A stretch of 64,000 bases of DNA from Heptranchias perlo (lineage: Eukaryota), in NCBI RefSeq assembly GCF_035084215.1, contig NC_090347.1:30194001-30258000 (forward strand), read 5' to 3'. The translations under genes and the position numbers were made by a program. How positions within the stretch are numbered: position 1 is the stretch's first letter; each line of letters opens with the position of its first letter. Of the stretch, positions 1-64,000 are shown piece by piece. The notes under the pieces were generated by a model, which saw only the letters and a list, made by a program, of their open reading frames with translations, was not told the origin of the DNA and ran no database searches.

Positions 1-92
1 TGAGCGTGCACTTGCTGTCCGCCATATCGGAGACTCAGTAGCCCATTTAGTGCCCAAATAAATGGGTGCTGGGTGGCCACTTTTCTAGGCCC
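1..92. mobile_element. Right end of a degraded Harbinger-like non-autonomous element, cut by the window edge
   Basis: GC-richer tract ending in TTTTCTAGGCCC, resembling the ...AAATCGGGCCC terminus of the intact Harbinger. Confidence 0.35.
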
Positions 93-661
93 ACATGTTC
101 AACTTAGTGTGTTGTATCTTTCCTGGACATGTGGAGGTTTGAAAAATCCTGACTATGCATCTTCCATGTTTGGTTGGGCCAAACGTAAAATTTTGCTCTC
201 CAGTTTCTCCCTGCCAAGTGCCAGTGGCTGACAATAGAGGCCAAAGTGCACAATCTACTTTCCTTGGATAACCTCTTTTTTCAGCTATTTCCAAGGAGCC
301 AATTATTTGATACAGATTGCCAGAACTGGGTGTGGAAATACTTTGAAATCCCCCACAGCAGTTGCCCAGGTATCTCTTGTATGGTCGCAGCGAGACCTTT
401 CCCCACAATCATCCAGGTTAAATGTATAGGCATAGAAGGAGAATTAAGTATATTTGAATTTTTTTACAGTCATCTATATGCTCAATATTTTCTTTAGGAT
501 CATTAGAATTATGCAATTTTCAATCATCCTGCTTTAAACACTGAGATCATTTTTGTGAAGAATTTGGGCAGTATATGGATTTATGCAATCTTCTTGAATT
601 TGCCCATTGGATGTACCCTACAGATCTAAGACAAGTAGTTGGCTAACTTGACTACACAGGT

Positions 662-1100
662 GTCCACTGTGGCTCAGTTGGTAGTACTGAGTCAGAAAGT
701 TGTGGGTTCATGACCCATTCCAGAGACTTGAGCACAAAATCTAGGCTGACACGCCAGTGAAGTACTGGGGGAGTGCTGTATTGTTGGAGGTGCTATCTTT
801 CAGATGAGATGTTAAACCGATGGACGTAAAAGATCCCATGGCACTATTTTGAAGAAGAGCAGTGGAGTTCTGCCGGTGTCCTGGCCAATATTTATCCCTC
901 AACCAATATCACTAAAACAGATTATCTGGTCTTTATCGCATTGCTATTTGTGGGAGCTTGCTGTGCGCAAATTGGCTGTCGCGTTTCCTATATTACAACA
1001 GTGACTACACTTCAAAAGTGCTTCATTGGCTGTAAAGAGCTTTGGGACGTCCTGAGGTCATGAAAGGAGTTGTATAAATGCAAGGTTTTCTTTCTTTCTA
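662..1100 (+). mobile_element. tRNA-derived Deu-domain SINE (SacSINE1/AmnSINE1-like)
   Basis: A-box TGGCTCAGTTGG, B-box-like GGTTCA, Deu core GATCCCATGGCACTATT...TGTGGGAGCTTGCTGTGCGCAAATTGGCTG, L2-type tail TATAAATGCAAG followed by a (CTTT) tract. Confidence 0.85.
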
Positions 1101-1774
1101 TTAGCAATAAGGATTGGGAAGATGTGAGAAAGAGTGGTAACAAATCTTGATTTGCTCCAAAACAGTTGGTACTTAAAAATCCTAATTCTTTCATTCTTTA
1201 CTTTTTAAAAATACATTGGCAATACGCTGGACCCTCGGTCAGGAATTGCCCAGCCTTTATAGAACCCATCCCGATTGCGGGTCATCCTGCCAGATTGGCG
1301 TCAAGGCAGTGAAGATGAAAATCTAACCCCTGTTCATTCTCAAAGTTCTGGTGAAAACTGGGGGGGTGAAGGAGGAATTCTTTAAAAGTGTTGTGGATTT
1401 AACTTGCCCTTCAGATGAGTGTGGAATGCGTGAACTGAATGCAGGCAGAGAACACAGTTGGAGCATTTCTCAGGAATGCTCCCACTGATGATATTGAGGC
1501 AATGAAGCCCACGGGCCAAGATGCAGTAAGGTCAGTTTTGATACATTTGGAAACTCATTAGGGACAGCATCAAACAGGGATTCAGAAACCTTAAGACACT
1601 TAATGCAACTCCCATGTATAGAGTTTGCCAAAGACTCCTCTTTAACTACTTCTATAAGCTCACTAGCTCTGCTCACCCCTCAAACACCTCCAGCACTCTC
1701 AGTTACTTTGACATCAGCTTCAGTTGTGCAAATGAATGTGATATGTGAATCAAGTAAATTTGCACATTTAGAAA

Positions 1775-2152
1775 GTGGAGGCCCTATTGTAATTTGGGAA
1801 ATGCAGCAGCCAATTTACGTCCAGAAAGGTCCCACAAATAGCAAGGAGAGAAATGACCAGATAATCTGTTTTATTGATGATGGTTGATGGATAAATGTTA
1901 GCCAGGACACTGGGAGAACACCTCTGCTCTTCATCACACAGTGCCATGGGATCTTTTATGTTCACCTGAGAGGGCAGATAGGGCCTCAGTTTAACCTTTC
2001 ATCCAAAAGACGGCATCTCCGACAGTGCAGCACTCCCTCAGTACTGCACTGAGGTGTCAGCCTAGATTATGTGCTCATGTCTCTACAGTGGGGCTTGAAC
2101 CCACAACCATCATGACTTAGAGGCAAGAGTGCTACCATTGAGTCAAGATTGA
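1775..2152 (-). mobile_element. Deu-domain SINE, same family as 662-1100
   Basis: Reverse complement matches the head and core of 662-1100 (GTGCCATGGGATCTTTTA, CAGCCAATTT, GGGCTTGAACCCACAACC). Confidence 0.85.
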
Positions 2153-2224
2153 CTATTTCCCAATTATCGGTGCTTTGCACCTCACAAGAAAAAACATTTT
2201 ATTCGGAGAGCAAGTAAGACCAGC

Positions 2225-2420
2225 AAAGCTCCTCTTTCGGTCCCTGGTCTGTGCTTAGTTAGCAGTTCCTAGCTGGACTGGAAGTTGAGGTGCTACAATT
2301 GGCCTCAGCACCCTGGGTTAGGGAGGTGCAAATAGTTATTTAGTAACCCTTGCTGGAAATGCCTTGTGTGGTGCCAGGTAAGAACAAGATCGAACTTGGC
2401 AGTGATGCACCTTTCCATCC
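2225..2420 (+). mobile_element. Old tRNA-derived SINE, second family (not named)
   Basis: CCCTGGTCTGTGC..AGTTAGC...GTGCTACAATTGGCCTCAG motif recurs at ~10700-10870 (-), 19860-20025 (-) and 39650-39795 (+). Confidence 0.6.
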
Positions 2421-3707
2421 CCTCCAAATAAACAGCCAAAAACAGGATCAGGGTCATCTATGATGCCCTTTCTCCCATGCTCACTATCTATAGTCACACA
2501 AGAATAATGGCCAAATGATTGAGGTATCTAGGGTGACTGCTGTCCAAATAACCATATTCGTTTCACTGTCTTCAGACTAGCTGAGATAAACTGATGAAAA
2601 AAAAATTGCTGATACTAAAGAGAGATTATATTAAGGTAACATGTGCCAGCTATAGGATTTCCCTCTTGATCATCTGCTCGTTATTTCTCAAGGTGCCCAC
2701 AGTAATGATGTGAATCCTGCAACAGTCATCATTGATTAGCATTATTGAGCGCCTTGGCACAGGGTCTCCATTCTGACAGCTGCTACTGGCATGGAAACTG
2801 ACCCAAAACTGAACAAGCCTCTTTGTTAAATGAAAAATATATATGTTTCCATTTAAAATTCTTATTTAAAAATTTTTGTAACAGTCAAAAATAAAGTTTA
2901 GACAATGCAAATCAGAACAATTTCTCTCTATGGCAGTAAATTGCCCATGGTGTTGCCCATAGTCAATAGATGAATACAATTTTTTTATATATACAAGACT
3001 GTGACAGAGTTGGGAAAAGAAACTCCAGAAATATGCTTTACAGTACCACCTAGTAGCCAGCACCTGTCACTACATCGTGACAGTTGACATAGCAAAATTA
3101 AATGGGAAATGTTGACATAGCAATTTTGACAGAAAATTGTGACTAAAATGTCAAAAGCACTGAGAAAAAAAGCCAGTCATTTCCCATTATTTTTTTCTGC
3201 CTCTCACAAAGTCCGAGTCTTTAAAAGCAGCTGCCAATCTATAGAAGTTCACCTGAACAATTAATCTCTAACTAACCTCAGGCTGTGCACTTCACCATGG
3301 GAGGATCTTTGCCGTGACCTAAGAGCAATGGGGCAGTTTAATCACAGCTCCAGTTTAGCAGCTAAACATCACAACCGTGCTCTGGATCCCAGACTACTAA
3401 AGTAGCTGGAAAATGATACATGGTGGCAAAAACATCAATTACAAAACAACCAGTATGAGATAAGATGAGAAATTTAATAAGGAGACATAAAATAATTCTG
3501 AAATGAAAGATATTTGTTAGATCGCTTTGCAGCGAAAGCGCATGAAAAAAAGAGTACCCAAGTAGACTGGGTCAGACATGGGTATATCTGCCAACATAAA
3601 TGTTATTAAAGATAAAGGTTACAACAGAATCATTTCAAGGTAATAATCTAATTTCAAGGTTCAGATATTAGCATAAAACCTCAGTTATCTGAATTGTGGG
3701 AATAAAT

Positions 3708-4044
3708 ACATAGCAACAGTAGTAGGCCATTCAGCCCCTTGAGCCTGTTCAGCCATTAAATTATATCATGCGTAATCTGTATCTTAACTCCATCTCCCTA
3801 ACTTTGTTCAGTAACCCTTAATAATCTTGCCTAACAAAAATCTATCAATCACAGTTTTGAAATATTCATTTGACCCCCAGCCTCAACAGCTTTTTGGGAG
3901 AGAGTGTTCCAGATTTCCACTACTCTTTGTGTGAAGAAGTGCTTTCTGACATCACCCCTGAATGGCCTAGCTCTAATTTTAAGATTGTTCTGGACTCCCC
4001 AACAGCGGAAATAGTTTATCTTTGCGTACCCTATCAAATCGTTT
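3708..4044 (-). mobile_element. CR1 LINE 3' fragment
   Basis: Encodes ...KHFFTQRVVEIWNTLSQ (CR1 ORF2 C-terminus) followed by the CR1 3' UTR; same subfamily as 15846-17554. Confidence 0.9.
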
Positions 4045-4960
4045 GATTATTGTATACCGATGTTTTAATAATTTAAAGGCATTTCTTAGGTGTTTCAGTA
4101 TGAAAATATTAAAGGTCAGAAAACCAAATGAGAATATCATAATACCTTTTTTAAAAATGTACAAACCGCACACAACATTTGTCAGTAAAGAAAGAACACT
4201 AGAAAGAACCTGCTGTGTCCTTAGTACACAGTTAGCAGAGCTGTGAGAGTGAGGCCCTCAGGATGGTATGTGTCTCTGAGCAAATAGTTTTAAAAAGAAC
4301 AGCATTCATTTGTTTTCCTTCCATCGCACTCAAAGTTCAGGACATTCTCAGCCACTCCAAACAGTCCATTCCACAGGAGACCAAGCCATCTATTTGTAGT
4401 AGCGTTAGTAACTGCCCTCTACATCATCGGAGCTGAAGGATTTCTCAAGGTACGGATCAAGGAATGCATTGTTTGTGCTAAACATGGAAAGAAAATAAGA
4501 GCCATCCTTAGCACAACATGTTCCAGTGTCAAACCACATATACCTTCATGGGAAATGGCTGTTAACAGTGCCAGTGTAAAACCACAAAGGCAGAACAATG
4601 AAGGGACTCAGTGAAATCCATACATTACCAGGTTTAGCCTTAAACAAAGGATTAGCAGAAGTTGACAGTTATTTGGAAGTTTATTCCGAAGAGATACAAA
4701 AAGACCTTTTCACACACCACCGTCCTCCTTTCTTTCTGATTCATATCCTATATCAAAACATGTAAATTACTTCACCTTCAATAAACTATTGAAAATAGTC
4801 ATATTGGGAATTTGGTACCATATAGATATTTCATGGATACGGGTAATGACAGTGGGGTGGTGTCTGGTTCCATAATGTTAATGGTAACCACCACTCTTCA
4901 TGAAATTGTAAATGTCATGATTTGGCTTGTTTTGCCAAAACTAGATTTTGTTTAATATAT

Positions 4961-5390
4961 AAGAGACTAGAGAAGCAGGGATTGTTCTCCTTGGAGAAGA
5001 GAAGATTAAAGGTAAATTTAATAGAGGTGTTCAAAATTATGAAGGGTTTTGATAGAGTAGATAGAGAGAAACTGTTTCCACTGACAGGAGCGTCAGTAAG
5101 CAGAGGACACAAAAATAAAGATAATTGGCAAATTAACTAGGGGGGAGATGAGGAGAATTTTTTTTAACGCAGTGAGTTGTTATGATCTGGAATACACTGC
5201 CTGAGCAGGTGGTGGAAGCAGATTCAATAATAACTTTCCAAAGGGGATTGGATATATACTTGAAAAGGAAAAATTTGCAGGGCTATGAGAAAAGAGCGGG
5301 GGAGTGGGACAAATTGGATAGCTCTTTCAAAGCGCCGGCACAGGCACGATGGGCTGAATGGCCTCCTTCTGTGCTGTATGATTCTATGAT
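4961..5390 (+). mobile_element. CR1 LINE 3' fragment
   Basis: RLEKQGLFSLEKRRL...LIEVFKIMKG...IWNTLP, ending in GATTCTATGAT. Confidence 0.9.
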
Positions 5391-5423
5391 AATAGTTCGG
5401 TTATGTTAAAATTCAACATTTAT

Positions 5424-7615
5424 CTCAATAAAAATACTCAATTGGAGGAGGGCCAATTTCCATGGGATGAGAACAGATCTGGCCCGGGTAAATTGGAATT
5501 GAAGACTGGCAGGCAAAACTGTAAATGAACAGTGGGCAGCCTTTAAGGAGGAGATGGCTCGGGTATGATCTAGGCACATTCCCACGAGGCAGAAAGGTAG
5601 GGCAACTAAAGCCAGAGCTCCCTGGGTGACAAAAGAGATAGTGAGTAAGATGAAGCAGAAAAAAGGGGCGTATGACAGATGTCAGGTTGACAACACAAGT
5701 GAGAACCAGGCAGAATATAGAAAGTTCAGAGGGGAAATAAAAAAGGAAATAAGAGGGGCAAAGAGAGAGTATGAGAATAAACTGGCAACCAACATAAAAG
5801 GGAATCCAAAAGTCTTCTACAGGCATGTAAACAGTAAACTGGTAGTAAAAGGAGTGGTGGGGCTGATTTGGGACCATAAAGGAGGTCGACTCGTGGAGGC
5901 AGAGGGGATGGCCGAGGTTCTAAATGAGTACTTTGCATCTGTCTTTACCAAGGAAGAAGATGCTGCCAGAGTCTCAGTAAAGGAAGATATAGTTGAGATA
6001 GTGGATGGGCTAAAAATTGATAAAGAAGAGGTACTTGAAAGGCTAGCTGTACTTAAAGTAGATAAGTCACCCGGTCCGGATGGGATGCATCCTAGGTTGC
6101 TGAGGGAAGTAAAGGTGGAAATTGCGGAGGTACTGGCCATAATCTTCCAAGCATTTGTAGATACCGGGGTGGTGCCAGAGGACTGGAGAATTGCAAATGT
6201 TATACCCTTGTTCAAAAAAGGGTGTAAGGATAAACCCAGCAACTATAGGCCAGTCAGTTTAACCTCAGTGGTGAGGAAACTTTTAGAAACGATAATCCAG
6301 GACAGAATTAACGGTCACTTGGACGAGCGTGGATTGATTAGGGAAATTATGTTTAACTAACCTGATAGAGTTTTTTGATGAGGTAACAGAGAGGGATGAT
6401 TAGGGCAATGCAGTTGATGTGGTGTATATGGACTTTCAAAAGGCGTTTGATAAAGTGCCGCACGGTGGGCTTATCATCAAGATTGCGACCCGTGGAATAA
6501 AGGGGGCAGTAGCAACATGGATATAGAATTGGCTAAGGGGCAGGAAACAGAAAGTAGTGGTGAACAGTTGTTTTTCAGACTGGAGGGAGGTGTACAGTTG
6601 GTGTTCCCCATGGGTCAGTGCTGGGACCACTGCTTTTCTTGATATATATTAATGACTTGGACTTGGGTGTACAGGGCACAAATTCAAAATTTGCAGATGA
6701 CACAAAACTTGGAAGGGTAGTAAACATTGAGGAGGATAGTGATAGACTTCAAGAGGCTATAGACAGGCTGGTGGCATGGGCGGATACGTGGCAGATAAAA
6801 TTTATCGCAGAAAAATGCAAATTGATACATTTTGGTAGGAAGAACGAGGAGAGGCAATATAAACCAGAGGGCACAACTTTAAAAGGGATATAGGAACAGA
6901 GAGATCTGGGGGTATATGTGCACAAATTGTTGAAGGTGGCAGGGCAGGTTGAGAAAGCGGCTAAAAAAGCATACGGGATCCTGGACTTTATAAATAGAGG
7001 CATAGAGAACAAAAGTATTGGAGTCATGAGGAACCTTTATAAAACACTGGTTCGGCCACCACTGGAGTATTGTGTCCAGTTCTGGGCACCGCACTTTAGG
7101 AAAGGTGGGAAGGCCTTAGAGAGGGTGCAGAAGAGATTTACTAGAATGGTTCCAGGGATGAGGGGCTTTAGTTACGTGAATAGACTGGAGAAGCTGGAGT
7201 TGTTCTCCTTGGAATGGAGATGGTTGCGAGAAGATTTGGTAGAGGTATTTAAAATCATGAAGCATCTAGACAGAGTAGATATCGAGAAACTGTTCTCATT
7301 GGTGGAAGGATCAAGAACCAGAGGATTTAAGGTGATTGGCAAAAGAACCAAAGGTGACATGAGGAAAAACTTTTTTACACAGCGAGTGGTTAGGATCTGG
7401 AATGCACTGCCCGATAATATGGTGGAGGCAAATTTAATCATAGCCTTCAAAAGGGAACTGGATAAGTACTTGACAGGAAAAAATTTGCAGGGCTACGGGG
7501 AAAGGGCGGGGGAGTGGGATGAGCTGGATTGCTCTTGCAGAGAGCTGGCGTGAACTCGATGGGCCAAATGGCCTCCTTCCATGCTGTAACTTTTCTATCA
7601 TTCTATAATTCTATG
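5424..7615 (+). mobile_element. 5'-truncated CR1 LINE with disrupted ORF2 (reverse transcriptase pseudogene)
   Basis: KSPGPDGMHPRLL, DWRIANVIPLFKKG..NYRPVSLTS, YMDFQKAFDKV, LGPLLFLIYINDL, FADD and FFTQRVVRIWN across broken frames with stops; TTCTAT tail. Confidence 0.95.
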
Positions 7616-7900
7616 AAAACCAGGAGAGGTGATTCCACCAGAGTAATATGACATATTAATTAGTAAACAAAGGGGGTGATCATTGTGTACAATCTCAAGC
7701 ATTAATGCCATTGTGATGAAATGGTTCCCGAAGTTTCCAGGTATTGCTTCATCCCTTTTACACAGCCAGGTATCTGGCTGGAACAGCAACAAGATTCCAC
7801 ATCAAAGAGGAGGCATTACAATCAGGGAGGACTTGGGTTGATGGCTCAATGGGCGGAACCCCTGCAGTGGTCGAAGAAGACCATCGGTCTCTCACAAAGA

Positions 7901-7955
7901 CACACACACAGACACACACACACACACAGACACACACACAAACAGACACACACAC
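7901..7955. repeat. Interrupted (CA)n microsatellite
   Basis: Read directly from the sequence. Confidence 0.95.
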
Positions 7956-8028
7956 GTGCCCTCGCAGCTAATATAAAACAAGGAGCATAGGAAATTGATC
8001 TCACTGTGAAAACTATTCTGTTCATTCA

Positions 8029-8233
8029 TTGGGACTAGCTTAGTGGTATAAACTAGGCAACATGGACATGTTGGGCCAAAGGGCCTGTTTCCATGTTGTA
8101 AACTTCTATGATTCTATTGGGCCAAGTGCAGGCAATTGGGACTAGCTTAGTGGTATAAACTGGGCGACATGGACACGTTGGGCCGAAGGGCCTGTTTCCA
8201 TGTTGTAAACTTCTATGATTCTATGATTCTATG
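8029..8233 (+). mobile_element. Two tandem CR1-type 3' tails (~108-bp period)
   Basis: TTGGGACTAGCTTAGTGGTATAAACT...GGGCCTGTTTCCATGTTGTAAACTTCTATGATTCTAT occurs twice with few substitutions. Confidence 0.85.
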
Positions 8234-9039
8234 TATTTTATGTCAAATAAACCAGTTTATTTCAATTGGGCCTCATAGTGAAAGGGTACTTTTCAGTCCA
8301 TCTTCTGCAAAGAGAGGAGAATGCATGTAGCGGTAGTTGTGGTTTTACAGTATAAGTACATGCAATAAGGGTTCTGTGTTATAATCCCTAAGTCACACTA
8401 CCATTTAACTAGATATTGGGCAATAGAAGGTGCACTCCAGATTGTAGTGGATGTGAGGTCTGCTTTCAGGATCGACTGGTGACACTGAACCCGAGAGACT
8501 ATCGAGCACAAAGCCAGAAATCTGTGACAGTAAATTGTGAGGGATATCATTGTGATGAAACTGGTATTTTGCTCTTTTGCCTCTTTCTCCCCCCTCCCAA
8601 ACACAAAAAAAAATTGCCAAACAATTTTTCTTGAAGATGGTGGTCCTTCAAAACAAGTCTTGTTCCTTGCTTCAAACAACTTTTTAAAATAATACTTTTT
8701 AATAAAGTTTCATCCTCTATCTTTCTCTCTCCCAACTCATTCTCTGTACACATATATATAGCCCTGCATATAATATAAAATATAGATGCATCAATAAATA
8801 AAAAAATAAAGAAGTCAAATTCTTGAAGATTCACTTAACCAAGGTCATAATAGTAAGAGTTTTTATATGTGGATTGCAAGTCTGTAACACACACAAGAGC
8901 GTAAGGAAGCATGAGACAGGAAAAAGCCATTGGCCCCTTTCACCCCACTTTTCCCACAGAAATGAAGCAGAACTCCACCATTCATCCCTGGTCTGCTCCC
9001 CTCCTTACCCAGCAACACAGAAACCATTGTGTTATAATC

Positions 9040-9352
9040 ACTGAATCATAGGAGGAGACCATTCGCCCCATCGTACCTGTACCGGCCCTTTGAAATAGCT
9101 GTCCAATTAATCCCACATCCCCTGCCCTTTCGCATTGCCCTGCAAATTTTCCCCTTTCAAGTATTTATCCGTTTCCTTTTTGAAAGTTATTATTGAATCT
9201 GCTTCCACCACCCTGTCAGGAAGTGCATTCCAGATCATAACAACTTCCTCAGCATCAGTTCCTTTTTCTACTCCTTTTCTTCCTCCCTCAGTAAAGTGCC
9301 TTGGGATGTTTTCTACATTAAAGCTGCTATATAAATGTAGATTGTTGTTGTA
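9040..9352. mobile_element. CR1 3' fragment (-, ~9040-9243) abutting an L2 3' tail (+, ~9245-9352)
   Basis: IWNALPDRVVEADSIITFKKE on the minus strand; GTAAAGTGCCTTGGGATG...TATAAATGTAGATTGTTGTTG on plus. Confidence 0.75.
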
Positions 9353-9649
9353 TTTGACCATCTGTGTTTATATTTATTCTTATTAATCTCTAAGCCCATT
9401 CCCAACCCGATATTTATCCAGTTCCTTTTTGAAAGAGTTAATCAATACAGCACCAAATGCTTTTGCTGTGAGTCTGACAAATCATTAGAAACCACAGTTT
9501 ATTTTGCTTATCGATATTGATATTGAAAATTCTACCAGAACTAAGACCATTGATGATGTTGACAGCAAGCTGGGAACTGACGATGCAAGTTGAAGACAAA
9601 ATTAACTGCTGGGTGACGATGAGCAATATTACAGAAAGAAAAATATCAG

Positions 9650-9760
9650 CACAGTTCTGATGATAGGTCACCGACCTGAAGCATTAGCTCTGTTTCTCTC
9701 TCCACAGATGCTGTCGGACCTGCTGAGTGTTTCCAGCATTGTCTGTTTTTCAGTTTAAAC
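9650..9760 (+). mobile_element. Penelope-like terminal repeat fragment with degenerate minimal hammerhead motif
   Basis: CAGTT-CTGATGA-T-AGGTC-ACC-GACCT-GAAG-CATTA, then CTCCACAGATGCTG...GACCTGCTGAG...TTTCCAGCATT; homologous to 25510-25775 and 12205-12315. Confidence 0.7.
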
Positions 9761-10647
9761 ATAAAACGTTCAATAAAAAACATATATTCCACAGAAGTGA
9801 TTTCTAAAGAATTGCTGCTTCCAGGAGAAGTTTGGCAACTCGCATGTTGGGCATTAAAGATAGTTGAGGAACATTTTGTACTTGGATCAGGAATTCTATA
9901 TTATGAGATTAATGGGGTGGGTTTGAACACATGGGAATTGTCTATTCAAATCAGAATTTTGTGTGGATTAGGTAAATGTTTATTTTTATATCACCGTGTT
10001 CAAAATGAGGAAAGTCTGTTGAATATATGTTTAGGATCGGACTGGAGCTGAATGCTGGGGCTCTCAAACCATCATTACTCATTCTTTTTATGCAATAAAA
10101 TATCTCGGAATGCTTTTAGACTACAGCAACATCAGTTAACTAGTTCAAGACAGTGTGAAATAATTACTTTGTTATTTTAGCTCGCGATTACTGGTACTTC
10201 AGGTGTGGTCCCTGCGTTGTTTGTGCTATGTAAGTCCTGCAATGGTCTGATCCTTGAGTATTTGATGTAAAAATATACCCCCCATCTGACATAGTTCTCT
10301 TCACTGATAGTAATAAGCCAAAAAGAGCTGGGAGCTGAGAGTAAATGACAAACCGTTGCTTAAGTGTTTAAGTGGCCCAGCCTCAGAAACTCAGTAAAAG
10401 TGGCAGCCATTAACTGGGAGTCCAACTGTCATGTGATGAGTACTTTTTTAAATGAACTTAGGTGTAACTTTGTCTCCAATTTTCTCACCTCTCTTCAACA
10501 TTCAACGCATTCTATGGATCCAAGGTGCCCTTCAGAACTTCACTCAAATGGCCATTTTTCATGTATGAACCGAGGCAGTGAGTGTCTGCAATCCATTTGA
10601 TCTTGGGAGACATCACAATCAAGCCCCGTCATGCCTTTGCCCAAAGT

Positions 10648-10676
10648 GCACACACACACACACACACACACACACA
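10648..10676. repeat. (CA)n microsatellite
   Basis: Read directly from the sequence. Confidence 0.95.
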
Positions 10677-12204
10677 GATGCTCCAGGAGGAATCACTGTA
10701 CAGAAATTGTGACCCGGAACAGGAACCATGACTGATTTTTTTCCTGACCCTGGCCAATTGTAGTGCATCCACTGCAGCCTCAGCCGAAATGAGTTAACTC
10801 AGCAGAAACTCTGGCTTTAAGCTGGTGGATATGGCTGAGCATCGCACCTGGTGTTCCATTTACCCACCAGACCATTGCAAATCTCAGGAGTAATATTTTA
10901 AAAACTTGGTAATGGGTTTGATATATATCCTCATTTGAAAGAAAGCCTCTGAAAGCCTCATCCTGGAGTATTCCTCTTAATAAATAAATCTGTTACATAT
11001 GGAAATAATGTTTCATGACAAACAAAGTATAAACAAGATTATTAGCAGACCACAGTGAGGCCTAAAATACATGCCAATCATCTCATGCAGTAAATGTAAT
11101 TTAGAATTTTCTGCAATGTATTTTCTTCCCTGTTTCAGTTCTCCTCGAATTTTGCACCACATACACCATTCCTAGGCAGGCTACTCACACAATATCATCA
11201 ACCAGCATCTGGAAAGAACCCAAGAGCAGCTCCCCTTAATTCCATCTCCAAAGTTTGCCAACCTCTCCTCCATTTAGTGCGTCCTTGCAATGGCCCATCT
11301 GAAATTAGGAATTCAATGTGAATCACAGATACAAACCAGAGTCCCACCACTGTAAAGGTTGGGGGGTGGGGTGGGGGGAGAGAGAAAGCAGCTAATTAGT
11401 AAACTAATACCAATGGCCAACAAAATGTAACCTTTTCCACATGCGTCATGGTGAACTCACCCAGCCAATTCCAAGTAAAAACCATGAAAATTCCTGAAAT
11501 TGTTTGCAGTAAAAGGGTTAAGCATGCAGACTGTGCATGCATTGTCCCAGTGTATATTGTGCATGTGTATGCTCTGCCCACAGTCCAATGACTAATGTAT
11601 ATATTTCAACAGTGCAGGCTCTTTGCATATATTTTGAGGCCCCTTACATTAGAATTTTTCATCATAATTATACGACATTTTGCTAAATTTCAATGAATGA
11701 AATATTACCGCAATTATCAGCTACAGTAGCTGACACAGGGATATAGACAGATGGACATGGGTAATTTAGTAGAGGCTACATTAATAGAATTATAGACAGT
11801 GCAAAAGGCTACATTTTCACATTCACTAGCATAAGCAGACAGTGCTAGAAAAATAAATAATTCAGGAGGAGGCCACTTCAAACTGAATGGACCATTATAA
11901 TGTAACAGCAAGTCCATAACAGGGTTTTTATTGACTGAGAAATAAAATTAAACTGATGTCAGGCATAATTCAGGCCCATTGTATAGGCACCAAAGGTATT
12001 TTGAATCCTTATAGATTCAAAACTTAGATGCCTTGTGTACGTCATCCAAAAATGTCATTTGATAGATACTGGAAGATGTTAGGGGGGAAACAATTCACAG
12101 ATTTATGGGTTGAAGAATGTGACAGTAGTAAATGACAAGTGACAATATGCTTTTACTGATTTCCTCACTAAATTAAAAATATTTACAAAGTACTTTTAAT
12201 TAAA

Positions 12205-12315
12205 TCAAAACCAAAATACTGGTGATGCTGGAAATCTGAAATAAAAACAGAAAATGCTGGAACCTGAGCAGGTCAGGCAGCATCTGTGGAAGAAGAAACA
12301 GAGTTAATGTTTCCA
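12205..12315 (-). mobile_element. Penelope-like terminal repeat fragment
   Basis: Reverse complement of the 9650/25680 repeat, truncated at GAAAC. Confidence 0.7.
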
Positions 12316-13003
12316 GCATTTTATATGTAATTACAATTCTGTGAGGACTGTTATATTTATATTAAGGTGTGGATATATCCATTAGAGTTGTTTTGAAGAT
12401 GGAAGAAGCAAAACCTGTGAGGACCAACGCGGGAGTGAGCATCGTAATCAAAAGTGCCCAACTGTGACAGTTTTGTAATATGCATAAAACAATGCCCTCA
12501 CTCCAATGCAGTCCATGCTTTCTTTGGGAACAATGAGATCACCCTGCTCTGGTATATCCAGTATGTTCCTATTGAGTACATATTCCATGTTATCTCTCTC
12601 TTGCCAAATCGCCTCAATTTACATTTACTTGCATTAAACTGCATTCTCTGCCCACAAACATAACCTCTGGAAATTTCCCCTGGGGTACTCCTGATCAATC
12701 ACCATAACTTTGGCAGGAACCCTGCTTACACGGCCTAAACGGGGTTTCTGCTGATCTCTCCCCACCCACCCCGGGAAGGAAATAAATGATGAATATCCCC
12801 AAATCCTCCTGAGTTTGTGCATTTTGATTCTCATTATTTGCTAATACTTCCATTTTGGTGTCACCTCTAATATAGACACCTTGGAACTGACCCCAGCCTC
12901 TAAGTTATTAAAATGATAATGTTTTTCAGGAAAAAGAAAGTAGAAATATATACAAAGCAAATTTAATGAAAATTATGTGAGGGCTGTTACTATCTTAACT
13001 TAC

Positions 13004-13100
13004 GGATATATCCATCAGAGTTGTTGTGGATATGAAAGAAGGTAGCAGAGTTTGTGAAGAGCATCTTATGAGTGATTCCAACATTGATCCCAGCGACACA
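13004..13100 (-). other. Candidate 97-nt exon of an unidentified transcript
   Basis: TTTTAATAG acceptor and GTAAGT donor; two frames are open; no protein family recognised. Confidence 0.3.
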
Positions 13101-26149: not shown

Positions 26150-26440
26150 ATTAATCATAAATATACGACAGTCACTAGTAAAGCCAATAAGGAATTCAGG
26201 AAAAACTTCTTTACCCAGAGAGTGGTTAAAATATGGAACTTGTTACTACATGGAATAGTTGAGGTGAATAACATAGATGCATTTAAGGGGAAGCTAGATA
26301 AGTATATAATGGAGAAAGGATACATTATGATGGGGTTAGATGAAGAGGAGTGGAGCATAAACACCAGCATAGACCAGTTGGGCTGAATGGCCTGTTTCTG
26401 TGCTGTAAATTCTATGTACATGTAATTCTATGTAATTTTG
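26150..26440 (+). mobile_element. CR1 LINE 3' fragment
   Basis: EFRKNFFTQRVVKIWN; tail TGTAAATTCTATG. Confidence 0.85.
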
Positions 26441-26485
26441 TTGTAAGTTTTCTAAATACAATGCATGAGTATACAAAAATACATT

Positions 26486-26602
26486 GGCCGGCAATTTCCT
26501 TGGAGCCGCTCCCGCTCCATTGCTGTAACTTCACCCTAAGTGCAGTAAAGACCTCAAAGATATGGCGGTGGAGAGAGAGCAGCTCCGAGGAAATTCCGGG
26601 CC
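26486..26602. mobile_element. Short MITE with ~38-bp imperfect TIRs
   Basis: GGCCGGCAATTTCCTTGGAGCCGCTCCCGCTCCA versus the reverse complement of the right end, GGCCCGGAATTTCCTCGGAGCTGCTCTCTCTCCA; a similar left end lies near 48778. Confidence 0.7.
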
Positions 26603-29600
26603 ATGGTCCAGGGAAATCATTGGAGGTGTGTTCTTGATCTGATCCACCACTTTTCTGCAGGTGGAAATTCCACCCCACCCCCTCCCCCAGAACTTTATGT
26701 AACATTACCATGGGTCATACACAACAACACAGCTCATCGTAAGATGATATTTCAGCCTGAATTTTCATGGCCTTCCGCACACTGCTGCTGTAACTGCCAG
26801 GAATGTAGTGGAGGGGCCAGAAAATGGACCAGTACCCGGATATGCCAAGTTTCTGCCTTCATTGGGAGATCTTGTGAGAGGTGGAATCTCCACCCATTAC
26901 AACATAGTTCCCCACTTCAGAGGGGACAGAAGTGGGGGCGGGGACTCCCTACGCTGAGAGTTCCAGTTCTCCAATATCAATGGGACCAGACATTAGGTTG
27001 GAGGCCATTTCTAGAATGGCACAAGTGGGCCCGCCGGGGAGGGGGAAGGAGGATCCAGATGAGGAAAACAGCCGAGAAGACCAAAGACCTGATATTTTTT
27101 GGTATTTTTTTTTATTGTCAGCCTCCTTACAAAGGGGAAGAGGAATCATTTCTCTGTGGAGGGGGATTGGGCACTCCTCCCTAGTCAGCAGCAAGGGCTG
27201 GAGTTGCCAGCCTGTGGGTGTCTAAGAAATGCCCGCAGTGGCAAAGATGCTTATCTGACCGATGGTGCCTTCCCACTGACCCCATATAATCTGGTGGGGT
27301 CAGCGCTGGAGGGCAATGTCAGGCACAATCCCACCATAACTGGCAGGATTGCAGCCCATGCAAATCGGAATTGTAATGACCTCGATGGCTAATATCCATA
27401 ATTCAGTCATTTCAAACTTTTCTACGTGGGGAAATCCTCTGCAAATATTGCTACTCCAGTTCTAATTTCCAAAAGACAGTGTCAGCTATCCAAAGCAAAA
27501 CAGTTCTATCACTGCAGAAAATGTTTATTTGTGTACAATAACAGAAAAAGAAATACTAGTAAATCAACAAGTAGAAAAAAAGTATAGAAATGGAATGGCA
27601 AAGAAATCTAATAACCCGATAGCCACCCTGGGATCCCCTCAGTGACTCCTTAGGATCTGGAACCATCTCTGAGACTGTTCCATTAGCTTTTACCAACTGG
27701 TGGATGTATTGGCATGTAGGCCACTGATTATGGGGGAGATCACCATACTGAGAGAAAGGTGTAGGAGGTGCTGACATTTGCTTTGAGAAACAGCTTGTTA
27801 TACGTGCGTGAGTACGTGACCTATCAAACCTGCCAAATCGTAGTTCCGCTTTTATAACAAGATGGAAATTCCCTGTATTTTAAAGAGATCAATGCCTGCA
27901 TAAAAACAGAACACACAGGAACATAGTACGAGCTCGCTAAGTGTTCATATGTGAACTTCGCTGATCGGAATTTCTACCCTTAGATTTAAAATGTTATTCT
28001 ATATCTGAGCTTTTCAGTGCTGTTATATTCAGGTCAAGCTTGACAACAGTGATCCTTATTGTCAGATTTACAGATAGTAACCTGGAAATTAAGTGGAGTA
28101 CTGTTATTGTGTGAAGGCTTAACACATACATATCAAAATCCTCTCTCCGCTATTTTACCGGAGGCATTACTCATTAGATCAACATATCCTTAAAGAAAAC
28201 GGAGAGAGGAATTCAATATGGGCATGAGAAGCTTCCAGGCTAAAAGAAATAACCAAGCAAAATTGAAGTAAATAAATAAACCATTAGATAAAACGACATT
28301 CTGATCTATCTGATGTTCCATTTAATTCAGCCGTGTACTTTTAACTGCGACCTGGAATAAATTCTTATTGAGGAGCTTCACAAACTTAAATGATTTGTCA
28401 CTCTTAGGACTGTGGTCCAACCCAACACAGCGGGGATATGGAGTTTCATATTATCAAAGCCAGGAGCCAAGCAATCAACACAAGCACAGCTAAGTGCTAT
28501 GATCTTACCAATAGGTTTAATTTACAAATCATAAAAGCTTTGGGGCATGAGAGTTTAGAAATTAATTGCCAACCCTAGTCTAATGATGTATTTCCAAAGA
28601 TTTCCTGATCACTGTAGTGTAGTTTACACAGAAAAAAATAATTGTGTATCAAACACAAAGGAACTTTCAGACAAAACAATGGGGAAATAAATGATTTAAC
28701 CTGTCAAGTGTATAACTAAAATGCTAAGTGTCCTTGAAAATAATAGCGCCATGTAAAATATACCCTAGAGGTTTTTTTTACTTTGTGAGGTTTGCACCAC
28801 TGCTGAATGTGTCTCAAAGATCCTTTCGTGTTCCTTAAATTGGTTTCAGTTACTTTGTCATTTATTTTTACTATGAAATTATATTCGTTCCTGGTAATTT
28901 AGATTCAAGGGTTGAAGACCACTGTAAAATGAGGTTAAACCCTTGGAAACTGATGCATCGACTGAGCGAGGAAACAACATCAGAAGTGACGTTGTACAAA
29001 TGATGAATGTGTACAGAAGATGAGATCACTTCACAAGAGAGTTTTTAAAGCATACATCTGTTTCTGGATCACATGGATCTGTCACTTCACAGACAAACCC
29101 CCTTTTTGGCAGGATTTCCAGTTCCCATGTTCTTTCAGCACTTTGACTGAGCTTGACTCTGATCTAGTGTATCTGAATTCGCTGAAGTGAGTTTGGCTCA
29201 TTGTGCTGCAGACTTGCAATAAATCCCTGTGCAACTGTGGCTTTCTCATTCCTGTATTGCTTTTCTCAATGTTCACAGTTCAATTTGAAAACCTGTTACT
29301 GGGATAAAAGGTTCTGTTCCTTCCAGTTCTATACATCAGGCTGTATTTCACCCCTGCATTTAATAGTGGGCCTCAATAGACATACTATCATTTTTAACAT
29401 TTTTTTTTGCCAAGTTGATCTATGTATCATTCCCTGCCAAGTAGGTGGCTAGGCACCTGCTACCAGACTTCTGCCAATACCACAGCTGGTTGCTTGGGGT
29501 GGTGAGAGTTGCCTATGCCAACTTTGAATTTTCTTCCCTTCCACTCTGTGGAACTGTGGAAAGCCCTTGTCACTGTTAGTACCCACCCAGGAGAGAACTT

Positions 29601-30205
29601 AAATGCTCACTGTTTGGGCAAGCCTTCATTCTAACACACTCTGGTACAGCCCAGTGAAACACAAAGGGCCCGATTTTAGCAGCCGGTCTCGGGTGCGTTC
29701 TCGGCGGGGGGGCCTCTAAAATCCCGAAATCGAGGAGCGGGACCGGATCGCGCCTCGATCCCGCCCACTTCCGAGTTCCACGCTGACGTGCGGGGGTGTG
29801 TGCGTAGCCCCCGCTGGTGGGAATCCCGCAGGCAATTAAAGCCAGCGGGGTTCCACTTGAGTGTATTTATCTAGGTATTTCAGGTCATTAAATGACCTGA
29901 TTGAGCTGTTTATTTAACAAGTGTGGGATTTTACGGTGAAATGAGACTGTTTCCCATACTGGGGGAAACACTCACACTGCCAACGGACGTGTTGCAGCCA
30001 GCAGCCTGTGGCAGCTGCCAAGGTGCATTCCACAGGTGAGGGGGGAGAGCCTTCACCAACGCAGGAGGACACTCCGTAACATTGGGCAACGCCTGCCCTC
30101 CACCACCCTCCTCCAAGCAAGAAGATTCACCAGCGTAGAAGTGCAACCCTTGTGTGAGGACACACTTTTCTAGCATGCACAACCCCGCAGACCTACACCT
30201 GCCAG

Positions 30206-31432
30206 ATGGGTGCTGTGTTGACATCCTCGGAGGACGAATAGCATGACCAGCCTCAGCAGCCTCGCAGTCCACGCCGTCCGCCTCAGAGACGTGCATCCCC
30301 ACAACACGGTGCTGTGGCACATCCACCTGCACAGCAGGATGGAGGGCATCCGCAGAGAGAGATGCGTCACAGGAGGCACTACCCTCCGCACAGGGTCTAC
30401 AGACTGAGGCTCAGCTTCATGGACCTCTCTGAGCAGCAGTGCATACGTAGGCTCAGAGTCACTCGCCAGGTAGTCGCCGACATCTGCAGCCTCCTTAATG
30501 ACGAGCTGCTCCCGGATGGACCAAGCAGCATCTTCTTACCCGTCGCCATCAAAGTCACCACTGCCCTCAACTTCTTCGCCTCCGGATCCTTCCAGGGTGC
30601 CACGGGGGACATCACCGGGGTCTGTCAGTCGTCTGCACACAAGTGCATAAGGCAGGTCACCGATGGGTTGTTCCGCAGGGCCTCGAACTACATCAACTTC
30701 GCCATTGATGAGCGCAGCCAGACGGAGAGGGCGGTTGGATTCCATGCTGTGGCTGGCTTCCCACGGGTGCAGGGTGTAATCGATTGCACCCACATAGCAA
30801 TACGGGCATCTCCACATGAGCCAGGGCTGTTCATCAACAGGAAAGGGTATCACTCCATGAACGCGCAGCTCATTTGTGACCACCGCCAGAGATTCCTACA
30901 CGTGTGCGCCAGATACCCTGGCAGCTGCCATGATGCCTTCGTCCTCAGGGAGTCCACCGTCCCGCCCCTCTTCCACGCACCCAACGCCGGCAACGGCTGG
31001 CTCCTCGGCGACAAGGGATATCCCCTGCACACGTGGCTTATGACACCTCTGAGGAACCCCATTACCGAGCCGCAGCGTCGATATAATGACAGACACATTG
31101 CTACCACGTCTACAATTGAGCAGGCTATGGGGCTGCTCAAGATGCGCCTCAGGTGCCTTGATCGTTCCGGGGGAGCGCTCCAATACACACCACTCCGAGT
31201 GGGACGAATTATAGTTGTCTGCTGTGCCCTGCATAACATGGCACTACAGAGAGGGGTGCCGCTGGAGGAGGCCCCATGCACACCCGCCACCCACATTGAG
31301 GACGACAATGAGGAGGAGGAGGAGGAGGAAGAGGAAGAGGGAGAGGAGGAGGAACGACCCATGGGCCGAACACCGGCTCACCTGCGTGCTCGTCAGGCCA
31401 GGGAGGCACTCATATGCCAACGGTTCTCCTAA
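30206..31432 (+). CDS. Harbinger DDE transposase (HARBI1-like, DDE_Tnp_4); in-frame TAG at codon 12, next in-frame ATG at 30362
   Basis: ALNFFASGSFQ, GFPRVQGVIDCTH, NRKGYHSMNAQLICD, YPGSCHD, WLLGDKGYP, IEQAMGLLKMR, CCALHN and an acidic tail. ATG 30206 is in frame, with TAG at 30239-30241. Confidence 0.95.
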
Positions 31433-31671
31433 CATCACACTGTGTGAGGCGTTCACATGTCATAACGTGCACAGACGAGGGTCCATACAGGCTCCCTCCA
31501 CAGAAGAGTGGTGCCTGTACACCTGCACCCACTGGATTATGCCCAATGGGTGGGACGGGTGGTCGTCGTCATGATGAGGCGCACGGAAGGGACATATTGC
31601 ACAAGCCGCAGAATTATGGACAAGAGGTGGCTGCATTGGTGAGAAAAAGTGAGTTTATTTTGTGTTGACAT

Positions 31672-33576
31672 TCAAATAGTGGAAATAAAAAAAAAATAGA
31701 CAAACACCCTGGTGCAATCCCTGTGTGTTCGGGAACCCCTACGTGGTGCTACCCCTGTGGCTCCAGCAGAGGTGGTGGCAGGTTGCTCCTGTTCGTGCCC
31801 TGACCGGGTAGATGCTTTGGGCCGACGCCCCCTGGGTTTCAGTGCCCGTGAGGGCACCTCCACAGGCTGCTCCTCCTGCACCTGTGCAGGGGCAGACTCG
31901 GCCACCTGGAGAGGATGGACTATTGCGGGCACTGGTTGAGAGGGGGGCAACGGGTGAGACGTGGGGGCGCCTTGAGTAGCGTCCACACTTCCATTTCCCC
32001 GTTCACCATCTTCCCTCTCATGGCCAAGGCCCACATCACCCCTTCCACCCTGCTGGACGGCAGTTTGGATGACGTGGGTGAGACCTTGCAAGGCCACCTC
32101 CAATGTATCTGTCAACCTGTTTATGGCGGCAGAATGTTGCTCACCCTGAATCCGAACAGCCGTTGTGAGGGCCTGGATGGACTCATTGGTGAGCTGTGCG
32201 TGACGCTCAAGGGAGGCTAGCCTGTCCTCCACCGCAGACGTTCCCACACCTACCCGCGACACTATCTCAGAGATGCCTTCACGTCCCTGCAACACTATCT
32301 CGGCGATACCCTCCTGCATCTGTGCCACCATTCCCCTCATGCAGGAGTTGGACTCCTCCATCCTCCGTGCGATTGTGGAGAGTGCGCGTGGCACCTCTCC
32401 CAGTACCTCAGCAATGTTCTGGTGCCCCTCGACGACTCTCCCTTTGACAGGTGGCCCCCTGGGTTCAGCATCTGGGTCCGGCTGAGCAGAGCCTGGAGAA
32501 GAGTGCTCCCACCGACGCGGACCCTCCGCGGCTGACCCTGCCACCAGGGTCTGCTCATGCTCACGTGTGCGCGGTGACTCACCATGTGCAATCCCAACTA
32601 ACTGAGGGGGGGGACCCACCGAGGTGTGTGTATCTGCGCTGGTGGATGCAAGGCTCATGTGTGACGATGCACCCTCAGAGACGGGCATGTCCTCTGAGGA
32701 ATCCCCCTCAACCGAAACGTCGATCGCAGACGGCCCTGCAAGAGAACAGAGGGCAATATCAGGCATGTGTCCAAATGTGGCGGTGCGGCATATGCCATGT
32801 GATGCTAAGATCATTCGCGCTCATGAGTGATGAGTGCCAGCTTTCCCTTACCGGCCGTTTCGACAGAACCAGACTCGCCATCCACCACTGACAGGCAATG
32901 CAGCGTGCGGCTGATCTCCAGTGCCTCGACCTCGGCGTCTGTCAGGGCCACCTCGTGTGGCGGGCCCCCTCCGGTGCGTGCCCTATCGCGTGCGTTCCTG
33001 CACCTCTTCTCCTGTGAGGGCAAAACACAAAAAACGTTATTGAGTGATGATTACAATGTGAGACGCTTCAAGCATTGGTGTGAGTGGGTTGAGCATGTGC
33101 CAGATGGATGGGAGGATGCGTGTGCCACATGGCCATCCCATTGTATGGGCATTGGGGTGTGTGGTAGTGGTCGAGTGGGGACAGGGACGGTGGGTACGTG
33201 CAGGCACTGTGAGGATGATAGTTGGGTGGCTGTGAGGATTGGTGCGGGAGCGCAGTGCTGTCAGTGGAGATGGGGTTGTGAGGTGGTTGAGGTGATGTGG
33301 AAGACGGAGTGAGGCAGAGTGCGTTAGTGTACTCACTTTCCCGGACCTGGTGAGGTCATTGAATCTCTTGCGGCACTGCATCCAAGTGCGGGTGGTGTTG
33401 CCCCTGCTTGTGACCTCCGCGGCCACCTCCTCCCATGCCCACTTGGTGGCGCTGCCAGGGCACCTCCTTCCATCACTGGGGAACAGCGTCTCCCTCCTCA
33501 TGCGGACCCCGTCCAGCAGCACCTGGAGGGCGTGGTCCGTGAAGCGGGGAGCAGCCTTACCCCTGCGCTCCTCCAT
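31672..33576 (-). CDS. Harbinger Myb/SANT DNA-binding protein; 3 exons join(33576-33337, 33011-32852, 32735-31672), 487 aa
   Basis: APRFT..AWEEVA..RTWMQCRKRFNDL trihelix motif; donors GTGAGT and GTAAGG; acceptors TCACAG and TTGCAG; phases 0 and 1 give one open frame; RTGGG motif in exon 2 and a coiled-coil-like region in exon 3. Confidence 0.9.
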
Positions 33577-33625
33577 CCTTCATGGACTGTAGGTTGTGGC
33601 TGGAGGGGCTTTGGTGGACTGCCCC

Positions 33626-33671
33626 TTTAAATAGAGCTCCAACATCGCTCAGACGTCAATGCGCATGCGCA
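33626..33671 (-). promoter_or_regulatory. Putative promoter of the Myb/SANT gene
   Basis: TATTTAAA (33626-33633, - strand) ~50 bp upstream of the ATG, CRE-like TGACGTCT (33651-33658) and NRF1-type palindrome TGCGCATGCGCA (33660-33671). Confidence 0.55.
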
Positions 33672-34291
33672 GGCCGCCGGCACGCAGCTGAGAAGCGCGG
33701 AACCCGTAACTGCCAGCTAATTACATCAATCATCCCGCGATCGCGTGCGCAACGCACTCAGTTTGGCCGGCGCGTTTTCCTCGAGCCCGACTAACCACCT
33801 GCTGCCAACCCGCACCCCTGGTAAAATCGGGCCCAAAGACACTGTGCCACCGCACCCACCAACTTCACGGTGCCAGCTTTAACATTGAAAGAGTTACACC
33901 ATCATGGCTACATTTCAAGAAGAACATGCTGTTCTCATGTCATGGAATGCTATGTGGGTCAGTCATTGTACTTAGCCAGCCTTGTACAGCAATCACATGC
34001 ACCATCTCAGTCTCTGAGAACTGGCTAATTCTTCCCAAAAACATCACCTCAATATTTTATGGTGCAGTTCTTTAATAATAGGGCAGTATTTGAAATGATA
34101 TCTTTTAGTCTTTAATCTTAAACTAAGTTCCCTGCCCAAGCTACCTCAGGAAGTATTCCCATATAACACCCACTGGCCATGGACCTAGAATTATTTCTTC
34201 ATAAATCTGTGGTGTTGATGCCACAGTTCTTAATGCTTTAATGTAAACCACTGATGCTGAAAAAGACGACTAAAAGACAAAAAAAGGGGCA

Positions 34292-34428
34292 NNNNNNNNN
34301 NNNNNNNNNNNNNNNNNNNNNNNNNNNNNNNNNNNNNNNNNNNNNNNNNNNNNNNNNNNNNNNNNNNNNNNNNNNNNNNNNNNNNNNNNNNNNNNNNNNN
34401 NNNNNNNNNNNNNNNNNNNNNNNNNNNN
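34292..34428. other. Assembly gap (N run)
   Basis: 137 Ns. Confidence 1.
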
Positions 34429-35095
34429 TCACACTTCAAATATCATAATTCAGATGTCACACTTCAAGCATCACACTTTGTATAAAACACCAACAAATCA
34501 CATGTGAACAAGCTTCAATAAAGAGAAATAAAGCCAGTCACTTCCTGCTGGTTTTATCTTTCAGTTATATTGGGCTCTCTGTAAGAAGAGGAGCCAAGCC
34601 GCTGAAAATCTAGAGAAATCTCCACTAGAAGCAGTAATTTGCCTGTGATCAACCTGTGAGATTTGCCCATTGAGACCACTTCCCCACAATAGGTGCCTGA
34701 GCAGTGGCTTTAAAAGGAGAGGACAGGCTAGCAGTTTGGCACCACAACAATGCAGTAGGCCCTGGACTACCAATGGGCCACATCACATGAGATCAACTAG
34801 TGTTATCAAATAAAACAGATTTACAGAATTGTCAATGAGTTATCTAATCTCAAGGTTCAGATGGCATTATAAATAGCTCAAACCTTTCTTCTAGAGTTTA
34901 TGACACTGCAATAAACCCATTGATTTGATATTTACCTTGTGATCACTCCCTAGCATCCATTATGGACTAGTATCCATTATAAACCAGTTATGCTATGCAT
35001 TTTCCATTGACGCAAAGCAGTTCATATCAGCATAAAGTATGTGGTAAAAATCAAAGGTGAAGTCGCTCGGATTGAATTTTGGACAAGGACTCCAG

Positions 35096-35312
35096 AGTTA
35101 TAAATTGGATAGCCAGGTGGTGAAGGATAGAATTCTAGAGCCTGGTCTTCAGTTGCTTCCAAGCCTTTATTCACAGAGATTCCCCTTACACATGGTGCAC
35201 CTCCTAGATAAGCTCCCTCCTATAAATGGATATAAGAGAGTCCTCAATTGATACCCACCCACCTGCATACAATTAACACTAATTGATACAAACCACATGT
35301 ATACAATTAACA
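35096..35312 (-). mobile_element. Probable solo LTR
   Basis: Minus strand starts TGTTAAT, carries AATAAA and ends ...ATAAC(T); flanks TCCAG/TGCAG resemble a 5-bp TSD with one mismatch. Confidence 0.45.
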
Positions 35313-36435
35313 TGCAGCTCGAGAAGCTCATCTCAAACCACTTCAACTTTGTATCAGGTTCATGTTAGAAGAGAGCCAACTAACGGTTACTCCTGCTATT
35401 TGTTAAAGTAAAAAAATTACTGGAACTTGGACACTGGTATAGATCGTTCTGAGCACGTGTTTGCACGTTCTGTGCATGTATTTGCACGTGTGCGAGGAGC
35501 TCCACTTTGCTTGGCTATATCCGGCAGTATGACTTTATTCTGCCAGCTTCATATCACTCTGAGCAAGTACGAGTCTCAAATCCATGATGCAACAGCACTG
35601 TATAATTAAAAATGATGTCCATTAACATCAGGCATTACAATTTTTTATGTGCCTGGAACTATATTCAAGTATTACTGCTGTTTCAAAATGACTGAAAATA
35701 GTGTGACATGGTGTCTATAATTGGCATAGTATGGCCGTGGTGGTTGCCAATGAGACTCAGAAAGCCTAGGCAACCAGCATGGATTCAAACTAAACTTAGA
35801 AATAAAGGAACAGAGAATTGTGGCTGCCCTCACTGGCGTCTAGAAGACTTAGCTTTAATTTCCCATTTGCTCTGACCAGACACCGTCTTGTAGAATTGCA
35901 GTTTGCATGGGGTAGGGTGCTTGATTGTCAGACAGAAGCCTTATTTCTATGGAGATAGTTGTTCTGATATCTACCCAAGTCACTAAAACTGATAGGTCTT
36001 TGATTGTTTCACAGCCTGCCTTCCTATTCTTTCAAAGAGCCAGAATTGCAAAGATCTGCATTTACTGCCATTTCTCATGGACAATATGTGCATCTTTTCT
36101 CTTTCTGGTCAATCGCGCTCTTTGTTGTTGTTGATTTTTTTTTACACCAATGCCTATTCCAATTAGTTTTCTATCTTTTCTGGTCCTTTATATAGAAGCA
36201 TTCTTCAGATTTCAAGTCCCTTGACAGCATTTTGTTAAAAGTGCCATTGATTCCAAGCTCTAGATCGCTAGCTCTGTGTACTACTATCATATCCTCATCC
36301 ATTATAAAGGTTTAATTTACTACTCATACTGGGAGTCTCAGGCTCCTGGCCTGAGAATGGCCTCCTCTTATTGTACATTCTGACCTCTTGCAAAGCAAAC
36401 CTTCAATTCGTTTTCTCTCGAACCATCGAAGAAGA

Positions 36436-36500
36436 TGACATCATGAGAAGCAGTTGCTAGGGTGACAGTCTGTGGTCAGCATAGTAGTTGCCATGGAGCA
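36436..36500. promoter_or_regulatory. CRE-like site plus two X-box-like motifs
   Basis: TGACATCA 36436-36443, GTTGCTAGGGTGAC 36453-36466, GTTGCCATGGAGCA 36487-36500. Confidence 0.4.
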
Positions 36501-37332
36501 GATAAATGCAGCCTTGGTGTGGGTGAGAACGAAAATCTACACGTCAGCTTTATTTGTAGTGCATCGACTTGGGGCATTCAGCTAAACACTAACCCTTTAT
36601 TTCACCCTGATGGACCCGATGTTACTGCAACATCATGTGACCAGCGTCACCTTTTACTGACATACTTTATAAAAAAGAGAAATCATGAAGGAAACAATGG
36701 CAGTCACTCTTCAGAAAAGACAACGAACGTCCTTGTGTGTTGTGAAATCCTGACTGTTTTGTTGCACTAATCAATACATATTTTAAGTGTCGTTGAAACA
36801 TTTGCCAGAAAAGTAGCTCCTATATACTAATGAGAAATACATAATAAGGAACAATCAGGATTCAGTTTTTATTTAAGAAGTATGTGTCTGTTTTTAAAAT
36901 TCTCCTGACATCTTTAGAAACGTATCTCTTCACCTCAGTAAAACCCACATAGTTTGAACTGTGCCACATGATGGCGAAAAAGCTGATTCATTTATAGCGA
37001 TACAAAGACTAACATCATAGAAACAGCACAAAATGAAGGTTATTCAGAAGCTCACAATTAACCAAAGATAATACTACATTCATAGAAATGTCCTACTTTA
37101 ATTCTATATTTTAAAGTAGGTTCACTACAAAAGCAGTCACAGAACAGATAGATGTGTTTATGTTGTATTTTGTGTTTATGCTATATACTGTATGTTGTGT
37201 TTTATGTTATATGCCATGTGCCTTTTGATGTGTTTAAGCTGTGTGCCATCTTTATGCTGTATACCTGTGCTGTGTATTTCCTATGAGCCACGTGCTGTGT
37301 ACCAAGTTTGTGCAGCAGCACAGCATATTTTT

Positions 37333-38023
37333 GGTGTTGTTTGACCCTAAGATAAGCTTCTGGGGTCATGTCCTCTCCATCACAAAGACTGCCTACTTCC
37401 ACCTCTGTAATATTACCCACATCTACCTCTATCTCAGCCCGTCTCCCACTGAAACCGTCATTATGCCTTTGTCACCTCCAGACTGGACTATTCCAATGCT
37501 CTCCTGGACAGCCTCCCATTCTCCAAACTTCAGCTTATCCTAAATTCTGCTGCCCGTATCCTATCCTGCACCAAGTCCTGCTCATCCATCACCCCAGTCC
37601 TCGCTGACCTACATAAGCTCCTAACCTCCAAATGCCTCAAATTTAAAATTCTCATCCATTTGTTTAAATCCCTCCATGGCATTAGCCTTCCATATCTCTG
37701 TAACCTCCTACAGCCCTATAACCTCTCCTGAATCCATTTGCCTGACTCCAGCCTCTTGTGTATCCCCCCTCACTTTGCCCTACCATTAGTGACTATGTCT
37801 TCAGCTGCTTAGGCCCCTCTAGAATTCACTCCTTTGACCCATCTGCCTCTTCACCTCCCTTTCCTCCTTTAAAACTCTCCTTAAAATCCAAGTTTTTGAC
37901 CAAACCTTTGGTCACCCCTTCTCTCCTTCTTTGGCTTGATATCCATTTTTACCTCACACCTATAAAGTGCTTTGGGACATATTTCTGCATTAAAGATGCT
38001 ATATAAATGCTAGTTGTTGTTGT
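37333..38023 (+). mobile_element. L2 LINE 3' fragment inserted in a TG-rich low-complexity tract
   Basis: Homologous to 20148-20732 (ACCTCCAGACTGGACTATTCCAATGC, TTTAAAATTCTCATCC); tail TATAAATGCTAGTTGTTGTTG. Confidence 0.88.
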
Positions 38024-38691
38024 GTTATGTGGACCCAAATAGTATGTTTATAGTGTATTTGTAGTTGTAATGTGGTGTATTCCTCATGTGGTATCTTTGC
38101 CTTGTGTTTTGGTTTGTGTGGTATGTTTGTGGTATGTTTGTGGTGTGTCTTTGGTACAACAACTGATGGAGTATGGAGTGGGGCGGTTGTATTATGTACT
38201 ATCGTAAAGAATACTCTACTGCGTCAGCTTGGCTCACTCAGTATCACTCTCACTTCTGGGTCAGAAGGTTGTGAGTTTGAGCCACAGAACCAGACTTCAC
38301 TCCATGATCTAGGTTGATATTCCAGTGCCTAATAAATGACTGTTGCATCATTGGTGGTGCTGTTGTTTGGATGGGATGTAAAATGAGGCCCTGTCTACCC
38401 CATGTGCACATTACTGAATAGTACTCATATTTACTATTGAGCTTTCTTTGTGCTTTTAATAACTAGCCAGACTGGCAAAGTTTAAAACTGGTGACACGTG
38501 ACAATTGTGTAGCTCTAATGTTAAATCATTGGACTCCCATATTTAGGTACTGGATTCAAATAGTCGCCCCAACTCATATTGAGCCTAAGTTTGTGCTGAG
38601 CTGCTAAAAAAAGGAGAAAAGGGCAGGAAGACTACTGTGCCCCATGAAGTAATGGGATGACTTCTGCTGTGAAGATCTCATTGATCTAAAT

Positions 38692-39553
38692 TCCAGGGAT
38701 GAGGGGCTTTAGTTATGTGGATAGACAGGAAACATGGAAACATAGAAAATAGGAGCAGGTGTAGGCCATTCGGCCCTTCGAGCCTGCTCTGCCATTCAGT
38801 ATGATCACAGCTGATCTTTTATTTCAATACCATATTCCTGCTCTCTCCCCATACCCCTTGATGCCTTTTGTGTCTAGAAATCTATCTAGCTCCTTCTTAA
38901 ATATATTCAGTGATTTGGCCTCCACAGACTTCTGTGGTAGAGAATTCCACAGGTTTACCACCCTCTGAGTGAAGAAATTTCTCCTCATCTCAGTCCTAAA
39001 TGTCCTACCCCGTATCCTGAGACTGTGACCTCTCGTTCTGGACCCCCCCCCAGCCAGGGGAAACATCCTCCCTGCATCCAGTCTGTCTAGCCCTGTCAGA
39101 ATTTTATATATTTCAGTGGAGAAGCTGGGGTTGTTCTCCTTGGAACGGAGACAGTTGCGAGGAGATTTGATAGAGGTATTCAAAATCGTGAAGGGTCCAG
39201 ACAGAGTAGCTAGAGATAAACTGTTTCCATTGGCGGAAGGGTCAAGAACCAAAGGACATAGGTTTAAGGTGATTGGCAAAAGAACCAAAGGTGACATGAG
39301 GAAAAACTTTTTTACACAGCGAGTGGTTAGGATCTGGAATGCAGTGCCCGAGGGGGTGGTGGAGGCAGATTCAATCATGGCCTTCAAAAGGGAACTGGAT
39401 AAGTACTTGAAAGGAAAAAATTTGCAGGGCTACGGGGATGGGGTGGGGGAGTGGGACCAGCTGGATTGTTCTTGCATCGAGCTGGCGCGGACTCGATGGG
39501 CCGGATGGCCTCCTTCCGTGCTGTAACCTTTCTATGATTCTATGATTCTATGA
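38692..39553 (+). mobile_element. CR1 3' fragment (+) interrupted by an antisense CR1 3' fragment (~38726-39117)
   Basis: Host sequence GATAGAC|TGGAGAAGCTG (contiguous in the 7180 copy) is split by a minus-strand RNFFTQRVVNLWNSLP fragment with a (TTTCTATG)-type tail. Confidence 0.9.
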
Positions 39554-41094
39554 AATTCTCCCATCCTTCTGGCTCAAAAAGGGCAGCGTGGAGGCAGTAA
39601 AGATATGAATATATTTAAAAAAGGAATACTTTGAGAAATAGAGATATCAGTTGCTAAGTGTGCAGCCTGGAACTGAACACGTGGAACAGAAACTTTCTGG
39701 TTTGATCCCTGGTCAATGGTGAGTTAGCTGATCTCAGCCTGGGGCAGTGCTATTACAATTGGGCTCAGAGCCTCTGGGGAAAGATTAGCCAGGTCTCGAG
39801 CATGAAGAATGGCTACTTGGACACAGCCCAAAGGAGCAACTGATACCAATGGAACTGTGCCCAGTATGAATCAGTGCCTTCAGAAGAGCATGGGTGAAAG
39901 TTGGAGGGAAGGGGTAGAAATAAAGGCATAGGCGGCTTAATAGATTTTTGACCTGCAGCCCCTGTTTCATCTAAACCTCTAATAATCAGTCTGGATTTCA
40001 ACTGCAATGGATCACCATCAATAGCATGTGACCACATTATTATTATTCTTCCTGATTTAATTTCAACTTGCAGCTAAAAGGCTTGAAATTATTCGTCAAG
40101 GTTACATTACTGTACTGATGTCGATATTTAGCTGGAGTCAGTGGGACTGCAAGTCTCCTGTGGTTCCAGGCTCACTAAGCAAAGCTGCTATCAACTGGGA
40201 AAGTTCAGTCAAGCTGGCATTTCATTTTTAGCACAGCATGGTAGATCTGACCAATAAATTACACAGCGCGTGTGAATTGGCAGACAAACCAATATTTTAC
40301 TTCAAACTGAATTACAGCAAGATTTTAAAACCAAAGAGAAGAAGCAGGCCACATGCCACGTGTATGTGTGCTAGCAATGAATGACATCCATCTGCACGTG
40401 AAGCTAAACTTTATTCTGCTGATCTTAGTGGACTGTCAGGAGAGGGCAATATCAACTGGATTGCAAAGTGTACAGGGCAGCACTTCGGAGAGACTAAAAG
40501 ATATTCAATTGACTCTCTTAGTGAGTTATGGGTCTCTTTGATTCCAGGAGGTCCCTTCTCCCACTGACTGTAACAGCGGAGTAGCTACTTTACGTGCCTC
40601 AGAGGTTTCTTCACCTCATGGCAACAGTACAGAGGAGCACTCCATCAGCTCCCTGGAGAAGCTTTTCCTCTTTGCAGGACCAGGCTGCCAAGACGCCCTT
40701 GACAAAGTCAGCCTGTCCTGTGACCATCCCAGAACTTGGGGACCCTGAGAGAAGGACCATCTCCATCCAAAAGAGGCTCAAAATATTTTGCAGCACCTCA
40801 GACCTAAGGCCCTCGGGTAGTGTGTAGAAGAAGTGTTCGAACACAGAAAAGCTTGTGTGGTCACAAGGGATGCGGATGGTGACAAAACTAAGTAATGTTT
40901 TTGTAAGTAGTAGTAATAAACACTGCTTAGTGTTTGGTTCTTATGTATGACAATGGAGAGCAGGTAATGCAGGTTTGAGGCTCAGGATTGTGTGATGGCT
41001 AGTTGTGAGGAGCAAGGATTTTACTTGGACAATAGAGAGGATAGTGAGAGGAGACAGATCTTTGATGGACTTAGACTTCCAAATAAGAGTGCTC

Positions 41095-41360
41095 TAATTA
41101 TTTGCAAAGGTGTGCCAAATAAGTCTGTCTCTCAGCTATCTAGCAGCCATTACCACTGCACCTGCTTCCTGTTCTCGAAGGGCCAGGTCTTCAGCATCAA
41201 CAGTGTCACCATCAGGCTCTCTTGCATCCTCCAGGACATCTACCATCAGTCTCTTCCTGATTGGAGAGTTCCAAAGTACACAGCATGCTACCAGTACTCA
41301 CATACAGTGCTGGGCACACCCTGGCAAACTGTGCCTTTTAAGTCTGGCGCACATTCTCAA
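41095..41360 (-). pseudogene. Degraded Harbinger transposase C-terminus
   Basis: Minus strand reads VLVACCVLWN, an acidic stretch and AAR*LRDRLIWHTFA, paralleling IIVVCCALHN...ARQAREALICQRFS. A GC-rich convergent segment with AATAAA at ~40600-40920 may be the ORF2 end. Confidence 0.55.
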
Positions 41361-42058
41361 GGGTGGATGGGAAGGTGAAAGTCCCAGAATTTAGGACACG
41401 TGACAGCATCCAGACCCACCTCCATCATTTTTGCATGTGCTGCCACTAGGAGGGCGAAAGCTTCTTTGGCGCACCCTGAAACTGAACAGAATTTATACCA
41501 GGGTGCTTCTCCAGTGGAACCCCAGCATCTCTGGCCCTGCAAAGGCAAAAGTGCTGACTCCCCCAACAGGAACTCTGAAGCCGAGGATCTTATAAGTTGA
41601 GGAATTGTGCCAACCTGTCTCTCTGTGTGTATTGTATCAGTGAATACTGAGCAGACCAGGCTGCTTTCAGTAACCGTATTCCTAAATGGCCAGGATTTTT
41701 TTAAATTCTCTGAAAAAAGACAATACCTGGTTCAAAGTTGTTGCACCTTAAACAATATGAGATCCAGGTGATGAAAATCCAACAAAGTTTGCAAAAGAGT
41801 TCAGTGAATAAATCAGTCGCAACCATAAATTTACTTAAGAGAAGGCTAACAAACGAATTAACCTCCTTGGACTTATACTGCAAATAGGGTAGAGCCAGTT
41901 AGACATGGTCCAGTTACTGTACATGTACAGAGTATGATGTGGATATTCAAATCCAGTTCCACAGAATGCACGAGACACATTTTTTAGTTGTTCATTTCTA
42001 TGCTGGCCTGTTGCCATAAGTATCAGTTGAAAAATCTAATCTGACAAAGCTACGGTAC

Positions 42059-42363
42059 AATGGGTAGCACGTTAACCCTTAATGTTCCCATTGGGTAGCA
42101 GGTTAATCCTTCAAGTTCTCATTGGGTAGCACGTTAACCCTTAACGTTCTCATTGGGTAGCACTTTAACCCTTAAAGTTCTCATTGGGTAGCACGTTAAC
42201 CTTTAACTTTCTCATTGGGTAGCATTTTAACCCTTAACTTTCTCATTAGGTAGCACGTTAACCCTTAACGTTCTCATTGGATGGCACGTTAACCCTTAAC
42301 TTTCTCATTGGGTAGCACTTTAACCATTAACGCTCTCATTGGGTAGCACGTTAACCCTTAAAG
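42059..42363. repeat. Minisatellite, ~10 x 31 bp
   Basis: Consensus ATTGGGTAGCACGTTAACCCTTAACGTTCTC; units start at 42059, 42090, 42121 ... 42338. Confidence 0.97.
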
Positions 42364-43089
42364 TACTGGAAGAAACTTTACAGCCTTTCAAAACCTACAC
42401 ATCTTTTCTACAATGAAACAGCTGCAAAAGGGTCAGCCTTTACATTTTTATTGATAGATATTAAATCAGTGATTTGCACAGGAAGAAAGATCATTTCTAT
42501 ATGTCATGGAGCTCTTGAAATATATACTTATTTTTTAAAAGGGAATTTTAATGTAGAAATAACCATTAATAAACAGTAACTTCCTTATAAATCACAAGTA
42601 ATATGTTTTCCAGACTCCACCAAGGACTTGATAAAATGTAGCAAACTAAATCTCTAAACTGAAGTTATAGCTAACTAATGAGATTTTTGATTTTGGTATT
42701 AACGTACCACTGTGATTCTCAAAGGCCCAAGAATAAAAAAATCAAAATAGTTTTTGCACAATGCTAGGCCCCTCATCTAATTCAGGATACTGCCATAAGG
42801 CAATGTAGTTCCTATGTACTTCAGCACAGAGCGATATCGTTGGTATCAAAATTTTATAGCACAGAGGCTATTAGCCCATCATGTCGGTGTTTTTCTTCCC
42901 TAGCATCATCCTAGTGATTCTATGCTTTTTATGGCTTTAATGTACTTTCTATAATGGGTACCCAAAACTGCACACTGTACTCTAATTGCAGCCTAACCAG
43001 TGTTTTGCACAGATTTGTCACTCTAGTTCCCTACGCCCTACGTTACAAAACTGAAAATGCTGTTGGCTTTATCCACTTAAACTCACTTT

Positions 43090-43684
43090 CATGGCAAAGG
43101 CTTGCACCCAATCTGCACAGGCTTCCAGGCCACTGCTAAATTGGTTGGTGCCTTTTTTAGGCTTCCCTGGAGTCCGCCAGAAATTATCACAGGCCTCATT
43201 TCAATATTGAAATGAAGCTCCTGTGCCTATATCAGACCTGGATTGTTGAATTTGTTTGGACTAGTCGGGGCTTGCGATGCGGCCTAACCAGTGGTCCTTA
43301 AAGGGACTGGTGGAGGTCTCTCAAAAACAAGCTGCAAAACTTACAGCAATATATTTGTGCAGTCATAAAGACCAAGAGTGCTCTGCCCGGCGCCACAAAA
43401 CAACTGTGGGCCACTGCCAGCCCGTCCTCATCCCCACTACTGATCGCCGCCCCGCCCCACCCCTTTGGACTTGCCTGTGGACCTCGGCGCTGGCTGAAAT
43501 TAGTTAGATCCCAACAGGCGACCTGCATCAGATTGCCTTATTGGAGTCCGCAACTTGACTGAATTACTATGATGAGGCCTGAGGACAAATTTAGGACAGT
43601 GCTTGGGTTTTTCTGCTCCAGCACACCAGCACTGTGCACCATCGGAATCGCACCAAGTTTGGGGTGCTAAAGAATTTAGGCCCC
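43090..43684. mobile_element. Degraded GC-rich Harbinger-like non-autonomous element
   Basis: GC-rich block ending AGAATTTAGGCCCC (TIR-like); left end unclear. Confidence 0.4.
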
Positions 43685-44476
43685 TATGCCTTTGAACCTT
43701 TGGGTCTCTCTGTTCACCCATACCCTTCAGTGGGGTATATTTTCAACTTGCCATCCAGGCATAAAACCAATGTTACAGATTGTCTGCCTATTATAGAAAT
43801 GAAAATCAGGCAGTTTCTATAGTGGGCGGCAACAACAACAGCATAAATGGACGTGGCGCCTGCTCTACTTATGTAAATCAACCTTACCCCAGGAAATGGG
43901 CCAGGCTTAGGGCATGTCGAAAGTCTCACCATATCGAAGATCATAGCCATTATGCTCAATCGAAAAATTCTGTCTTATATATTTTTATGTTACTTTATGA
44001 GACTTTGGTAGCTGGTCAATACTGTGGCCACTTTAATTTGATTAGGATGACTGCCTGCTGTGAGAGATTCTCTTGGCTGTCTGTGTTTCTCTGTGCTGGG
44101 GAAAGATGGAGGACTCACATTTATGACTCATGTAAAGGCAAATGAGTAACCACCGTATAGGTGGAAGGATTAAGAAATCGTAGATTCAGAGTTTGCCCAA
44201 ATGCTAAGAGATCAGTAACATTGATCCCTGGGCCATCAATTGTTTATATCTGTCCATGGCCTTTGTAATCATCTCTTCAAAGGTCCTTGACTGTGTTCTG
44301 AAAAGATGGGTGAGTTGCTATCTCGTCTTTGAGCTGTCAATGTTTACTGCTGGACATCTGTTGATCTATAACTTTTGACTATGGCGGTGTTAACTTTTTT
44401 GATTTTTTTTTGTCTTAATTCGGAATTCCAACCAAACAGAGATATAATACCATCCTGTATCAAGCTTTCACCAGTG

Positions 44477-44696
44477 AATCCCTGTTTTACCAGACAGCTA
44501 AGGAGCTGAGACTATAGGAGTTGCCTGCGAATATACAATTTCACACATAAACTTTGTATCACAGACATTGATCCAAAGTAAAGGTTAATCTCTGTTTTGC
44601 CAGGCAGCTAATGAGCTGGAGCTAATGGAGCACTTCATAAATATCCAATTTCACATATAAACTTCACATCATGGACATTGGTCCAAAGTAATAGTG
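44477..44696. repeat. Diverged tandem duplication, 2 x 110 bp
   Basis: AATC(C/T)CTGTTTT(A/G)CCAG(A/G)CAGCTAA...CAATTTCACA(C/T)ATAAACTT...GACATTG(A/G)TCCAAAGTAA at 44477 and 44587. Confidence 0.85.
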
Positions 44697-45234
44697 TAAT
44701 ATTATAGATACAGGCCAGAACTTTGAGATGTTTTATTGTATAGTAATGGATTAGTGAAACACTGATTTATCTGTCTGCTGTTGTTTTTCTTTTTGCTTCT
44801 GTTAACTTTACTTCTTAATAAGCCTGACTCGTAGTGTGCAGCCTGAGATATATATCATGTCAGAATATTATTTGTCCAGCAGTTAGAAAGATCAGGAGTT
44901 ACTGTGTCCAGTAAATGGACTTATTGTTCACCCAGCGCTTGCTACCTCCCAGATTACTGTGCACATAGAGTGGGCTTGTCTGTAGAACCAAACTTTTACA
45001 CTGAGTGAGAGAAAAATATGTGGTGTATGCCCAAATCATAACAGGGAGATTTCATTGCAGTTTCAAGATCCCAAGGGGTATAGGAAGACTAAACACTGTC
45101 AATATGTTTGATGTTGCCAAAACTGTACAATAAGAGGGTATGGATTCTAGCTCAGACGAGAAAGATTAATAGTTTAGATTGAATTACATAGAACATGGTG
45201 AATGTATAGAATGGACTGACCGGGGAGATAGACT

Positions 45235-46578
45235 GGGAAGCTTTTAGAAACAATAATCCGGGACAAAATTAATAGTCACTTGGACAAGTGTGGATTAATA
45301 AAGGAAAACCAGCACGGATTTGTTAAAGGCAAATCACGTTTGACTAACTTGATTGAGTTTTTTGATGAGGTAACAGAGAGGGTTGATGAGGGCAATGCGG
45401 TTGATGTTGTCTAAATGGACTTCCAAAAGGGGTTTGATAAAGTGCCACATAATAGGCTTGTCAGTAAAACTGAAGCCCACGGAATAAAAGGGGCAGTGGC
45501 AACATGGATACGAAATTGGCTCAGTAATAGGAAATAGAGGGTAGTGGTGAATGGTTGTTTTTCGGATAGAGGAAGATATACAGTGGTGTTCCCCAGGGGT
45601 CGGTACTGGGACCACTGCTTTTCTTGATATATATTAATAACTTGGACTTGGGCGTACAGGGCACAATTTCAAAATTTGCAGATAACACAAAACTTGGGAG
45701 TGTAGAAAACAGCGAGGAGTATAGTGATAGACTTCAAGAGGACATAGACAGGCTGGTGGAATGGGTGACACGTGGCAAATGAAATTTAACACTGAGAAGT
45801 GTGAGGTGATACATTTTGGCAGGAAGAACCTGGAGAGACAATATAAGCTAAAGGGTACAACTCTAAAGGAGTGCAGGAACAGAGAGACCTGGGGGTATAT
45901 GTACACATGTCGCTGAAGGTGGCAGGTCAGGTTGAGAAAGTGGTTAAGAAAGCCGGGATCCTGGGCTTTATAAATAGAGGCATAGAGTACATTATGTTGA
46001 ACATTTATAAAACACTTGTTCGGCCACAATTGAAGTATTGTGTCCAATTCTGGACACCGCACTTTAGGAAGGATGTGAAGGCCTTAGAGAGGGTGCAGAA
46101 AAGATTTACTAGAATGGTTCCAGGGATGAGGGACTTCAGTTACATGGATAGACTGGAAAAGCTGGGATTGTTCTCCTTAGAGCAGAGAAGGTTGAGAGGA
46201 GATTTGATAGAGGTGTTCAAAATCATGAAGCATCTAGACAAAGCAAATTAAGAAAAACTGTTCCTACTGGCGGAAGGTTCGTGAACCAGAAGACACAGGT
46301 GATTGGCAAAAGAACCAAAGGCAACATGAGGAAAAACATTTTTACTCAGCGAGTAAAGCTGGTTAGGATCTGGAATGCACCGCCTGAAAGGATGGTGGAA
46401 GCAGGGTCAATTGTGGCTTTCAAAAAGGAATTCGATATGTACTTGAAGGAAAAAAAATTGCAGGGATACGGGGAAAGAGTGGGGGAGTGGGACTAGCTGG
46501 ATTGCTATTGCAGAGAGCCGGCAAGGGCTCGATGGGCCAAATGGCCTCCTTCTGTGCTGAAACCATTCTATGATTCTA
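45235..46578 (+). mobile_element. 5'-truncated CR1 LINE (RT pseudogene), same subfamily as 5424-7615
   Basis: QHGFVKGKS, GVPQGSVLGPLLFLIYIN, YCVQFW, IFTQRV; ATTCTATGATTCT tail. Confidence 0.93.
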
Positions 46579-46747
46579 GAGGAGCTGGAGGACAACCAAT
46601 TATACTAAATGAGTGGGTTACATAAGCTAAATAAAAGTGTATAAAGTGGTTTAGAGATTGTGATTTAACTTACTTATTTTTTAAATTGGTCCACAAAATG
46701 GTCACAGCCCATACTATATCTTTAAACTGTCAGCACAAGTGGCATCT

Positions 46748-47160
46748 ATAGGAACATAGGAAAAGGAGTAGGCCATTCAGCCCCTCGTGCCTGCTCCGCC
46801 ATTTAATTAGATCATGGCTGATTTATGATCTAACTCCATATACCTGCCTTTGGCCCATATCCCTTAATACCTTTGGTTGCCAAAAAGCTATCTATCTCAA
46901 ATTTAAATTTAGCAATTGAGCTAATATCAATTGCCGTTTGTGGAAGAGAGTTCCAAACTTCTACCACCCTTTGTGTGTAGAAATGTTTTCTAATCTCACT
47001 CCTGAAAGGTCTGGCTCTAATTTTTAGACAGTGCCCCCTACTCCTAAAATCCCCAACCAGCGGAAATAATTTCTCTCTATCCACCCTATCTGTTCCCCTT
47101 AATATCTTATAAACTTCGATCAGATCGCCCCTTAACCTTCAAAACTCTAGAGAATACAGC
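46748..47160 (-). mobile_element. CR1 LINE 3' fragment
   Basis: DREKLFPLVG...KHFYTQRVVEVWNSLP. Confidence 0.9.
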
Positions 47161-48550
47161 CCTGTATATCTGAGAAAAAATATTGATAGTTGAAGAAACA
47201 CAATTTTTTTTACACCTCAAAAATATACTTAATGAGAATTGGATTGTTTTTTTGCCAGGGAGATGGACTGCAGTGCTTTGTTGTGTCATGTCAAAAGAAA
47301 ATAATAATGGATACAATTGAAGGGAAGCAGAATGGAATACAGCTGGTGAAAGTGTTTTAGGAAAACCTCCTCAACTTTATTAGGTCATTAAAACAGCACT
47401 TGAGCTGGAGCTCTGCTGCTAAATGACTCTCTCAGGAGGGCAATGCTATAAATCTAGCAAGAAGGTACCATCACTCATACTGCCCTTTCCCTAGTCACCT
47501 AGGCTTGAAGGAACGTAACAGGCTCTATCCCAAAGGATTCTGTATTTCAAAGATTTCTGATCATGTAAGTTTGCGGAAGGATTTGTGCAAATCCTGGCCT
47601 CAGAAAACATGTTGGAAAACGAATTTGAATTTTGGTGATCAAACTTCACTGTACATAGAAACCCAGCTATCCATCCAAATATATCATTAGAGGCTTCCTC
47701 AATTGAACAGGTTTGGTGCTACCATTTTTTAAAAGATCAGTACCGTATTTTTATTTAATAATGTAAACATGATATGCAAAGTATTGGGAGGGCAAATGAC
47801 CTGCCCCTCAAACAGCATTTTGTAACTACCTCTGAGCATAAACCTGGATTTACTTACCTTAAGAATTTTTTTCAACATTGCTGTAGAGATGGATCTTCTT
47901 CTGGTCAATAAATCCTGCTGATAGACTAGCTGAGATCAGAAACTTCAGATATTATAAGTAGAAAACCCATACAGTAGCACACTGTGATACAGTAAGTCTT
48001 GGCACCAATGCACTGCCACACTTGCACCATCTGCTATCTGATAGATGTGGCATCAAAATCTACCCAACCTGGCCAAGTTTGGAAAAATTCAACTAGGTTT
48101 GAATGGAACAATGTAGATTTTCAGGTTTGCGAATTACTCTGGAACCTAACTCTTTTCCCCCACCAACACTGGTTAGTGTTGCCAGAAGCTATAAATTACA
48201 GCCTTCTGCTGCAAGGTCCTGCAAACGTATTTCAGTTAGAGCCTTTGCCACAGTCTATATTGACTTCTAGAAGTGGAATTAAACCAGGGGGAATGACAAG
48301 AACGATTCGCAGCTCTGTGCTTTAGATGATCATTGCCCACCATTGCGATAGCACAAATTCTACCACTGGAATCTGTTATATAGATCGCTTTCTGAAGATT
48401 TTAAAGACCATTGTCATTGCTTGAAGAGTGGTAGTGGCAATGCAATCTGTAAAATATTAAAAATCTTATATCTCTGTGCATTTCTTGTGTCAACTTTTCC
48501 CATTATAAGTTTCCATGTCAACATTTTTAGTGGAAACTGCCATGTAAACT

Positions 48551-48720
48551 TGTCATGTTGTAATTACACCCTTCCACCAGCGGTGGCAGTGTAGCACCTC
48601 AGTTTTGCATCTCTTGGCCTGTACTGCAGAGAAGCTGCTTTATCTAAGCAACTCTACGTCTCTGTATAAAAATAAAGATAAGAAGTGTGACTTTAAATTT
48701 GGGAATGAATTACATTGGTG
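48551..48720 (+). mobile_element. Possible short LTR followed by a PBS-like TGGTG
   Basis: TGTCATG...TATAAAAATAAA...ATTACA|TTGGTG; contains CTCF-like CCACCAGCGGTGGCAG. Confidence 0.35.
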
Positions 48721-49102
48721 CACCCTGGTCTAATTATCCCCACGCTCTAATGCCCTTTCACCTGAATACGCCAAAACGGCTGGGAATTTCCTTGATGCTA
48801 CTCTCGCTCTGACTTCATAACTTCACCGGTAACGCTGTTTATCGCGTGTAGACGATGTTTTCCTCCGCACTTCTGGCAAAATCGTGGCAATGGGGTGGGA
48901 GCAGTGCCAAGGAAATCCCTGCCTTTGCCTTTACTCCCCATGTGCAGACCCATGGAAAATCAACTAGTAATTCCTGTTCCAATGGGGATCAAATATAAAG
49001 GTGGATTTACACAACAACTGCAGCATCAGCCATGTGTAGTAACGTGCGTGTCGGAAGACGATGAAGCCTTTCATGAGGGATTTTGTCAAATGCCTTTTGA
49101 AA

Positions 49103-49920
49103 ATCCAGGCTTGGGCTCATAAGTGGCAAGTAACATTCGCGCCAGATAAGTGCCAGGCAATGACCATCTCCAACAAGAGAGAGTCTAACCACCTCCCCTT
49201 GACATTCAACGGCATTAGCATCGCCGAATCCCCCACCATCAACATCCTGGGGGTCACCATTGACCAGAAACTTAACTGGACCAGCCATATATATATACTG
49301 TGGCTACAAGAGCAGGTCAGAGGCTGGGTATTCTGTGGCGAGTGACTCACTTCCTGACTCCCCAAAGCCTTTCCACCATTTACAAGGCACAAGTCAGGAG
49401 TGTGATGGAATACTCTCCACTTGCCTGGATGAGTGCAGCTCCAACAACACTCAAGAAGCTCAACACCGTCCAGGACAAAGCAGCCCGCTTGATTGGCACC
49501 CCATCCACCACCCTAAACATTCACTCCCTTCACCACTGGTGTACAGTGTCTGCAGTGTGTACCATCCACCGGATGCACTGCAGCAACTCGCCAAGGCTTT
49601 TTCGACAGCACCTCCCAAACCCGCGACCTCTACCACCTAGAAGGACAACAGCAGCAGGTACATGGGAACAACACCACCTGCACGTTCCCCTCCAAGTCAC
49701 ACACCATCCCAACTTGGAAATATATCGCCGTTCCTTCATCGTCGCTGGGTCAAAATCCTGGAACTCCCTTCCTAACAGCACTGTGGGAGAACCTTCACCA
49801 CAAGGACTGCAGCGGTTCAAGAAGGCAGCTCACCACCACCTTCTCAAGGGCAATTAGGGATGGGCAATAAATGCCGGCCTCGCCAGCGACGCCCACATCC
49901 CATGAACGAATAAAAAAAAG
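49103..49920 (+). mobile_element. LINE-B 3' fragment
   Basis: Closely similar to 15050-15845 and 56620-57408; poly(A) end. Confidence 0.92.
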
Positions 49921-49932
49921 TCTAGGTACACT

Positions 49933-50084
49933 GGAGGTAATTTTCAACCTACCACCAGAGCGTAAGGCTGGTGTTGCAAGTTGAAATCAATGGAAAAGAA
50001 AATCAGGTGATTTCTATAGCGGGTGCCTGATCACGACCTATGACACTGATTTTACACTCCGCTGGTAAGTTGAAAAATGCCATC
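49933..50084. mobile_element. Hairpin MITE (family of 22245 and 50634)
   Basis: GGAGGTAATTTTCAAC ... GTTGAAAAATGCC termini. Confidence 0.55.
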
Positions 50085-50633
50085 ATGGTACCTACAAGTT
50101 GCAGAAAACAGGCAAGGTTGTTTTTCACTGAACAACAAAAATCTCTAAATGAAACAACTACATGGTGAGCAAACCATTACCTTTATCCAATATTTCCAGT
50201 AAACCAACACATACACCATTAACAGTATCTATACTAATCCCAGTTGGTGTTAAAATGTTCTATTATGGCTCAAGGACAACATTTCATTAACCAATCTGTG
50301 ACGGGAGGTTTACATTAGGTGATAAGAGATGTAGATCACACTATTGCGCCTTTTGGTACTGGGCTCCTGACTTGGAATAGTGGGTGAAGTAAAATCTACT
50401 CAAACAAAACAATGTGTGCATTATAAAAAATATCAGCATTCATTACACTTGGTTAATGACATGTAAAAAACACACTGATTATAGCTTTTGTTTGAAGTAC
50501 TTACATTTGCTAATCTAGTTGTAGAGCACTTGAGGCATTGGCTAAACATCAAACTTACAATGCTGCAAAAAAACAACCTCATCTAAACTATTACTGAGCA
50601 ACAGATTTGATCCCTAGCATATACCAGACCCAA

Positions 50634-50777
50634 GGGGGATCATTTTCAGCAAGCTGGAGGATAAAACTGGCTTTGCAGGTTGGGCACCCCTTATAGAAAC
50701 CGTCCGATTTTCCTATCCATCACACCTGACCCACAACGCAGGTTTTATGCTCTGCCAATAAGTTGAATATTACCCCC
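50634..50777. mobile_element. Hairpin MITE with 3-bp TSD
   Basis: CAA|GGGGGATCATTTTCAGC ... GTTGAATATTACCCCC|CAA. Confidence 0.65.
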
Positions 50778-53179
50778 CAAGATATTTGAAGTGTCTGTGC
50801 TGTGGGACAAAGTACTTGAAGGCCCTACCCTTAATCTGTGTAAGTTCACTGCTTATACTGCCACTAGCTTACCTACCTCCTGCCACACTGCAACACTTAG
50901 CTATGGCAAGAAGAGAAACTAAAGGGCAGGCCAGTCATTTTAAAGCCATTCCAGGAGGTAAGACCATTCCAGGAGGGTTGGTAGTAGAGAGGCTATTTCT
51001 ATAGTAGAAATGGCAGCCATGCTTTTTCTACAGTATAAACGCTACTATGGAACCCACAAGCATCTAAACTGGGGAGAGCTTTGCATTTAGTTCATTAAGA
51101 TCTGACACAACCCCCAAAAAGATAAAGGTTTGCTTATTTCCAATTAAATAACTTGTCAGTGTTTATACTTGCAAAAAGGAGCCAAGTTGCCTTGGGTTTT
51201 TTTTAGTGCATATAAATACAATATTAATATAAAACCACTGAGAAAGCTGTTAGAGCCATAATTAATTCAATATGGCAGTGACATAGAGACCAGAGGGTTT
51301 TCCTGCAAGATTCAAACACGAACTGGCTGCTGCAAGCAGAAATCGCCATAACCAGCTCCACTTTATCCATGCAGATCGCAGGCTTTGCCAGTGTATTGTG
51401 CAATATCAATCATGTGACTGCATGGCAGCCACTCAGCACTGAGTAACAGACATACAATGACTGACCAGTAAATTTTCTACTAACATGCCAGTAATAATTA
51501 CCCTTTAAAGTAAAGTCAAAACATTTACTGTGTTAACCATTCCTGCTTTTCAGCAGGATAGTAATTTAAAACTTGTTATACACAGTGCCAGAATTTCAGT
51601 AGAAATGACACTTTTAAACTTGAAGTTGTAATTCCCAGTTTAATAGGTCACTGGGGTTTATTCTATGTGCACAAAGACCACAATTGTAGCAAGTAACATT
51701 TAGCCCAAGTCCTAGAAGCTGAGTGTTATGGGACTGACGTGGTTTGGAAGCAAAGCAAAGTCCAAAAGTCCCACCTCAAGGGGCTTTCATAGGCATCTAT
51801 CAGCTCAATATATTAATTATGGGTTAGCTTACTTGTTTCAACACCAAAGTTTTGATTTACTGTAAGACGCTAGAAAATATACAAAAGACGTATATGCATG
51901 GTCCCAGATGCAAGATTTTGTAAAATAGTTTTAATATTTTGCTGGTGACATCTCACATTTGCTTAAGAAATTATGTAAAGAATAGACAAGAAGATCAGGA
52001 ACAGCTACAAACAGCTGAGATCATGGACTGAGTATGTATATTTTATGTGGGGCTGACAATGCGATGCTCAGTGGCCCATATTATCGGGTGCTGAGGCTGA
52101 CAGAGTACCAGTTGTGTATAGCATGATATAATGCAATGGGGAAGCATCTATGGCACTGAGAGCTTGCAGGTCATGTGTGCTCTTCCATTGGATCCAGCTG
52201 TACATCAGAACCCATGAATACAACAGTATTTCCCCCCAACTACCTTGATCTTCCCATACTAAAATCATTATTAAGTCACCTTATAGTATCAATAATCCCA
52301 ACTTTAATAACCCATGTGTGTCGCAGCTGTGTTCAGTATGTTTTGTGTTCATGCTTCCCCTTTCTGAAAGCATATGGCGTGAGATGGATGACTGCTGCAT
52401 ATCAGGGCCTGACTCTAGGGATGGAGGTAGTCCTGTATCTTGTTGTGCTGGATCCATAGCTAGCCCTGCATCTATAAGCACCACAGATATTCATGCAGTG
52501 GCTACCTGGACCTGTATGATATGTGACATATCTGTAGTCATTTGGGCAGGGGTGGCTGGGTGAAATAGATGTGACCTCTCACTAGGGGACAACAGCAGTG
52601 TCAGTTCCTAACATTATCCTGCTACTAGTTGCATTCCTTCAGCATGAGCAGAGTTCTGTGTGGGAGCAGGTTGCTGGGCAGCTATCAGTTTGCTGAAGTC
52701 CTGCATTATCTAGTTTCCCAACATAGTGAATGCAGAGAAGACAAAGTGCTGTAGACTGCTGTGCCAGGTCTCCAGAGCCCCAGTTATAGTATTTGTTAAG
52801 GAAACTATCAGCCAAGAGGGGCTCCAGTACAGAGGACCCTGTAATGGCAATGTTCTCCATGACAGTCTGCAACTCGATCAGACAGCACTGCACAAATGTG
52901 TATTGTGGACTCCTTCATAGACATCCCAAACTGTACAGGCTGCTTGGTACAAAGAACTGCATGAGCTCCTGGTGCGGAGCAACTCAACTGCATTTGGAGG
53001 AAGGCCCTTGTCCCTCCTCAATGGTGCTCTGTGCTTCACTAACTGACCCCCCGCCCCCTTTCCAGAGTGGATGCATCAGATGTGCAGTACCTATTGCACA
53101 GGACTGCAATATAGGCCCCATATTATAATGATAAGACATCCTAAAATACTTCATTAAATATTCAAGCATATAACTACTT

Positions 53180-53598
53180 TTTGTTTATTATTCATTCTCG
53201 GGGTGTGGGCATTGATGGCAAGGCTGGCATTCATTGTCCATCTCTAGTTGCCCGTAAAAAGTGGTGGTGGCCCTTCTTCTTGAACCATTGGTAGCAGTTT
53301 GATACAAATAAGTGGCTTGTTAAGCCACTCCAGAGAGGAGTTAAGAGTCAACCATGTTGGTGTGGGACTGGAGTCACATATAGTCACAGACTGGGTAAGC
53401 ACAGCAGATTCCCGAAAAGACATTAATGAACCAGTTGCATTTTTACGACAATCTAACAACTTCATGGTCACTTATATTTCCAGATTTTTTGAACTGAATT
53501 CAAATTCTCAAACTGCCATGGTGAGATTTGAACTCAAATTTTCTGGATTTTTAATCCAAGTCTCTGGATTACTAGTCCAGTAACACAACCACGACCCC
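53180..53598 (-). mobile_element. SINE composed of the LINE-B 5' head and the LINE-B 3' tail
   Basis: Reverse complement aligns with 55212-55540, then jumps to GGTTCAAGAAG...CACCACCAC...GGGCAACTAGAGATGG...GCCCACA and an A-rich end. Confidence 0.85.
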
Positions 53599-53824
53599 AT
53601 AGGGTATATTTTTCGGCCAGTTCTACTCATTTTGCACAGTACTTGATCTTCCGGCAGACCTAAAGTTATTCTTGCATAAAATGTGGCAGAGCTTAATTTC
53701 AATACATAAGTGTATACTAATAAGACTCAACGCAATTGCTCGTCCATTTAGAACACTATGATGCTGTCCACTCTGCTTGCCTTGTTTTGTAAGTGGAGAA
53801 TTTCCACTAATGCACTCCTATTGC

Positions 53825-53990
53825 TACTTCAAACCTACCTCTTTGATCAAGCTTTTGATCACCTGTCCAAATGTCTCCTTCTTTGGTTCGGTGTCAGTTT
53901 TAGTCTGATAAAGCTCCTGTGAAGTGCCATGGGGTGTTTTACCACGTTAAAGGGTTAGATAAATGCAAGTTGTTATTGTTGTTGTTGTAG
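53825..53990 (+). mobile_element. L2 3' tail
   Basis: AAACCTACCTCTTTGATCAAGCTTTTG...ATAAATGCAAGTTGTTATTGTTG, matching 20590-20732. Confidence 0.85.
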
Positions 53991-55207
53991 CACACATCAA
54001 GAGTGCATATCGGGAAAGTGAGCAACCCCCAGTCAATGATTCTTTCACCTGTGTTGCCCCTGATTTTCCAATAAACACTGACAGCAGGTGAGGACTCAGA
54101 AAATCTCCATCGGCACTCTAGTGGCCTACAATAAAGTCCCACAGGCCACATATGAAGAATTACAACACAAAACACGGAATTAAAAGAATACACGTAAAAG
54201 CCCCTCTCCTAATTGAGAGACAAATTAAAAATTGATTTTCTCCAAGCTAAATTACGGACTGACTGTTTTAATCTGGCCTGCTTGAATTTGCTGATCCGTT
54301 TCAGGAGCAGACGACAATATGATGAGTCTTCATGGAGCAGGAAGATATTGATTCATGGGCCACATACAGCTTGTGGCCCACAGCTTGGACACTTCTGGTC
54401 AATATAGTTCCATATTTGGTTGCAATGTCTGAGATTGTTTTACCGTTAGGCGGCAATGCTGGGATCTTTTTAGCACAATTTGCAACCAAGGTATCCTGAT
54501 AGTCTTTCCTTTCTAAAAGATAATTCTCCCACCAACAAAGACACTTAGAAGCCAGAACAGACCCATCTCTTTAAATCACTGATGGATCATCCAAGAAGGT
54601 TAGCTGTGAGCTTTTAATCAGAGCTGTCCTGGTGATGTTACAAGAACTTTTTTCTGGCATGTTTGACTTTGACTCACTAATACACGATAAAGATTCTGCT
54701 TATCCACCACCAACAGGTGTTCCACTGAGACTCTTTCTGTCTGGAACAGACTCACTGGGTGTGATGCCTTCAGTTTAGAATTCTTGGCCAGATTAGTTGG
54801 AGGTGATCATGCAAGTGACTTGGCTGAGGGCCCTCCAGCTCAGGTACACTCGGTCAATCTCTATACCTGTAACCCAGCTCTTTACCTAGGTCTTTTTCGC
54901 GATCCAAAAATAATTGATCAAATTCAGCCTTAAAGTGTGCTCCTTCGTCATGTTATTCCACAAATTTTCTGATAAATACAACTGCTAAAAGTGAGACTGG
55001 CATTCCACCCAAAGCCTCTTTAAGTCAACCCATAAACCACAGAAACTGGGTCGCTCGGTGACTTCATAACATTCCAAGGGTTTTCCTCTGAATTCGTGCC
55101 CAAAACTGGGTGATCTGGGAACGGAGAATGCAGCGAGGCGGCCTCCCATTGAATCCATTGAAGTTTTCCTGCCAGGCGACATTACCCATTCATTGTCCAT
55201 CCCACTG

Positions 55208-57408
55208 CATGTATAGTGGTTATGTTACCAGAGTAGTAACCCAGAGGCCCGGACTAATAATCCGGAGTCATAAGTTCAAATCCCGCCACAGTAGCTGGGG
55301 AATTTAAATTCAATTAATTAAGTAAAATTAGGAATTTTAAAAAAACTAGTATCAGTAATGGTGGTGCCCATGATACCAGATTGTTGCAAAATGTCCTTTC
55401 ACTAATGCCCTTTAGGGAAGGAAACCTGCCGTCCTTACCCGGTCTGGCCTATATGTGACTCCAAATCCACAGCAATGTGATTGATTCTTAATCGCCCTCT
55501 GAAATGGCCTAGCAAGCCACTCAGTTGTACAATCTCGCTACAAAAAGTCATAATAAGAATAAAACCGGATGGACCACCCGACATCGGATCACCAGGCACC
55601 AGACACGATAAAGGCAAACCAAGCCCAGTCGACCCTGCAAAGTCCTCCTCACTAACATCTGGGAGAGCTTTCCCACAGACTAGTCAAGCAACAGCCTGAC
55701 ATAGCCATACTCACAGAATCATACCTTTCAGCCAACATCCCTGACTCTTCCACCACCATCCCTGGGTATGTCCTGTCCCACCGGCAGGACAGACCCACCA
55801 GAGGTGGCGGTACAGTGATATACAATCAGGAGGGAATGGCCCTGGGAGTCCTCAACATTGACTCCGGACCCCATGAAATCTCATGGCACCAGGTCAAACG
55901 TGGGCAAGGAAACCTCCTGCTGATTACCACCTACCGCCCTCCCTCAGCTGATGAATCAGTACAGCTACCACACTGGAATCTACTGAGTGGAAATGTGGAA
56001 AATTGTCCAGGTATGTCCTGTCCACAAAAAGCAGGACAAATCCAATCTGGCCAATTACCACCCCATCAGTCTACCCTCAAGCATCAGCAAAATGATGGAA
56101 GGTGTCGTCGACAGTGCTATCAAGCAGCACTTACTCACCAATAACCTGCACACCGATGCTCAGTTTGGGTTCCGCCAGGACCACTCAGCTCCAGACCTCA
56201 TTACAGCCTTGGACCAAACATGGACAAAAGAACTGAATTCCAGAGCTGAGGTGAGAGTGACTGCCCTTGACATCAAGGCAGCATTTGACCAAGTGTGGCA
56301 CCAAGGAGCCCTAGTAAAATTGAATTCAATGGGAATCAGGGGGAAAACTCTCCAGGGGCTGGAGTCATACCTAGCACAAAGGAAAATGGTAGTGGTTGTT
56401 GGAGGGCAATCATCTCAGCCCCACGACATTGCTGCAGGAGTTCCTCAGGGCAGTGTCCTTGGCCTAACCAGATTCAGCTGCTTCATTAATGACCTTCCCT
56501 CCATCATAAAGTCAGAAATGGAGTTGTTCGCGAAATGGGATTGCACAGTGTTCAGTTCCATTCACAACCCCTCAGATAATGAAGCAGTCCGTGTCTGCAT
56601 GCAGCAAGACCAGGACAACATCCAGGCTTGGGCTGATAAGTGGCAAGTAACATTCATGCCAGACAAGTGCCAGGCAATGACCATCTCCAACAAGAGAGAG
56701 TCTAGCCACCTCCCCTTGACATTCAACGGCATTACCATCACCGAATCCCCCACCATCAACATTCTGGGGATCACCATTGACCAGAAACTTAACTGGACCA
56801 GCCACATAAATACTGTGGCTACAAGAGCAGGTCAGAGGCTGAGTATTCTGCGGCGAGTGACTCATCTCCTGACTCCCCAAAGCCTTTCCACCATCTACAA
56901 GGCACAAGTCAGGAGTGTGATGGAATATTCTCCACTTGCCTGGATGAGTGCAGCTCCAACAACACTCAAGAAGCTCGACACTATCCAGGATAAAGCAGCC
57001 CGCTTGATTGGCACCCTATCCACCACCCTAAACATTCACTCCCTTCACCACCGGCGCACTGTGGCTGCAGTGCATCTACAGGATGCACTGCAGCAACTCG
57101 CCAAGGCTTCTTCAACAACACCTCCCAAACCTGCGATCTCTACCACCTAGAAGGACAAGGGCAGCAGGCGCATGAGAACAACACCACCTGCACGTTCCCC
57201 TCCAAGTCACATACCATTCCTTCATCGTCACTGGGTCAAAATCCTGGAACTCCCTACCTCCCAGCACTGTGGGAGAACCTTCATCACACGGACTGCAGCG
57301 GTTCAAGAAGGCGGCTCGCCACCACCTTCTCAAGCGTAATTAGGGATGGGCAATAAATGCTGGCCTTGCCAGCGACACCCACATTCCATGAACGAAAGAA
57401 AAAAAATT
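55208..57408 (+). mobile_element. LINE-B copy retaining both ends: tRNA-like 5' head, APE endonuclease start, internal deletion, RT domain, poly(A)
   Basis: KVLLTNIW, QQPDIAILTESYL, IPGY..HRQDRPTRGGGTVIY, TYRPP (APE); ALDIKAAFDQVWH and GVPQGSVLG (RT); catalytic FADD corrupted to FAKWD. Confidence 0.93.
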
Positions 57409-59059
57409 ATGCTTCAGATTCCAGCCGATTTTCCCCCATTTCAGTCTCTGTACCGACAATGAAGGGGAAAGCCAGAAGGAAGGAAGCAGTAGGAGGTCTG
57501 TGGCATCAGGAAGTAGGAGGAAGGTGTTTCTTTGACTGGAAAAATAGGAGTCTGGCCACTTCTCCCCCTCCCAACACCTCCAATGTCCTGTTCATTGGTT
57601 GCCAATTCAAAATGTAGTCATGGCACAATCAGGGGGTTTCGGCCATTTTAATATTTGCCCCGGCCATTTTAGGCACACTCCCACTGAGATACCACTGGGA
57701 GACCACCCTGATTAATTAATTGAACTCGAACCAGGAAAATGGGGCAGGGTCATGGTCCAGACGAACTGCTGGGAGGAAGTCCTTCCCCCGACTCACTACC
57801 GCTGGCATTGCCATCTTGAGAAAATCCACTCCTCGTTGAATTTCCACTTTAAATAATTAAATAAATGTAAGGTATCATCCATGACATCTGATAGGATCCT
57901 ATTTTTTATTGATTTCTACATGGACCATTGGGCAAGCTCGCCCACCTATCTTAAAAACTTCGAGGTGGGGCAGACAGACCTCACTAGCTCATCAGAAAAT
58001 TACATGATCAAGAGAAAGCTGAATACTTCACATCAGCAAAGACACCGACCACTGTTTATCCTAATCAGATACCAACTGGCTGAGTGCCAACGCTGCCCAT
58101 GCTTCCAATCCCATTGGCCAGAGGTAGAATAAAGGTCATGGCTTCCTGAATGGGCAGATGGGCGGAACACCTCATGACATCAGAAAATAAAGCAACACTG
58201 CACAATTTCTTTCAATATGGAGCCACTTTATCTGGGCTAATCGGAATGATATTGGACGTAGTTACGAAGAAGCCTGTGACCTACACAAGCAGATCATTCC
58301 AGCCGAATACCTGGAGTAACCTGAACCCATCCAATAAAATGTCCTACTTGGGAAAAGAGCTGAATGAAGTGGGTTTCAGTTACTGGGCCTTCTCTGTGCT
58401 TTTTGTCCCTGTTTATGCACAGGACGCAATTACCTGATCCGTAATATAATGATGTTTCTGATTGTGTCTTGCATTACAATGGTATTCATTACTAATAAAC
58501 CCAAGATAATTTTTTTTTAAACAGATTGCTAAAGTTCACAATGCAGCAGAAGCAGGTCAGCTGAAGGGCAAACCTTTTCTGGCAGTCAACATAGGGTGCT
58601 GCAACAGAGTTTTGGAGCAGGATGTCCTGGCTGTTCTAGGAACTAAGCCAAAGTGAAACATTAACCGGTAGAGTAACACAGCTTTAATATGGCTGGAGAT
58701 TCAAAATATAGAAATTAGCACATTTTAAGTTAACTCTTAATTAGTACTGTACTATTAGTAGTGCACTATAGTATAATCATTTAGTGGTGACTATAGGCGA
58801 ACTTCAAGAAAGTTTTCAAGGTATAACATGAACACATAGAAAAAATAGTTTCAAATACTTACCTTTATGCCAGACACGTTAGCATTTGATGGACATTAAA
58901 TACTCACAAAATATTTAACAAAAACTTGATTCCAATTGGAAGGAGCAATAATAATCTTAAATGCAACAGCAGTTACAAGAAGAATTGGCGAGAAATTGCA
59001 TCAAGGACGAGGTGAGGGCTCCCCATGATCCCTCGCCACACTCAGGGCCTGCAATTACA

Positions 59060-59698
59060 TCGAGTTACATTGAGTTACATCGAAACTACAGCACAGAAGC
59101 AGGCGTTTATGCTCCACACGAGCCTCCTCCCTCCCTACTTCATCTCACCCTATCAGGATACCCTTCTATTCCTTTCTCCTTCATGTGCTTCTCTAGCTTC
59201 CCCTTAAACGTAGCTATGCTATTTGCCTCAACTACTCCTTGTGGTAGTGCATTCCACATTCTTACCATTCTTTGGGTAAAGAAGTTTCTCCTGAATTCTC
59301 TGTTGGATTTATTAACGACTATTTTACATTTATGACCTCTAGTTTTGGACTCCCCTACAAGTCGAAACATTTTCTCTGCATCTAACCTATCAAGCCCTTT
59401 CATTATCTTAAAGACCTCTATCAAGTCACCCGCCATCCTTCTCTTTTCTAGAGAAAAGTTCCCCAGCCTGTTTACTCTTTCCTGATAAGTATATCCTCTC
59501 AGTTCTGGTATCATCCTTGTGAATCTTTTTTGCACCCTCTCCAATGCCTTTATATCCTTTCCATAATATGGAGACCAGAACTGTGCACAGTACTCCAAGT
59601 GTGGTCTAACCAAGGTTCTGTACAAATTTAACATAACTTCCCTGCTTTTTAATTCTATCCCTTTAGAAGTGAACCTCAGTGCTTGGTTTGCCTTTTTT
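59060..59698 (-). mobile_element. CR1 LINE 3' part
   Basis: LYRTLVRPHLEYCAQFWSP...FFTQRMVRMWNALP. Confidence 0.92.
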
Positions 59699-60070
59699 AT
59701 GAAGGGGTCTGATAGGGCGGACATGGTGAGACTGTTTCCACTTGTGAGTCCAAAACATAATTTCCCAGCATAAATATAAGATAAGCAGTAACAGATCAAA
59801 TCGGAGGAAGTTCTTTCCAGTGAGTGGTGAGAATGTGGAACTCTCTGCCACATGGAGTGGTTGAAGCTGATAGCATTGATACATTTAAAGGGAGGCTTGA
59901 TGCATACATGAGGGAGAAGGGAATATGAGGGCTTTTGGGGGCAGAGTAGGAAAAGGTAATTAGAGTTGAAGGAGGCTCTTGTGAAGTATAAACACCTGCA
60001 TAGACCAGTTGGCCCAGTTGGCCTCTTTCCATGCTGTAGATTCTGCGTAATTGTGTATAATTCTATGATA
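59699..60070 (+). mobile_element. Older CR1 3' fragment, back-to-back with the previous copy
   Basis: MKGSDRAD..RLFPLV ... GAGTGGTGAGAATGTGGAACTC; ATTCTATG tail. Confidence 0.8.
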
Positions 60071-60607
60071 AAGATACTTTACCTCAGAGAGTGGGAGGAC
60101 CACATCCTACATCCTTTCTCCTCAGGAGAATTAACAATTCAGCCCATCCCATCCCACAATAAGTGCACCTCTTACCTTAACCCAGTGGCCCAGGAACTTA
60201 GGTAGGAATCAAGTACCTTCCCAGCAGAGGAAGAAGTCGCTTTAATTGGCAGTGGGAGAAATAACAACATCAACCAATCATAACCTCAATTGGAACAGTG
60301 CAGGCTAACAAACCATTTTGAACAGGGCATGCAGTGAAATTAACAAGCCTTCTAAGCCATGCATGGCAAGCCAATCACACCTGACAACAGAGCAACACTT
60401 ATTTTGCATTAGTATATTATTTCCTTCCTTATATATGACTTGTGACACATTCCCCCAAAATACAGTGTCACTTGTACCACAGATTGTTCATTTAAAATTC
60501 TATTAATGTTTCACATCTACATTTCTCTGCACAATGTAAGGTCACTGTCATCTGCTTAATCTCAATAGAACTGTAGTAGAAAATGAGCAGTCATAAAGAT
60601 TAACCAT

Positions 60608-61032
60608 CCATGACAAAGCAGCCCACTTGATTGGCACCCCATCTACCACCCTAAACATTCACTCCATTCACCACTGGCACACCGTAACTGCAGTGGGTAC
60701 CATCCACAGGATGCACTGCAGCAACTCGCCAAGGCTTCTTCGACAGCACCTTCCAAACCCGCGACCTCTACCACCTAGAAGGACAAGGGCAGCAGGCGCA
60801 TGGGAACAACACCACCTGCACGTTCCCCTCCAAGTCACACACCATCCTGACTTGGAAATATATTGCCATTCCTTCATCGTTCCTGGGTCAAAACCCTGGA
60901 ACTCCCTACCTAACAGCACTGTGGGACTGCAGCGGTTCAAGAAGGCGGTTCACCACCACCCTCTCAAGGGCAATTAGGGATGGGCAATAAATGCTGGCCT
61001 TGCCAGCGATACCCACATAAAAGTTAAAAAAA
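60608..61032 (+). mobile_element. LINE-B 3' fragment
   Basis: DKAAHLIGTPSTTLNIHS... and the shared 3' tail. Confidence 0.92.
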
Positions 61033-61875
61033 TTAACTCATTCCACAATAATGTGCTCTGTAAGTGAGATTTCACTACCCATAGAAAGGATAAGGCCGAA
61101 GAGGAATAGTTTCGAGAATTAACTATTTTATTTACTAATACAGCTAATAGGCTATCTCTATGACACTGCCTTTGGGGCCAAGAAAATGTCATAGTGAGGG
61201 GTGTTTTACAGTTTAAAATGGTTCTTCTAATAATGAGGTAGTTATGAAACATTTGTGGTATACCAGTCTCAGAGATTAGGGCACATCAGAATGTGTGACA
61301 GTGAGGGGCGGTTATATTAGAATGGTATTCACTTTTATTCCAATTTAACATCTCTTTCATAAAAACAAATTAAAATAACTACATACTTGATTTCATCTAC
61401 TATTCCCTGTCTGTCGACAGAAAAATTGTTGCTTCTATTACACCATGAAGACACAACACCAGAATATATATCAGTCGCTGACCTAATGATATTTTCCTTC
61501 TGGTTGATTGGTAACAAACCAAATCAATCTTCTGATATTTCAGAAGTGGCTCGTTCTCCATTCAAAATGTTACACGTAGAGTTTCTGATCAATGAAGTTT
61601 ACTTTGGAACACTTAACATAACTTGCACTGCATTCCACTTGGGTTAACACTTGCCTTAAGACAGCACAAAGATGAATGTGGTGCGCATTTCATGTTCATG
61701 CGTGAACCAACTAAAAATTCAACATCTACATTAGAGTAACTACCTCACACATGACTGCATTATTGTCAGTGGGGCAATGCTGCAAATTCTCCACCAGCCA
61801 TGATGGGCTCAGAGGGTGTCATGAAATTTGTTTGCTCCTCCATTAGCTCCCATCTAAAGACAGGTCCAATAGGTA

Positions 61876-62990
61876 TTAATTCCTTGCCCATATAGCAGAG
61901 AAATGCCAAGGGTTCTCAGATTGGCCTACTGTTTTCCGTTTCTCTTCTGCCACTTGTTCCTCCTCACTTGTGAGTGGTGCATCACCTTCCTCCTCAATCT
62001 CACTGCCTGTATTCCACAGGCTGTTAGATTCTGTGCTAGTGTTTGTGACAGGTGGAGTGTTTGATGGGAGCTGCTTTGATGGACAAGGTGTCAAGGTGGC
62101 ACTTTGTCTTTTATCATTTTCTGGAAAAAAAACTCTAGAAAGAAGAATTAGAATGGATTACAATGCACCATCTCCAAAGAAAGGTGAGATTACAATGCAT
62201 ATTGTATGTCATACCCCTGCTATTTACAGTTTGGCCCAGTGGTAATGATTAGGAAATGGATGGAGGATAGGAAGGATAATGATAAATGGACAATGCTTGC
62301 TGGATGGTGGCATCACACTCCCCGCAAAAATGCACGCTGTAAATCCTCTGTAGATTCATGCCCAAAAGTTTCAGGGTCATTTCCTCAAATTGGGAAAACC
62401 TTTTCAACATTGAAGGTTAGTCCTAGCCCTGTGGTTCTGGAAGCACACACAATTTAGGAAGATGTTAGAAGCTACCTGAGTATCCCAAGCATCACTACTG
62501 TGGCCAGCCCACCACCCTCCCATTGGAAAGCATCACACATGCTGATTGTAGTGGCAGTACTCCCTCATGGGACAATTTTAAACTATTATGTGCAGGTATT
62601 AGTTTGCCCGACTAGAATTGTTTCCTACAACTTTAGTGCATTTAGAGGTATGCAGAAAAGGTTACCTCCTTGCTTTTCACGCTGTCTCCCTGAGAGTGCT
62701 GCAGCTGAACATTTACACTTGTGCCATGTCTTTCATGCCCAACAGTAATAATGTGTGCAAAGGTGGATACACTTACCTTGGCACTTCTGATGCCAGTGAA
62801 CCTCTTTCACATTTTTTCCCAGATACCAATGGATTTGGAATACAGCATTAACATGTTGCATTATTTGTACCTATGCACCTTTGATCTTTAACAGGAGGAT
62901 GGTCTTCTCATCCAAAGAGGGTCGTTCTTTCTTGCTGCACCTCTTCCCCACGGCCATCGATGCACACATTTTGGACAAAAAAAAATTGCT
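61876..62990 (-). pseudogene. Degraded three-exon Harbinger-type Myb/SANT gene
   Basis: Exon 1 reads EEVQQERTTLFG*...VNAV...KRFTGIRSAK|GTAAGT (phase 0, frameshifted); RTTGLG near 62430 resembles RTGGG; exon 3 follows TTTTTTCCAG at 62120 in phase 1, as in the intact element. Confidence 0.55.
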
Positions 62991-64000
62991 CACTCTCTGT
63001 TCTCACAACAACGCTTGTGGTTCTTCTGCTGCCAGGGAATACTAACAACTTCCCCCAGTTACAAACAGTAGCCTTTTTGTGCCTACACAGATTTTGTGAC
63101 CCCCTGTCCCCCTCCCCCAGCCGATCACACCATGCATGGCTTGGAGGACTTGTCAATTCTTGTGAATTCCACTGCTTGCACAGCTCAAAGTCATTTTGTC
63201 TGCTAGTATTGTTCCTAGTGAGATTATGATTGTTTGATTTTGTTATTTCTCCCACTGCCCACTTCTTCCTCTGCTGGGAGCCTCCCTGCACGTGAAAAGG
63301 ATGTACAAGGATCAGATGGAAATTATGGGCCTTGCTGAACTCTGCTGGCCTTGTCCAACTCCGCAAAGTCAGTCCTTCCTGTTCCCAGTGCAGGCGCCAC
63401 AGGCGATTTTGCTGCTGTAACGAAAAGCAGGATTTGGTCTCTTTCTTTCAGTCTTTCCCCCGTTTGTGTTTATTTGCTGTCTCCCAGTATTTCTGTTTAT
63501 TGCTTTCTCTGTCTCTTCCCTTCTCTGTGAACCTTCTTTCTCTCCCTATGTCTGTGTGTGTGTGTTGCTCTTCTTGTATCATTGAATGTTCAGCTGTTTC
63601 ATTAAGACATGGCTGTCATGCTTTTAAGAGCAGCTGAGCATTTTAACATGCAAATGGAGACACAGGGAGGACAACAACAGGTACAAAAACTGAAGGAGGT
63701 CACAATCAGAATGTCTCGGAGTCATGGAGGCAGCCAGCCTGGGTGGCGTATGTCTGTTATCTGTGCTCATTGGTGGAAAAGGAAGGAAACAAATTGGCCA
63801 CCCTTTTAAAAAGGCAGGAAAAAGCTAACCCATAGTGGGGTAGCTGGAGTCATGATTCATGTAAAACATTGGAATCCTTGTACATTTGGGACATTGGAGC
63901 ATTTACATATGATCTGTTAATTGTGTATGTACCATTGTCGCCAACACTGGTGGTTTGTTAGCAGAGAAAGGTCCATTTTTCAATGCTGATGTTTTTAAGT

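Follow-up and report, generated by a model that had tools for sequence, protein, structure and literature searches.

Transposition of Harbinger elements requires two proteins, the Myb protein binding both the element ends and the transposase (PMC2836001, PMC9392472). Three such systems resemble the family from the shark Heptranchias perlo reported here: zebrafish Harbinger3_DR/Harbinger3N_DR in the DDE transposase, Myb-like partner and 3-bp TSD (PMC3016246, PMC2836001, PMC9392472); rice Ping/Pong/mPing in the two-protein requirement, the non-autonomous partners and the 3-bp TSD (PMC2836001); and NuwaI/NuwaII in the two ORFs, a TIR starting with GGG and a length of about 4.2 kb (Han et al. 2015, PMC4482050). 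PHIS elements have been reported absent from sharks (PMC4482050), and absent from the elephant shark in a paper that calls for surveys of further cartilaginous fish (PMC9179366). A literature search conducted outside subscription journals, Repbase and Dfam returned no description of either this shark family or an L1-like DNA-transposon lineage.

A 3-bp TSD was found at 111 of 125 loci of the shark family, and the target derived from these 111 sites is a palindrome, GACAC-NWN-GTGTC, of which the middle 3 bp are duplicated; the corresponding long palindromic target of Harbinger3_DR is given as AAACACCWGGTCTTT. The central triplet is mostly A/T-rich, being CWG at 9/111, TNA at 8/111 and TAA/TTA at 7/111 sites, and this distinguishes the family from Harbinger3_DR, from rice Ping with its TAA/TTA target, and from both Nuwa groups. 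The CWG rule of NuwaI does not hold even though the GGG start and two ORFs are shared, and the C-TNA-G rule of NuwaII also fails, the flanking C-NNN-G context occurring at 52/111 sites but with few TNA triplets; the Nuwa comparison uses described features rather than Nuwa reference sequences. Whereas Harbinger3_DR was reportedly rebuilt from a consensus, natural copies of the shark family carry both ORFs open.

Anatomy and damage of the window copy

The window, the whole 64,000-nucleotide stretch that was analysed, contains one copy of this family at positions 29666-33834, with the following features.

29656..29665, + strand: left target half-site GAAACAC and TSD AAA (29663-29665), read from the sequence
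29666..29682, + strand: left TIR, 17 bp, beginning GGG, from the inverted-repeat match
29683..29800, + strand: left subterminal region, altered repeatedly between subfamilies, with the window-type motif at 29718-29735
30206..31432, + strand: Harbinger DDE transposase gene, 408 codons with a stop at codon 12, from the DDE_Tnp_4 match
30239..30241, + strand: premature TAG at transposase codon 12, unique to the window copy among 30 compared
30782, 31010 and 31118, + strand: transposase catalytic residues D193, D269 and E305, from the motifs IDCTH, GDKGY and IEQ
31672..32735, - strand: Myb/SANT exon 3, its frame extended to 31672 by a 24-nt deletion between 31727 and 31728
32736..32851, - strand: predicted Myb/SANT intron 2, GT..AG, the junction collinear with gene models P0121 and P0123
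32852..33011, - strand: Myb/SANT exon 2, from sequence and comparison with gene models
33012..33336, - strand: predicted Myb/SANT intron 1, GT..AG, from the GT-AG dinucleotides and homologue comparison
33337..33576, - strand: Myb/SANT exon 1, containing the trihelix DNA-binding domain (PF13873, E 1.9e-9)
33577..33817, - strand: Myb upstream and right subterminal region, fast-changing between subfamilies
33818..33834, - strand: right TIR, from the inverted-repeat match
33835..33844, + strand: right TSD AAA and right target half-site GACACTG, read from the sequence

The element has the hallmarks of PIF/Harbinger (the PHIS superfamily), namely a DDE transposase, a Myb/SANT second gene, short TIRs and a 3-bp TSD. 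The transposase matches DDE_Tnp_4 (PF13359, E 9e-33) and Myb exon 1 matches Myb_DNA-bind_5 (PF13873, E 2e-9) in Pfam, while a Pfam search of Myb exons 2-3 found no domain and a comparison of the transposase with solved structures gave no match at E up to 0.1. The catalytic residues D193, D269 and E305 are kept in 53/65, 59/65 and 47/66 transposase homologues, and the Myb protein is 78-79% identical to P0121 and P0123 over 465-467 aligned residues. An earlier note on this DNA had recognized a Harbinger element of two-gene design, an identification borne out by these domains, the TIRs, the TSD and the dispersed copies; its matching TIRs are complementary at 16/17 positions, AAA stands at either end as it had said, and its largely undecayed CpGs correspond to an observed/expected ratio of 0.63 in the element versus 0.29 in the remaining window. 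Homologues are named 'putative nuclease HARBI1' in the database, which might point to a domesticated host gene pair of the HARBI1/NAIF1 type, but the TIRs, the TSD, hundreds of dispersed copies and the neutral decay of private Myb variants (see below) give that origin a negligible probability; a single-copy locus of conserved ORF lacking TIR and TSD is refuted by the copy number and the stop codon.

The description 'near-intact' does not survive closer comparison. Although all three catalytic motifs are present as had been noted, the transposase gene is broken at codon 12, which is Q in the other 29/29 copies compared, and it has changes at five conserved positions (P202S, S296R, R301T, I308M and F315L); at these positions the residue of the young copy is the one mostly kept among homologues (P 56/64, S 29/64, R 49/66, I 47/66, F 60/66). 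The proposed splice junctions are GT-AG and do yield 487 amino acids, but this length is a read-through: the 24-nt deletion took away the stop used in the family together with the basic tail at the C-terminus of the Myb protein, which is otherwise 476 amino acids long. Nor does the window insertion appear young, as the note had proposed, since it lies 3.0% from the newest subfamily with both genes damaged; its nearest sampled neighbour differs by 102 bases. Its left junction is bridged at a depth of 63 in run X1, where the right-flank depth is 27, and no empty-site joint was seen among those listed. Taken alone, the window copy is an ordinary decayed insertion, and it is likely to be dead and immobile. 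That it is an autonomous active element whose transposase starts at the next Met (residue 53) is highly improbable: the DDE triad is retained, no stop interrupts the frame between 30242 and 31432, and neither TIRs nor splice sites are damaged, but the codon-12 stop, the five conserved-position changes, the lost Myb tail and the want of a close twin among the copies scored all argue against it.

Family size and probable recent movement

The family is large, exact 20-mers of its ends numbering 1,346 for the left and 1,512 for the right (reversed controls, 0), and at least 213 left ends are of the newest type. Copies were selected for their similarity or their exact ends, so the samples are not random. 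Pairing of ends on C1 gave 23 distinct full-length copies (not 24, since one nested pair has a common right end), and both ORFs are open in 13 of them; in the youngest sampled group this is true of 45/47 copies. Across the 108 sampled copies, all four splice dinucleotides are retained in 106. With natural copies of open ORF pairs so abundant, the reconstruction from consensus proposed in the note is unnecessary, and the note's suggestion of recent activity stands for the family if not for the damaged window copy. A young copy used as query has 34 matches rounding to 100%, whereas the best matches of two older queries reach 97% and 95% with no near-identical twin.

At one young locus, L072, an empty-site contig joins the left flank to one AAT and 30 letters, of which 28 match the right flank. 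Precise excision, as in rice Ping/mPing, would produce the same clean empty site. The contigs come from two runs (X1, X2) of one sample and lie beside a tandem repeat, the flank being without coverage in X9 and X10; the filled-junction contig has half depth (7.2 versus 14.5), but with fewer than 31 letters on either side. Since the empty-site contig is found in two runs of one sample, the L072 insertion is likely to be polymorphic. Contigs of X5 and X6, which we guess to be RNA, cross the predicted splice sites unspliced, with no splice joint among those listed and 55 further joints outside that listing; they weigh neither for nor against splicing.

Judged from the open reading frames and close copies, the newest subfamily was likely mobile recently, but 'young' in percent may be old in years given the mutation rate measured in another shark. 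The closest pair in the youngest group differs at 2/4,204 bases and the mean pair at 11/4,204, with no identical pair among the 47 copies; at 7e-10 per generation, the rate reported for another shark (PMC10587355), these correspond to about 3e5 and about 2e6 generations. We hold it conceivable, though less likely than not, that the family is finished, its newest burst being old and the empty allele an ancient polymorphism or a collapsed paralogue, as the 2/30 mismatches between empty contig and assembly flank might also indicate. Against this, an empty site was found at the sole young locus tested, with no paralogue in G000 (none within 2 mismatches), and both the number of newest-type ends and the open ORFs of most young copies favour recent movement.

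A ladder of subfamilies under selection

Trees of L1 elements are ladder-shaped. The 108 sampled copies of the shark family are likewise arranged as a ladder of successive subfamilies, a finding that is new; the Colless index of the tree is 1000 (62 tips), versus a maximum of 437 across 5,000 Yule trees. Its direction is given by two sister-family proteins, which agree with the older state 25 times and with the newest 4 times, and by sister-family identity, which drops along the ladder in most regions; private change also decreases along it (Spearman 0.73). The four-gamete test is failed by 15-28% of informative site pairs, more with distance, indicating that the subfamilies recombine and that the ladder is not purely clonal. 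The element ends and 5' Myb exons are the fastest-changing parts between subfamilies, the fourfold-site difference amounting to 0.42 for Myb exons 1-2, as against 0.09 over intron 1 and 0.045 for the transposase. A non-autonomous family bears older-type ends only and derives from a related family rather than by simple deletion of the autonomous one, unlike rice mPing; among 14 copies of 2-kb elements with old ends, the nearest pair is 2.7% apart.

Purifying selection acts on Myb variants common to many copies (dN/dS about 0.3 versus 1.1 for private ones). At non-CpG sites, variants in 5 or more copies give N49/S62 (w 0.29) and private variants N293 plus 15 stops/S100 (w 1.14; Fisher p 2e-10). 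The signal is weaker in the transposase, where common variants have w 0.29-0.45 versus 0.74 for private variants (p 0.03, non-CpG sites), the latter thus being already below 1, and where the differences fixed from group to group do not fall significantly under the neutral level (w 0.37-0.79, p 0.06-0.4). An earlier variant-class test on 53 copies gave p 5e-6 for Myb and, for the transposase, 0.75 over the whole gene and 0.11 in its core. These inferences come from variant-frequency classes and group differences.

A competing explanation, to which we assign a substantial but minority share of belief, is that the ladder and low dN/dS arose outside this genome, diverged subfamilies having entered by repeated horizontal transfer or by conversion from an unsampled relative; as purifying selection is expected during transfer, the within-genome rule for such elements would then stand. 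Tip lengths are much alike in the four or five oldest groups (about 1.3-3%), although on the trunk these groups are separated by as much as about 11%, a disparity that a host clock does not explain. This, the very uneven rates, the recombination signal, the existence of real chimeras, a documented Harbinger transfer into a vertebrate (PMC8872380), and the presence of the family at about 3.5-6% from the window copy (longer contigs) in run X9, labelled another organism, are all compatible with import. The differences at each step are, however, scattered across the whole element rather than in single tracts, 113 sites have altered twice or more versus 40 expected, 42 sites have three or more states, the best 47 transposase homologues are all in sharks and rays, and private change declines along the ladder. 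The one sister family tested, that of P0123, behaves as an outgroup, and we reject it as the source of the new alleles: in exon 3 its agreements with the old letter number 20, 12 and 16 over the first three steps, and those with the new letter 4, 4 and 3.

Mechanism and implications

We consider it probable that this is a full-length two-gene PIF/Harbinger transposon whose window copy is likely dead, whose newest subfamily keeps both genes open and has likely moved in the recent past, and whose subfamilies succeeded one another as proposed. By analogy with rice Ping and zebrafish Harbinger3_DR, the Myb/SANT protein made from the spliced gene would bind the ends and deliver the DDE transposase both to the nucleus and to those ends, and the transposase would excise the element and insert it at a palindromic site. 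Copying may at any given time be confined largely to the newest subfamily, older copies probably being silenced or having ends that misfit the current Myb protein, and descendants would then be left by intact elements only, as in LINE-1.

PMC7070016 describes cis-preference and purifying selection for LINE-1, with which the shark family shares a ladder tree and selection on common but not private variants. The shark element is, however, a DNA transposon, whose mechanism leaves no room for cis-preference on that account, and any equivalent must therefore be indirect. The broader proposal is a tentative one that we think more doubtful than probable: a LINE-1-like vertebrate cut-and-paste transposon in one host lineage, forming a single self-replacing autonomous line in which ends and Myb change together to escape silencing and be rid of non-autonomous parasites and intact elements are favoured, the newest subfamily still jumping into a palindromic target of 13 bp by means of two natural, unreconstructed proteins.

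The shark family bears on the surveys that reported PHIS elements absent from sharks or the elephant shark. The vertebrate Harbinger studied best needed rebuilding; in the shark family, the many open natural copies and one polymorphic-looking insertion make native proteins available for assays of mechanism and target choice. The family appears to have been renewed in successive waves with its partner protein conserved, unlike the expectation for such elements, and its dated subfamily series, with purifying selection on common Myb variants, would allow a direct test of that expectation.

The window copy and its damage

The element in the window is delimited as follows.

29666-33834: Harbinger element with 17 bp TIRs (16/17 complementary) and AAA at either side

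Its GC content is 59% versus 42% in the rest of the window, and its CpG observed/expected ratio is 0.63 versus 0.29, in agreement with the earlier note's description of the CpGs as largely undecayed; there is no second copy within the window. The gene on the plus strand has a DDE_Tnp_4 match (E 9e-33), and exon 1 of the gene on the minus strand has a match to Myb_DNA-bind_5 (E 2e-9). The Myb junctions proposed earlier are GT-AG and are predictions from the sequence, giving a predicted product of 487 aa; their splice dinucleotides are retained in 106 of 108 full-length copies, and two sister-family database gene models span both junctions gap-free at 78-79% identity.

Of the proposed near-intact two-component Harbinger transposon, the TIRs, the AAA target duplication (TSD), both genes and the junctions stand, but 'near-intact' does not, given a TAG at transposase codon 12 and a deleted Myb stop. 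The family transposase starts at 30206, with a Met-Gly start that is also present in homologues, and codon 12 encodes Q in the 29 other copies compared. Five additional changes (P202S, S296R, R301T, I308M and F315L) all fall at positions conserved among homologues, R301 presumably lying within the IS4/IS5 'YREK' signature. The Myb gene is predicted to be spliceable, as claimed, but its 487 aa length arises because a 24 nt deletion has removed the family stop and basic tail, the family protein being 476 aa. Judged from these lesions, the window copy is damaged. It differs by 3.0% from the newest subfamily and at 102 bases from the sampled copy closest to it, and would be ~2e7 generations old at the epaulette shark rate of 7e-10 per generation (PMC10587355), a borrowed rate that may be too low here.

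LINE-like fragments with open frames of up to 387 codons were noted by eye and self-similarity at 55987-57147, 14846-15346, 49276-49854, 5569-7550 and 45236-46578. Depth in sequencing run X1 is 27 on the right flank (33838-34280) versus 63 on the left.

Family size, target site and probable recent movement

Exact end 20-mers occur 1,346 and 1,512 times in the 3.25 Gb assembly searched, and reversed controls not at all. Among 92 left ends listed in the first 148 Mb of one contig, 24 have a matching right end 4.0-4.5 kb away and represent 23 distinct elements, three have one at ~3.35 kb and 33 at ~2 kb, and 32 are unpaired; scaling from this sample suggests, as a rough extrapolation, ~500 full-length copies. 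A 3 bp TSD is present in 40/40 fetched pairs, and both ORFs are open in 13 of the 23 full-length elements, a sample biased to young copies. The 108 full-length copies analysed comprise these 23 together with the copies most similar to the window copy (30), to a young copy (28) and to an old copy (27), four duplicate loci having been removed beforehand. Forty-seven copies lie within 0.6% of the young copy L031, with both genes open in 45; pairwise they differ by 11 bases on average and by two at the closest, and no pair among the 47 is identical. This cluster supports recent activity of the family, which the earlier note had proposed to check by copy number and divergence.

The 47 best transposase homologues all come from sharks and rays, with 58-76% identity for those at the top. 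A second large Harbinger family (L130-L149) is 83-85% identical to a young copy, with 7-11% internal diversity and an open Myb exon 3 in many copies. Run X9, labelled as a different organism, yields contigs over 29200-34280, the longer ones ~3.5-6% from the window copy and without flank cover; the family's presence there may reflect shared ancestry or transfer. In three database gene models (P0118, P0122 and P0124), Harbinger exons appear to be joined to those of host genes, namely pirin, a sialyltransferase-like gene and one for a PF05903 protein, which may be exon capture or annotation error.

TSDs flank 111 of 125 loci, and the flanks give the target GACAC-NWN-GTGTC (52-85% per flank position), akin to the Harbinger3_DR target AAACACCWGGTCTTT (PMC3016246); the TSDs match neither the NuwaI nor the NuwaII rule as found in the available text of PMC4482050. 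A single site in one repeat, within a LINE reverse-transcriptase coding stretch (RVT_1, E 2e-13), hosts 15 of the 111 TSD-bearing insertions in both orientations, and is by chance a near-perfect target palindrome. We take the hosting LINE to be CR1/L2.

Loci inserted in the LINE site, from their flanks: L002, L005, L013, L025, L032, L043, L044, L050, L052, L054, L080, L102, L110, L118, L124

One young locus, L072, was examined for an empty site in two runs (X1 and X2) from a single sample. Both runs hold a contig in which the left flank and one AAT lead into 30 letters, 28 of them matching the right flank, and this empty site is absent from the assembly at up to two mismatches. The flank is partly tandem repeat, and the filled-junction contig is short and at half depth. 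A heterozygous insertion is the likeliest reading; the empty contig could possibly be a product of precise excision, which is usual in this superfamily (PMC2836001), or a collapsed paralogue. The closest young pair is ~3e5 generations apart at the borrowed rate, which may be too low for family copies, and 'recent' movement cannot be equated with present-day movement.

The subfamily ladder and its origin

Once the young group is collapsed, the tree takes a strongly ladder-like shape (Colless 1000 for 62 tips; Yule maximum 437), along which changes in the ends and in the proteins nest. Groups C, B, A, D, W (window), E, F and Y were named from the tree, several copies falling in none. Comparison with sister-family proteins fixes the direction, with C older and Y newest: they agree with the C state 25 times and with Y four times. 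With CpG columns dropped and private non-coding changes serving as the neutral reference, dN/dS in Myb is 0.29 for variants in at least five copies versus 1.14 for private ones (p 2e-10), and in the transposase 0.29-0.45 for shared versus 0.74 for private variants (p 0.03); fixed transposase differences between groups were not significant in this test. DNA transposons are described as neutral within vertebrate genomes, with purifying selection only across transfers, in the available text of PMC7070016.

Tip lengths are similar among the oldest groups, yet these lie far apart on the trunk, and 15%-28% of site pairs are incompatible. Difference at fourfold sites is 0.42 for Myb exons 1-2 against 0.045 for the transposase, and the ends differ by 0.14-0.26, unlike private change, which is flat across the element. 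Because of this trunk-tip mismatch, the incompatible pairs and the very uneven change, the subfamily differences could have come from a donor outside the sample, either transferred repeatedly or introduced by conversion, a reading that we hold to be somewhat improbable; repeated change at 113 sites versus 40 expected speaks against it. The sister family was tested as donor of the new alleles and rejected by comparison with it. As to simple succession, the trunk might also have been stretched by error-prone repair of gaps while elements were being copied in a host that mutates slowly. Some 30 loci (e.g. L020, L022, L026, L048, L094 and L117) are nested in or adjoin another Harbinger-related element, a possible route to end swaps such as the foreign left ends on L125, L128 and L129.

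Non-autonomous partners and mechanism

The 2 kb class is internally just 75-80% and 65-68% alike to the family and is therefore derived from a related Harbinger family. Its left ends follow the C-to-W end types (14 sampled copies, L057-L070, on the same contig). Genome-wide, the 2 kb-type motif occurs 1,874 times, and six 2 kb elements carry a W-type left motif and none an E, F or Y type; autonomous left ends include 83 of W type and 213 of F/Y type. This fits end capture by 2 kb elements that halted after W, and does not imply immobility of old ends. The 3.35 kb class joins the autonomous family's left 2.24 kb to the 2 kb element's right part (1.14 kb); L054-L056, at ~3.35 kb on that contig, are chimeric and transposase-only, one junction being common to all three. 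Eight more matches to the old-copy query also stop at about base 2240.

Our analysis establishes the anatomy, target rule, copy structure and selection pattern. Myb is reported to bind the ends and import the transposase, both proteins being needed (PMC9392472, PMC2836001); we infer that efficient copying is confined to the newest subfamily, either because older copies are silenced or because ends must fit Myb. The available text of PMC4482050 counts, across eukaryotes, 11 NuwaI families and 22 NuwaII families in which both ORFs are intact, and describes PHIS elements as absent from sharks; that of PMC9179366 found none in the elephant shark, and an extinct case in the anole (PMC3014272) and a burst after transfer in sea kraits (PMC8872380) are reported. 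The interest of these results rests on the evolution of the family and its testability rather than on the window copy.
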